Assembly (NCBI RefSeq): GCF_044647545.1
Contig: NZ_CP172818.1
Length of the DNA stretch: 64,000 bases
Direction: 5' to 3' (one strand)
From: Escherichia coli
GTDB lineage: Bacteria; Pseudomonadota; Gammaproteobacteria; Enterobacterales; Enterobacteriaceae
Each line of letters opens with the position of its first letter. Positions within the stretch are counted from its first letter, which is position 1. A program made the translations under genes and the position numbers. Shown here one piece after another: positions 1-64,000 of the stretch. The notes beneath the pieces were generated by a model. It saw only the letters and a list, made by a program, of their open reading frames with translations, ran no database searches and was not told the origin of the DNA.

Positions 1-583
1 CACGGCGGGCGGTGAAGGCGGCGCGACGCTGATTAATGATAAAGCGTTGATCGAACGAGCCGAGATCATCCGTGAAAAAGGCACTAACCGCAGCCAGTTC
101 TTCCGTGGTCAGGTCGATAAATATACCTGGCGCGATATCGGCTCCAGCTATTTGATGTCCGATCTGCAAGCTGCGTACCTGTGGGCGCAACTGGAGGCAG
201 CGGATCGTATCAACCAGCAACGTCTGGCGCTGTGGCAAAACTACTACGATGCGTTAGCGCCTCTGGCGAAAGCCGGGCGTATCGAGCTGCCGTCGATTCC
301 CGATGGCTGCGTGCAGAACGCGCATATGTTCTACATTAAACTGCGGGATATTGATGACCGGAGCGCGTTGATTAACTTTCTGAAAGAAGCGGAAATCATG
401 GCGGTGTTCCATTACATTCCGCTGCACGGTTGCCCTGCGGGAGAACGCTTTGGTGAGTTCCACGGTGAAGATCGCTACACCACCAAAGAGAGCGAGCGCC
501 TGGTGCGCCTGCCGTTGTTCTACAACCTGTCGCCCGTCAATCAGCGCACGGTAATTGCGACCTTGTTGAACTACTTCTCCTGA
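1..583 (+). CDS. wecE: dTDP-4-amino-4,6-dideoxygalactose transaminase, C-terminal part (5' end lies outside window)
   Basis: ORF 47..583 stays open to the window start; protein resembles the aminotransferase C-terminus of E. coli WecE/RffA; followed directly by the rest of the enterobacterial common antigen operon. Confidence 0.85.
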   Translation, partial: TAGGEGGATLINDKALIERAEIIREKGTNRSQFFRGQVDKYTWRDIGSSYLMSDLQAAYLWAQLEAADRINQQRLALWQNYYDALAPLAKAGRIELPSIPDGCVQNAHMFYIKLRDIDDRSALINFLKEAEIMAVFHYIPLHGCPAGERFGEFHGEDRYTTKESERLVRLPLFYNLSPVNQRTVIATLLNYFS

Positions 584-584
584 T

Positions 585-1835
585 ATGTCGTTGGCAAAAG
601 CGTCCTTGTGGACGGCGGCCAGTACACTGGTCAAGATTGGTGCCGGGTTACTGGTCGGTAAGTTGCTGGCGGTGTCATTTGGTCCTGCGGGGCTTGGGCT
701 GGCGGCAAATTTCCGCCAGTTGATTACCGTGCTCGGCGTGCTTGCCGGGGCGGGCATCTTTAATGGCGTAACCAAATACGTTGCTCAGTACCATGATAAT
801 CCGCAGCAGCTGCGCCGCGTGGTCGGCACTTCATCAGCGATGGTACTTGGCTTCTCTATGCTAATGGCGCTGGTTTTTGTGCTGGCAGCTGCGCCAATCA
901 GCCAGGGATTGTTCGGTAATACCGACTATCAGGGGCTGGTGCGTTTAGTGGCGTTGGTGCAAATGGGGATCGCCTGGGGCAACCTGTTACTGGCGTTGAT
1001 GAAAGGCTTTCGCGATGCCGCAGGTAATGCGTTATCCCTGATTGTCGGCAGCCTGATTGGCGTTCTTGCGTACTACGTCAGTTACCGTTTGGGCGGTTAT
1101 GAAGGGGCGTTGCTGGGGCTGGCGTTGATTCCCGCGCTGGTGGTAATTCCTGCCGCCATCATGTTGATCAAGCGTGGTGTCATCCCGTTAAGCTATCTGA
1201 AACCCAGCTGGGATAACGGTCTGGCAGGGCAGTTGAGCAAATTTACGCTCATGGCGTTGATTACGTCGGTGACCTTGCCTGTTGCTTACATCATGATGCG
1301 TAAACTGCTGGCGGCGCAGTATAGCTGGGATGAGGTGGGGATCTGGCAAGGGGTGAGCAGTATTTCCGATGCCTACCTGCAATTTATTACGGCATCGTTC
1401 AGCGTATATTTGCTGCCCACGTTGTCGCGGCTAACGGAAAAGCGCGATATCACCCGGGAAGTGGTTAAATCGCTGAAATTCGTCTTACCGGCAGTGGCGG
1501 CGGCGAGTTTTACCGTCTGGTTGCTGCGTGATTTTGCTATCTGGCTGCTGTTGTCGAATAAATTTACCGCTATGCGCGATCTCTTTGCCTGGCAGTTAGT
1601 GGGTGATGTGTTAAAAGTGGGCGCTTATGTCTTTGGTTATCTGGTGATCGCCAAAGCGTCACTGCGGTTTTATATTCTGGCGGAAATCAGCCAGTTCACT
1701 TTATTGATGGTATTTGCCCACTGGCTAATCCCTGCGCATGGCGCACTGGGCGCAGCACAGGCCTATATGGCAACCTATATCGTCTATTTTTCTCTTTGTT
1801 GTGGCGTGTTTTTACTCTGGCGTAGGCGGGCATGA
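585..1835 (+). CDS. wzxE: ECA lipid III flippase, polytopic membrane protein
   Basis: 416-aa hydrophobic ORF; ATG 1 nt after wecE stop; position in wec operon. Confidence 0.9.
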
Positions 1836-2911
1836 CTGTACTGATTCACGTACTGGGATCGGATATCCCTCACCATAACCGAACCGTTCTGCGGTTTTTC
1901 AACGACGCGCTGGCCGCGACGAGCGAGCACGCGCGCGAGTTTATGGTTGTTGGCAAGGACGACGGCTTAAGTGATAGCTGTCCGGCGCTTTCTGTGCAAT
2001 TTTTCCCTGGGAAAAAATCGCTGGCGGAAGCGGTCATCGCGAAAGCAAAAGCTAACCGTCAGCAGCGTTTTTTCTTCCACGGTCAGTTCAATCCCAAACT
2101 GTGGCTGGCTCTGCTGAGTGGTGGCATTAAGCCCAGCCAGTTTTTCTGGCATATCTGGGGAGCAGACCTGTACGAACTTTCCAGTGGCTTGAGATATAAG
2201 CTTTTTTACCCGCTACGTCGCCTGGCGCAAAAGAGAGTCGGCTGTGTATTTGCCACCCGCGGTGATTTGAGCTTTTTTGCCAAAACGCATCCAAAGGTGC
2301 GGGGAGAACTGCTGTACTTCCCGACGCGGATGGACCCTTCTCTTAATACGATGGCGAACGATCGGCAATGTGAAGGGAAAATGACCATTCTGGTGGGCAA
2401 CTCCGGCGACCGCAGCAATGAGCATATTGCTGTCTTGCGCGCCGTTCATCAGCAATTTGGCGATACGGTAAAAGTGGTGGTGCCGATGGGATATCCGCCT
2501 AATAACGAAGCGTACATCGAGGAAGTTCGTCAGGCGGGGCTGGAGTTATTCAGCGAAGAAAATCTGCAAGTTCTGAGCGAAAAACTGGAATTTGACGCCT
2601 ATCTGACGCTACTTCGTCAGTGCGATCTTGGTTACTTTATTTTTGCCCGCCAGCAGGGCATTGGTACGCTGTGCTTACTGATTCAGGCGGGCATTCCTTG
2701 TGTGCTTAACCGGGAAAATCCGTTCTGGCAGGATATGACGGAACAACATTTGCCGGTGCTGTTTACTACCGACGATCTCAACGAGGATATTGTGCGTGAA
2801 GCGCAGCGCCAGCTGGCGTCGGTGGATAAAAACACCATTGCCTTCTTTAGCCCTAACTATCTACAAGGCTGGCAGCGGGCGTTGGCGATTGCCACCGGGG
2901 AGGTCGCATGA
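1832..2911 (+). CDS. wecF: TDP-Fuc4NAc:lipid II Fuc4NAc transferase
   Basis: 359-aa ORF, ATGA overlap with wzxE stop; operon context. Confidence 0.9.
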
Positions 2912-4260
2912 GTCTGCTGCAATTCAGTGGCCTTTTTGTTGTCTGGCTGCTCTGCACGCTGTTTATTGCCACGCTGACCTGGTTTGAGTTTCGCCGTGTG
3001 CGCTTTAACTTCAATGTCTTCTTTTCATTGCTGTTTTTGCTCACCTTTTTCTTCGGCTTTCCGCTGACCAGCGTGCTGGTATTTCGCTTTGATGTTGGTG
3101 TCGCGCCGCCAGAAATCTTGTTGCAGGCGTTGCTTTCTGCAGGCTGCTTCTACGCGGTTTACTATGTCACCTACAAAACCCGTCTACGCAAACGCGTTGC
3201 TGATGCACCGCGCCGTCCGCTGTTTACCATGAACCGCGTGGAGACCAATCTCACGTGGGTGATCCTGATGGGCATCGCGCTGGTAAGCGTCGGCATCTTC
3301 TTCATGCACAACGGCTTTTTGCTGTTCCGGCTTAATTCTTACAGTCAGATCTTTTCCAGCGAAGTCTCCGGCGTGGCATTAAAACGCTTCTTTTACTTTT
3401 TCATCCCGGCGATGCTGGTGGTTTATTTTCTGCGCCAGGACAGCAAAGCGTGGCTGTTTTTCCTCGTCAGCACGGTCGCCTTTGGCTTGCTGACTTATAT
3501 GATTGTCGGCGGCACTCGCGCCAATATCATCATCGCATTCGCTATCTTCCTGTTTATTGGCATTATTCGCGGCTGGATTTCGTTGTGGATGCTGGCGGCG
3601 GCGGGTGTGCTGGGGATTGTGGGCATGTTCTGGCTGGCGTTAAAACGCTATGGAATGAATGTGAGCGGCGATGAAGCGTTCTATACGTTTCTCTATCTCA
3701 CTCGCGACACCTTTTCACCGTGGGAGAATCTGGCGTTGCTGTTGCAGAACTACGACAACATCGACTTCCAGGGCCTGGCTCCCATTGTCCGCGATTTCTA
3801 TGTCTTTATCCCTTCCTGGCTGTGGCCGGGTCGCCCGAGTATGGTGCTGAACTCAGCCAACTACTTTACCTGGGAAGTGCTGAATAACCACTCCGGACTG
3901 GCGATCTCGCCTACGCTTATAGGCTCACTGGTGGTGATGGGCGGCGCGTTGTTCATCCCGCTCGGGGCGATTGTGGTTGGCCTGATCATCAAATGGTTCG
4001 ACTGGCTGTATGAGCTGGGCAACCGCGAGACTAATCGCTATAAGGCTGCGATATTACACAGTTTCTGCTTCGGGGCGATCTTCAATATGATCGTGCTGGC
4101 GCGTGAAGGGCTGGATTCGTTTGTCTCACGCGTGGTCTTTTTTATCGTGGTCTTCGGCGCATGTCTGATGATCGCAAAACTGTTGTACTGGCTTTTTGAA
4201 AGCGCCGGACTCATTCATAAACGTACAAAATCATCGCTCCGGACGCAGATTGAAGGATAA
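2908..4260 (+). CDS. wzyE: ECA polysaccharide polymerase, polytopic membrane protein
   Basis: 450-aa highly hydrophobic ORF, overlaps wecF stop; operon context. Confidence 0.9.
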
Positions 4261-4262
4261 CA

Positions 4263-5003
4263 ATGAATAACACCACCACGGCACCGACCTATACACTGCG
4301 TGGCTTACAGTTGATTGGTTGGCGTGATATGCAGCACGCCCTCGATTATCTGTTTGCTGACGGGCAGCTTAAGCAGGGAACGCTGGTTGCCATTAATGCC
4401 GAAAAAATGCTGACCATTGAAGATAACGCCGAGGTCCGGGAGTTAATTAACGCTGCCGAATTTAAATATGCGGATGGCATCAGCGTTGTACGTTCAGTAC
4501 GTAAAAAGTACCCGCAGGCGCAGGTTTCCCGCGTTGCCGGGGCCGATCTCTGGGAAGAGCTGATGGCGCGCGCAGGCAAAGAAGGGACACCGGTATTTCT
4601 TGTGGGCGGTAAACCTGAAGTGCTGGCGCAAACTGAAGCTAAACTGCGCAACCAGTGGAATGTGAATATCGTTGGCAGTCAGGATGGTTATTTTAAACCC
4701 GAGCAGCGTCAGGCGCTGTTTGAACGCATTCATGCCAGCGGCGCGCAAATCGTCACTGTTGCGATGGGATCGCCAAAGCAGGAGATCTTCATGCGCGACT
4801 GCCGTCTGGTGCATCCGGATGCGCTGTATATGGGCGTTGGCGGGACTTACGATGTTTTCACCGGTCACGTAAAACGTGCACCGAAAATCTGGCAAACGCT
4901 GGGACTGGAGTGGCTCTACCGCCTGCTTTCGCAGCCGAGCCGCATTAAGCGTCAGCTTCGTTTGCTGCGTTATTTACGCTGGCACTACACCGGCAACCTC
5001 TGA
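4263..5003 (+). CDS. wecG: UDP-ManNAcA:lipid I transferase
   Basis: 246-aa ORF starting 3 nt after wzyE stop; last gene of the wec operon. Confidence 0.9.
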
Positions 5004-5021
5004 TTTTCCTCTCTTTGTAAA

Positions 5022-5059
5022 GCGACGGAGTGGTCACTCCGTCGCCTGTCTGCTTTTTT
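5022..5059 (+). terminator. rho-independent terminator of the wec operon
   Basis: perfect 11-bp stem gcgacggagtg / cactccgtcgc with 2-nt loop, followed by tgtctgctttttt. Confidence 0.6.
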
Positions 5060-5193
5060 ATTACACAAAGCATTCAAATTTTTAATGCTTTATTTGCCAT
5101 TTCTCCTGAATTACGAAAACATTCGCAACACTCGATGTACCCATAACGATAACCGGTAACACCGGAAAGCATGCAAACACAACACGAGGATTT

Positions 5194-6579
5194 ATGGCAG
5201 ATAACAAACCAGAGCTACAGCGTGGGCTGGAAGCTCGACATATCGAACTCATCGCCCTGGGGGGCACCATTGGCGTCGGCCTGTTTATGGGGGCCGCCAG
5301 TACCCTGAAATGGGCCGGGCCATCTGTATTGTTGGCCTATATCATCGCCGGGCTGTTCGTCTTTTTCATCATGCGTTCAATGGGCGAAATGTTGTTCCTC
5401 GAACCGGTTACCGGTTCGTTCGCCGTTTACGCGCATCGTTATATGAGCCCGTTCTTTGGTTATCTCACCGCCTGGTCTTACTGGTTTATGTGGATGGCGG
5501 TGGGGATCTCAGAAATCACCGCCATTGGCGTTTATGTCCAGTTCTGGTTCCCGGAGATGGCGCAGTGGATACCCGCATTGATCGCAGTGGCGCTGGTGGC
5601 GTTGGCGAATCTGGCGGCGGTGAGGTTGTACGGCGAAATCGAGTTCTGGTTCGCGATGATCAAAGTCACCACGATTATCGTGATGATTGTCATTGGCCTG
5701 GGCGTGATTTTCTTTGGCTTTGGCAATGGCGGGCAGTCGATTGGTTTTAGCAATCTCACAGAGCATGGCGGTTTCTTTGCTGGTGGCTGGAAAGGGTTCC
5801 TGACCGCATTGTGTATTGTGGTGGCGTCCTACCAGGGCGTGGAGCTGATTGGCATTACTGCCGGTGAAGCGAAGAATCCGCAGGTGACGCTGCGCAGTGC
5901 TGTAGGCAAGGTGCTGTGGCGAATCCTGATTTTCTACGTTGGCGCGATTTTCGTTATCGTCACCATCTTCCCGTGGAATGAAATAGGCAGCAACGGTAGC
6001 CCGTTCGTACTGACTTTCGCCAAAATCGGCATTACCGCAGCGGCGGGCATTATCAACTTTGTGGTGCTGACGGCTGCGCTCTCTGGCTGTAACAGCGGCA
6101 TGTACAGTTGCGGACGTATGCTCTATGCACTGGCGAAAAACCGTCAGTTACCGGCGGCAATGGCGAAAGTTTCCCGTCACGGCGTACCGGTTGCGGGTGT
6201 GGCAGTATCTATTGCTATTCTGCTAATTGGCTCATGCCTGAACTACATCATTCCCAATCCGCAGCGTGTGTTTGTCTACGTCTACAGTGCCAGCGTGCTT
6301 CCGGGGATGGTGCCATGGTTTGTGATATTGATTAGCCAGCTGCGTTTTCGTCGTGCGCATAAAGCGGCAATTGCCAGCCATCCGTTCCGCTCAATCCTGT
6401 TCCCGTGGGCCAACTACGTAACAATGGCATTCCTGATTTGCGTTTTGATCGGCATGTACTTTAATGAAGATACGCGTATGTCGCTGTTTGTCGGCATCAT
6501 CTTTATGCTGGCGGTGACGGCGATTTATAAAATTTTTGGGCTTAATCGCCACGGTAAAGCGCATAAACTGGAGGAATAA
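5194..6579 (+). CDS. yifK: APC-family amino acid permease
   Basis: 461-aa ORF with 12-TM permease-like sequence; expected position between the wec operon and the tRNA cluster. Confidence 0.9.
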
Positions 6580-6681
6580 GCAGCAAAACGCACAAACCGT
6601 AACCAAACGCGCAATTTATTTAAAAAGAGACTAGACAGAGGGGTGGGAAGTCCGTATTATCCACCCCCGCAACGGCGCTAA

Positions 6682-6758
<77 letters not shown>

Positions 6759-6815
6759 TTTAGTCCCGGCGCTTGAGCTGCGGTGGTAGTAATACCGCGT
6801 AACAAGATTTGTAGT

Positions 6816-6892
6816 GGTGGCTATAGCTCAGTTGGTAGAGCCCTGGATTGTGATTCCAGTTGTCGTGGGTTCGAATCCCATTAGCCACCCCA
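6816..6892 (+). tRNA. hisR: tRNA-His (anticodon GUG)
   Basis: ggtggctatagctcagttggtagagccctggattgtgattccag... with extra 5' G and encoded CCA. Confidence 0.95.
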
Positions 6893-6912
6893 TTATTAGA
6901 AGTTGTGACAAT

Positions 6913-6998
6913 GCGAAGGTGGCGGAATTGGTAGACGCGCTAGCTTCAGGTGTTAGTGTCCTTACGGACGTGGGGGTTCAAGTCCCCCCCTCGCACCA
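6913..6998 (+). tRNA. leuT: tRNA-Leu (anticodon CAG), long variable arm
   Basis: gcgaaggtggcggaattggtagacgcgctagcttcaggtgttagtgtccttacggacgtgggggttcaagtccccccctcgcacca. Confidence 0.95.
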
Positions 6999-7040
6999 CG
7001 ACTTTAAAGAATTGAACTAAAAATTCAAAAAGCAGTATTT

Positions 7041-7117
7041 CGGCGAGTAGCGCAGCTTGGTAGCGCAACTGGTTTGGGACCAGTGGGTCGGAGGTTCGAA
7101 TCCTCTCTCGCCGACCA
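7041..7117 (+). tRNA. proM: tRNA-Pro (anticodon UGG)
   Basis: cggcgagtagcgcagcttggtagcgcaactggtttgggaccagtgggtcggaggttcgaatcctctctcgccgacca. Confidence 0.95.
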
Positions 7118-7125
7118 ATTTTGAA

Positions 7126-7148
7126 CCCCGCTTCGGCGGGGTTTTTTG
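7126..7148 (+). terminator. rho-independent terminator of the tRNA operon
   Basis: ccccgc-ttcg-gcgggg hairpin followed by tttttt. Confidence 0.8.
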
Positions 7149-7263
7149 TTTTCTGTGCATTTCATCACTCTCCGTTCGCAATAAACGCCCGTAATAACTC
7201 ATTGTCCTACGGTATGATTTCGCCCTTAACGTATTGAAGGATGACTTCAGGCAAGGAGCGACC

Positions 7264-8499
7264 ATGCTGCAACAGGTTCCAACGCGTGCTTTTCATGTGA
7301 TGGCGAAACCGAGCGGTTCCGATTGTAATCTGAACTGTGACTACTGTTTTTATCTCGAAAAACAATCCCTTTACCGCGAAAAGCCAGTCACGCATATGGA
7401 CGATGACACGCTGGAAGCGTATGTCCGTCACTATATCGCTGCCAGCGAAACCCAAAACGAAGTGGCTTTTACCTGGCAGGGCGGCGAACCAACGTTACTC
7501 GGGCTGGATTTTTACCGCCGAGCCGTGGCGCTACAGGCGAAATATGGTGCTGGCAGGAAGATAAGTAACAGCTTCCAGACTAACGGCGTTCTGCTTGATG
7601 ACGAATGGTGTGCATTTCTGGCAGAAAATCATTTTCTTGTTGGGTTATCGCTGGATGGTCCGGCTGAGATCCACAATCAATATCGCGTGACCAAAGGCGG
7701 CAGACCAACGCATAAGCTGGTGATGCGTGCCCTGACGCTCCTGCAAAAACATCATGTCGACTATAACGTGCTGGTCTGCGTAAATCGCACCAGTGCGTTA
7801 CAACCTTTGCAAATCTATGATTTTCTGTGTGATGCAGGCGTTGAGTTTATCCAGTTTATTCCGGTGGTCGAGCGCCTGGCTGATGAAACGGCTGCTCATG
7901 CTGGACTTAAGCTACATGCTCCCGGCGATATTCAGGGCGAACTGACGGAATGGTCGGTACGCCCCGATGAGTTCGGTGAATTTTTGGTGGCGATATTCGA
8001 CCACTGGATCAAACGCGACGTCGGCAAGATTTTCGTGATGAATATCGAATGGGCGTTTGCCAATTTTGTCGGTGCGCCAGGAGCGGTTTGCCATCATCAG
8101 CCAACCTGTGGGCGCTCGGTGATTGTTGAACACAACGGCGACGTTTACGCCTGCGATCACTATGTTTATTCGCAATATCGACTGGGGAATATGCTTCAGC
8201 AGACAATTGCAGAAATGGTAGATTCCCCGCAACAGCAGGTGTTTGGTGAAGATAAATTTAAGCAGTTACCAGCGCAGTGTCGCAGTTGTAACGTGTTAAA
8301 AGCATGTTGGGGAGGCTGCCCGAAACACCGCTTTATGCTCGATGCCAGCGGCAAACCGGGGCTGAATTATTTGTGTGCCGGGTATCAGCGTTATTTCCGC
8401 CATCTACCGCCATATCTTAAAGCAATGGCTGATTTGCTGGCGCACGGTCGTCCGGCCAGCGACATTATGCAGGCGCATTTGATGGTGGTGAATAAGTAG
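7264..8499 (+). CDS. aslB: anaerobic sulfatase-maturating enzyme homolog (radical SAM)
   Basis: 411-aa ORF from ATG 7264; CxxxCxxC radical-SAM motif (CNLNCDYCFY) near N-terminus. Confidence 0.9.
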   Translation: MLQQVPTRAFHVMAKPSGSDCNLNCDYCFYLEKQSLYREKPVTHMDDDTLEAYVRHYIAASETQNEVAFTWQGGEPTLLGLDFYRRAVALQAKYGAGRKISNSFQTNGVLLDDEWCAFLAENHFLVGLSLDGPAEIHNQYRVTKGGRPTHKLVMRALTLLQKHHVDYNVLVCVNRTSALQPLQIYDFLCDAGVEFIQFIPVVERLADETAAHAGLKLHAPGDIQGELTEWSVRPDEFGEFLVAIFDHWIKRDVGKIFVMNIEWAFANFVGAPGAVCHHQPTCGRSVIVEHNGDVYACDHYVYSQYRLGNMLQQTIAEMVDSPQQQVFGEDKFKQLPAQCRSCNVLKACWGGCPKHRFMLDASGKPGLNYLCAGYQRYFRHLPPYLKAMADLLAHGRPASDIMQAHLMVVNK

Positions 8500-8526
8500 A
8501 AATCGGCGGCCGCCTGCGGTTGATTG

Positions 8527-8628
8527 CCGGATGCGGCGTGAACGCCTTATCCGGCCTACAATCCTTGCAAATTCAATAAATTGCAGCGTTCTGTAGGCTG
8601 GATAAGATGCGTCAGCATCGCATCCGGC
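8527..8628. repeat. pair of inverted REP (repetitive extragenic palindrome) units
   Basis: gccggatgcggcgtgaacgccttatccggcctaca and its inverted partner tgtaggctggataagatgcgtcagcatcgcatccggc between convergent aslB and aslA. Confidence 0.8.
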
Positions 8629-8656
8629 AAAGGCAGATCTCAGCGATAGCGCCGGC

Positions 8657-10312
8657 TTAATCAGATTTAATCTGCGCGCGTGGTGGATATTTTTTCAGGA
8701 TCTCCATATACGCGTGCATTTCGGTCTGTAGCGGTACACCCATTGGGATATGGCGCACGCCGATGGAGTCGCTTTCCTGCGGATCGGTGTACAGGTTAAA
8801 CACCGACGATCCCGCCGTTTGCATTACTGTGCCGGTGAATCCACCCTGATACCCGCTCTGTGTATACGCGTACGGTTGCTGGATCAGGACGTGATACTTG
8901 AACTCATCCATACGCACAGCAGAAAGTTTACCGTTGAGGAAGTAGTGCTCGGCCTTACGGTTAGACTGACCATTTGTTCCCAGGAAGAAAGATGTCTGGT
9001 CCACACCATCGATAAAGGTGGTTTTCGGTACTAAATTCGCTACTTTCGCCCCAGGATGCCCCGCCAGATCCAGCGCCGTAGGGAAGAGATCCGCCAGATC
9101 GACAATGCCGTCAGATTTACGCGGTTGGATCATGCCTTTCCAGTAAACGAAGGTTGGCACACGAACGCCGCCTTCCCATGTAGAACCTTTCGCACCGCGG
9201 AACGGCGTGCGACCGTGCGGCGGAACTTCGGCTTCCGGACCGTTATCAGAGGTGAACACAATCAGCGTGTTATCAAGCTGACCGTTTTTCTCCAGTGCTT
9301 TATACAGATTGGCGAAGATATCGTTCATCTCCACCATGCAGTCGCCGTAAGAGGTGCGCGCCGGAGAGCTACCCGCATATTTCGCATTTGGGTAGTTATC
9401 GAAGTGACAGCCACGAGTGCCGTAATAGAGGAAGAAAGGCTTATCGCTCTTCGCCATCTTGTCGAGGAACTTAACGCCATATTCCATCCAGCGTTGATCC
9501 AGGTCTTCCATATATTTCGGCGTAATGTCGGCAATGGCTTCCTGTTCACCGCCGCGCACGGCATGAACGTCATCTTTGCTGAACGGCAGTTTTTGGATGT
9601 ATTCAGAACGATCCGGGCTCAGGGCGACTTCCGGGTTGACGTGAACATCACGCCATTCGGTATACATATCGGATACCGAGTTAAAGCCGCGGAAATCATC
9701 AAAGCCAACGTTCTGCGGCTGCGACTCTTTGTTTTCCCCCATATGCCATTTCCCGATGGCCTGAGTGACGTAGCCCTGATCGTGCAGCAACTGCGGCAGA
9801 GTGGTTAACCCTTGCAGACCGCCCGGTTGCCCGTACATTGGCGGCATCAGAATGCCGTGGTGGATGGAGTATTGTCCGGTAAGAATCGTGGCGCGGGTTG
9901 GGGAAGAACTCGGTTGAGAATACGCCGAAGTTAAAATCAGCCCCTGGCTGGCAACGGCGTCGATATCTGGTGTAGGGTTACCCACCGCCACGCCGCCGCC
10001 GTTAAAGCCAACATCCATCCAGCCCACATCATCCAGCAAGAAAACAACCACGTTCGGTTTCTTACCGGTTTTTTTCTCAAGTTCTGCCAGCTTCTGCTGG
10101 GTTTCTTTGTCTTGTGCAGGATGCTGCATCACCGGCATCATGTTGTCGGCAATAGTGGTCGCCGGTTTAACCAGATACTGGTTTGGGTGATCGTATCCGG
10201 CAAAGCCTTTGCGTGCGGTGGCGGTTGACGGGGTATCTGCTGCGTTGGCCATGAGTGGAAGAGCGGCGGCGACAGCTACAACAAGAAGTTTGGGTGAAAA
10301 CGAAAATTCCAT
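8657..10312 (-). CDS. aslA: arylsulfatase-family protein with signal peptide
   Basis: 551-aa ORF; N-terminal signal peptide; sulfatase-type sequence. Confidence 0.9.
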
Positions 10313-10721
10313 GCAAAATGCTCCGGTTTCATGTCGTCAAAATGTTGACGTAATTAAGCATTGATAATTGAGATCCCTCTCCCTGACAGGATGATTGCAT
10401 AAATAATAGTGATGAAAATAAATTATTTATTTATCCAGAAAATGAATTGGAAAATCAGGAGAGCGTTTTCAATCCTACCTCTGGCGCAGGTGATATGTAA
10501 GGCGGTGATGTTATATCGCGTTGATTATTGATGCTGTTTTTAGTTTTAACGGCAATTAATATATATGTTATTAATTGAATGACTTTTATTATTCATTATA
10601 TATATATGTAGAATCGTGCGCAGGAGAAATATTCACTCAGGAAGCAAAGAGGATTACAGAATTATCTCATAACAAGTGTTAAGGGATGTTATTTCCCGGT
10701 TCTCTGTGGCATAATAAACGA

Positions 10722-10928
10722 GTAGATGCTCATTCCATCTCTTATGTTCGCCTTAGTGCCTCATAAACTCCGGAATGACGCAGAGCCGTTTACGGTGCTT
10801 ATCGTCCACTGACAGATGTCGCTTATGCCTCATCAGACACCATGGACACAACGTTGAGTGAAGCACCCACTTGTTGTCATACAGACCTGTTTTAACGCCT
10901 GCTCCGTAATAAGAGCAGGCGTTTTTTT
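10722..10928 (+). ncRNA. glmZ: GlmZ small regulatory RNA
   Basis: sequence gtagatgctcattccatctcttatgttcgcc...gcctgctccgtaataagagcaggcgttttttt matches GlmZ as I recall it, including the 3' terminator hairpin plus U-run; candidate -10 cataat at 10710..10715. Confidence 0.85.
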
Positions 10929-11028
10929 ATGACCGGATAAAGAACTGGTTACGTCGCTCCTTCATCTTCTTTAACTCTTACAAAACCCAAAGAATTCTTC
11001 ACCTTTCATTTCCCTATTCTTTTTCTCC

Positions 11029-11094
<66 letters not shown>

Positions 11095-11105
11095 ATCAAA
11101 AAAAA

Positions 11106-11126
11106 ATCGCCTCTGAACGAGGCGAT
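11106..11126 (-). terminator. hairpin of the hemY rho-independent terminator
   Basis: tcgcctc-tgaac-gaggcga stem-loop 6 nt downstream of the hemY stop, followed on the minus strand by a U-run. Confidence 0.6.
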
Positions 11127-11131
11127 ATAGA

Positions 11132-12328
11132 TTACTGTGACGGGTTATTCTGTAAGGTCAGCATCAAACCGTCGCGGCGCATCGCTGCAGCTTCTTCTGG
11201 TTTGTGCAGTCTGTCCAGCGCGTCGGCAAGCCATGCGTAATCGTAGGCGTCCGGACGTTGTTTCAGCGCCGCGCGGAAGGCGAGCGATGCTTCCTGCCAT
11301 TCGCCGTGCTTCATCAGCGACTGACCCAGTGTGCTCCACAACAACGGGCGATCGCCCACGTTTTTGATCTGTTGGCGCAGCACTTTTTCCAGCTGTTCCG
11401 GGTTATTGGTTTTCAGACGCGGGATCGGCAGCAGCAGGCGATCGTCATACTGGCGTTTCAGGCCGTCGATGATAATTTGCTGGGCGGTGTCATGGTCATC
11501 ACACTCAATAAGGTGTTCCGCCATTGCCACCTGTAACGCCACCTGATGACGCGTTTTCCGGCTTTGGTTTTTCCACCAGTTACGCAAACCTTCGCTACCG
11601 TTATCGGCACGCGCCTGATCCATCAGGCCAATCCATGCCTGTTGTTCCAGCATTGCACGATGTTCTTCATCGCCAACGTGGGCTTTCGCCATTGATGGGA
11701 TGATATCCAGCAGCGAACTCCATGCACCAGTGCGGATATACGCCTGTTCCGCCAGACGTAATACTTCCGGATGGCGTGGCGTAACTTCCAGCAGCTTATC
11801 AACGCCGTGACGTGCTGCATGGTTTTCATTACGGGCCAGTTGCAGACGTACACGGGTGATTTCTACCGGAATTGTGCCGTTGCCGGCCAGCTCCGCTGCG
11901 CGTTCCAGATGTTGGTTGGCGCGTGCTTCATCACCGCGTTGTTGCGCGGCTTCGGCAGCCAGCAGATAGTTCACCACCGGTTGTTCAGCGTGATCGGCAT
12001 TTTTCGCCATCAGCTTTTCAACTTGCTGATAATCGCCTTCCGCTAGTTTCAGCAGCGCCTGTTCGGTCTGCTTACGGGCACGGCGACGCTTACGTCCGAC
12101 AAACCACCCACGGGTGTGTGCGCCTGTGCGGAAGATCCGCCGCAGTAGCCACTCAATGGCAAACAGCACTACCATCGCCAGAATCAAAATAATCGCCAGG
12201 CCAGTGACGCTGGTTTCGATATTGTAGTTGTCGGTCTGAATCAATACGTACCCCTGATGACCGGCAATCATCGGGCCAACCACGATCCCCGCAATCAGCA
12301 AAACAAAGAGCAATAACACTTTTAGCAT
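11132..12328 (-). CDS. hemY: HemY protein (TPR-like, membrane anchored), heme biosynthesis operon
   Basis: 398-aa ORF with N-terminal TM segment; hemCDXY operon context. Confidence 0.9.
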   Translation of the reverse strand: MLKVLLLFVLLIAGIVVGPMIAGHQGYVLIQTDNYNIETSVTGLAIILILAMVVLFAIEWLLRRIFRTGAHTRGWFVGRKRRRARKQTEQALLKLAEGDYQQVEKLMAKNADHAEQPVVNYLLAAEAAQQRGDEARANQHLERAAELAGNGTIPVEITRVRLQLARNENHAARHGVDKLLEVTPRHPEVLRLAEQAYIRTGAWSSLLDIIPSMAKAHVGDEEHRAMLEQQAWIGLMDQARADNGSEGLRNWWKNQSRKTRHQVALQVAMAEHLIECDDHDTAQQIIIDGLKRQYDDRLLLPIPRLKTNNPEQLEKVLRQQIKNVGDRPLLWSTLGQSLMKHGEWQEASLAFRAALKQRPDAYDYAWLADALDRLHKPEEAAAMRRDGLMLTLQNNPSQ

Positions 12329-12330
12329 GG

Positions 12331-13542
12331 TTATTCTCCTTGCGGCGCGGCTGCCGGAGTATCAGCTTGCGGTGCAGGTGCAGGTGCAGGTGCAGGTGCA
12401 GGTGCAGGTGCAGGTTTAGCTTCCGTTGTCCCTGCTGCCGGTTGTGCCAGCAGGTTACGCACGCGGGTCTGCATCAATTTTTCCAGCATCGCCTGGCTTT
12501 GCAGGGTTTCCGGGAGATCCATCGAGATATTTTGCTGGCTTAACTGGTCCACCTCGTCGAGGAACGCTTTGGTGGTGGCATCATCAGTATCGTAGTAAGC
12601 ACGTACCCAAGTGGAGACATTCTCCAGCGCCTGGCGATAAGTCTCTTCCTGATGACGCGGTACAGCTTGTGCAGCGACCAGCAGGCGAGAGCGAATATTT
12701 TCGCGCAGATAGATATCCTGATTTGGCGCTAACAGCGGTACGGCGGTGTCATCACGACGGCGAATCGTAATGAAGTTGTCCATAAAGTTCTGCCAGCTTT
12801 TTTGCAGATTGATACGCCATTCGCTGATGGAACTGGAAAGCTCTTCACCGTCGGAATCCATCGGCGAACCATCGCTGTCATTATCAGCCAGACGCAGGTT
12901 ATCTACCTGATTTGAAAGCTGATTAAGCTTAAGGATAATGCCGTCATAATCCACCTGCGATACCGCAGAAAGGCTGGCGATATCATCGGTAATTGCCCGG
13001 CGAACGGTAATCAGACTCGGGTCATTCATATCCGCCAGGCTGGCGTCTGCACTTTTCAGCAACGCTGCAGCGGTCGTGACGTCCTGATCGCTCCACAGCT
13101 TCCGTCCGGCGAGTTTCACCAGGAAATCAGCCTGAGCCAGCAGCCAGGTTTTAGCATCGCTGCCGGAAATAGTCGCGACCTTTTGTTGGACTTCATCCAG
13201 CTGTTTTGCCAGCGTTTCTTGCTGACGATTCGCCTGCTCAAGCTGTACAGCTTGTTGCTTGATAATGCCTTCCAGCTCAGCTTTTTGGCTCTCCTGGGCT
13301 TTTTGCAGTGCCGTCAGCTGATTAGCCAGGGCATCGCTGGTGGCAGTCTGATTGACGGCCTGTTGTTTACCCCAGCCATACAAACCGACGCCCGCCGCCA
13401 GAGCAATAGCGATAGCCACCGCGCTGAGAATCAATGCGGTATTGTTCTTACTCTTTTTTTCTGTTGCGACAGGTTGTGACGTGGTGTCCACGGCCTCCCT
13501 GGTCTCTTCAACCACGGCGGAGGTTTTTTCTTGTTCCGTCAT
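12331..13542 (-). CDS. hemX: HemX membrane protein with C-terminal Pro-Ala repeat
   Basis: 403-aa ORF; coiled-coil-rich sequence; ends with [19 protein letters not shown] encoded by the hexanucleotide repeat at 12371..12415. Confidence 0.9.
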
Positions 13543-13563
13543 TATGGCTTCCTGTTATGAGAG

Positions 13564-14304
13564 TTATTGTAATGCCCGTAAAAGCGCATCGTTGTCAGCG
13601 TTATCGGCGACCTTAATGTCTTGCCAGCCCAGTTCCCGGGCGAGTTTCGCCAAACGCTCACTGACGACCAATAGTCGACAGTGTAGTAACCAGTGCTCAC
13701 GATACCATTGTGGGATCAGCGACCAGAGTTGCTGCAACATTTCACCGCTGGTAACAACGACCGTCGTCACCTCGCGGGATTGCCAGCGCATCGCTTCTTC
13801 TGCACCATCGTAATGGATTGCGCATCGTTGATAACATTCACAAAAAGTGACCTCAGCACCGCGCGCCGTCAGGGTATCCCCAATTAGCTCACGACCGCCA
13901 TTGCCACGTAATATCAGCGCACGTTTGCCCGCAATATTTTGTAATTCAGGTAATTGTAGCAAGACTTCGCTGATTTCCCGATCCTGCGGGTAGAGAATCT
14001 TCTGTCCGCTTACGGTATGTAGTGCCAGTGCGGTGGTGCGTCCAATGGCGAAATAATCAGGTAGTCGGGGCCATTTACGATCTTGCTGATGCAGCTGTGA
14101 TTGGGCAAAAGCAACCGCGTGTTGCGAGAGGGCAAACAACAGATCGCTCTCCCCCAGCGCCGCCAGTTGATCAGCAAGTTGTGGTAATTGTCGACCCGGA
14201 GAAAACTCAATCAGTGGAAAATGCCAGGCCACCTGCCCCAGTGTGCGCAGACGGCTCACTAACTCTTCTCCAGCGGGAGACGGGCGGGTGACAAGGATAC
14301 TCAT
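13564..14304 (-). CDS. hemD: uroporphyrinogen-III synthase
   Basis: 246-aa ORF, 4-nt overlap with hemC stop. Confidence 0.9.
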
Positions 14305-15242
14305 GCCGGGGCGTCTCCGTTATAGACTTCAGCGAGGATCTCGCGCGCGCCGTTATTCAGTAGCTCTTCTGCCAGCGAAATCCCCATTTGTTCGGCATCT
14401 TGCGGCGCACCGCGGCGTTCACCGCGAATAATCTGCGAACCGTCCGGCGCGCCGACCAGCGCACGCAGCCAGATTTCACCATCAATAAGCTCGGCGTAGC
14501 TACCAATTGGCACCTGACATCCGCCTTCGAGACGGGTATTCATGGCGCGTTCTGCGGTAACGCGCAGTGCAGTTTCGTGGTGATTCAGCGCGGCAAGCAG
14601 CTCGCGAGTGCGTGTATCATCAAGGCGGCATTCAATACCGACCGCACCTTGTCCTACCGCCGGAAGAGAAATCTCGGGTGGTAACGCGGCGCGAATACGT
14701 GACTCCAGACCTAAACGTTTTAGTCCGGCTACGGCAAGAATGATGGCATCGTATTCGCCGTTATCCAGTTTACTCAGGCGAGTGCCGACGTTGCCGCGCA
14801 GGGAGCGGATAATCAGATCCGGGCGGCGTTCAGCCAGTTGGCACTGGCGACGTAAACTGGACGTCCCGACGATACTGCCTGCCGGTAACGCATCCAGACT
14901 TTCATAGTTATTGGACACAAAGGCATCGCGAGGATCTTCACGCTCGCAAATGGTGACCAGCCCCAGACCTTGCGGGAATTCAACCGGCACATCTTTCATT
15001 GAATGTACGGCGATATCGGCGCGATTCTCCAGGAGCGCGACTTCCAGCTCTTTAACAAATAAGCCTTTTCCGCCTACTTTCGCCAGCGGCGTATCAAGAA
15101 TCACATCGCCGCGCGTCACCATCGGTACCAGTTCAACGACCAGGCCCGGATGGCTCGCCATCAACTTGTCTTTGACATAGTGTGCCTGCCAGAGTGCAAG
15201 TGGGCTTTGGCGTGTGGCAATTCTTAAAACATTGTCTAACAT
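14301..15242 (-). CDS. hemC: hydroxymethylbilane synthase (porphobilinogen deaminase)
   Basis: 313 aa from ATG at 15242 ([20 protein letters not shown]...); longer upstream ORF start judged unlikely. Confidence 0.9.
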
Positions 15243-15628
15243 GCTTGTTACCGTCATTATCATCCGTGGTCCATCCTAACATCCTTGCCAGAGCGATGTC
15301 AGTGTTGTGGTGAAACGTAGACGCCTGCGCAAACCGTAAAATGAGGTCTGGCAGTGGATCCTGACAGGCGTTTCACGCCGTCGTAATAAGGAATTTACAG
15401 AGAATAAACGGTGCTACACTTGTATGTAGCGCATCTTTCTTTACGGTCAATCAGCAAGGTGTTAAATTGATCACGTTTTAGACCATTTTTTCGTCGTGAA
15501 ACTAAAAAAACCAGGCGCGAAAAGTGGTAACGGTTACCTTTGACATACGAAATATCCCGAATGCCGCGTGTTACCGTTGATGTTGGCGGAATCACAGTCA
15601 TGACGGGTAGCAAATCAGGCGATACGTC

Positions 15629-18175
15629 TTGTACCTCTATATTGAGACTCTGAAACAGAGACTGGATGCCATAAATCAATTGCGTGTGGATCGCGCGCTT
15701 GCTGCTATGGGGCCTGCATTCCAACAGGTCTACAGTCTACTGCCGACATTGTTGCACTATCACCATCCGCTAATGCCGGGTTACCTTGATGGTAACGTTC
15801 CCAAAGGCATTTGCCTTTACACGCCTGATGAAACTCAACGCCACTACCTGAACGAGCTTGAACTGTATCGTGGAATGTCAGTACAGGACCCACCGAAAGG
15901 TGAGCTTCCAATTACTGGTGTATACACCATGGGCAGCACCTCGTCCGTAGGGCAAAGTTGTTCCTCTGACCTGGATATCTGGGTCTGTCATCAATCCTGG
16001 CTCGATAGCGAAGAGCGCCAGTTACTACAACGTAAATGCAGCCTGCTGGAAAGCTGGGCCGCCTCGCTGGGTGTGGAAGTCAGCTTCTTCCTGATTGATG
16101 AAAACCGTTTCCGTCATAATGAAAGCGGCAGCCTGGGGGGCGAAGATTGTGGCTCCACCCAGCATATACTGCTGCTTGACGAATTTTATCGTACCGCCGT
16201 GCGTCTCGCCGGTAAGCGTATTCTGTGGAATATGGTGCCGTGCGACGAAGAAGAGCATTACGACGACTATGTGATGACGCTTTACGCGCAGGGCGTGCTG
16301 ACGCCAAATGAATGGCTGGATCTCGGTGGCTTAAGCTCGCTTTCTGCTGAAGAGTACTTTGGTGCCAGCCTTTGGCAGCTCTACAAGAGTATCGATTCCC
16401 CATACAAAGCGGTGCTGAAAACACTGCTATTGGAAGCCTATTCCTGGGAATATCCCAACCCACGCCTGCTGGCGAAAGATATCAAACAGCGTTTGCACGA
16501 CGGCGAGATTGTGTCGTTTGGCCTCGATCCATACTGCATGATGCTGGAGCGTGTTACTGAGTACCTGACGGCGATTGAAGATTTCACCCGTCTGGATTTA
16601 GTACGCCGCTGCTTCTATTTAAAAGTGTGCGAAAAACTCAGCCGCGAACGCGCTTGCGTAGGCTGGCGTCGTGAAGTGCTAACCCAGTTAGTGAAAGAGT
16701 GGGAATGGGACGATGCGCGTCTGGCAATGCTCGATAACCGCGCCAACTGGAAGATTGATCAGGTGCGTGAGGCGCACAACGAGCTGCTCGACGCGATGAT
16801 GCAGAGCTACCGTAATCTGATCCGCTTTGCGCGTCGCAATAACCTTAGCGTCTCCGCCAGTCCGCAGGATATCGGCGTACTGACGCGTAAACTGTATGCC
16901 GCGTTTGAAGCATTGCCAGGTAAAGTGACGCTGGTAAACCCGCAGATTTCGCCCGATCTCTCGGAACCGAATCTGACCTTTATTTATGTACCGCCGGGCC
17001 GCGCCAACCGTTCAGGTTGGTATCTGTATAACCGCGCGCCAAATATTGAGTCAATCATCAGCCATCAGCCGCTGGAATATAACCGTTACCTGAATAAACT
17101 GGTGGCGTGGGCATGGTTTAACGGCCTGCTGACCTCGCGCACCCGTTTGTATATTAAAGGTAACGGCATTGTCGATTTGCCTAAGTTGCAGGAGATGGTC
17201 GCCGACGTGTCGCACCATTTCCCGTTGCGCCTGCCTGCACCGACGCCAAAAGCGCTCTACAGCCCGTGTGAGATCCGCCATCTGGCGATTATCGTTAACC
17301 TGGAATATGACCCGACAGCTGCGTTCCGCAATCAGGTGGTGCATTTTGATTTCCGTAAGCTGGACGTCTTCAGCTTTGGCGAGAATCAAAATTGCCTGGT
17401 AGGTAGCGTGGACCTGCTGTACCGCAACTCGTGGAACGAAGTGCGTACGTTGCACTTCAACGGCGAGCAGTCGATGATCGAAGCCCTGAAAACCATTCTC
17501 GGTAAAATGCATCAGGACGCCGCACCGCCAGATAGCGTGGAAGTCTTCTGCTACAGCCAGCATCTGCGCGGATTAATCCGTACTCGCGTGCAGCAACTGG
17601 TTTCTGAGTGCATTGAACTGCGTCTTTCCAGCACCCGCCAGGAAACTGGGCGCTTCAAGGCGCTGCGCGTTTCTGGTCAAACCTGGGGCTTATTCTTCGA
17701 ACGCCTGAATGTATCGGTACAGAAACTGGAAAATGCCATCGAGTTTTATGGCGCTATTTCGCATAACAAACTGCACGGCCTGTCAGTGCAGGTTGAAACC
17801 AATCACGTCAAATTACCGGCGGTGGTGGACGGCTTTGCCAGCGAAGGGATCATCCAGTTCTTCTTCGAAGAAACGCAAGACGAGAATGGCTTTAATATCT
17901 ACATTCTCGACGAAAGCAACCGGGTTGAGGTGTATCACCACTGCGAAGGCAGCAAAGAGGAGCTGGTGCGTGACGTCAGTCGCTTCTACTCGTCATCGCA
18001 CGACCGTTTTACCTACGGCTCAAGCTTCATCAACTTCAACCTGCCGCAGTTCTATCAGATTGTGAAGGTTGATGGTCGTGAACAGGTGATTCCGTTCCGC
18101 ACCAAATCGATTGGCAACATGCCGCCTGCCAATCAGGATCACGACACGCCGCTATTACAGCAGTATTTTTCGTGA
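15629..18175 (+). CDS. cyaA: class I adenylate cyclase
   Basis: 848-aa ORF starting with TTG at 15629 ([27 protein letters not shown]...); divergent from hemC. Confidence 0.95.
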
Positions 18176-18214
18176 TGAGCGTGCCGGAAAGCGAGGCTTA
18201 TCCGGCATGCAATC

Positions 18215-18535
18215 TTAGCGGAAACTGACTGTTTCACCCGCTTGCTGCGTTGCCGCCTGTTCCAGCAAATCCCAGAAGGTTTCGCCGCTACGATCGCAAA
18301 TCCACTCATCGCCTTTCATATCAAAATGGTAGCCGCCCTGTTTGGTTGCCAGCCATACCTGGTGCAGCGGTTCCTGGCGGTTGATAATGATTTTGCTCCC
18401 GTTTTCAAAGGTAATGGTCAGCACACCGCCGTTGATTTCGCAGTCGATATCGCTATCGCCATCCCAGTCGTCCAGACGCTCTTCAATGGTCAGCCACAGT
18501 TGATCAGCCAGGCGATGAAATTCACTGTCGTTCAT
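18215..18535 (-). CDS. cyaY: frataxin homolog CyaY (iron-sulfur cluster assembly)
   Basis: 106-aa [36 protein letters not shown]... Confidence 0.9.
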
Positions 18536-19004
18536 TGTTGTATCCTGTTTTTAAGTGATGGCGGCAGTATAGCGGTATGGGGTCAGGGCTTCAAAGTTTG
18601 CCCGTCTGCGGCTGCGTTACGGCATGATTCATCCGTCAACGGAATAATAATATCTCTATATAGCGAAAGATTGGTCTTTTCATAAGGGCGCAGGTACACC
18701 ACGCCTTTTCCCTGTTTCTGGTAAATATTATGTTCCGGCTCATCAAGCCGACATCCCCATGCCGATGATAAAAACAACGAACAAGACAACAAACAAACCA
18801 CATTGCGATAGTGCATAAAGCCATCCTGGCGCGAGGTGCCGATCACGAAACTACCAGCAAAACATAAATCGCCACGTGTAAGCGTTATACTCGCAGCATT
18901 TCCTCACTTTTCAGACTTCATAAAGAGTCGCTAAACGCTTGCTTTTACGCCTTCTCCTGCGATGATAGAAAGCAGAAAGCGATGAACTTTACAGGCAATC
19001 CATA

Positions 19005-19208
19005 ATGAAAAACGTGTTTAAGGCACTCACTGTATTACTTACTCTCTTCAGCCTGACGGGCTGCGGTCTGAAAGGTCCGCTCTATTTCCCGCCTGCAGAT
19101 AAAAACGCACCGCCGCCGACCAAACCGGTAGAGACGCAAACGCAATCCACGGTGCCGGATAAAAACGATCGCGCCACTGGCGATGGTCCATCCCAGGTGA
19201 ATTACTAA
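19005..19208 (+). CDS. yifL: small lipoprotein
   Basis: 67-aa ORF with signal peptide and lipobox LTGC. Confidence 0.8.
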   Translation: MKNVFKALTVLLTLFSLTGCGLKGPLYFPPADKNAPPPTKPVETQTQSTVPDKNDRATGDGPSQVNY

Positions 19209-19244
19209 AAGTCAGTTTCTGTACCCGCGTGATTGGAGTAAATG

Positions 19245-20069
19245 ATGCAGTTCTCGAAAATGCATGGCCTTGGCAACGATTTTATGGTCGTCGACGCGGT
19301 AACGCAGAATGTCTTTTTTTCACCGGAGCTGATTCGTCGCCTGGCTGATCGGCACCTGGGGGTAGGGTTTGACCAGCTGCTGGTGGTTGAGCCGCCGTAT
19401 GATCCTGAACTGGATTTTCACTATCGCATTTTCAATGCTGATGGCAGTGAAGTGGCGCAGTGCGGCAACGGAGCACGCTGCTTTGCCCGTTTTGTGCGTC
19501 TGAAAGGGCTGACCAATAAGCGCGATATCCGCGTCAGCACCGCCAACGGACGGATGGTGTTGACCGTCACCGATGATGATCTGGTCCGCGTCAATATGGG
19601 CGAACCCAACTTCGAACCTTCTGCCGTGCCATTTCGCGCTAACAAAGCGGAAAAGACCTATATTATGCGCGCCGCCGAGCAGACAATCTTATGTGGCGTG
19701 GTGTCGATGGGAAATCCGCACTGCGTGATTCAGGTCGATGATGTCGATACCGCGGCGGTAGAAACGCTTGGTCCTGTTCTGGAAAGCCACGAACGTTTCC
19801 CGGAGCGCGCCAATATCGGTTTTATGCAAGTGGTTAAGCGCGAGCATATTCGTTTACGCGTTTATGAGCGTGGGGCAGGAGAAACCCAGGCCTGCGGCAG
19901 CGGCGCGTGTGCGGCGGTGGCGGTAGGGATTCAGCAAGGTTTGCTGGCCGAAGAAGTACGCGTGGAACTCCCCGGCGGTCGTCTTGATATCGCCTGGAAA
20001 GGTCCGGGTCACCCGTTATATATGACTGGCCCGGCGGTACATGTCTACGACGGATTTATTCATCTATGA
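19245..20069 (+). CDS. dapF: diaminopimelate epimerase
   Basis: 274 aa from second ATG ([17 protein letters not shown]...); catalytic Cys motifs GNGARC and CGSGACA. Confidence 0.95.
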
Positions 20070-20773
20070 AGCAACCAGGGGAAGAACTGCAGGAAACACT
20101 CACGGAGCTTGATGACCGGGCGGTTGTCGATTATCTGATTAAAAATCCTGAGTTTTTTATCCGCAATGCGCGCGCAGTAGAAGCGATACGTGTGCCGCAT
20201 CCGGTACGCGGCACCGTTTCGTTGGTCGAGTGGCACATGGCCCGCGCACGTAATCACATTCATGTTCTGGAAGAGAACATGGCGCTGTTGATGGAACAGG
20301 CTATCGCCAACGAAGGCCTGTTTTATCGCTTACTCTACTTGCAGCGTAGTCTCACCGCCGCCAGCAGTCTCGACGATATGCTGATGCGCTTTCACCGCTG
20401 GGCGCGCGATCTCGGCCTGGCGGGTGCGAGCCTGCGCCTGTTCCCGGATCGCTGGCGTTTAGGTGCGCCGTCGAACCACACTCATCTGGCATTAAGCCGT
20501 CAGTCTTTCGAACCGCTGCGTATTCAGCGTCTGGGGCAGGAACAGCACTATCTGGGACCGCTTAACGGACCGGAGCTTCTGGTGGTGCTACCGGAAGCGA
20601 AAGCGGTGGGATCGGTGGCGATGTCGATGCTGGGAAGCGATGCTGATTTGGGTGTTGTGTTGTTTACCAGTCGCGATGCCAGTCACTATCAACAAGGGCA
20701 GGGAACGCAGTTACTTCATGAAATTGCGCTGATGTTGCCGGAGCTTCTGGAGCGTTGGATTGAACGCGTATGA
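20066..20773 (+). CDS. yigA: DUF484-family protein
   Basis: 235-aa ORF overlapping dapF stop and xerC start; conserved dapF-yigA-xerC-yigB operon. Confidence 0.85.
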
Positions 20774-21666
20774 CCGATTTACACACCGATGTAGAACGCT
20801 ACCTACGTTATCTGAGCGTGGAGCGTCAGCTTAGCCCGATAACCCTGCTTAACTATCAGCGTCAGCTTGAGGCGATCATCAATTTTGCCAGTGAAAACGG
20901 CCTGCAAAGCTGGCAGCAATGTGATGTGACGATGGTGCGCAATTTCGCTGTACGCAGTCGCCGTAAAGGGCTGGGAGCTGCAAGTCTGGCGTTACGGCTT
21001 TCTGCGCTACGTAGCTTTTTTGATTGGCTGGTCAGCCAGAACGAACTCAAAGCCAACCCGGCGAAAGGTGTTTCGGCACCGAAAGCGCCGCGTCATCTGC
21101 CGAAAAACATCGACGTCGATGATATGAATCGGCTGCTGGATATTGATATCAACGATCCCCTCGCCGTGCGCGATCGGGCAATGCTGGAAGTGATGTACGG
21201 CGCGGGTCTGCGTCTTTCCGAGCTGGTGGGGCTGGATATCAAACACCTCGACCTGGAGTCTGGTGAAGTGTGGGTTATGGGAAAAGGCAGCAAAGAGCGC
21301 CGCCTGCCGATTGGTCGCAACGCTGTGGCGTGGATTGAGCACTGGCTTGATTTGCGCGACCTGTTTGGGAGCGAAGACGACGCGCTTTTTCTGTCGAAAC
21401 TGGGCAAGCGTATCTCCGCGCGTAATGTGCAGAAACGCTTTGCCGAATGGGGCATCAAACAAGGGCTGAATAATCACGTTCACCCGCATAAATTACGTCA
21501 CTCGTTCGCTACGCATATGCTGGAGTCGAGCGGCGATCTTCGTGGTGTGCAGGAGCTGCTGGGTCATGCCAACCTCTCCACCACGCAAATCTATACTCAT
21601 CTTGATTTTCAACACCTTGCCTCGGTGTACGATGCGGCGCATCCACGCGCCAAACGGGGGAAATAA
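20770..21666 (+). CDS. xerC: site-specific tyrosine recombinase XerC
   Basis: 298-aa ORF; C-terminal recombinase motifs ([12 protein letters not shown]...[15 protein letters not shown]). Confidence 0.95.
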
Positions 21667-22382
21667 TGCGTTTTTACCGGCCTTTGGGGCGCATCTCGGC
21701 GCTCACCTTTGACCTGGATGATACCCTTTACGATAACCGTCCGGTGATTTTGCGCACCGAGCGAGAGGCGCTTACCTTTGTGCAAAATTATCATCCGGCG
21801 CTGCGCAGCTTCCAGAATGAAGATCTGCAACGCCTGCGCCAGGCGGTACGGGAAGCGGAACCCGAGATTTATCACGACGTGACGCGCTGGCGTTTTCGTT
21901 CGATTGAACAAGCCATGCTCGACGCCGGGCTGAGTGCCGAAGAAGCCAGTGCAGGCGCACACGCAGCAATGATCAACTTTGCCAAATGGCGCAGCCGAAT
22001 CGATGTCCCGCAGCAAACCCACGACACCTTAAAACAGCTGGCGAAGAAATGGCCGCTGGTGGCGATCACCAACGGTAACGCCCAGCCGGAGCTGTTTGGT
22101 TTAGGGGATTATTTTGAGTTTGTGTTGCGCGCTGGCCCGCACGGGCGCTCAAAACCGTTCAGCGATATGTACTTCCTGGCGGCGGAAAAACTCAACGTGC
22201 CGATCGGCGAGATCTTACATGTCGGGGACGATCTCACCACTGACGTGGGTGGGGCAATTCGCAGCGGAATGCAGGCCTGTTGGATCAGACCGGAAAATGG
22301 CGATCTGATGCAAACCTGGGACAGCCGTTTACTCCCGCATCTGGAAATTTCCCGGTTGGCATCTCTGACCTCGCTGATATAA
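21666..22382 (+). CDS. yigB: HAD-superfamily phosphatase (5-amino-6-(5-phospho-D-ribitylamino)uracil phosphatase)
   Basis: 238-aa ORF with HAD motif I (FDLDDTLYD); 1-nt overlap with xerC stop. Confidence 0.85.
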
Positions 22383-22391
22383 TCAGCAAAT

Positions 22392-22407
22392 CTGTATATA
22401 TACCCAG
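22392..22407 (+). promoter_or_regulatory. LexA (SOS) box in the uvrD promoter
   Basis: ctgtatatatacccag fits CTGT-N8-ACAG, about 60 nt upstream of the uvrD ATG. Confidence 0.8.
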
Positions 22408-22465
22408 CTTTTTGGCGGAGGGCGTTGCGCTTCTCCGCCCAACCTATTTTTACGCGGCGGTGCCA

Positions 22466-24628
22466 ATGGACGTTTCTTACCTGCTCGACAGCCTTAATGA
22501 CAAACAGCGCGAAGCGGTAGCCGCGCCACGCAGCAACCTTCTGGTGCTGGCGGGCGCGGGCAGTGGTAAGACGCGCGTACTGGTGCATCGTATCGCCTGG
22601 CTGATGAGCGTGGAAAACTGCTCGCCATACTCGATTATGGCGGTAACGTTTACCAACAAAGCGGCGGCGGAGATGCGTCATCGTATCGGGCAGCTGATGG
22701 GCACCAGCCAGGGCGGCATGTGGGTCGGCACCTTCCACGGGCTGGCGCACCGTCTGCTGCGTGCGCACCATATGGACGCCAATCTGCCGCAGGATTTTCA
22801 GATCCTCGACAGCGAGGACCAGCTACGCCTGCTCAAACGCCTAATCAAGGCGATGAACCTCGACGAGAAGCAGTGGCCGCCGCGCCAGGCAATGTGGTAC
22901 ATCAACAGCCAGAAAGATGAAGGCCTGCGTCCACATCATATTCAAAGCTACGGTAATCCGGTGGAGCAGACCTGGCAGAAGGTGTATCAGGCGTATCAGG
23001 AAGCGTGTGACCGCGCGGGCCTGGTGGACTTCGCCGAGCTGCTGCTACGTGCTCACGAGTTGTGGCTTAACAAACCGCATATCCTTCAGCACTATCGCGA
23101 ACGGTTTACCAATATCCTGGTGGACGAATTCCAGGATACCAACAACATTCAGTATGCGTGGATCCGCCTGCTGGCGGGCGATACCGGCAAAGTGATGATC
23201 GTTGGCGATGACGATCAGTCAATCTACGGCTGGCGCGGAGCGCAGGTGGAGAATATTCAGCGTTTCCTCAATGATTTCCCCGGTGCTGAAACTATCCGTC
23301 TGGAGCAGAACTACCGCTCTACCAGCAATATTCTGAGCGCCGCGAACGCTCTGATTGAAAACAACAACGGGCGTTTGGGTAAAAAACTGTGGACCGATGG
23401 CGCGGATGGTGAGCCTATTTCCCTCTATTGCGCTTTTAACGAACTCGATGAAGCGCGTTTTGTGGTTAACCGTATCAAAACCTGGCAGGACAACGGCGGG
23501 GCGCTTGCCGAGTGCGCCATTCTCTACCGCAGCAACGCCCAGTCGCGTGTGCTGGAAGAAGCACTGTTACAGGCAAGTATGCCGTACCGTATTTACGGCG
23601 GGATGCGCTTCTTCGAACGCCAGGAAATCAAAGACGCGCTCTCGTATCTGCGCCTGATTGCCAACCGCAACGACGACGCGGCCTTTGAGCGTGTGGTTAA
23701 TACGCCAACGCGGGGTATTGGTGACCGGACGCTGGACGTGGTACGTCAGACATCGCGTGATCGCCAGTTAACACTCTGGCAGGCATGTCGTGAACTGTTG
23801 CAGGAAAAAGCCCTCGCCGGACGTGCTGCCAGTGCCTTACAGCGGTTTATGGAACTGATCGACGCCTTAGCGCAGGAAACTGCCGATATGCCGCTGCATG
23901 TACAGACTGACCGGGTAATTAAAGACTCCGGCTTGCGCACCATGTACGAGCAGGAGAAGGGCGAAAAAGGTCAGACGCGTATCGAAAACCTGGAGGAACT
24001 GGTGACGGCAACGCGCCAGTTCAGCTACAACGAAGAAGACGAAGATTTAATGCCGCTGCAGGCATTCCTCTCCCATGCGGCGCTGGAAGCGGGCGAGGGG
24101 CAGGCGGATACCTGGCAGGACGCGGTGCAGTTGATGACGCTACACTCGGCGAAAGGCCTGGAGTTCCCGCAGGTGTTTATCGTTGGTATGGAAGAGGGCA
24201 TGTTCCCAAGCCAGATGTCGCTGGATGAAGGCGGACGTCTGGAAGAAGAACGCCGTCTGGCCTACGTTGGCGTAACCCGCGCGATGCAGAAACTGACGCT
24301 GACCTACGCGGAAACTCGCCGTCTGTATGGCAAAGAGGTTTACCATCGCCCGTCGCGCTTTATCGGTGAGTTGCCGGAAGAGTGTGTGGAAGAGGTGCGC
24401 CTGCGCGCTACGGTAAGCCGCCCGGTCAGCCATCAACGGATGGGTACGCCGATGGTCGAGAACGACAGCGGCTACAAGCTCGGCCAGCGCGTACGCCACG
24501 CTAAGTTTGGTGAAGGCACCATCGTCAATATGGAAGGCAGCGGCGAGCATAGCCGTTTGCAGGTGGCATTCCAGGGCCAGGGTATTAAATGGCTGGTGGC
24601 GGCTTATGCCCGACTGGAGACGGTGTAA
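22466..24628 (+). CDS. uvrD: DNA helicase II (UvrD)
   Basis: 720 aa from ATG at 22466 (MDVSYLLDSLNDKQREAVAAPRSNLLVLAGAGSGKTRVLV...); Walker A GAGSGKT; the ORF-track start at 22280 is too far upstream. Confidence 0.95.
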   Translation: MDVSYLLDSLNDKQREAVAAPRSNLLVLAGAGSGKTRVLVHRIAWLMSVENCSPYSIMAVTFTNKAAAEMRHRIGQLMGTSQGGMWVGTFHGLAHRLLRAHHMDANLPQDFQILDSEDQLRLLKRLIKAMNLDEKQWPPRQAMWYINSQKDEGLRPHHIQSYGNPVEQTWQKVYQAYQEACDRAGLVDFAELLLRAHELWLNKPHILQHYRERFTNILVDEFQDTNNIQYAWIRLLAGDTGKVMIVGDDDQSIYGWRGAQVENIQRFLNDFPGAETIRLEQNYRSTSNILSAANALIENNNGRLGKKLWTDGADGEPISLYCAFNELDEARFVVNRIKTWQDNGGALAECAILYRSNAQSRVLEEALLQASMPYRIYGGMRFFERQEIKDALSYLRLIANRNDDAAFERVVNTPTRGIGDRTLDVVRQTSRDRQLTLWQACRELLQEKALAGRAASALQRFMELIDALAQETADMPLHVQTDRVIKDSGLRTMYEQEKGEKGQTRIENLEELVTATRQFSYNEEDEDLMPLQAFLSHAALEAGEGQADTWQDAVQLMTLHSAKGLEFPQVFIVGMEEGMFPSQMSLDEGGRLEEERRLAYVGVTRAMQKLTLTYAETRRLYGKEVYHRPSRFIGELPEECVEEVRLRATVSRPVSHQRMGTPMVENDSGYKLGQRVRHAKFGEGTIVNMEGSGEHSRLQVAFQGQGIKWLVAAYARLETV

Positions 24629-24699
24629 TTTACAACTCCGTTGCAGGATGCGGTGCGCCACACCGCATTCGGCATCAGCACCTTACTTAGCGCACTTCT

Positions 24700-35559: not shown

Positions 35560-36360
35560 ATGTATCAGGTTGTTGCGTCTGATTTAGATGGCACGTTACT
35601 TTCTCCCGACCATACGTTATCCCCTTACGCCAAAGAAACTCTGAAGCTGCTCACCGCGCGCGGCATCAACTTTGTGTTTGCGACCGGTCGTCACCACGTT
35701 GATGTGGGGCAAATTCGCGATAATCTGGAGATTAAGTCTTACATGATTACCTCCAATGGCGCGCGCGTTCACGATCTGGATGGCAATCTGATTTTTGCTC
35801 ATAACCTGGATCGCGACATTGCCAGCGATCTGTTTGGCGTAGTCAACGACAATCCGGACATCATTACTAATGTTTATCGCGACGACGAATGGTTTATGAA
35901 TCGCCATCGCCCGGAAGAGATGCGCTTTTTTAAAGAAGCGGTGTTCAAATATGCGCTGTATGAGCCGGGATTACTGGAGCCGGAAGGCGTCAGCAAAGTG
36001 TTCTTCACCTGCGATTCCCATGAAAAACTTCTGCCACTGGAGCAAGCGATTAACGCTCGCTGGGGCGATCGCGTCAATGTCAGTTTCTCTACCTTAACCT
36101 GCCTGGAAGTCATGGCGGGCGGCGTGTCAAAAGGCCATGCGCTGGAAGCAGTGGCGAAGAAACTGGGCTACAGCCTGAAGGATTGTATTGCGTTTGGTGA
36201 CGGGATGAACGATGCCGAAATGCTGTCGATGGCGGGGAAAGGCTGCATTATGGGCAGTGCGCACCAGCGTCTGAAAGATCTGCATCCGGAACTGGAAGTG
36301 ATTGGTACTAACGCCGAGGACGCAGTGCCGCATTATCTGCGTAAGCTCTATTTATCGTAA
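35560..36360 (+). CDS. yigL: HAD-family sugar phosphatase (Cof-like)
   Basis: 266 aa from ATG 35560 (MYQVVASDLDGTLL...); HAD motif I DLDGT. Confidence 0.9.
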   Translation: MYQVVASDLDGTLLSPDHTLSPYAKETLKLLTARGINFVFATGRHHVDVGQIRDNLEIKSYMITSNGARVHDLDGNLIFAHNLDRDIASDLFGVVNDNPDIITNVYRDDEWFMNRHRPEEMRFFKEAVFKYALYEPGLLEPEGVSKVFFTCDSHEKLLPLEQAINARWGDRVNVSFSTLTCLEVMAGGVSKGHALEAVAKKLGYSLKDCIAFGDGMNDAEMLSMAGKGCIMGSAHQRLKDLHPELEVIGTNAEDAVPHYLRKLYLS

Positions 36361-36435
36361 TCGTTCTTTATTTGGTCAGTTGTCAACCTGATACTTCGCT
36401 ACAATGGATACTCGTTAATCAAAGAGTTTTCCATT

Positions 36436-37335
36436 GTGGCGCTACTTATCATCACCACGATTCTGTGGGCCTTCTCCTTTAGCTTTTATGGCGAGTACCT
36501 TGCGGGGCACGTCGATAGCTATTTTGCGGTTCTGGTGCGCGTTGGCCTGGCGGCACTCGTTTTTCTGCCGTTTCTGCGTACCCGTGGCAATAGCCTGAAA
36601 ACGGTCGGCCTGTATATGCTGGTGGGCGCGATGCAGCTCGGTGTGATGTATATGCTGAGTTTCCGCGCCTATCTCTACCTGACGGTCTCCGAACTGTTGC
36701 TGTTCACCGTACTGACGCCGCTCTACATCACGCTGATTTATGACATCATGAGTAAGCGCCGTCTGCGCTGGGGCTATGCTTTTAGCGCCTTGCTGGCGGT
36801 GATTGGTGCCGGGATTATTCGCTATGATCAGGTCACCGACCATTTCTGGACTGGCTTATTGCTGGTGCAACTCTCCAATATCACTTTTGCCATCGGCATG
36901 GTGGGTTACAAACGTCTGATGGAAACTCGCCCGATGCCGCAGCATAACGCCTTTGCGTGGTTCTATCTTGGCGCGTTCCTGGTGGCAGTGATTGCATGGT
37001 TCTTGCTGGGAAATGCACAGAAAATGCCGCAAACCACGTTGCAATGGGGCATTCTGGTGTTTCTTGGCGTGGTGGCTTCCGGGATTGGCTACTTTATGTG
37101 GAACTACGGCGCGACGCAGGTGGACGCCGGAACGCTGGGCATTATGAATAATATGCACGTTCCGGCAGGGCTGCTGGTAAACCTGGCTATCTGGCACCAA
37201 CAGCCGCACTGGCCAACGTTTATTACAGGCGCGCTGGTGATCCTGGCCTCACTGTGGGTGCATCGTAAGTGGGTCGCTCCGCGCTCTTCACAAACGGCAG
37301 ATGATCGCAGGCGTGATTGCGCGCTGAACGAATAA
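36436..37335 (+). CDS. yigM: DMT-family transporter (biotin uptake BioP/YigM)
   Basis: 299-aa hydrophobic ORF; 3' end overlaps the convergent metR 3' end by about 113 nt. Confidence 0.85.
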
Positions 37336-38176
37336 ATGCTTCTGTAATCGGCTGACGCTGCTCTCCATCGCGCACGGCGGCGTACAGTCGGCTCCACAAG
37401 CCTTCGCCCAGGGTTTTGGTCACCACCAGACCCTGGCGCTCAAAACTCTCAACTACCCAATGCGGCAGCGCGGCAATACCCATCCGCGCGGCAACCATCT
37501 GAATCAACAATAAGGTGTTATCGACGCTTTTCAGTGACGGGCTGACGCCTGCCGGCTGAAGAAAATGCCGCCAGACATCCAGTCGACTACGCTGCACCGG
37601 ATAAATCAACAGCGTCTCGCTGGCGAGATCTTCCGGTGTAATTCGCGTTTTCGCCGCCAGTGGATGGTCAGGTGCTAACACCAGACGCACTTCATAGTCG
37701 AACATCGGCGAATAATGCAGGCCACTGCGCGGCAGAATATCGGACGTCATCACCAGATCCAGCTCGCCCTGTTGCAACGCAGGCTGCGGATCAAACGTTA
37801 CGCCCGATTTAAAATCCATCTCCACCTGCGGCCAGTTCTTATGGAAATTTTCTAATGCGGGCGTCAGCCACTGAATACAGCTATGGCACTCAATGGCAAT
37901 GCGCAGGCGCGTCTGCTGCGGTTCATTGCAGGCTTGCAGTGCCTGGCTAATTTGCGGCAGCACCTGATTTGCCAGTTGCAACAGGATTTCTCCCTGCGGT
38001 GTAAAGCGAAGCGGCTGGCTTTTACGCACAAATAGCCGGAAGCCAAGGCGTTGTTCCAGATCGCTAAACTGGTGAGACAGGGCGGATTGCGTTTGATGCA
38101 ACGTCGCCGCAGCGGCTGCGAGTGAGCCGCAGTTCCGCAACGCTTGTAGCGTTTTCAGGTGTTTTACTTCGATCAT
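37223..38176 (-). CDS. metR: LysR-type transcriptional activator MetR
   Basis: 317-aa ORF with N-terminal HTH ([45 protein letters not shown]); divergent from metE. Confidence 0.95.
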
Positions 38177-38293
38177 GAAAGTCCTTCACTTCGGCATGAA
38201 TAATTTGCGCTTGAGGAATATACAGTAACCGCCAATTATGGATGTGTAAACATCTGGACGGCTAAATACTAAAAATTCCATAAGGGGCATATA

Positions 38294-40555
38294 ATGACAA
38301 TTCTTAATCACACCCTCGGTTTCCCTCGCGTTGGCCTGCGTCGCGAGCTGAAAAAAGCGCAAGAGAGTTATTGGGCGGGGAACTCCACGCGTGAAGAACT
38401 GCTGGCGGTAGGGCGTGAACTGCGTGCTCGTCACTGGGATCAACAAAAGCAAGCAGGTATCGACCTGCTGCCGGTGGGTGATTTTGCCTGGTACGATCAT
38501 GTCCTGACCACCAGCCTGCTGCTGGGTAACGTTCCGGCGCGTCACCAGAACAAAGATGGTTCGGTAGATATCGACACCCTGTTCCGTATTGGTCGTGGAC
38601 GTGCGCCGACTGGCGAACCTGCGGCGGCGGCGGAAATGACCAAATGGTTTAACACCAACTATCACTACATGGTGCCGGAGTTCGTTAAAGGCCAACAGTT
38701 CAAACTGACCTGGACGCAGCTGCTGGAGGAAGTGGACGAGGCGCTGGCGCTGGGCCACAAGGTGAAACCTGTGCTGCTGGGGCCGGTTACCTGGCTGTGG
38801 CTGGGTAAAGTGAAAGGTGAACAGTTTGATCGCCTGAGCCTGCTGAACGACATTCTGCCGGTTTATCAGCAAGTGCTGGCAGAACTGGCAAAACGCGGCA
38901 TCGAGTGGGTACAGATCGACGAACCCGCGCTGGTACTGGAACTACCGCAGGCGTGGCTGGACGCCTATAAACCCGCTTACGACGCGCTCCAGGGGCAGGT
39001 GAAACTGCTGCTGACTACTTATTTTGAAGGCGTAACACCAAATCTCGACACGATTACTGCGCTGCCTGTTCAGGGGCTGCATGTGGACCTTGTACATGGT
39101 AAAGATGACGTTGCTGAACTGCACAAGCGCCTGCCTTCTGACTGGCTACTGTCTGTGGGTCTGATCAATGGTCGTAACGTCTGGCGCGCCGATCTTACCG
39201 AGAAATATGCGCAAATTAAGGACATTGTCGGCAAACGTGATTTGTGGGTGGCATCTTCCTGCTCACTGCTGCACAGCCCCATCGACCTGAGCGTGGAAAC
39301 GCGTCTTGATGCAGAAGTGAAAAGCTGGTTTGCCTTCGCCCTACAAAAATGCCATGAACTGGCACTGCTGCGCGATGCGCTGAACAGTGGTGATACGGCG
39401 GCTCTGGCAGAGTGGAGCGCTCCGATTCAGGCGCGTCGTCACTCTACTCGTGTACATAATCCGGCAGTAGAAAAGCGTCTGGCGGCGATCACCGCTCAGG
39501 ACAGTCAGCGTGCGAATGTCTATGAAGTGCGTGCTGAAGCCCAGCGTGCGCGTTTTAAACTGCCCGCGTGGCCGACCACCACGATTGGTTCCTTCCCGCA
39601 AACTACGGAGATTCGTACCCTGCGTCTGGATTTTAAAAAGGGTAATCTCGACGCCAATAACTACCGCACGGGCATTGCGGAACATATCAAGCAGGCCATT
39701 GTTGAGCAGGAACGTTTGGGACTGGATGTGCTGGTACATGGCGAGGCCGAGCGTAATGACATGGTGGAATACTTTGGCGAGCATCTGGATGGCTTTGTCT
39801 TTACGCAAAACGGTTGGGTACAGAGCTACGGTTCCCGCTGCGTGAAGCCACCGATTGTTATTGGTGACGTTAGCCGCCCGGCACCGATTACTGTGGAGTG
39901 GGCAAAATATGCGCAATCCCTGACTGATAAACCGGTGAAAGGGATGTTGACCGGCCCGGTGACTATTCTCTGCTGGTCGTTCCCGCGTGAAGATGTCAGC
40001 CGTGAAACCATCGCCAAACAAATTGCGCTGGCGCTGCGTGATGAAGTGGCCGATCTGGAAGCCGCTGGAATTGGCATCATCCAGATTGACGAACCGGCTC
40101 TGCGCGAAGGTTTACCGCTGCGTCGCAGCGACTGGGATGTGTATCTCCAGTGGGGCGTAGAGGCCTTCCGTATCAACGCCGCCGTGGCGAAAGATGACAC
40201 ACAAATCCACACTCACATGTGTTATTGCGAGTTCAACGACATCATGGATTCCATTGCGGCGCTGGACGCAGACGTCATCACCATCGAAACCTCGCGTTCC
40301 GACATGGAGTTGCTGGAGTCGTTTGAAGAGTTTGATTATCCAAATGAAATCGGTCCTGGCGTCTATGACATTCACTCGCCAAACGTACCGAGCGTGGAAT
40401 GGATTGAAGCCTTGCTGAAGAAAGCGGCAAAACGCATTCCGGCAGAGCGTCTGTGGGTCAACCCGGACTGTGGCCTGAAAACGCGCGGCTGGCCAGAAAC
40501 CCGCGCGGCACTGGCGAACATGGTGCAGGCGGCGCAGAATTTGCGTCGGGGGTAA
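38294..40555 (+). CDS. metE: cobalamin-independent methionine synthase
   Basis: 753-aa [33 protein letters not shown]...; divergent from metR. Confidence 0.95.
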
Positions 40556-40565
40556 ATCCCAAACT

Positions 40566-40594
40566 GGGTGGCAAACACCACCCGGTCTTTTCTC
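40566..40594 (+). terminator. terminator hairpin between convergent metE and ysgA
   Basis: gggtgg-caaaca-ccaccc stem-loop followed by ggtcttttctc. Confidence 0.5.
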
Positions 40595-40595
40595 A

Positions 40596-41411
40596 TTACA
40601 GCGACTTCTTCCCACCATACTGTGTAAACCATTCCAACATTCGCTGCCAGCCGTCTTTCGCAGACTCGGCATGATAGCTCGGACGATAATCGGCGTTGAA
40701 CGCATGCCCGGCATCCGGGTAGACGATAATCTCTGCTTTCGCGTTTGCTGCCCGCAGCGCCTGGCGCATCGTTTCAACGCTCTCCTGCGGAATGCTGTTA
40801 TCCTGGCCGCCATATAAGCCGATAACCGGCGCGTTAAGATCGGTTGCGATATCAACAGGCTGTTTCGGTGAATTCAGCGTCTTATCGCCGGTTAATTTGC
40901 CGTACCATGCCACCGCTGCTTTCAGTTGTGGATTATGCGCAGCATACAGCCAGGTGATGCGCCCACCCCAGCAAAATCCGGTGATCATTAAGCGATGAAC
41001 ATCGCCGCCGTTGCGTGACGCCCAACTGGCGACATGATCGAGATCGGCCAGCACCTGCGAGTCAGGCACTTTTGCTACCAGACCGCTAAGCAGCGTAGGG
41101 ATATCGGCAAAATCATTCGGATCGCCTTCGCGGAAGTAAAGTTCAGGTGCGATAGCCAGATACCCCTCCAGCGCCAGACGGCGACAAATATCGCGGATAT
41201 GTTCATGCACGCCAAAAATTTCCTGCACTACAATGACCACTGGCAGTGGGCCATCGCTTTGCTTTGGTCTGGCATGGTAAGCAGGCATGTTATCCCCTTG
41301 TGAAGGGATAGAGGTGAAGCCCGCCACAATCGCGTCGTCCGGAGTCTGAACGATGGTCGAAGCGAGAGGCGATGCAGCAGGTGCAAATCCAGATTGTTGT
41401 GTTGTTGCCAT
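40596..41411 (-). CDS. ysgA: dienelactone-hydrolase-family protein
   Basis: 271 aa from ATG at 41411 ([16 protein letters not shown]...). Confidence 0.85.
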
Positions 41412-41531
41412 GGTATTCTCCGTACCCTTATAAAAATGTTGCGCAATGTTAACTATAGTCAGCATGCAACAAATCACATTGCCTGAATCGGCTCATCTTT
41501 TATGCAGTCCTGCAGAATGAAGAGTGATTTA

Positions 41532-41547
41532 TGTGATTTGCATCACT
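41532..41547 (+). promoter_or_regulatory. CRP binding site in the udp promoter
   Basis: tgtga-tttgca-tcact fits TGTGA-N6-TCACA. Confidence 0.6.
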
Positions 41548-41583
41548 TTTGGCGGGTAAATTTATGCAACGCATTTTCGTCAT

Positions 41584-41599
41584 GGTGATGAGTATCACG
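41584..41599 (+). promoter_or_regulatory. second CRP-like site in the udp promoter
   Basis: ggtga-tgagta-tcacg. Confidence 0.5.
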
Positions 41600-41672
41600 A
41601 AAAAATGTTAAACCCTTCGGTAAAGTGTCTTTTTGCTTCTTCTGACTAAACCGATTCACAGAGGAGTTGTAT

Positions 41673-42515
41673 ATGTCCAAGTCTGATGTTTTTCATCTCG
41701 GCCTCACTAAAAACGATTTACAAGGGGCTACGCTTGCCATCGTCCCTGGCGACCCGGATCGTGTGGAAAAGATCGCCGCGCTGATGGATAAGCCGGTTAA
41801 GCTGGCATCTCATCGCGAATTCACCACCTGGCGTGCAGAGCTGGATGGTAAACCTGTTATCGTCTGCTCTACCGGTATCGGCGGCCCGTCTACCTCTATT
41901 GCTGTTGAAGAGCTGGCACAGCTGGGCATTCGCACCTTCCTGCGTATCGGTACAACGGGCGCTATTCAGCCGCATATTAATGTGGGTGATGTCCTGGTTA
42001 CCACGGCGTCTGTTCGTCTGGACGGCGCGAGCCTGCACTTCGCACCGCTGGAATTCCCGGCTGTCGCTGATTTCGAATGTACGACTGCGCTGGTTGAAGC
42101 GGCGAAGTCAATTGGTGCCACCACTCACGTTGGTGTGACGGCTTCTTCTGATACCTTCTACCCGGGTCAGGAACGTTACGATACTTACTCTGGTCGCGTA
42201 GTTCGTCACTTTAAAGGTTCTATGGAAGAGTGGCAGGCGATGGGCGTAATGAACTATGAAATGGAATCTGCAACCCTGCTGACCATGTGTGCAAGTCAGG
42301 GCCTGCGTGCCGGTATGGTAGCGGGGGTTATCGTTAACCGCACCCAGCAAGAGATCCCGAATGCTGAGACGATGAAACAAACCGAAAGCCATGCGGTGAA
42401 AATCGTGGTGGAAGCGGCGCGTCGTCTGCTGAAATTCTCTTTCTCCTGTCAGCCCTGGGTGAAGGCATCCCATCTTCATCTCCAGGATGCATTCACCGAA
42501 ATCGAATCGGGATAA
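41673..42515 (+). CDS. udp: uridine phosphorylase with a 27-codon C-terminal extension in this sequence
   Basis: [40 protein letters not shown]...; codons 1-253 end in ...VEAARRLL as recalled for K-12 Udp, but codon 254 is AAA and the frame continues to 42515. Confidence 0.85.
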
Positions 42516-43700
42516 AACATCAAATAACTCCCCTCATAAATCTGGAAATCTAATTTTTTTTCAACTACTGCCCATTTCGCATTTGCCGGTAACCTATCAC
42601 ATGCATACCCTGATGGATCGCGTTTTCAGGCCGGTTCCATCGACACACCTGAATTTTTTCTCTTCGCCACGCATCACTTCGGCATTTCACCTTCTTTAAT
42701 CACCCAGCATGATTCAGCATTTCTCTCTGTGATAACACGTCAACTGCTTCGCCAGACCCTCGAATGACCGCAAGGTAAATAACTGCTGTTGCCACCCTTC
42801 GCACTCCGACATCCGCAAGCCATACCGCATGGGTTTTCGACCATCCCGCAGACACGTAAAACGTATCTGGAAACTCCTCACGTTTCTCCTGGAGGTAATT
42901 TCATGATCCCCAGAATTCACGTTTTTCTTTGATCTTGATTCGCCAAAACGCCATGCCCGAACGATGACTTCCCCATCCAGGATTAAATCTAAGTTCTGCA
43001 TTATCTTTCCTTTAATCATTTTATTTATCTTTCGGACGTCTTACCCCACCCATTCACGGATATCTCTTCTGCACAGGATTTGACGAAGTGCCACTTCAAC
43101 CCCACGACATATACTGTACTCGACAGAAATACCGCCACAATTTCATCCCGCTTGTAAACCCTCAACGCAACGGATATCGGCTCTTTCCTTCCAATCAAAA
43201 CAAAACCACTCCAAACGACGCATGTTCTAATAAAGCGCCCATTTTGTTTCATCACCACAGGCTTTACCGCCACTTTCTTCTTTCGTTAGATCAATCCTCC
43301 GATCCGTGATTCCATCATCGATCCTCTGACGCATTTCCACCCCCTGACTTTGATCTTCTCCAGATACAGCACTTCTCGCCTTCAACGATCCCCAGATGCA
43401 CGGTTCCAGTTAACCAACGTTCAAAACCGCAATTTTACACGAGTCTTTCCATCTCTCACTGAATCGATCATTTCACCCATTTACCCTCGTGACACGCAGT
43501 AACTTTTCCACAAACTGACTAAACATGTTTCTCCTCGTCCTGAACTCCCGATAATTTTAGTCACACGTTATAAACACATTAAGAACCGCCATCCACGTAA
43601 TAACGTTTCCGCCTCGTGTTGAAGAGGTTTCTCCCACTCACTTCTCTATGATATTCTGAATTTCCACATAATGACGTGGGGAAAAAGTGATATATCCCAC
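42516..43700. other. G-depleted (+ strand), ORF-free tract of about 1.2 kb between udp and rmuC
   Basis: about 13% G against about 30% C in sampled 60-nt lines; only short ORFs without recognisable protein features; right boundary approximate. Confidence 0.8.
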
Positions 43701-43842
43701 AATATAAACCCATCTCATATTGTGGATAAATAATGAAAATTAACATTTTTGCGTAGCGCCTCGCAGGAAACTTCTTTCAAACTGGACGTTTGTACAGCAC
43801 AATTCTATTTTGTGCGGGTAAGTTGTTGCGTCAGGAGGCGTT

Positions 43843-45270
43843 GTGGATTTCTCAATCATGGTTTACGCAGTTATTGCATTGGTGGGTGTGGCAATTGGCT
43901 GGCTGTTTGCCAGTTATCAACATGCGCAGCAAAAAGCCGAGCAATTAGCTGAACGTGAAGAGATGGTCGCGGAGTTAAGCGCGGCAAAACAACAAATTAC
44001 TCAAAGCGAGCACTGGCGCGCTGAGTGCGAGTTACTCAATAACGAAGTGCGCAGCCTGCAAAGTATTAACACCTCTCTGGAGGCCGATCTGCGTGAAGTA
44101 ACCACGCGGATGGAAGCTGCACAGCAACATGCTGACGATAAAATTCGCCAGATGATTAACAGCGAGCAGCGCCTCAGTGAGCAGTTTGAAAACCTCGCCA
44201 ACCGTATTTTTGAGCACAGCAATCGCCGGGTTGATGAGCAAAACCGTCAGAGCCTGAACAGCCTGTTGTCGCCGCTACGTGAACAACTGGACGGTTTCCG
44301 CCGTCAGGTCCAGGACAGCTTTGGTAAAGAAGCCCAAGAACGTCATACCCTGACTCACGAAATCCGCAACCTCCAGCAACTCAACGCCCAGATGGCCCAG
44401 GAAGCGATCAACCTGACGCGTGCGCTGAAAGGCGACAATAAAACCCAGGGCAACTGGGGCGAGGTAGTATTGACGCGGGTGCTGGAGGCTTCCGGTCTGC
44501 GTGAAGGGTATGAATATGAAACCCAGGTCAGCATCGAAAATGACGCCCGCTCGCGGATGCAGCCGGATGTCATCGTGCGGTTGCCGCAGGGAAAAGATGT
44601 GGTGATCGACGCCAAAATGACGCTGGTCGCCTATGAACGCTATTTCAACGCTGAAGATGACTACACACGTGAAAGCGCGCTACAGGAGCATATCGCGTCG
44701 GTGCGTAACCACATCCGCTTGCTTGGACGCAAAGATTATCAACAGTTGCCGGGGCTGCGAACCCTGGATTACGTGCTGATGTTTATCCCCGTTGAGCCAG
44801 CATTTTTATTGGCACTGGATCGCCAGCCGGAGCTGATCACCGAAGCGTTGAAAAACAATATCATGCTGGTTAGCCCGACTACGCTGCTGGTGGCGCTGCG
44901 CACTATCGCCAACCTGTGGCGTTATGAGCATCAAAGCCGCAACGCCCAGCAAATCGCCGATCGTGCCAGCAAGCTGTACGACAAGATGCGTTTGTTCATC
45001 GATGACATGTCCGCGATTGGTCAAAGTCTCGACAAAGCGCAGGATAACTATCGCCAGGCAATGAAAAAACTCTCTTCAGGTCGCGGAAATGTGCTGGCGC
45101 AGGCAGAAGCGTTTCGCGGTTTAGGGGTAGAAATTAAACGCGAGATTAATCCGGATTTGGCTGAACAGGCGGTGAGCCAGGATGAAGAGTATCGACTTCG
45201 GTCGGTTCCGGAGCAACCGAATGATGAAGCTTATCAACGCGATGATGAATATAATCAGCAGTCGCGCTAG
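43843..45270 (+). CDS. rmuC: DNA recombination protein RmuC
   Basis: 475-aa ORF from GTG 43843 (MDFSIMVYAVIALVGVAIGWLFA...), coiled-coil rich. Confidence 0.9.
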   Translation: MDFSIMVYAVIALVGVAIGWLFASYQHAQQKAEQLAEREEMVAELSAAKQQITQSEHWRAECELLNNEVRSLQSINTSLEADLREVTTRMEAAQQHADDKIRQMINSEQRLSEQFENLANRIFEHSNRRVDEQNRQSLNSLLSPLREQLDGFRRQVQDSFGKEAQERHTLTHEIRNLQQLNAQMAQEAINLTRALKGDNKTQGNWGEVVLTRVLEASGLREGYEYETQVSIENDARSRMQPDVIVRLPQGKDVVIDAKMTLVAYERYFNAEDDYTRESALQEHIASVRNHIRLLGRKDYQQLPGLRTLDYVLMFIPVEPAFLLALDRQPELITEALKNNIMLVSPTTLLVALRTIANLWRYEHQSRNAQQIADRASKLYDKMRLFIDDMSAIGQSLDKAQDNYRQAMKKLSSGRGNVLAQAEAFRGLGVEIKREINPDLAEQAVSQDEEYRLRSVPEQPNDEAYQRDDEYNQQSR

Positions 45271-45364
45271 CCCATTGGGGGTAGTTAAGCCGGGTAGAAA
45301 TCTAGGGCATCGACGCCCAATCTGTTACACTTCTGGAACAATTTTTTGATGAGCAGGCATTGAG

Positions 45365-46120
45365 ATGGTGGATAAGTCACAAGAAACGACGCACTTTGGT
45401 TTTCAGACCGTCGCGAAGGAACAAAAAGCGGATATGGTCGCCCACGTTTTCCATTCCGTGGCATCAAAATACGATGTCATGAATGATTTGATGTCATTCG
45501 GTATTCATCGTTTGTGGAAGCGATTCACGATTGATTGCAGCGGCGTACGCCGTGGGCAGACCGTGCTGGATCTGGCTGGTGGCACCGGCGACCTGACAGC
45601 GAAATTCTCCCGCCTGGTCGGAGAAACTGGCAAAGTGGTCCTTGCTGATATCAATGAATCCATGCTCAAAATGGGACGCGAGAAGCTGCGTAATATCGGT
45701 GTGATTGGCAACGTTGAGTATGTTCAAGCGAACGCTGAGGCGCTGCCGTTCCCGGATAACACCTTTGATTGCATCACCATTTCGTTTGGTCTGCGTAACG
45801 TCACCGACAAAGATAAAGCACTGCGTTCAATGTATCGCGTGCTGAAACCCGGCGGCCGCCTGCTGGTGCTTGAGTTCTCGAAGCCAATTATCGAGCCGCT
45901 GAGCAAAGCCTATGATGCATACTCCTTCCATGTGCTGCCGCGTATTGGCTCACTGGTCGCGAACGACGCCGACAGCTACCGTTATCTGGCAGAATCCATC
46001 CGTATGCATCCCGATCAGGATACCCTGAAAGCCATGATGCAGGATGCCGGATTCGAAAGTGTCGACTACTACAATCTGACGGCAGGGGTTGTGGCGTTGC
46101 ATCGTGGTTATAAGTTCTGA
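45365..46120 (+). CDS. ubiE: demethylmenaquinone / 2-methoxy-6-polyprenyl-1,4-benzoquinol C-methyltransferase
   Basis: 251-aa ORF with SAM-binding motif LDLAGGTGD. Confidence 0.95.
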
Positions 46121-46133
46121 CAGGAGACCGGAA

Positions 46134-48376
<2,243 letters not shown>

Positions 48377-48454
48377 TTTTTTCATCGCTCAAGGCGGGCC
48401 GTGTAACGTATAATGCGGCCTTGTTTAATCATCATCTACCACAGAGGAACATGT

Positions 48455-48724
48455 ATGGGTGGTATCAGTATTTGGCAGTTATTGATTATTGCCGTCATCG
48501 TTGTACTGCTTTTTGGCACCAAAAAGCTCGGCTCCATCGGTTCCGATCTTGGTGCGTCGATCAAAGGCTTTAAAAAAGCAATGAGCGATGATGAACCAAA
48601 GCAGGATAAAACCAGTCAGGATGCTGATTTTACTGCGAAAACTATCGCCGATAAGCAGGCGGATACGAATCAGGAACAGGCTAAAACAGAAGACGCGAAG
48701 CGCCACGATAAAGAGCAGGTGTAA
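48455..48724 (+). CDS. tatA: twin-arginine translocase subunit TatA
   Basis: 89 aa from ATG 48455 ([27 protein letters not shown]...). Confidence 0.95.
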
Positions 48725-48727
48725 TCC

Positions 48728-49243
48728 GTGTTTGATATCGGTTTTAGCGAACTGCTATTGGTATTCATCATCGGCCTCGTCGTTCTGGGGCCGCAACGAC
48801 TGCCTGTGGCGGTAAAAACGGTCGCGGGCTGGATTCGCGCGTTGCGTTCACTGGCGACAACGGTGCAGAACGAACTGACCCAGGAGTTAAAACTCCAGGA
48901 GTTTCAGGACAGTCTGAAAAAGGTTGAAAAGGCGAGCCTCACTAACCTGACACCCGAACTGAAAGCGTCGATGGATGAATTACGCCAGGCCGCGGAGTCG
49001 ATGAAGCGTTCCTACGTTGCAAACGATCCTGAAAAGGCGAGCGATGAAGCGCACACCATCCATAACCCGGTGGTGAAAGACAATGAAGCTGCGCATGAAG
49101 GCGTAACGCCTGCCGCTGCACAAACGCAGGCCAGTTCGCCGGAACAGAAGCCAGAAACCACGCCAGAGCCGGTGGTAAAACCTGCTGCGGACGCTGAACC
49201 GAAAACCGCTGCACCTTCCCCTTCGTCGAGTGATAAACCGTAA
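48728..49243 (+). CDS. tatB: twin-arginine translocase subunit TatB
   Basis: 171-aa ORF from GTG 48728 ([26 protein letters not shown]...). Confidence 0.95.
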
Positions 49244-49245
49244 AC

Positions 49246-50022
49246 ATGTCTGTAGAAGATACTCAACCGCTTATCACGCATCTGATTGAGCTGCGTAAGC
49301 GTCTGCTGAACTGCATTATCGCGGTGATCGTGATATTCCTGTGTCTGGTCTATTTCGCCAATGACATCTATCACCTGGTATCCGCGCCATTGATCAAGCA
49401 GTTGCCGCAAGGTTCAACGATGATCGCCACCGACGTGGCCTCGCCGTTCTTTACGCCGATCAAGCTGACCTTTATGGTGTCGCTGATTCTGTCAGCGCCG
49501 GTGATTCTCTATCAGGTGTGGGCGTTTATCGCCCCAGCGCTGTATAAGCATGAACGTCGCCTGGTGGTGCCGCTGCTGGTTTCCAGCTCTCTGTTGTTTT
49601 ATATCGGCATGGCGTTCGCCTACTTTGTGGTCTTTCCGCTGGCATTTGGCTTCCTTGCCAATACCGCGCCGGAAGGGGTACAGGTATCCACCGACATCGC
49701 CAGCTATTTAAGCTTCGTTATGGCGCTGTTTATGGCGTTTGGTGTCTCCTTTGAAGTGCCTGTGGCAATTGTGCTGCTGTGCTGGATGGGGATTACCTCG
49801 CCAGAAGACTTACGCAAAAAACGCCCGTATGTGCTGGTTGGTGCATTCGTTGTCGGGATGTTGCTGACGCCGCCGGATGTCTTCTCGCAAACGCTGCTGG
49901 CGATCCCGATGTACTGCCTGTTTGAAATCGGTGTCTTCTTCTCTCGCTTTTACGTTGGTAAGGGTCGAAACCGGGAAGAGGAAAACGACGCTGAAGCAGA
50001 AAGCGAAAAAACTGAAGAATAA
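49246..50022 (+). CDS. tatC: twin-arginine translocase subunit TatC
   Basis: 258-aa 6-TM ORF. Confidence 0.95.
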
Positions 50023-50063
50023 ATTCAACCGCCCGTCAGGGCGGTTGTCATATGGAGTACAGG

Positions 50064-51376
<1,313 letters not shown>

Positions 51377-51497
51377 TTACGCTAAGTTAATTATATTCCC
51401 CGGTATGCGTTATACCGTCAGAGTTCACGCTAATTTAACAAATTTACAGCATCGCAAAGATGAACGCCGTATAATGGGCGCAGATTAAGAGGCTACA

Positions 51498-52991
51498 ATG
51501 GACGCCATGAAATATAACGATTTACGCGACTTCTTGACGCTGCTTGAACAGCAGGGTGAGCTAAAACGTATCACGCTCCCGGTGGATCCGCACCTGGAAA
51601 TCACTGAAATTGCTGACCGCACTTTGCGTGCCGGTGGGCCTGCGCTGTTGTTCGAAAACCCTAAAGGCTACTCAATGCCGGTGCTGTGCAACCTGTTCGG
51701 TACGCCAAAGCGCGTGGCGATGGGCATGGGGCAGGAAGATGTTTCGGCGCTGCGTGAAGTTGGTAAATTATTGGCGTTTCTGAAAGAGCCGGAGCCGCCA
51801 AAAGGTTTCCGCGACCTGTTTGATAAACTGCCGCAGTTTAAGCAAGTATTGAATATGCCGACAAAGCGACTGCGTGGTGCGCCCTGCCAACAAAAAATCG
51901 TCTCTGGCGATGACGTCGATCTCAATCGCATTCCCATTATGACCTGTTGGCCGGAAGATGCCGCGCCGCTGATTACCTGGGGGCTGACCGTAACGCGCGG
52001 TCCGCATAAAGAGCGTCAGAATCTGGGCATTTATCGCCAGCAGCTGATTGGTAAAAACAAACTGATTATGCGCTGGCTGTCGCATCGCGGTGGCGCGCTG
52101 GATTATCAGGAGTGGTGTGCGGCGCATCCGGGCGAACGTTTCCCGGTTTCTGTGGCGCTGGGTGCCGATCCCGCCACGATTCTCGGCGCAGTCACCCCCG
52201 TTCCGGATACGCTTTCAGAGTATGCGTTTGCCGGATTGCTGCGCGGCACCAAGACCGAAGTGGTGAAGTGTATCTCCAATGACCTGGAAGTGCCCGCCAG
52301 TGCGGAGATTGTGCTGGAAGGGTATATCGAACAAGGCGAAACTGCGCCGGAAGGGCCGTATGGCGACCACACCGGTTACTATAACGAAGTCGATAGTTTC
52401 CCGGTATTCACCGTGACGCATATTACCCAGCGTGAAGATGCGATTTACCATTCCACCTATACCGGGCGTCCGCCGGATGAACCTGCGGTGCTGGGTGTCG
52501 CACTGAACGAAGTGTTTGTGCCGATTCTGCAAAAACAGTTCCCGGAAATTGTCGATTTTTACCTGCCGCCGGAAGGATGTTCTTATCGTCTGGCGGTAGT
52601 GACGATCAAAAAACAGTACGCCGGACACGCGAAGCGCGTCATGATGGGCGTCTGGTCGTTTTTACGCCAGTTTATGTACACTAAGTTTGTGATCGTTTGC
52701 GATGATGACGTCAACGCACGCGACTGGAACGATGTGATTTGGGCGATTACCACCCGTATGGACCCGGCGCGGGACACGGTGTTGGTCGAAAATACGCCTA
52801 TTGATTATCTGGATTTTGCCTCGCCTGTGTCCGGGCTGGGTTCAAAAATGGGGCTGGATGCCACGAATAAATGGCCGGGGGAAACCCAGCGTGAATGGGG
52901 ACGTCCCATCAAAAAAGATCCAGATGTTGTCGCGCATATTGACGCCATCTGGGATGAACTGGCTATTTTTAACAACGGTAAAAGCGCCTGA
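51498..52991 (+). CDS. ubiD: 3-octaprenyl-4-hydroxybenzoate decarboxylase
   Basis: 497-aa [28 protein letters not shown]... Confidence 0.95.
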
Positions 52992-53036
52992 TGCGCGTTT
53001 GTTTTGCCCTATTTATCGATCCGACAGAGAAAGCGC

Positions 53037-53738
53037 ATGACAACCTTAAGCTGTAAAGTGACCTCGGTAGAAGCTATCACGGATACCGTATACCGTGTCC
53101 GAATCGTACCAGACGCGGCCTTTTCTTTTCGTGCTGGTCAGTATTTGATGGTAGTGATGGATGAGCGTGACAAACGTCCGTTCTCAATGGCTTCGACGCC
53201 GGATGAAAAAGGTTTCATCGAGCTGCATATTGGCGCTTCTGAAATCAACCTTTACGCGAAAGCAGTCATGGACCGCATTCTTAAAGATCATCAAATCGTG
53301 GTCGATATTCCGCACGGTGAGGCATGGCTGCGCGATGATGAAGAACGTCCGATGATTTTGATTGCGGGTGGCACCGGGTTCTCTTATGCGCGCTCGATTT
53401 TGCTGACGGCGCTGGCGCGTAACCCAAACCGTGATATCACCATTTACTGGGGCGGGCGTGAAGAGCAGCATCTTTATGATCTCTCCGAGCTTGAGGCGCT
53501 TTCGTTGAAGCATCCTGGTCTACAAGTGGTGCCGGTGGTTGAACAACCGGAAGCGGGCTGGCGTGGGCGTACTGGCACCGTGTTAACGGCGGTATTGCAG
53601 GATCATGGTACGCTGGCAGAGCATGATATCTATATTGCCGGACGTTTTGAGATGGCGAAAATTGCCCGTGACCTGTTTTGCAGCGAGCGTAATGCGCGGG
53701 AAGATCGCCTGTTTGGCGATGCGTTTGCATTTATCTGA
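53037..53738 (+). CDS. fre: NAD(P)H-flavin reductase
   Basis: 233 aa from ATG 53037 ([24 protein letters not shown]...). Confidence 0.95.
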
Positions 53739-53749
53739 GATATAAAAAA

Positions 53750-53768
53750 CCCGCCCCTGACAGGCGGG
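53750..53768. terminator. hairpin between fre and the fadBA 3' end; looks bidirectional
   Basis: cccgcc-cctgaca-ggcggg stem-loop with an A-run on the + strand 5' side (U-run for minus-strand transcripts). Confidence 0.45.
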
Positions 53769-53810
53769 AAGAACGGCAACTAAAACTTTATACAGTGGCA
53801 TTTAGATCGT

Positions 53811-53920
53811 CGCATCCGGCAATCGGTGCACGATGCCTGATGCGACGCTGGCGCTTCTTATCAGACCCACATGGGTGCAGGATCGGTAGACCGGATAAGG
53901 CGTTCACGCCGCATCCGGCA
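53811..53920. repeat. REP elements
   Basis: cgcatccggcaatcggtgcacgatgcctgatgcgacgctggcgc and ccggataaggcgttcacgccgcatccggca. Confidence 0.75.
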
Positions 53921-53925
53921 AGTGG

Positions 53926-55098
<1,173 letters not shown>

Positions 55099-57288
55099 TT
55101 AAGCCGTTTTCAGGTCGCCAACCGGACGGGCTGGCTCAACCGGGGGATAGTACGGTTCGTTATGACGCGCTTTATTACGCAGACCTTCCGGCACTTCATA
55201 CATCGGGCCGAGGTGCTGATATTGTTGTGCCATATCGAGGTATTTTGCGCTACCGAGGGTGTCCAGCCAGCGGAACGCGCCGCCGTGGAACGGAGGGAAC
55301 CCCAGTCCGTAGACCAGCGCCATATCCGCTTCTGCTGGAGTGGCGATAATGCCTTCTTCCAGACAGCGCACCACTTCGTTGACCATCGGGATCATCATGC
55401 GGGCGATAATCTCTTCTTCGCTGAAATCGCGCTTCGCGTGGCTGACCTCTGCCAGCAGGTCGTCAACGACGGCGTCTTCTTCTTTCTTCGGCTTGCCTTT
55501 ACTGTCTTCTTTATAACGCCAGAAACCGAGGCCGTTCTTCTGACCAAAACGGTTGGCATCAAACAGCGCATCGATGGCATCGCGGTAATCTTTCTGCATC
55601 CGCTGCGGGAAGCCTGCTGTCATCACCGCCTGAGCGTGATGCGCGGTATCAATCCCCACAACGTCCAGCAGATATGCCGGCCCCATCGGCCAGCCAAACT
55701 GTTTTTCCATCACTTTGTCGATCTTGCGGAAATCCGCGCCGTCGCGCAGCAGCTGGCTGAAACCCGCGAAGTAGGGGAACAGCACGCGGTTAACGAAGAA
55801 TCCGGGGCAGTCGTTAACCACAATCGGCGTCTTGCCCATCTTGCTCGCCCATGCGACGACTTTCGCGATGGTTTCGTCGGAGCTTTTCTCGCCGCGAATA
55901 ATTTCCACCAACGGCATCCGGTGCACCGGGTTAAAGAAGTGCATCCCGCAGAAGTTTTCCGGACGTTCCAGCGCGTTGGCCAGTTCGCTGATAGGAATGG
56001 TTGAAGTGTTAGACGCCAGCACGGTATCCGGGCGTACTTTCTGCTCGGTTTCTGCCAGCACGGCTTTTTTCACTTTCGGGTTTTCAACAACCGCTTCTAC
56101 CACAACATCCACGCGGTCAAACCCGGCGTAGTCGAGCGTTGGGTGAATTGTGGAGATCACGCCAGCCAGTTTCAGACCATCGATCTTGCCGCGCTCAAGC
56201 TGCTTGTTCAGCAGTTTCGCGGCTTCGGTCATGCCGAGGGTTAACGACTTGTCGTTGATATCTTTCATGACAACCGGCACGCCTTTCCACGCAGACTGGT
56301 AAGCGATGCCGCCGCCCATAATGCCTGCGCCCAGCACAGCGGCCTGTTTCGGGGTTTCAACATCTTTGGTGAGTTTCTTCGCTTTACCTTTTACATATTG
56401 ATCGTTAAGGAAAATGCCGACCAGTGCGCGGGCTTCGTTGGTATGCGCCAGCGGGACAAAACTTTTGTTTTCCAGGTTTAAGGCTTCTTCACGACCAAAA
56501 CGGGCCGCAGCTTCAATGGTTTTTACTGCGGTGATGGGGGCCGGATAATGTTTCCCCGCCGTTTGCGCGACCATCCCTTTAGCGATGGTGAAGCTCATGG
56601 TGACTTCAATCTTGCTCAGTTTTAGCGGTTCCAGCTTCGGCTGACGTTTTGCTTTCCAGTCGAGGTCGCCGTTAATGGCCTGGCGTAAAATCGCCATCGC
56701 CCCTTCAACCAGTTTTTCTGCTTTGACTACGCCATCCACCAGACCGATTTTCAGCGCCTGATCCGCGCCGACATCTTTACCGGCGGCAATGATTTCCAGC
56801 GCACTGTCAGCGCCCAGCATACGTGGCATACGTACAGAACCGCCAAAGCCCGGCATGATGCCCAGTTTAGTTTCCGGCAGACCGATGCGCAGATCCGGCG
56901 TCGCCAGACGATAATCGGTCGCCAGCACGCATTCGCAGCCACCGCCCAGCGCATAGCCGTTGACAGCAGCAATGGTCGGCACCGGCAGATCCTCCAGGCG
57001 ATTAAACACGCTATTGGCAAAGTGTAGCCACTGACTTAACTGTTCTTCAGGAACGAGGAACAGGGACAAAAATTCGGTGATATCAGCACCGACGATAAAG
57101 GCTGCTTTGTTCGAACGCAGCAGCAGCCCTTTTAGATCTGATTGCTGTTCCAGCACGCCGATGGCCTCGCCGAGGCTGGCGACGGTGGCAGTGTCGAGTT
57201 TATTAACTGAACCTGGGGCATCAAATACCAGTTCGGCAATGCCATCTTCCAGCCAGTCAAGGTACAGGGTGTCGCCTTTGTAAAGCAT
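55099..57288 (-). CDS. fadB: fatty-acid oxidation complex alpha subunit (enoyl-CoA hydratase / 3-hydroxyacyl-CoA dehydrogenase)
   Basis: 729 aa from ATG at 57288 ([32 protein letters not shown]...) with AGGAG RBS; the longer ORF-track start is rejected. Confidence 0.95.
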
Positions 57289-57313
57289 GTCAGTCTCCTG
57301 AATCCGCAAGGTG

Positions 57314-57330
57314 ATCTGGTCGTACCAGAT
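57314..57330 (-). promoter_or_regulatory. FadR operator of fadBA
   Basis: palindromic atctggtcgtaccagat (gene-strand ATCTGGTACGACCAGAT) 26 nt upstream of the fadB start. Confidence 0.7.
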
Positions 57331-57477
57331 GAATCGAAGTGTGTATTTTGTGTTAAAAATATGCAAACAAAAGATTAAAGAAATGCCGATCTGATCACGC
57401 TCGGCAGAAATCACGCTCTGGATGAACGATGTGCTAAGATGCGGAGACTTAAGGTCAAAAAAACAGAAGGGTAAAAA

Positions 57478-58809
57478 ATGGAATCACTGGCCTCACTCTA
57501 TAAAAATCATATAGCTACCTTACAAGAACGGACTCGCGATGCGCTGGCGCGCTTCAAGCTGGATGCGTTACTTATTCACTCCGGCGAACTGTTCAACGTT
57601 TTTCTCGACGATCATCCCTATCCGTTTAAAGTGAACCCGCAATTCAAAGCGTGGGTGCCGGTAACTCAGGTGCCAAACTGCTGGTTGCTGGTGGATGGCG
57701 TGAACAAGCCGAAACTGTGGTTTTATCTGCCGGTTGATTACTGGCACAACGTCGAACCGCTGCCGAACTCCTTCTGGACTGAAGATGTGGAAGTGATCGC
57801 GCTGCCGAAAGCCGATGGCATTGGTAGCCTGCTGCCTGCTGCGCGCGGCAATATCGGTTATATCGGTCCGGTGCCGGAACGTGCGCTGCAACTGGGTATT
57901 GAGGCCAGCAACATCAACCCGAAAGGGGTGATCGACTACCTGCATTACTACCGCTCCTTCAAAACCGAGTACGAACTGGCCTGTATGCGTGAAGCGCAGA
58001 AAATGGCGGTCAACGGTCATCGTGCGGCAGAAGAAGCGTTCCGTTCTGGCATGAGCGAGTTCGATATCAATATTGCCTATCTGACCGCGACCGGTCATCG
58101 TGATACTGACGTACCTTACAGCAACATTGTGGCGCTTAACGAACACGCTGCGGTGTTGCATTACACCAAACTGGACCACCAGGCACCGGAAGAGATGCGC
58201 AGCTTCCTGCTGGATGCCGGGGCCGAATATAACGGCTATGCGGCTGACCTGACCCGTACCTGGTCGGCAAAAAGCGACAACGACTACGCACAGCTGGTGA
58301 AAGACGTAAATGATGAACAACTGGCGCTGATCGCCACCATGAAAGCAGGCGTCAGCTATGTGGATTATCACATCCAGTTCCATCAGCGCATCGCCAAACT
58401 GCTGCGTAAACATCAAATCATCACCGATATGAGTGAAGAAGCGATGGTCGAAAACGATCTCACCGGACCTTTTATGCCGCACGGTATCGGTCATCCGCTG
58501 GGCCTGCAGGTGCATGACGTAGCTGGCTTTATGCAAGATGATAGCGGTACGCACCTCGCGGCACCGGCAAAATATCCGTACCTGCGCTGCACCCGTATTC
58601 TCCAGCCGGGCATGGTGTTAACCATCGAACCGGGTATCTACTTCATCGAATCGCTGCTGGCACCGTGGCGTGAAGGGCAGTTCAGCAAGCACTTCAACTG
58701 GCAGAAAATTGAAGCACTGAAACCGTTCGGCGGCATTCGTATCGAAGACAATGTGGTGATCCACGAAAACAGCGTGGAAAACATGACCCGGGATCTGAAA
58801 CTGGCGTGA
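57478..58809 (+). CDS. pepQ: Xaa-Pro dipeptidase (prolidase)
   Basis: 443-aa [40 protein letters not shown]... Confidence 0.95.
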
Positions 58810-59423
58810 TGGAAAGCTGGTTAATTCCTGCGGCACCGGTCACGGTCGTTGAAGAGATCAAAAAAAGCCGCTTCATAACGATGTTGGCGCATACCGATGG
58901 CGTTGAGGCGGCGAAAGCGTTTGTTGAATCGGTACGGGCAGAACACCCCGATGCCCGCCACCATTGCGTAGCGTGGGTGGCGGGTGCGCCGGATGATTCT
59001 CAACAGCTCGGTTTCTCTGACGACGGGGAACCGGCGGGAACGGCCGGTAAACCGATGCTCGCCCAACTAATGGGCAGCGGCGTCGGGGAAATTACCGCTG
59101 TGGTGGTGCGCTACTACGGCGGCATATTGCTTGGTACCGGTGGGTTAGTGAAAGCGTATGGCGGCGGCGTGAATCAGGCGCTGCGCCAGCTAACGACCCA
59201 ACGCAAGACGCCATTAACCGAATATACTTTGCAATGTGAATATAGTCAGTTAACCGGCATTGAAGCGTTGCTGGGGCAGTGTGACGGCAAAATTATCAAC
59301 AGTGATTATCAGGCATTCGTTCTGCTGCGGGTGGCGCTTCCGGCGGCGAAAGTGGCTGAATTTTCCGCAAAGCTGGCGGATTTTAGCCGTGGTTCATTGC
59401 AATTGTTAGCGATTGAAGAATAA
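58809..59423 (+). CDS. yigZ: IMPACT-family protein
   Basis: 204 aa from ATG 58809, overlapping the pepQ stop by 1 nt. Confidence 0.85.
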   Translation: MESWLIPAAPVTVVEEIKKSRFITMLAHTDGVEAAKAFVESVRAEHPDARHHCVAWVAGAPDDSQQLGFSDDGEPAGTAGKPMLAQLMGSGVGEITAVVVRYYGGILLGTGGLVKAYGGGVNQALRQLTTQRKTPLTEYTLQCEYSQLTGIEALLGQCDGKIINSDYQAFVLLRVALPAAKVAEFSAKLADFSRGSLQLLAIEE

Positions 59424-59461
59424 TCCCCACTTCGTTTTGCAGAACTAAGGAAGCGGCAGAG

Positions 59462-60913
59462 ATGCATTTTCGCGCCATTACCCGAATCGTTGGACTACTG
59501 GTCATCTTATTTTCAGGGACCATGATTATCCCTGGGCTGGTAGCACTCATCTACCGGGATGGAGCGGGCCGCGCTTTTACCCAGACCTTTTTTGTCGCCC
59601 TCGCCATTGGCTCTATGCTGTGGTGGCCGAACCGCAAAGAGAAGGGCGAACTGAAATCCCGTGAGGGGTTTCTGATAGTGGTGCTGTTCTGGACCGTGCT
59701 GGGTAGCGTCGGTGCGCTCCCTTTTATCTTCTCGGAAAGCCCGAACCTCACGATTACCGATGCGTTTTTTGAATCTTTCTCTGGCCTGACCACCACGGGA
59801 GCCACTACGCTGGTGGGGCTGGATTCGCTCCCTCATGCCATCCTCTTTTATCGCCAGATGCTGCAATGGTTTGGCGGGATGGGGATCATCGTGCTGGCGG
59901 TTGCGATACTGCCTATCCTCGGCGTGGGTGGGATGCAGCTCTATCGCGCAGAAATGCCCGGCCCGCTGAAAGATAACAAAATGCGCCCGCGAATTGCGGA
60001 AACGGCGAAAACCCTGTGGTTGATTTATGTCTTGCTGACCGTCGCCTGTGCGCTGGCGTTGTGGTTTGCCGGAATGGATGCCTTTGATGCCATCGGCCAT
60101 AGCTTTGCGACTATCGCTATTGGCGGCTTCTCGACACATGATGCCAGTATCGGTTATTTCGACAGCCCGACTATTAACACTATCATTGCTATCTTCCTGC
60201 TGATCTCCGGCTGTAACTACGGTCTGCACTTTTCACTGTTAAGTGGGCGTAGTCTGAAGGTTTATTGGCGCGATCCGGAATTTCGCATGTTTATCGGCGT
60301 ACAGTTTACGCTGGTGATTATTTGTACCCTCGTGCTGTGGTTTCATAATGTCTATAGTTCGGCGCTGATGACAATTAACCAGGCGTTTTTCCAGGTGGTG
60401 TCGATGGCGACAACCGCCGGGTTTACGACTGACAGCATTGCCCGCTGGCCGCTCTTTTTGCCGGTACTGCTCTTATGTTCAGCTTTTATCGGCGGTTGTG
60501 CCGGGTCAACGGGCGGTGGCCTGAAAGTGATCCGCATCCTGCTGCTGTTTAAGCAGGGGAACCGTGAGCTGAAACGACTGGTGCATCCGAACGCCGTCTA
60601 CAGCATTAAGCTGGGGAATCGCGCACTGCCGGAACGTATCCTCGAAGCCGTTTGGGGATTTTTCTCCGCCTATGCATTGGTGTTTATTGTCAGTATGCTG
60701 GCGATTATCGCCACGGGCGTGGATGACTTTTCTGCCTTTGCCTCGGTTGTTGCGACATTGAATAACCTGGGGCCAGGGCTTGGTGTGGTTGCTGATAACT
60801 TTACCAGTATGAACCCGGTGGCTAAATGGATCCTGATTGCCAACATGCTGTTTGGTCGTCTTGAGGTCTTTACATTGCTGGTGCTCTTTACCCCGACTTT
60901 CTGGCGTGAATGA
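59462..60913 (+). CDS. trkH: potassium uptake protein TrkH
   Basis: 483-aa polytopic membrane ORF. Confidence 0.95.
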   Translation: MHFRAITRIVGLLVILFSGTMIIPGLVALIYRDGAGRAFTQTFFVALAIGSMLWWPNRKEKGELKSREGFLIVVLFWTVLGSVGALPFIFSESPNLTITDAFFESFSGLTTTGATTLVGLDSLPHAILFYRQMLQWFGGMGIIVLAVAILPILGVGGMQLYRAEMPGPLKDNKMRPRIAETAKTLWLIYVLLTVACALALWFAGMDAFDAIGHSFATIAIGGFSTHDASIGYFDSPTINTIIAIFLLISGCNYGLHFSLLSGRSLKVYWRDPEFRMFIGVQFTLVIICTLVLWFHNVYSSALMTINQAFFQVVSMATTAGFTTDSIARWPLFLPVLLLCSAFIGGCAGSTGGGLKVIRILLLFKQGNRELKRLVHPNAVYSIKLGNRALPERILEAVWGFFSAYALVFIVSMLAIIATGVDDFSAFASVVATLNNLGPGLGVVADNFTSMNPVAKWILIANMLFGRLEVFTLLVLFTPTFWRE

Positions 60914-60924
60914 TGGAGTAATAC

Positions 60925-61470
60925 GTGAAAACATTAATTCTTTTCTCAACAAGGGACGGACAAACGCGCGAGATTGCCTCCTACCTGGCTTCGGAACTGA
61001 AAGAACTGGGTATCCAGGCGGATGTTGCTAATGTACACCGCATTGAAGAACCACAGTGGGAAAACTACGACCGTGTGGTCATTGGAGCTTCTATTCGCTA
61101 CGGTCATTACCATTCAGCGTTCCAGGCATTTGTCAAAAAGCATGCCACCCAGCTGAACTCAATGCCGAGCGCCTTTTACTCTGTCAACCTGGTGGCACGC
61201 AAGCCGGAGAAGCGGACTGTGCAGACCAACAGCTACGCCCGAAAGTTTCTGATGAACTCACAATGGCGCCCCGATCGCTGTGCCGTCATTGCCGGGGCGC
61301 TGCGTTATCCACGCTATCGTTGGTACGACCGTTTTATGATCAAGCTGATTATGAAGATGTCAGGCGGTGAAACGGATACGCGCAAAGAAGTTGTCTATAC
61401 CGATTGGGAGCAGGTGGCGAATTTCGCCCGAGAAATCGCCCATTTAACCGACAAACCGACGCTGAAATAA
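60925..61470 (+). CDS. hemG: menaquinone-dependent protoporphyrinogen oxidase (flavodoxin-like)
   Basis: 181-aa ORF from GTG 60925 ([22 protein letters not shown]...). Confidence 0.95.
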
Positions 61471-61519
61471 GCATAAAGAATAAAAAATGCGCGGTCAGAA
61501 AATTATTTTAAATTTCCTC

Positions 61520-61547
61520 TTGTCAGGCCGGAATAACTCCCTATAAT
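61520..61547 (+). promoter_or_regulatory. rRNA operon promoter P1
   Basis: -35 ttgtca (61520..61525) and -10 tataat (61542..61547), 16-bp spacer, AT-rich UP-element-like sequence upstream. Confidence 0.8.
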
Positions 61548-61638
61548 GCGCCACCACTGACACGGAACAACGGCAAACACGCCGCCGGGTCAGCGGGGTT
61601 CTCCTGAGAATTCCGGCAGAGAAAGCAAAAATAAATGC

Positions 61639-61666
61639 TTGACTCTGTAGCGGGAAAGCGTATTAT
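61639..61666 (+). promoter_or_regulatory. rRNA operon promoter P2
   Basis: -35 ttgact (61639..61644) and -10 tattat (61661..61666), 16-bp spacer. Confidence 0.75.
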
Positions 61667-61703
61667 GCACACCCCGCGCCGCTGAGAAAAAGCGAAGCGG
61701 CAC

Positions 61704-61716
61704 TGCTCTTTAACAA
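61704..61716 (+). promoter_or_regulatory. boxA antitermination element of the rRNA leader
   Basis: tgctctttaacaa. Confidence 0.8.
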
Positions 61717-61847
61717 TTTATCAGACAATCTGTGTGGGCACTCGAAGATACGGATTCTTAACGTCGCAAGACGAAAAATGAATACCAAGTCTCAAGAGTG
61801 AACACGTAATTCATTACGAAGTTTAATTCTTTGAGCATCAAACTTTT

Positions 61848-63389
<1,542 letters not shown>

Positions 63390-63457
63390 CCTTAAAGAAG
63401 CGTACTTTGCAGTGCTCACACAGATTGTCTGATGAAAATGAGCAGTAAAACCTCTAC

Positions 63458-63534
<77 letters not shown>

Positions 63535-63576
63535 AATTTGCACCGCAAATTTGAAGAGGTTTTAACTACATGTTAT

Positions 63577-63652
63577 GGGGCTATAGCTCAGCTGGGAGAG
63601 CGCCTGCTTTGCACGCAGGAGGTCTGCGGTTCGATCCCGCATAGCTCCACCA
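63577..63652 (+). tRNA. alaT: tRNA-Ala (anticodon UGC), 16S-23S spacer
   Basis: ggggctatagctcagctgggagagcgcctgctttgcacgcaggaggtctgcggttcgatcccgcatagctccacca. Confidence 0.95.
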
Positions 63653-63835
63653 TCTCTGTAGTGATTAAATAAAAAATACTTCAGAGTGTACCTGCAAAGG
63701 TTCACTGCGAAGTTTTGCTCTTTAAAAATCTGGATCAAGCTGAAAATTGAAACACTGAACAACGAAAGTTGTTCGTGAGTCTCTCAAATTTTCGCAACAC
63801 GATGATGAGTCGAAAGAAACATCTTCGGGTTGTGA

Positions 63836-64000
63836 GGTTAAGCGACTAAGCGTACACGGTGGATGCCCTGGCAGTCAGAGGCGATGAAGGACGTGCTAAT
63901 CTGCGATAAGCGTCGGTGAGGTGATATGAACCGTTATAACCGGCGATTTCCGAATGGGGAAACCCAGTGTGTTTCGACACACTATCATTAACTGAATCCA
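63836..64000 (+). rRNA. rrlA: 23S ribosomal RNA, 5' end (continues beyond window)
   Basis: ggttaagcgactaagcgtacacggtggatgccctggcagtcagaggcgatgaaggacgtg. Confidence 0.95.

Follow-up and report, generated by a model that had tools for sequence, protein, structure and literature searches.

A polymorphic GGTGCA repeat near the 3' end of hemX in Escherichia coli is the variable core of the MLVA locus CVN014

The hemX-hemY locus and the encoded Pro-Ala tract

The locus described here lies within a 64,000-nucleotide (64 kb) stretch of Escherichia coli DNA, analysed as a whole and referred to below as the window, in which the genes hemC, hemD, hemX and hemY follow one another in this order, all on the minus strand (Table 1), an arrangement concordant with the RefSeq annotation of the matching genomes. 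The product of hemX was matched by the Pfam HemX family (PF04375) over residues 130-363, with E=3.9e-108 and a score of 361 bits against a cut-off of 25.9; the name "uroporphyrinogen-III C-methyltransferase" that it carries in databases is inherited annotation only. Near the 3' end of this gene, Tandem Repeats Finder detected an array of period 6 and unit GGTGCA, with 7.5 copies and 100% matches, and both this call and direct reading of the sequence bear out the 7.5-copy repeat in minus-strand hemX that an earlier note on this DNA had described. In hemX sense the unit corresponds to CCTGCA (or ACCTGC) and is read in the frame CCT-GCA, the whole array encoding (Pro-Ala)7-Pro at residues 377-391 of the 403-residue protein, followed by 12 residues and the stop codon. 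The same note had placed a Pro-Ala repeat near the HemX C-terminus, which is correct, although the 19-letter peptide that it gave is one PA too long (17 letters being the true length). No second perfect tandem repeat with a period of at least 4 and at least 4 copies occurs in the 64 kb of the window, and since the array is the sole such perfect repeat there, chance is not a credible explanation for it.

Table 1. Coordinates of genes and sequence features at the hemX-hemY locus (window positions).
Feature	Position	Strand	Basis or remark
hemY CDS, 398 aa	11132..12328	-	HemY_N PF07219, TPR
CVN014 forward primer site TCCCCGCAATCAGCAAMACAAAGA	12286..12309	+	Exact match; inside the 5' end of hemY
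hemY start codon, ATG	12326..12328	-	
hemX stop codon, TAA	12331..12333	-	
hemX CDS, 403 aa including the repeat	12331..13542	-	ORF call and Pfam HemX PF04375
hemY Shine-Dalgarno-like sequence AAGGAGAA	12334..12341	-	Sequence; putative ribosome-binding site
Antisense ORF, 67 aa, TTG start, repeat read as RCRCRC	12340..12543	+	No Pfam match
Perfect hexanucleotide tandem repeat, GGTGCA x7.5 on the + strand	12371..12415	- (as hemX coding)	Tandem Repeats Finder
CVN014 reverse primer site GCAGCRGGGACAACGGAAGC	12419..12438	-	Exact match
hemD	13564..14304	-	ORF
hemC	14301..15263	-	ORF

On the strand opposite to hemX, the repeat is read through by a short ORF that we judged to be spurious, as it is antisense to a well-supported gene and has no family match. 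The earlier note had regarded this ORF in the same way, which is reasonable, and had held that the repeat creates it; the version found in K-12 is 57 aa long, and the repeat therefore lengthens the ORF rather than creating it.

The HemX protein is laid out as an N-terminal region, a transmembrane or long helix, the helical HemX domain, and a coil tail that starts at residue 367. In an AlphaFold2 model built from a 100-sequence alignment (mean pLDDT 82.9), a long N-terminal helix spans residues 36-125 and is followed by a helical domain, the last helix covering residues 348-366, and residues 367-403 are modelled as coil with pLDDT values of 56-65, the repeat lying inside this stretch. Alignments to distant HemX homologues (5,813 representatives, E<=0.001) mostly stop near query residue 356-370, and the C-terminal tails of these homologues vary in length and composition, with dipeptide repeats being rare. 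The GGTGCA repeat therefore sits in a poorly conserved, probably disordered part of the protein. An N-in topology, and with it a periplasmic location of this tail, is suggested by a lysine-rich segment ahead of the hydrophobic helix. HemX has been taken as a distant homologue of Mic60 without the mitofilin domain (bioRxiv preprint 10.1101/2022.06.14.496148), and a hemX deletion is viable, with lowered gentamicin sensitivity (PMC12282077).

The array lies close to the hemY junction, as 37 nt separate it from the hemX stop codon downstream and 2 nt separate this stop from the hemY start codon (TAACCATG, window 12326..12341). The Shine-Dalgarno-like sequence of hemY, AAGGAGAA, is formed by the final hemX codons CAA-GGA-GAA (Q-G-E). 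Translation of hemY is probably coupled to that of hemX, and the embedded Shine-Dalgarno sequence is probably one reason why the ...QGE C-terminus is conserved across Enterobacterales. Given this proximity of the repeat to the hemX stop, and the position of the hemY Shine-Dalgarno-like sequence in the last hemX codons, repeat length might alter mRNA structure or ribosome traffic and thereby tune this coupling, and the predicted local mRNA stability does rise by ~2.6 kcal/mol per unit. However, this extra folding energy is confined within the repeat, and the hemY Shine-Dalgarno..AUG segment had the same predicted unpaired probability, 0.17, in all isogenic in-silico mRNAs (0, 2, 4, 7, 10, 13 and 17 units), a constancy that lends no support to a dependence of ribosome-site accessibility on copy number. 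Furthermore, polyproline stalling requires consecutive prolines, and Pro-Ala is not known as a strong stalling motif. A regulatory role of this kind is accordingly rated as very improbable.

Copy-number polymorphism and correspondence to CVN014

Of 5,426 complete E. coli genomes, 5,425 were matched when a 225-nt stretch with the repeat at its centre served as query. Copy numbers come from two sets of 60 genomes, sampled systematically among the 5,425 matches. In the first set, chosen in even steps down the ranking, the matched span was between 30 nt shorter and 60 nt longer than the query, the difference being a multiple of 6 save for one case of -57; the second, independent set, queried with the K-12 allele, agreed with the first. 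Among the 120 sampled genomes, copy number ranged from 2.5 to 17.5 in 6-nt steps, with 13 regular length classes and 2 irregular alleles (Table 2) and a Simpson D of 0.90, these frequencies being those of the 120 sampled rows in a clonally biased genome collection that contains many K-12/laboratory and outbreak strains. The hemX gene of K-12 MG1655 (1182 nt, 393 aa) carries 2.5 copies, which confirms the 393 aa that the earlier note had given for HemX, and with it the proposal that the 30 nt separating this length from the 403 aa found here equal five repeat units. The locus is thus polymorphic, 7.5 copies being one allele among many and not the fixed state of E. coli hemX, which the note had named as the outcome that would speak against polymorphism.

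Table 2. Distribution of GGTGCA copy number in the pooled samples (n=120 genomes).
Copies	Genomes
2.5	19
3.5	6
4.5	10
5.5	17
6.5	17
7.5	16
8.5	9
9.5	7
10.5	3
11.5	7
12.5	2
13.5	3
17.5	2
Irregular	2

Nineteen sequences (18 fetched loci and the window) were read directly, of which 18 contain pure GGTGCA arrays and one has no repeat. All of these alleles are in frame, and RefSeq annotates hemX as an intact CDS of 384-423 aa, with no pseudogene flags. The feature is a variable-number tandem repeat (VNTR), or microsatellite, made of head-to-tail units in variable copy number between conserved flanks. On/off phase variation was considered and rejected, since the unit comprises two codons and every sampled allele is in frame with an intact CDS. 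Apparent length differences could likewise arise from errors of assembly or sequencing where complexity is low, given that some long-read assemblies are prone to error in tandem repeats and that a suspicious poly(A) segment is present near hemY in this very window. Nevertheless, the differences read directly within the array are all exact multiples of 6 nt, consist of perfect units, preserve the frame, and come from finished genomes of many laboratories, and several typing studies that sized the locus by PCR and capillary electrophoresis independently arrived at the same allele range; an artefactual origin is effectively refuted, and we assign it next to no probability.

CVN014 is reportedly one of the 7 loci of the generic E. 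coli MLVA scheme of Lindstedt et al. (2007), which Lobersli et al. (2012) are said to have extended to 10 loci (GECM-10). Both CVN014 primers, whose sequences are published together with the repeat formula (PS-111)/6 (PMC8143711, Table 1 therein), map to the window with 0 mismatches, at one site each, in convergent orientation around the repeat. The resulting amplicon (12286..12438) measures 153 bp, that is, (153-111)/6 = 7 repeats or allele 7, and the corresponding amplicons are 123 bp in K-12 (2 repeats) and 213 bp in PK8568 (17 repeats). Because the published primers map exactly on either side of it, the hemX GGTGCA repeat is the variable core of CVN014, and its polymorphism was already known: according to the typing literature, no locus of the generic E. 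coli scheme varies more than CVN014, which has alleles 2-11 within ST131 alone (PMC3407997), and an allele-frequency table covering 2-12 repeats (PMC5217547) is close to the genome-derived distribution presented here. The locus, the 6-bp period, the 111-bp offset and the allele range (~2-12+) coincide, and nothing substantive differs between the two. In the typing papers examined, neither the host gene of CVN014 nor its Pro-Ala tract is named, and a full-text literature search for hemX with tandem repeat or VNTR returned no paper naming a hemX repeat, the connection with CVN014 being made via primer mapping only.

Two irregular alleles illustrate how complete genomes widen the known spectrum of CVN014, which now extends to 17 repeats and includes an allele deleted for the whole repeat as well as a variant flank that would escape the reverse primer. 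In NCTC11023 (NZ_LS483297.1 4601287-4601654), the whole GGTGCA array and neighbouring codons are deleted, with the deletion junction at a GG microhomology, and the resulting hemX of 384 aa is annotated as intact; in addition, a SNP (gttatcccc for gttgtccc) within the reverse-primer site of CVN014 abolishes the exact primer match. In MFDS1019527 (NZ_CP169309.1 5195091-5195511), 8.5 copies lie beside a divergent flank on the upstream coding side, shorter by 9 nt (ttagcctctgctgctggttgcgcc...), which lacks the reverse-primer site and is similar to that of the cryptic-clade Escherichia sp. MOD1-EC7003. The sequence of this flank suggests recombination at hemX, and a null allele is likely for this strain when MLVA is done by PCR; both the NCTC11023 deletion and the MFDS1019527 flank can be expected to cause null or odd typing results. 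The implications are mostly of annotation value, with little new biology: an anonymous typing marker is now tied to a specific gene and protein feature, its alleles can be read straight from genome assemblies, and the repeat accounts for the differences in HemX length (384-423 aa) among E. coli without loss of function, such that neither these differences nor the antisense RCRCRC ORF of the window represent gene-prediction problems.

Tempo of length change and slipped-strand mispairing as its proposed mechanism

Flank haplotypes were defined by exact identity of the 150 nt flanking the repeat on either side. One such haplotype bears 3.5, 5.5, 6.5, 8.5, 9.5 and 11.5 copies, a second one bears 10.5, 12.5 and 17.5, and the haplotype of O157:H7 bears 5.5, 6.5 and 7.5, with O157:H7 strains overall covering 4.5 (by span) to 13.5 copies. 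Moreover, 7.5, 6.5 and 5.5 copies were each found on two distinct flank haplotypes. The occurrence of several copy numbers on identical flanks, together with this homoplasy, implies that array length changes recurrently and much faster than point mutations accumulate in the flanks, and it supports the slippage-driven length polymorphism that had been proposed from the window alone. Such a population pattern fits recurrent slipped-strand mispairing as the process behind the GGTGCA length changes. Recombination could shift hemX alleles between lineages, but it cannot produce a length series on identical flanks. Single-stranded folding of the array as DNA yields stacked TGCA stems of 4 bp, with an energy of -6.8 kcal/mol (z=-3.45) for the sense strand and of -8.4 kcal/mol for the + strand, the latter with a weak z of -1.5; stems of this type might stabilise slipped intermediates.

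According to the mechanism that we propose, the iterated 6-bp unit would misalign at replication by slipped-strand mispairing, possibly aided by weak hairpin slip-outs that the TGCA palindrome of each unit may permit, and whole units would in this way be added or removed. With a unit of two codons, every allele would remain in frame and the number of Pro-Ala dipeptides alone would change. These changes would fall in the flexible, non-conserved tail of HemX, 12 residues from the stop, where the protein would tolerate them, and the alleles would drift freely, leading to hypervariability both between and within clones. We consider with a probability of about 0.9 that the feature is a coding microsatellite (VNTR) at the 3' end of hemX, identical to CVN014, slippage-prone and tolerated, acting neither as an on/off switch nor on hemY. 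The alleles are assumed to be near-neutral; NCTC11023, which is entirely without the repeat, keeps an intact 384-aa hemX CDS.

Related genes, known repeat systems and a possible role of tract length

The HemX tails of close relatives are all P/A/T/E-rich and end in AAPQGE; Salmonella HemX has no Pro-Ala repeat, and some Citrobacter HemX proteins contain (AP)4-5. The hemX-hemY junction was scanned in species-representative genomes, where a pure hexamer array of 6 units was found in E. albertii and pure arrays of 7 units in Escherichia sp. E1V33 and a cryptic "E. coli" lineage, with only ~2 units in two further Escherichia lineages and no repeat in Enterobacter, Kosakonia, Siccibacter, Erwinia, Mixta and Edwardsiella. 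The hemX microsatellite therefore occurs in several Escherichia lineages, E. albertii included. That the arrays are perfectly pure in E. coli, in E. albertii and in cryptic clades of Escherichia alike could result from homogenisation by slippage, or from selection for the Pro-Ala tract or for its mutability.

Selection on tract length would mean that the Pro-Ala tract acts as a semi-rigid spacer setting the periplasmic reach of the HemX C-terminal end, the array being kept pure and mutable as a contingency or "tuning-knob" locus. The P/A-rich tail in all close relatives (Citrobacter, Salmonella), the purity of the array in several Escherichia species, the conservation of the extreme C-terminus ...AAPQGE in close relatives, and the presence at the same spot of an independent AAP series in Citrobacter sedlakii (394/397/400 aa) are all in keeping with this proposal. 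However, allele lengths are widely spread over 13 classes with no preferred one, the sequenced isolate NCTC11023 has lost the tract wholly while its CDS is intact, tail conservation is limited to close relatives and, in the case of QGE, is at least partly due to the embedded AAGGAGAA of hemY, and no phenotype is tied to CVN014 alleles in the typing literature examined. Both parts of the proposal, the spacer and its selected mutability, are jointly regarded as improbable, and marginally more so is the idea that the tract serves a Mic60-like envelope protein as a "ruler", evolvable and under selection, whose length would determine how far the HemX C-terminus extends across the periplasm or toward HemY, with array purity maintained in Escherichia for the benefit of an adjustable length. 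Were the ruler real, a marker in wide use for typing would turn out to be a functional tuning knob and not neutral junk; a functional role for tract length is the only residual novelty at this locus, and it is unlikely.

Pro-Ala-rich linkers of envelope and multidomain proteins are well known from the OmpA hinge, TonB and the linkers of E2 lipoyl domains, and the HemX tract resembles them in its alternation of Pro and Ala, expected to be extended and flexible-to-stiff, and is itself predicted as non-helical coil. Unlike these linkers, it joins no two folded domains and its length is unconstrained in the population; a role as inter-domain linker was discarded, as the last predicted helix spans residues 348-366 and the tract (377-391) is followed solely by 12 coil residues and the stop. 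Contingency loci of Neisseria and Haemophilus, based on tetranucleotide or homopolymer tracts, presumably share slipped-strand mispairing with the hemX repeat, as well as rapid and reversible change; in contrast, the hemX unit is a multiple of three, no frameshift or switching arises, and all alleles encode full-length HemX. Further parallels are STTR5 and STTR6 of Salmonella Typhimurium and V5 of Yersinia enterocolitica, which are likewise hexanucleotide repeats in ORFs with in-frame unit changes and high diversity indices, but are not orthologous to the hemX repeat. The unit of the MLVA locus V5, GGTGCA, is identical to that of hemX (PMC3053224); orthology was nonetheless rejected, as V5 is reported in a hydrogenase-formation protein, and the shared unit is coincidental.

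At the tail position of the Pro-Ala tract, the HemX proteins of C. sedlakii display a series of AAP units (AAPAPAAPQ, AAPAPAAPAAPQ and AAPAPAAPAAPAAPQ), with total lengths of 400 aa (P0006/P0007), 397 aa (P0016/P0018) and 394 aa (P0025 and others), and these protein sequences suggest a separate 9-nt VNTR in the hemX gene of that species. An E. coli-like HemX of 485 aa (P0001), 99% identical to that of the window, has an interrupted tract, PAPAPAPTPAPAPAP, with one Ala replaced by Thr, and ~80 extra residues located elsewhere than the tract; the protein may be a fusion in a metagenome contig, or its start may have been mis-called.

Just downstream of hemY, positions 10962..11105 of the window are occupied by a 144-nt low-complexity A/T/C-rich segment with ~55 consecutive A's, in which Tandem Repeats Finder called a period-1 repeat (11030..11106). 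The otherwise identical FDAARGOS_497 and roughly 690 other E. coli genomes have at this place 579 nt of a gene for a 196-aa hypothetical protein; megablast matches end at window position 10961, and the replacement segment was matched in no complete genome. The segment may stem from faulty assembly, from engineering or editing of the sequence, or from a genuine replacement.

Follow-up and report, generated by a model that had tools for sequence, protein, structure and literature searches.

A G-depleted stretch between udp and rmuC in an Escherichia coli assembly, probably an artefactual copy of a known islet

Introduction

An islet of ~5 kb with six ORFs, located between udp and rmuC, has already been described in APEC O1 (PMC3349570). 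In ExPEC and phylogroup B2/D/F E. coli, this six-ORF islet measures ~5-5.6 kb. In the ST648 genome NZ_CP008697.1, it occupies 5.6 kb between the two genes, and all of its genes lie on the minus strand (RefSeq annotation of the islet, for example NZ_CP008697.1 103435-108874). These genes encode a TctCBA-type transporter, a DgoA-like aldolase, a DgoK-like kinase and an IclR regulator. Of 5426 complete E. coli genomes, 1456 carry the islet. Across genomes the islet segment is either wholly present or wholly absent, and in 1438 of 1457 genomes it is at least 99% conserved.

Two further kinds of known system are relevant for comparison. Low-quality or reference-guided draft assemblies are generally known to carry local damage in accessory DNA while the surrounding core is perfect, together with homopolymer junk, collapsed repeats and chimeric junctions that are confined to a single record. 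Cryptogenes, as in kinetoplastid U-insertion and Physarum C-insertion, are genes that need insertional RNA editing.

The window analysed here is a stretch of 64,000 nucleotides from the E. coli contig NZ_CP172818.1 (assembly GCF_044647545.1), in which G-poor DNA lies between udp and rmuC. Comparison with related genomes indicates, with a rough probability of 0.9, that this G-poor stretch is a corrupted copy of the islet that arose technically, in sequencing or assembly, the assembly being of low quality and probably reference-guided.

Results and Discussion

Composition and extent of the G-poor stretch

The base makeup of positions 42432-43700 is A 25.8%, C 30.7%, G 14.3% and T 29.2%, giving a GC skew of -0.366. 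The windowed GC-skew check proposed in the original prediction identified the stretch as an outlier, with a z of -5.9 relative to the other 1269-nt segments of the same length (mean +0.03, sd 0.067). Each 60-nt line of the stretch contains on average 8.6 G (range 4-13) versus 18.4 C (range 13-26). The longest stop-free run is 108 codons and the listed ORFs do not exceed 101 aa, so the description of this DNA as G-poor, strand-asymmetric and free of long ORFs was borne out. The spacing of about 140 bp given for K-12 was also correct: udp stops at 4017192 in K-12 MG1655, with rmuC beginning at 4017333, so that the gap is 140 bp, compared with ~1.4 kb here. Normal composition had been thought to resume near 43670, which does not hold, as G deletions continue beyond that point. 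The altered zone extends from 42436 to 43746, the position of the final G deletion.

Homology to the udp-rmuC islet

A megablast search against the 5426 complete E. coli genomes matched the stretch to the IclR and kinase genes located between udp and rmuC in 1455 genomes, with 81.8% identity over 1596 bp. In the annotation these features are named 'IclR family transcriptional regulator' and '2-dehydro-3-deoxygalactonokinase'. In a global alignment, positions 42436-43746 are colinear with NZ_CP008697.1 107413-108995 (ST648), which is the right-hand 1.58 kb of the islet. The stretch shares both locus and orientation with the islet, being located between udp and rmuC with its genes opposite in strand to both. 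Over this right-hand part the correspondence is base for base, and ~95% of the non-G positions are intact. The overall identity is only 81.8-83.5% because of the G deletions, versus at least 95% and mostly at least 99% among natural copies.

The stretch also differs from the islet in several respects. The left 4 kb (NZ_CP008697.1 103399-107413) is absent, 53% of the plus-strand G's are deleted, and island-less-type sequence is present at the left junction. None of the six islet ORFs is intact, as the 4-kb part is missing and both the IclR and the kinase frames are broken. As judged from the alignment, what the stretch presents is the known islet in corrupted and truncated form, not a genetic element in its own right. 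A naturally truncated islet was considered as its precursor and rejected, since neither a truncated nor an intermediate form occurs among the 5426 complete genomes.

The features of the locus are listed in Table 1.

Table 1. Features between udp and rmuC in the window and their counterparts in reference genomes
Feature	Position	Strand	Remarks
udp (uridine phosphorylase)	41673..42431	+	Normal sequence, 99.8% identical to ST648 udp
Island-less-type sequence AAATTCTCTTTCTCCTGTC, one extra T	42432..42450	+	Matches K-12 TAATTCTCTTCTCCTGTC and Z1323CEC0014 AAATTCTCTTCTCCTGTC
DgoK-like (2-dehydro-3-deoxygalactonokinase) remnant	42446..43001	-	Codons 1 to ~223 of 334; aligns with NZ_CP008697.1 107413-108083
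IclR-family regulator remnant	43021..43639	-	Full extent; aligns with NZ_CP008697.1 108107-108874
IclR gene upstream region and islet right end	43640..43746	.	G deletions at a lower rate; last at 43746
rmuC	43843..45270	+	Normal sequence

The udp gene lacks its stop codon, reading CTGCTG-AAA in place of CTGCTG-TAA, and the ORF therefore extends to 42515, 27 codons into the corrupted DNA. The AAAT ending of udp is also natural in the island-bearing ST648 and in the island-less strain Z1323CEC0014. In the latter (locus L007, 2540-2570), the same udp ending CTGCTGAAAT, found at 42429-42434 of the window, is accompanied by loss of the stop and a udp of 780 nt. The loss of the K-12 stop codon is thus not itself part of the artefact.

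Directly after udp, ST648 reads AAATAAAAAACGC, without AAATTCTCTTTCTCCTGTC, and the ST648-type islet-bearing genomes likewise lack AAATTCTCTTTCTCCTGTC. The island-less-type sequence at the left junction of the stretch amounts to 15-19 nt, and its segment in Table 1 is the chimeric junction at the end of udp.

Further to the right, the final third of the DgoK-like gene is absent from its remnant, together with the 4 kb on the left of that gene, which would contain the aldolase and the tctCBA-like transporter. A tblastn search with the kinase covered residues 13-224, with only 29% identity and with frame changes. The IclR-family gene is 768 bp long in ST648 and 619 bp here, and its tblastn fragments are spread over frames -1, -2 and -3. 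Reading frames in both remnants have been destroyed by the plus-strand G deletions. From 43760 rightward, the window is 100.0% identical to ST648-type genomes (11,241/11,241 bases).

A minus-strand mini-ORF of 17 codons starting at 43526, preceded by an AGGAG, sits within the IclR remnant, where ST648 reads ...CCCGGAGCACAACCCATCG... The original prediction had allowed that this AGGAG may be chance. That suspicion stands and extends to the start codon, as the ATG and the AGGAG both arise from deletions and the mini-ORF is therefore a chance product.

Deletion signature

In the global alignment with ST648, the plus strand has lost 225 of its 422 G's, and a further 12 G's are substituted. The 1161 A, C and T positions show only 52 deletions and 8 substitutions. 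The totals are 277 deletions, 5 insertions and ~20 substitutions, and 225 of the 277 deletions (81%) are G's on one strand. The loss of these G's from islet genes accounts for the G-poverty of the stretch, its missing ORFs and its unrecognisable peptides.

The loss of G depends strongly on the neighbouring bases (chi-square test, p = 4e-7 on the 5' side and p = 1e-8 on the 3' side). The proportion of G's kept is 0/16 in AGT, 4/24 in AGC and 5/25 in TGT, compared with 18/20 in CGA and 21/26 in TGA. Uniform random deletion of G is rejected by this neighbour dependence. The loss is independent of codon phase, non-coding DNA is equally affected, and a runs test found no clustering of G loss along the stretch. 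The neighbour dependence, together with the lack of codon phase and the involvement of non-coding DNA, points to a chemical, physical or base-calling effect rather than to selection. Depurination and modified bases were set aside as causes, as A is hardly touched and only accessory DNA shows the effect.

This signature bears on whether the stretch could be real DNA, namely an islet remnant that decayed naturally and eroded into pseudogenes after a 4-kb deletion. Natural decay proceeds mostly by substitutions and is not base-specific. Here, deletions far outnumber substitutions and most of them remove one base from one strand; we know of no mutational process with such a deletion spectrum. Islet homology at the correct locus and short microhomologies at the left junction (CTGTC, TGAAGGC) are consistent with natural decay, which we nevertheless regard as very unlikely in view of the deletion spectrum, of the flanks and genome survey described next, and of the A55 run and the C/T homopolymer smears elsewhere in the window.

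Flanks and occurrence in other genomes

ST648-type genomes with an intact islet match the flanks of the stretch at 99.8-100% identity and with zero indels. Since the flanks are nearly identical to ST648 and free of indels, there has been no evolutionary time for 277 indels to accumulate in between. A decayed pseudogene would be expected to show a substitution-dominated spectrum with comparable divergence in its flanks, and neither was found. Nor is the altered form shared by related isolates or linked to the intact islet by intermediates, as a megablast search recovered the identical G-depleted version in 0 of the 5426 complete E. coli genomes. A 42-mer of the stretch had 0 matches in GTDB representative genomes (100,044 species) or in JGI metagenome contigs. 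The 280-aa Udp protein extended by the stretch occurs on exactly one contig (NCBI) among ~15 billion proteins. The altered sequence thus occurs in one record only and in none of the independent data searched, as is typical of an artefact.

The original prediction had proposed that finding the same sequence between udp and rmuC in reference genomes would mark it as ordinary intergenic DNA. The outcome is mixed: the sequence itself was found in none of the 5426 genomes, and a homologous intact islet occupies the exact site in 1456 of them.

Among the options originally raised was a genuine insertion with a long non-coding RNA, and a functional strand-asymmetric element of another kind was considered alongside it. 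Composition bias and the absence of ORFs are the only features in favour of such an insertion. The covariance-model scan that had been suggested yielded no Rfam match for the stretch at E<=1. Folding stability of a 300-nt sample showed no excess over shuffled sequences (z of +0.82 on one strand and +0.39 on the other), and promoter and terminator scans of the stretch returned matches at chance level. The stretch thus shows none of these marks of a structured RNA. It is conserved nowhere that was searched, and its sequence is fully explained as protein-coding islet DNA from which G's have been deleted. We consider an RNA-bearing insertion exceedingly improbable.

Other damaged sites in the window

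Two further corrupted stretches were observed in the window. The first (10962-11105), located between glmZ and hemY, starts out as an ST648 hypothetical-protein gene (NZ_CP008697.1 60263-60833) minus its G's and then passes into ~55 A's. Its 144 bp stand for 572 bp of real sequence, and the sequence is perfect again at the hemY terminator. The second (24715-25650) comprises ~900 degraded bases in register with an ST648 gene of the SAM hydrolase/halogenase family, which is absent from K-12. Its first errors are G deletions and G substitutions. These are followed by homopolymer smears (C10-12, A9-13, T20+) with GC skew down to -0.65, and recovery is abrupt at the yigE stop, the end of the SAM-hydrolase gene. 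All three corrupted stretches lie in DNA that is absent from K-12, and each ends where backbone homology resumes. Outside them, only about ten differences from ST648 were found in 60 kb. The record thus combines an error signature of non-biological character with further damage elsewhere.

Three islands of ST648 are missing from the window, at 27739/27593, 33733-33782 and 40552-40603. The corresponding ST648 islands are NZ_CP008697.1 77512-79077, 85216-86256 (Rpn-family gene) and 93024-101568 (8.5 kb, metE-ysgA). They are replaced by junctions of the island-less type, with no donor SNPs alongside. No complete genome combining these flanks with these junctions was found, the best full-length match being 97.4%, and the metE-ysgA junction had no match above 94.3% in 4113 complete genomes. 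Such island-less junctions lacking flanking SNPs suggest a chimeric, reference-guided reconstruction.

At the 3' end of corA (27593-27739), the window is a position-by-position mosaic of the two 147-nt repeat copies of ST648, and the conserved CorA motif YGMNF is changed to DGMNF. This mosaic looks like the consensus of a collapsed repeat.

Origin of the stretch

The deletion of over half of one strand's G's from ordinary accessory genes points almost certainly to a sequencing or assembly artefact. On the sequence evidence we infer a technical rather than a biological cause. The record looks like an ST648-like isolate reconstructed on an island-less backbone, probably by a reference- or backbone-guided procedure. 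DNA shared with the backbone would have been recovered essentially perfectly, and DNA absent from it would have been lost or garbled, the garbled parts being weakly supported sequence with missing G calls. A technical process during sequencing, consensus calling or assembly would have dropped ~53% of the G's on the deposited strand, and the same process would have skipped the left 4 kb of the islet. The chromosome of the real strain most likely carries the intact 5.6-kb islet. The suggestion of a misassembled or chimeric contig made in the original prediction was essentially right, as a corrupted islet copy is joined to island-less-type sequence and other damage lies nearby. Of the three options raised there, the others being synthetic filler and an RNA-carrying insertion, it alone is supported. 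K-12 MG1655 was rejected as the literal backbone, since neither K-12 nor any complete genome has the empty-site junctions of the window.

The window resembles draft-assembly artefacts in its damaged accessory DNA within perfect core, its homopolymer junk, collapsed repeat and chimeric junctions, and its restriction to one record. It differs from them in that we could assign a one-base, one-strand and neighbour-dependent deletion of this strength to no specific platform or program. Sanger tails, 454/Ion flows, a dim PacBio channel and nanopore were each considered, and none fits all three stretches. No single Sanger, 454 or Illumina read tail would be as long as the G-poor stretch. This stretch is contiguous with its right flank and the other two stretches degrade from left to right, so no single read-tail model fits all three. 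To our knowledge, no standard platform loses over half of a single base across 1.3 kb and keeps ~95% of the other bases.

An in-silico or other non-biological alteration, such as a consensus bug dropping one base code, a lossy model-based reconstruction or deliberate editing, is a plausible sub-type of artefact that needs no sequencing chemistry. It agrees with the shortage of G that all three corrupted stretches show on the deposited plus strand, with the left-to-right degradation of two of them and their abrupt recovery where backbone homology resumes, and with junction sequences that match no natural genome exactly. However, the trinucleotide context dependence is unlike a simple 'skip G' bug or a uniform random deletion, non-G errors of ~5% occur as well, and the record is in NCBI rather than planted in the window. 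On balance, we hold this specific origin to be rather unlikely.

All three corrupted genes lie on the minus strand, and G loss on the deposited strand is therefore inseparable from C loss on the coding strand. This leaves a biological reading in which an unknown process strips coding-strand C's (template G's) from horizontally acquired genes. If true, this would amount to a scrambling or silencing of accessory DNA, or to cryptogenes restored by insertional editing, and it would cover all three G-depleted accessory stretches in the window. The likeness to edited cryptogenes is an analogy only: in both, the DNA is short of one nucleotide relative to the functional message and is hence strand-asymmetric. 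In contrast to edited cryptogenes, the losses here also affect non-coding DNA and follow no codon phase, intact versions of these genes exist in near-clonal relatives, and the neighbouring junk argues for a technical cause. We know of no insertional editing machinery in bacteria, and the probability that we assign to such a process is close to negligible.

Implications for the use of the assembly

With an artefact as the preferred reading, the stretch is not a real feature or a new element, and the islet that it derives from is already known. Its value is that of a quality flag, indicating that in the source assembly accessory DNA is garbled, islands are missing and junctions are chimeric. Any use of this assembly for gene content, for pseudogene calls (such as the 'extended' Udp or a CorA with a broken YGMNF) or for pangenome statistics would give wrong results. 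Other assemblies can easily be screened for the G-dropout signature, a skew of about -0.4 restricted to accessory DNA. There is no biological novelty unless the sequence is confirmed from the isolate.

Minor observations

In a protein collection clustered at 90% identity, the extended Udp is placed under an RmuC representative (485 aa), a peculiarity of that database rather than of the window. At 12374, in hemX, the window shows a 24-bp difference from ST648 in a CAGGTG tandem repeat, which may reflect natural variation in repeat number or an assembly collapse. In the 16S rRNA, the window has A where the ST648 rrn copy has G at three positions (62105-62106 and 62883); these differences may represent heterogeneity between rrn operons or a multi-copy consensus.

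Follow-up and report, generated by a model that had tools for sequence, protein, structure and literature searches.

A 27-residue extension of uridine phosphorylase in one Escherichia coli genome record, very probably an assembly or sequencing artefact

Does the udp gene of Escherichia coli occur in a form that has lost its stop codon and encodes a long C-terminal tail? This question is raised by contig NZ_CP172818.1 (RefSeq assembly GCF_044647545.1), of which a stretch of 64,000 nucleotides, hereafter called the window, was analysed. The udp open reading frame (ORF) of the window covers positions 41673..42515 on the + strand, starts with an ATG at 41673 and encodes a Udp protein of 280 amino acids (aa). 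Leu253, encoded by a CTG with its last base at 42431, is followed by AAA as codon 254 (42432-42434), and the frame continues through a tail of 27 residues (KFSFSC...IESG) up to a TAA stop at 42513-42515. A sequence-only reading of this DNA had reported the AAA at codon 254 and the 27-residue frame ending at that TAA, both of which are present in the sequence and in the ORF list. It had also taken E. coli Udp to be 253 aa long, which is right for K-12, since the K-12 gene (b3831) has 762 nt and 253 codons and ends with CTGCTG TAA. The parts of the frame are as follows.

41673..42434, + strand: genuine udp coding part, 254 codons from Met1 to Lys254 (nucleotide identity to CUVET20-PYO4)
42432..42434, + strand: AAA codon 254 (Lys), a natural allele (CTGCTG AAA TAA in locus L001; about 1,434 genomes; at least 1000 contigs)
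42432..42515, + strand: 27-codon tail and TAA (ORF translation)
42435..42435, + strand: T, first base of the natural TAA and last base common to the island-type allele, with the junction next to it (L001 alignment)

Up to the AAA codon, the gene displayed every sign of an ordinary udp. Not one nucleotide difference was found over all 762 coding nt between positions 41673..42434 and udp of strain CUVET20-PYO4 (4225-4986 of its locus, L001), and residues 1-254 are identical to the 254-aa product of that strain. Over residues 1-253, identity to the E. coli uridine phosphorylase of known structure (253 aa; PDB 1k3f and others) was 100%, and residues 20-250 matched the Pfam family PNP_UDP_1 (PF01048) with 138.2 bits, for a gathering cut-off of 25.1. 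No Pfam match was found for the 27-residue tail. The unusual element is the sequence downstream of udp, rather than the ORF span of the tail: a run of 27 codons to the next stop is unremarkable, all the more so in G-poor sequence, in which TAG and TGA are impossible.

The natural 3' ends of udp were surveyed among 5,426 complete E. coli genomes, in which three layouts of the udp-rmuC spacing were found. In the K-12-type layout, udp ends with CTGCTG TAA TTCTCTTCTCCTGTC TGAAGGCCGACGCGTTCGGCCTTTTGT, a terminator hairpin lies within this sequence and rmuC begins 140 nt past udp. In the island-type layout, of which one island-bearing genome was read (L001), the end is CTGCTG AAA TAA AAAACGCTCCCC..., the island sequence 3' of AAA being AAATAAAAAACGC... 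The udp-rmuC island itself has a length of 5.6 kb, is carried on the minus strand by approximately 1,430-1,456 of the 5,426 complete genomes (about 27%), and contains genes for TctA, TctB, a Bug-family binding protein, a dgoA-like aldolase, a dgoK-like kinase and an IclR regulator. The third layout, rare and recombinant-looking, was that of strain Z1323CEC0014 (locus L010), with an udp end reading CTGCTG AAA TTC TCT TCT CCT GTC TGA and a Udp of 259 aa found in 3 contigs. The flanks of this udp (L010 1695-2474, NZ_CP148426.1; protein end ...LLKFSSPV) look island-type and its core K-12-type.

The Udp of E. coli is thus not always 253 aa long: in approximately a quarter of the complete genomes it has 254 aa and a C-terminal Lys (WP_000045178.1, in at least 1000 contigs), as the udp-rmuC island has its left boundary at the stop codon. 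The udp end of the window was matched with at least 99% identity by about 1,434 complete genomes; these matches can extend only through ...CTGCTGAAAT, beyond which the sequence of the window is found in no genome. As the udp of the window is identical to the island-type allele through AAA-T, its AAA is an ordinary Lys254 codon. In other words, AAA is a common and already known natural allele and not a destroyed stop; the stop that was lost is the TAA after AAA. A single T-to-A mutation of a K-12-type TAA, which had been proposed as one origin of the read-through, would indeed produce an allele that exists in Z1323CEC0014 (the 259-aa form of the 3 contigs), but it adds only 6 residues, and a 27-residue tail requires in addition an extra T and the inserted tract. 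Moreover, the udp of the window is only 98% identical to that of Z1323CEC0014, whereas it shares every nucleotide with the island-type allele, where a TAA comes after the AAA. The proposal is contradicted by this identity, and such a mutation is an extremely improbable explanation of the tail.

Compared with the 254-aa variant, the Udp of the window adds 26 residues past Lys254, which are encoded by corrupted antisense sequence. It shares with the Udp of Z1323CEC0014 (WP_283656407.1) an AAA at codon 254 that is followed by the island-less downstream motif TTCTCTTCTCCTGTC. In Z1323CEC0014, 6 extra residues lead to a TGA, beyond which stands the normal terminator hairpin; in the window, unlike in this strain, one T has been added and 1.3 kb of inserted sequence takes the place of the 28-nt hairpin region. 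The segments that lie between udp and the intact right neighbour are listed below.

42436..42450, + strand: TCTCTTTCTCCTGTC, the island-less udp downstream motif with one extra T (K-12 alignment to 42450)
42451..43003 (approximate), - strand: corrupted 2-dehydro-3-deoxygalactonokinase gene, N-terminal two thirds (L001, about 9028-9670)
43022..43636 (approximate), - strand: corrupted IclR-family regulator gene (L001 9694-10461)
43637..43745, no strand assigned: right end of the corrupted tract, IclR-rmuC intergenic, where the loss of G fades to zero
43843..45270, + strand: rmuC, intact right neighbour, 475-aa ORF (ORF list)

The alignment of the window to L001 stops at L001 4987, with 100% identity through AAA-T. 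The 15 nt that follow have TCTCTTCTCCTGTC as their counterpart in both K-12 and Z1323CEC0014, so that TCTCTT(T)CTCCTGTC at the junction is island-less sequence; the extra T, which was found in none of the 5,426 complete genomes, changes the frame so that the TGA which ends the Z1323CEC0014 gene is no longer read. This island-less motif showed no significant similarity to the intact island in a shuffle test, and a 26-mer spanning the junction had 0 matches in species-representative genomes. An island-type AAAT, an island-less 15-mer and the interior of the island are therefore joined end to end, and the junction puts mutually exclusive alleles side by side. The earlier suggestion that a fusion tail arose from a junction located at the stop codon was essentially correct: a junction does make the tail, but the stop concerned lies one codon later than the sequence-only reading had it, and the TAA is cut after its first base. 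One part of this junction is possible in nature, which speaks against an artefact, as Z1323CEC0014 naturally joins AAA to island-less sequence.

The window is collinear with L001 (approximately 9028-10630) between 42451 and about 43745; this segment begins midway through the kinase gene and extends across the IclR gene to the region upstream of rmuC. The order of the island is kept in this part (N-terminal part of the kinase, IclR gene, IclR-rmuC spacer), while the udp-proximal 4 kb or so (L001 4988 to about 9010) are missing from the window and neither the kinase nor the IclR gene retains an ORF. No ORF longer than 101 aa was found on either strand of the corrupted tract, for an IclR protein of 255 aa in L001. 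The corrupted kinase copy runs antisense to udp and is the source of most codons of the tail, and no udp terminator was found in the tract downstream of udp. Beyond it, from about 43746 to 53000 and with rmuC inside, the window matched L001 with essentially no differences.

Divergence of the tract from island-bearing genomes amounted to 16-22% and was concentrated on a single base of a single strand. With L001 as reference, 218 of the 434 G's of the + strand were deleted and 17 substituted (235/434 affected, 54%), and among the A, C and T bases 44 were deleted and 13 substituted (57/1,201). The difference between G and non-G losses was significant (Fisher p = 2e-105), as was that between G and C (p = 1e-63), and the latter implies that only one strand was affected. 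Whole runs showed the same bias, being lost in 156 of 313 cases for G, 10 of 302 for C, 2 of 254 for A and 15 of 285 for T. Flow-based sequencing was considered in this respect; at the level of runs, G loss was only mildly more all-or-none than independent loss would be. Sequence context also mattered: G's were mostly kept before an A (p = 2e-11), with 23 of 25 kept in C-G-A and 12 of 58 in T-G-C.

Along the tract, the loss of G was roughly flat, at about 40-75%, and fell to zero within the final 150 nt or so on the rmuC side, where successive 100-nt reference bins from L001 10301-10400 on had 20/27, 12/25, 4/21 and 0/26 G's lost or changed. On both sides the flanks were free of errors, with 0 differences in udp and 100% identity to L001 from about 43746 into rmuC. 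Since these flanks show zero substitutions, a 16-22% divergence that is restricted to one base and one strand does not represent ordinary decay. The spectrum of substitutions and indels downstream of udp was not the ordinary one that a real allele should display; it was specific to base, strand and context, between error-free flanks, as is typical of a technical error. On the strength of these sequence comparisons, the extended Udp is very probably an assembly or sequencing artefact confined to one genome record and not a real variant of the protein.

A natural history of the spacer was also considered and rejected. The K-12-type spacer could be an ancient, more extensively deleted descendant of a tract like that of the window, and the tract would then be a natural intermediate. 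Against this, the spacer lacks significant similarity to the intact island (shuffle test), and the flanks of the tract in the window are identical to those of strains with an intact island.

The 15 nt after AAAT bear on another explanation. They fit the island-less allele, with one indel, better than they fit the interior of the kinase gene, for which four G events would be needed, two of them being substitutions to K-12 bases. Such a stretch is not predicted by a simple deletion and therefore argues against a real loss of approximately 4 kb between the udp stop and the kinase interior, in which the fusion tail would be true and only the G-depleted sequence and the exact 27 residues erroneous. 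A short, imperfect similarity between the would-be breakpoints (GTCTGCTGA at the udp end, GTCTGATGA at L001 9002) could support illegitimate recombination, and other presence/absence differences of islands in the window have clean junctions. However, no clean udp-to-kinase-interior junction, submitted as a synthetic query, was found in any of the 5,426 complete genomes, and the backbone of the window is 99.9% identical to that of a strain in which the island is intact. A real deletion under the damaged sequence is, in our opinion, unlikely.

The corrupted udp-rmuC tract was not the only one of its kind, since two further low-quality tracts with the same G-first signature were found in the same record. 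The first of them (24860-25655) lies inside a gene of the SAM hydrolase/halogenase family located between uvrD and yigE and absent in K-12, the insert relative to K-12 covering 24673-25655. The sequence is perfect up to about 24700; errors affected 6 of 59 G's and 1 of 222 other bases in 24675-24974, then 8 of 14 G's and 4 of 61 others in the next 75 nt. Within the tract, 51 of the 75 substituted G's took the identity of a neighbouring base, and the sequence decays into homopolymer runs of C, A and T before an abrupt return to 100% identity at 25655. The span was roughly preserved, with 1,501 nt in the window (24400-25900) and 1,514 nt in FDAARGOS_497. The second (10961-11098) is found between aslA and hemY, where CUVET20-PYO4 has a hypothetical gene of 591 nt: a faithful left edge is followed immediately by G dropouts and then by some 55 A's, and 137 nt replace 572 nt.

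Tracts 24860-25655 and 42436-43745 sit at breaks of the K-12 alignment, where the lineage has extra DNA; tract 10961-11098 replaces a gene of CUVET20-PYO4 and is known from the comparison with this strain only. Outside the three tracts, about 30 differences from CUVET20-PYO4 were counted over approximately 43,000 positions of the compared span, 9424-53000 (99.9% identity). Four further CUVET20-PYO4 islands are absent from the window within this span, among them those given below (CUVET20-PYO4 comparison).

27739: absent island with DUF943/YPO3983 genes, after corA
33732-33783: absent island with an Rpn-family gene, between rhtC and rhtB
40551-40604: absent island of 8.6 kb, LysR regulator through cysteine hydrolase, between metE and ysgA

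At these sites the window is collinear with K-12. None of the complete E. coli genomes was both collinear and more than 97% identical to the window across metE-udp (36000-42431), and the contig has a size of 4.50 Mb, compared with 5.2 Mb for CUVET20-PYO4. The island-less junctions at rhtC-rhtB and corA look like clean natural alleles, so the strain may truly lack some of the islands.

The other two tracts also weigh on the possibility that the whole udp-rmuC tract is biological, namely a remnant of the island that underwent a localised, strand-specific deletion of guanines in vivo, with a 280-aa Udp that is actually expressed. The loss closely follows base, strand and context, and the tract is located downstream on the non-template strand of udp with no terminator in between, both of which would suit such a process. 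Yet the same G-first signature leads to non-biological homopolymer garbage at the two other sites of the window, the flanks have zero changes, and the sequence was seen once in all collections searched. To our knowledge, no mutational process strips a 1.3-kb stretch of half the G's on one strand and spares its flanks entirely. Such a deletion in vivo is very unlikely. Still less credit can be given to the more specific idea that damaged or abasic G's of the non-template strand were skipped during translesion synthesis past a terminator-less udp, which would make the 280-aa fusion real.

Recurrence in independently sequenced genomes, as expected of a real allele, was not observed for the extended protein: the 254-aa form occurs in at least 1000 contigs, the 259-aa form in 3 and the 280-aa form in 1 (of 4,499,902 bp), the last being the only one among approximately 15 billion proteins. 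The interior of the tract had no match above about 84% identity among the 5,426 complete E. coli genomes, and the 1,456 island-bearing ones matched it at only 78-82% identity. A 34-mer specific to the tract gave 0 matches in 241 million metagenome records. The idea that the tail might affect the assembly or stability of the Udp hexamer thus finds no support, as the tract that encodes it bears the signature of technical corruption and is present in no other genome. The tail is best classed as not being a real feature.

The 90%-identity protein cluster that holds the 280-aa Udp also holds many 485-aa RmuC proteins of Enterobacter and a 253-aa Udp of Hafnia. Two unrelated families were probably chained into this cluster by an udp-rmuC fusion or read-through product.

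For the artefact, a technical route may be inferred from the features of the sequence. The sequenced strain would be a close relative of the ST648-like E. coli that carry the udp-rmuC island and the 254-aa Udp, and an island-less layout may have served to build or to order the record, DNA outside this layout being lost or patched in. Uncorrected, low-quality reads of a single orientation, in which the signal for G's of the + strand fails first, are the putative source of the patch. A correct udp ending in AAA-T would then be followed by an island-less 15-mer originating from a reference or a primer, and the patch would be joined where the kinase interior (GCTCTTGTGCTGCTGTC) resembles this 15-mer. 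A misprimed gap-closing PCR product, or an assembly or forced alignment guided by an island-less reference, are both candidate routes. The rmuC-proximal 1.6 kb of the island would thereby be rendered with about half of its G's uncalled and the other 4 kb dropped. Such a join would leave only the T of the real TAA, the added T would skip the TGA of Z1323CEC0014, and the result would be 27 meaningless codons antisense to the mangled kinase, since a G-poor sequence can stop only at TAA.

Comparison with known types of error is consistent with such a patch. Base- and strand-specific errors, decay into homopolymers and an abrupt return to perfect sequence are shared with patches of uncorrected reads and with chimeric joins. 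Two of the three tracts lie in stretches that K-12 lacks, and the junction combines two alleles, as is also the case in assemblies that were guided by a reference or closed across gaps. The tract differs, however, from a single capillary read, being cleaner and longer than the usual tail of one Sanger read, with a span of 1.6 kb and non-G bases that are about 97% correct. The idea that a K-12 MG1655 reference was copied into the junctions finds no support in this form, as several positions of the metE-ysgA junction depart from K-12.

The main value of these observations is that of a warning, for at least three corrupted patches are present within 64 kb and accessory islands of the closest relative are apparently absent. 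Because of these patches and missing islands, ORFs, pseudogenes, compositional anomalies and apparent deletions of this record are unreliable wherever it departs from a K-12-like layout.

Two smaller differences were recorded in the window. Over 161 nt, the metE-ysgA spacer (40551-40604) departs 8 times from its closest counterpart in the 5,426 genomes, that of Z1323CEC0014 (95%); these differences cluster at the junction, several of them in and around the terminator hairpin, and the spacer may represent either another low-quality patch or a rare natural allele. Additionally, hemX (12371) has two copies of a GGTGCA hexamer (12 nt) fewer than CUVET20-PYO4, which could be due to natural copy-number variation or to the collapse of a repeat.

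What the first reader, a model, noticed from the sequence alone, without database searches (positions are those of the whole stretch)
43697..43725. Inverted repeat upstream of rmuC at the edge of the anomalous tract
ccacaatat-N11-atattgtgg is a 9-bp perfect inverted repeat about 120-145 nt upstream of the rmuC GTG, in the first stretch of normal composition after the G-poor tract. It could be a regulator binding site, a small hairpin at a transcript end, or the true boundary of native sequence.
Basis: seen in the sequence. Interest (0 to 1): 0.2.

Follow-up and report, generated by a model that had tools for sequence, protein, structure and literature searches.

The report
Damaged operator of lost IclR regulator
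The small palindrome upstream of rmuC is a damaged copy of the predicted DNA-binding site of an IclR-type regulator from a sugar-acid gene island that only some E. coli carry; it is not an rmuC control element and is ordinary.

Summary
The 9-bp inverted repeat is at 43697-43725 as described. On its own it is unremarkable: about 6 such repeats are expected per 64-kb window. It is a damaged copy of a longer palindrome, TATCCCACAATAT-N12-ATATTGTGGGATA. That palindrome occurs once in 1456 of 5426 complete E. coli genomes and is absent from K-12-type genomes. In those 1456 genomes a 5.6-kb island lies between udp and rmuC. It encodes an IclR-family regulator, a 2-dehydro-3-deoxygalactonokinase, a KDPGal aldolase and TctCBA. 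The palindrome lies 60-100 nt upstream of the regulator gene. It resolves into two 17-bp IclR-type sites with centres 19 nt apart. The same pair, in direct or inverted orientation, precedes orthologous regulators in Klebsiella, proteobacterial MAGs and the myxobacterium Vitiosangium. It matches a published IclR tandem-site class. I read it as the island regulator's operator. It is not an rmuC site, because rmuC has its own invariant LexA box at 43780-43799. It is not a terminator and not a boundary. In the window the regulator gene is destroyed. The whole remnant (42451-43747, including the repeat) has lost about half of its + strand Gs. Two other tracts in the window are also garbled, which points to corruption of the sequence record rather than biology.

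The parts
43697..43725 (.). The reported 9-bp perfect inverted repeat, CCACAATAT-N11-ATATTGTGG. It is formed by the outer half-sites of the two boxes listed below.
   Evidence: The native form is TATCCCACAATAT-N12-ATATTGTGGGATA (L002 10524-10561).
43694..43710 (-). Regulator-proximal 17-bp IclR-type site. Natively the minus strand reads AGTTTATATTGTGGGAT. It contains a -10-like TATATT on the minus strand (43701-43706). The window copy is intact except for the last base, next to a deleted T.
   Evidence: 15-nt core invariant in 7 natural Escherichia sequences. The -10 reading is inference from the sequence only.
43712..43727 (-). Regulator-distal 17-bp IclR-type site. Natively the minus strand reads ATCCCACAATATGAGAT, a near-perfect palindrome. 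The window copy is 16 nt because one G of GGG is missing.
   Evidence: The site is 14/15 identical to the box upstream of the Vitiosangium orthologue.
43661..43677 (+). Tentative third, weaker box, TTTCCACATAATGACGT. Its centre lies 33 nt from the proximal site.
   Evidence: 10/15 match in E. coli and in strain SCPM-O-B-8794. It is less conserved in E. whittamii. Weak evidence.
43021..43637 (-). Destroyed remnant of the IclR-family regulator gene (intact form WP_000852398.1, 255 aa). The start codon is changed and there are dozens of frameshifts.
42451..43020 (-). Destroyed remnant of the 5' two-thirds of the 2-dehydro-3-deoxygalactonokinase gene. The rest of the island (about 4 kb) is missing.
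42451..43747 (+). G-depleted tract. About 52% of + strand Gs are deleted relative to intact relatives. The loss depends on sequence context. The tract includes the repeat itself.
43780..43799 (+). LexA (SOS) box AACTGGACGTTTGTACAGCA, the documented type of control element for rmuC/yigN.
   Evidence: Invariant across Escherichia and Klebsiella. rmuC/yigN is listed as an SOS gene (PMC6590174). Salmonella yigN has one SOS box 44 bp from its ATG (PMC8072944).
43843..45270 (+). rmuC (GTG start, 475 aa).

Best explanation
The repeat is a relic of a tandem operator for an IclR-family transcription factor. In intact genomes an accessory island sits between udp and rmuC. Its six genes lie in series on one strand: the IclR-type regulator, a 2-dehydro-3-deoxygalactonokinase, a KDPGal aldolase and the TctC/TctB/TctA transporter. 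I infer that they form a single operon transcribed away from rmuC. The regulator-rmuC intergenic region carries two 17-bp sites of the form ATCCCAYAWTRTGGGAT with centres 19 nt apart. The outer half-sites of the pair form the long inverted repeat. By analogy with other IclR-family proteins, a dimer of dimers (tetramer) would bind both sites on one face of the DNA and cover the promoter; a -10-like TATATT lies inside the proximal site. This would repress the operon until a sugar-acid effector such as D-galactonate or 2-keto-3-deoxygalactonate releases the protein. What is shown: the sequence, its position, its conservation and its match to a published motif class. What is inferred: binding, repression, the effector, the promoter and the operon structure. 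In this window the regulator gene is destroyed and the site is damaged. One G is missing from a half-site and the centre spacing is 18 nt instead of 19. As written, the window copy is a non-functional orphan. It has no demonstrated role in rmuC expression.
For: The island and its gene order are annotated in BLR(DE3), ST648 and IMT16316. The native 93-nt region occurs exactly once in 1456 of 5426 genomes and never in the others. K-12-type homology resumes at 43745. The protein is an IclR-family member; its nearest named families are BhcR, KdgR and PcaR, all below their cut-offs, and it matches the structures of IclR, KdgR and TtgV. A box pair with 19-20 nt spacing lies about 75-110 nt upstream of orthologous regulators in E. 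whittamii, Escherichia sp. E1V33, K. spallanzanii, K. indica, five proteobacterial MAGs and Vitiosangium. Sphingomonas also has two boxes, but 15 nt apart. About half of all matches of at least 10/15 in these 5.7-kb loci fall within the 310 nt upstream. In Vitiosangium the kinase and aldolase genes follow the regulator, as in E. coli. Within Escherichia the 15-nt box cores are invariant or carry single changes, while the four central spacer bases take six forms in seven sequences. Published comparative genomics gives the IclR group-1 motif GKTYCRYW3-4RYGRAMC. It reports tandem sites 18-22 nt between centres in 94 orthologous groups, interpreted as tetramer binding (PMC8222616). Its supplement lists gTCCCAcAaTATGGGAT with a partner site 20 nt away for AZC_2272/2273 and relatives. 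A dgoK + IclR-type TF + TTT transporter locus has been predicted to serve D-galactonate use in another bacterium (PMC5507952).
Against: There is no experimental binding, footprint or transcription start-site data for this regulator. The consensus promoter scan found no minus-strand promoter, so the promoter-overlap step rests on a 5/6 -10 match with a poor -35. Citrobacter amalonaticus (62% identical regulator) and the Bifidobacterium homologues show no such boxes. The box consensus was derived from the E. coli site, so the Escherichia hits are circular and the MAG loci are related to one another. The window copy differs from every natural allele.
Confidence: 0.8

Rival explanations
1. The palindrome is a binding site for a regulator of rmuC.
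For: It lies 118-146 nt upstream of the rmuC GTG in a divergent intergenic region. A weak + strand promoter-like match (ATGATA-16-CATAAT, 9/12) lies upstream of it in intact genomes. In island-bearing strains a bound protein could therefore in principle affect rmuC-directed transcription.
Against: It is absent from about 73% of E. coli genomes, which keep the same 95-nt rmuC upstream region. That conserved region holds an invariant LexA box, the documented type of rmuC control element. The promoter-like match is no more than chance predicts, at 1.0 expected in the scanned region. The motif tracks the IclR regulator across phyla, including loci that have no rmuC neighbour.
Confidence: 0.05
2. 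The palindrome acts as an RNA or DNA hairpin: a terminator, a 5'-UTR structure or a transcript-end stabiliser.
For: The native sequence folds stably, at -16.1 kcal/mol (+ strand) and -20.3 kcal/mol (- strand), with z-scores near -4.7. The window copy folds at -9.3 and -13.1 kcal/mol.
Against: Any perfect inverted repeat scores this way. There is no T-run and no terminator call at the site. Rfam gives no match. The flanking genes diverge, so no transcript ends here. In Klebsiella and the MAGs the two boxes are direct repeats that cannot pair. Arm substitutions in U14A-type, 382634_2f and SCPM-O-B-8794 alleles have no compensating change.
Confidence: 0.04
3. The repeat is a chance palindrome in AT-rich intergenic DNA with no function.
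For: A 9-bp repeat with a spacer of 20 nt or less is expected about 6 times per window. The 15-mer box with up to 3 mismatches is not enriched in the window as a whole (2 found, 1.3 expected).
Against: The native arms are 13 bp. The box sequence, its pairing and its 19-20 nt spacing recur upstream of orthologous regulators as far away as Myxococcota. They also match an independently published motif.
Confidence: 0.08
4. The repeat marks the true boundary between native sequence and the anomalous tract.
For: It lies near the mild end of the G-depleted tract.
Against: Deletions relative to intact alleles occur inside the repeat and at 43728 and 43745-43747. The tract ends at 43747/43748, exactly where K-12-type homology begins.
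Confidence: 0.02

Closest known systems
Tandem IclR-family operators of the group-1 motif type (Suvorova & Gelfand 2021, PMC8222616), in particular the AZC_2272/2273 - Cseg_2734/2735 - M446_4911 group
   Same: A 17-bp palindrome with a YCRY-W3-RYGR core. The published site gTCCCAcAaTATGGGAT compares with ATCCCACAATATGAGAT here. A second, weaker site lies 19-20 nt away. The sites sit in the divergent region upstream of the regulator and next to sugar-acid genes.
   Different: The published group is alphaproteobacterial and its regulog contains dehydrogenase and enolase-superfamily genes. The searches of that paper's supplement did not turn up an entry for the Escherichia/Klebsiella regulator with kinase, aldolase and TctCBA; the stored files are truncated and were searched only by term. 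The published sites are themselves predictions, not footprints.
TtgV-operator complex of Pseudomonas putida (PDB 2XRO)
   Same: An IclR-family protein that binds as a tetramer to a long operator made of two adjacent pseudo-palindromic sites overlapping a promoter. It is a sequence relative of this regulator (E = 3.8e-11).
   Different: A different effector class (aromatic solvents), a different operator sequence and a 42-bp operator. Binding is demonstrated for TtgV and only inferred here.
KdgR and its KDG-regulon operators in Enterobacteriaceae
   Same: An IclR-family repressor of 2-keto-3-deoxy-sugar-acid uptake, kinase and aldolase genes. It is the second-best NCBIfam match.
   Different: The score is far below the KdgR equivalog cut-off (129.7 against 275 bits), so this protein is not KdgR. 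From my own knowledge, the KdgR box is based on TGAAA/TTTCA half-sites, which is not this sequence.
LexA box of rmuC/yigN
   Same: A palindromic operator in the same intergenic region.
   Different: A different sequence (CTG-N10-CAG at 43782-43797) and a different protein. It is conserved in all genomes examined, whereas the reported repeat is island-specific.

Membership tests
IclR-family tandem operator (group-1 motif type) | 17-bp palindromic site with a YCRY-W3-4-RYGR core | tested here: met
   The native distal site ATCCCACAATATGAGAT has the core CCAC-AAT-ATGA. The proximal site keeps one good half. The consensus comes from PMC8222616. The window's distal site has lost one G.
IclR-family tandem operator (group-1 motif type) | A second site with 18-22 nt between centres | tested here: met
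   19 nt in native Escherichia, 20 nt in Klebsiella and Vitiosangium, 19 nt in the MAGs. The window copy has 18 nt after loss of a spacer T.
IclR-family tandem operator (group-1 motif type) | Lies upstream of an IclR-family gene or its regulated operon | tested here: met
   Site centres lie about 70 and 89 nt upstream of the regulator ATG in intact genomes. In the window the gene itself is destroyed.
IclR-family tandem operator (group-1 motif type) | The motif is conserved upstream of orthologous regulators (phylogenetic footprint) | tested here: met
   No boxes were found in C. amalonaticus or Bifidobacterium.
IclR-family tandem operator (group-1 motif type) | Direct, effector-sensitive binding by the cognate protein | not testable with these tools
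   Needs EMSA or footprinting. No publication was found.
Intrinsic (Rho-independent) terminator | G+C-rich stem with a short loop followed by a T-run, at the end of a transcription unit | tested here: not met
   No terminator call at the site. The only call is at 43746-43769. The stem is AT-rich, the loop is 11-12 nt and the genes diverge.
LexA/SOS box | CTG-N10-CAG core | tested here: not met
   The repeat lacks this core. The real box is at 43780-43799.
REP or other dispersed palindromic repeats | Many copies per genome | tested here: not met
   One place per genome in all 1456 genomes that carry it. The 15-nt box consensus (up to 3 mismatches) matches only at this site in the window.
Known structured RNA (Rfam) | Match to a covariance model | tested here: not met
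   No match with E <= 1 in 41000-45000.

The most novel reading that the evidence does not exclude
The G-depleted tract that contains the repeat could be real DNA rather than a corrupted record. In that case a localised, strand-specific process would have removed about half of the guanines from a decaying accessory island, with the operator near its fading edge. One fact fits nothing tidy. The 15 nt just after udp (42436-42450) read almost exactly like the island-free allele carried by most E. coli. They can also be derived from the kinase gene by G losses. This would hint that the island-free allele descends from such a decayed intermediate.
Probability: 0.03. Interest if true: 0.85.

Novelty: new member of a known kind. 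Interest (0 to 1): 0.12.

Why it matters
The finding matters little for rmuC biology, because the repeat is not an rmuC element. It has modest value as a clean predicted operator and regulon for an uncharacterised IclR-type regulator. The regulon comprises a kinase, an aldolase and a TTT transporter, probably for D-galactonate or 2-keto-3-deoxygalactonate. It is carried by about a quarter of E. coli, including BL21/B strains and ST131- and ST648-type pathogens. The motif is conserved as far as myxobacteria. The practical lesson is larger. Three stretches of this window are corrupted, so any feature read from them, this repeat included, should be checked against intact relatives first.

Tried and rejected
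- **Rfam scan** of 41000-45000 at E <= 1 found nothing.
- **Promoter and terminator scans** of the window and of the intact locus gave no minus-strand promoter and no terminator at the repeat.
- **Box consensus search** across the 64-kb window found only the site itself, with no enrichment.
- **Literature searches** for the island, for an IclR-type DgoR and for the literal sequence found no characterisation of this regulator.
- **Tracing the window's source** failed. The window-specific extended Udp protein is not on record in public assemblies. A 30-mer from the G-depleted tract has no exact match in metagenome contigs. No complete E. coli genome matches the tract better than 83%.
- **Locus L007** (strain SCPM-O-B-8794) was considered as the source or as a relative with the same damage, and rejected. 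It is a naturally divergent lineage with ordinary transition-dominated substitutions and a block deletion.
- **Reference-guided consensus** was considered, because the clean island-free junctions might have been K-12 reference sequence carried over. This was rejected: those junctions carry natural SNPs and indels relative to K-12.

Full report
**1. The observation**

The sequence CCACAATAT / 11 nt / ATATTGTGG is at 43697-43725. It lies 118-146 nt upstream of the rmuC GTG at 43843. Taken alone it is not statistically notable. Dinucleotide shuffles of the window give 6.0 +/- 3.0 perfect 9-mer inverted repeats with 0-20 nt spacers, and the real window holds roughly 17 distinct ones.

**2. Genomic context**

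The window is E. coli.
- The rmuC-ubiB stretch is 100% identical to ST648-lineage genomes.
- Against strain IMT16316 the whole window is essentially identical outside a few segments.
- In 1455-1456 of 5426 complete E. coli genomes, including B strains such as BLR(DE3), a 5.6-kb island lies between udp and rmuC.
- All island genes are on the strand opposite to rmuC. They encode an IclR-family regulator, a 2-dehydro-3-deoxygalactonokinase, a KDPGal aldolase and TctC, TctB and TctA.
- K-12-type genomes lack the island. Their homology to the window stops at 42450 and resumes at 43745.

The repeat therefore lies in island-specific DNA, in the divergent region between the regulator gene and rmuC. 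A 93-nt native segment around it is found once in exactly 1456 genomes and nowhere in the remainder.

**3. The window copy is damaged**

The window was aligned to BLR(DE3) and to ST648.
- Positions 42451-43747 are the remnant of the kinase 5' part, the regulator gene and the intergenic region.
- 263 bases are deleted, 218 of them G on the + strand. That is about 52% of the Gs in the tract.
- 18 of the 31 substitutions are also at G.
- The loss depends on context. A G after A is lost 80% of the time. A G before A is kept 78% of the time.
- No open reading frame longer than 101 aa survives on the minus strand, and the regulator's start codon is altered.

The native palindrome is TATCCCACAATAT-N12-ATATTGTGGGATA, with 13-bp arms. 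Further deletions follow at 43728 and 43745-43747. The repeat is therefore inside the anomalous tract, not beyond it.

**4. What the native element is**

The regulator is an IclR-family protein. Its nearest named families are BhcR, KdgR and PcaR, all far below their cut-offs. It also matches the solved structures of IclR, KdgR and TtgV.

Read in the regulator's direction, the palindrome resolves into two 17-bp sites:
- ATCCCACAATATGAGAT, the distal site, a near-perfect palindrome;
- AGTTTATATTGTGGGAT, the proximal site, with one good half.

The site centres are 19 nt apart and lie about 89 and 70 nt upstream of the ATG.

A scan of loci that encode orthologous regulators found the same arrangement:
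- E. whittamii and Escherichia sp. E1V33: identical boxes.
- K. spallanzanii and K. indica: TCCCTATATATGGGA (TCCCTATATATGAGA in K. indica) and TCCCTATTTATAAGA, 20 nt apart, in the same orientation.
- Five proteobacterial MAGs: TCCCACATACTAATA and a TACCACATAATGAGA-type box (one or two base changes between MAGs), 19 nt apart, direct.
- Sphingomonas: two boxes, but 15 nt apart.
- Vitiosangium (Myxococcota, regulator 50% identical): TCCCACAATATGGGA, a 14/15 match, with a weaker partner (10/15) 20 nt away. Kinase and aldolase genes follow the regulator, as in E. coli.

About half of all matches of at least 10/15 in these 5.7-kb loci fall within the 310 nt upstream of the regulator. The Escherichia hits are circular, because the consensus came from E. 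coli. The hits outside Escherichia are not.

Within Escherichia the 15-nt box cores are invariant or carry single changes, while the four central spacer bases take six forms in seven sequences. One arm change gives TCCCATAATATGAGA in the allele sampled from strain U14A. It comes from the 95-99% identity band, which holds 609 genomes. It alters a position that is Y in the orthologues, and no compensating change occurs in the other arm.

**5. Comparison with published work**

Suvorova and Gelfand (PMC8222616) describe the IclR group-1 motif GKTYCRYW3-4RYGRAMC. They report that regulators in 94 orthologous groups have tandem palindromic sites with 18-22 nt between centres, and they interpret this as tetramer binding on one face of the DNA.

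Their supplement lists, for AZC_2272/2273 and relatives, gTCCCAcAaTATGGGAT with a weaker partner 20 nt away. That is the same motif and the same architecture.

A dgoK + IclR-type TF + TTT transporter locus has been predicted to serve D-galactonate utilisation in Salinivirga (PMC5507952).

**6. Likely mechanism**

The following steps are inferred, not shown. A tetramer of the island's regulator binds both sites. It covers a promoter whose -10-like TATATT lies inside the proximal site. This represses the regulator-kinase-aldolase-tctCBA operon until a sugar-acid effector releases the protein.

The consensus promoter scan did not confirm a promoter on that strand. This step is therefore weak.

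**7. Rival readings**

- **rmuC regulation.** The 95 nt before rmuC that all E. coli share contain AACTGGACGTTTGTACAGCA at 43780-43799, invariant from Escherichia to Klebsiella. rmuC/yigN is a listed SOS gene (PMC6590174). Salmonella yigN has one SOS box 44 bp from its ATG and is induced 19-fold (PMC8072944). The palindrome is dispensable for that arrangement.
- **Hairpin or terminator.** Folding energies are only what any perfect repeat gives. There is no T-run and no Rfam match. The box orientation is not conserved.
- **Boundary marker.** Refuted by the alignments.

**8. The anomalous tract and the state of the window**

Three tracts are garbled relative to otherwise near-identical genomes.
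- **10961-11098.** G dropout begins on entering an accessory gene. The sequence then drifts into about 55 nt of poly(A) and rejoins the native sequence at an A-run, skipping about 430 nt.
- **24716-25654.** This is a SAM-hydrolase-family gene. Its length is kept but there are 229 differences, mostly substitutions toward C, with long C, T and A runs. The damage is mild at the edges and heavy in the middle.
- **42451-43747.** The G-depleted island remnant, with about 4 kb of the island missing.

All three coincide with DNA that K-12-type genomes lack. Shared DNA is clean, with 0 mismatches over 6.8 kb in one block. Other island-free junctions in the window are natural alleles, not K-12 sequence.

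The window-specific extended Udp protein is not in public assemblies. A 30-mer from the tract has no exact match in metagenome contigs.

I conclude that these tracts are corruption of the sequence record, either technical or deliberate, and not biology. I could not identify the process.

One detail remains unexplained. The 15 nt after udp (42436-42450) match the island-free allele, as in strain Z1323CEC0014, with one extra T. They can also be derived from the kinase gene by G losses.

**9. Verdict**

The repeat is real in the sequence. Functionally it is an orphaned, damaged copy of a conserved IclR-type tandem operator from an accessory sugar-acid island. It is a new member of a known kind and of low interest for rmuC.

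Noticed in passing
window 42451-43747: G-depleted tract. Relative to intact island-bearing genomes, about 52% of + strand Gs are deleted (218 of 263 deleted bases). The loss is context dependent (G after A lost 80% of the time, G before A kept 78%). It is strongest around 43270-43560. About 4 kb of the island (tctABC, the aldolase and the kinase 3' end) is missing to the left. No complete E. coli genome matches the tract better than 83%.
   Followed up: partly
window 24716-25654: Second garbled tract. A SAM hydrolase/halogenase-family gene between uvrD and yigE keeps its length but has 229 differences from IMT16316. Most are substitutions toward C, with homopolymer smears (C runs, T20, A13). 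The damage is mild at the edges and heavy in the middle. This segment is absent from K-12-type genomes.
   Followed up: partly
window 10961-11098: Third garbled tract, between aslA and hemY. On entering an accessory hypothetical gene the sequence loses Gs, drifts into low complexity and collapses into about 55 nt of poly(A). It rejoins the native sequence at an A-run, and about 430 nt are skipped.
   Followed up: partly
window 42436-42450: The 15 nt after udp (TCTCTTTCTCCTGTC) match the island-free allele of most E. coli with one extra T. They can also be derived from the kinase gene (TGCTCTTGTGCTGCTGTC) by three G deletions and one G>C change. As a result udp lacks its normal stop and runs on to 42515. 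The origin of this hybrid junction is unexplained.
   Followed up: partly
window 43780-43799: LexA/SOS box AACTGGACGTTTGTACAGCA upstream of rmuC, invariant across Escherichia and Klebsiella. A candidate promoter (TGGACG-17-TATTTT, 8/12) overlaps it; the promoter reading is by eye only.
   Followed up: partly
window 43746-43769: Terminator-like hairpin TTTTTGCGTAGCGCCTCGCAGGAA followed by ACTTCTTTC, at the point where K-12-type homology resumes. K-12-type genomes have a separate udp terminator (GGCCGACGCGTTCGGCC followed by TTTTGT) just upstream of it.
   Followed up: no
window 27740, 33733-33782, 40552-40603: At three sites where ST648-lineage genomes carry accessory DNA, the window has clean, natural island-free junctions. 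The accessory segments are YPO3983/DUF943 genes, an Rpn-family nuclease gene and an 8.5-kb fdrA-arcC-cytosine permease cluster. The flanks are otherwise identical to that lineage.
   Followed up: partly
L007 (E. coli strain SCPM-O-B-8794 contig NZ_JAATUR010000057.1): A divergent Escherichia lineage, about 8% diverged and transition-dominated. It carries the island with a natural deletion of about 107 bp in the regulator gene. It keeps both operator boxes, with one arm substitution.
   Followed up: partly
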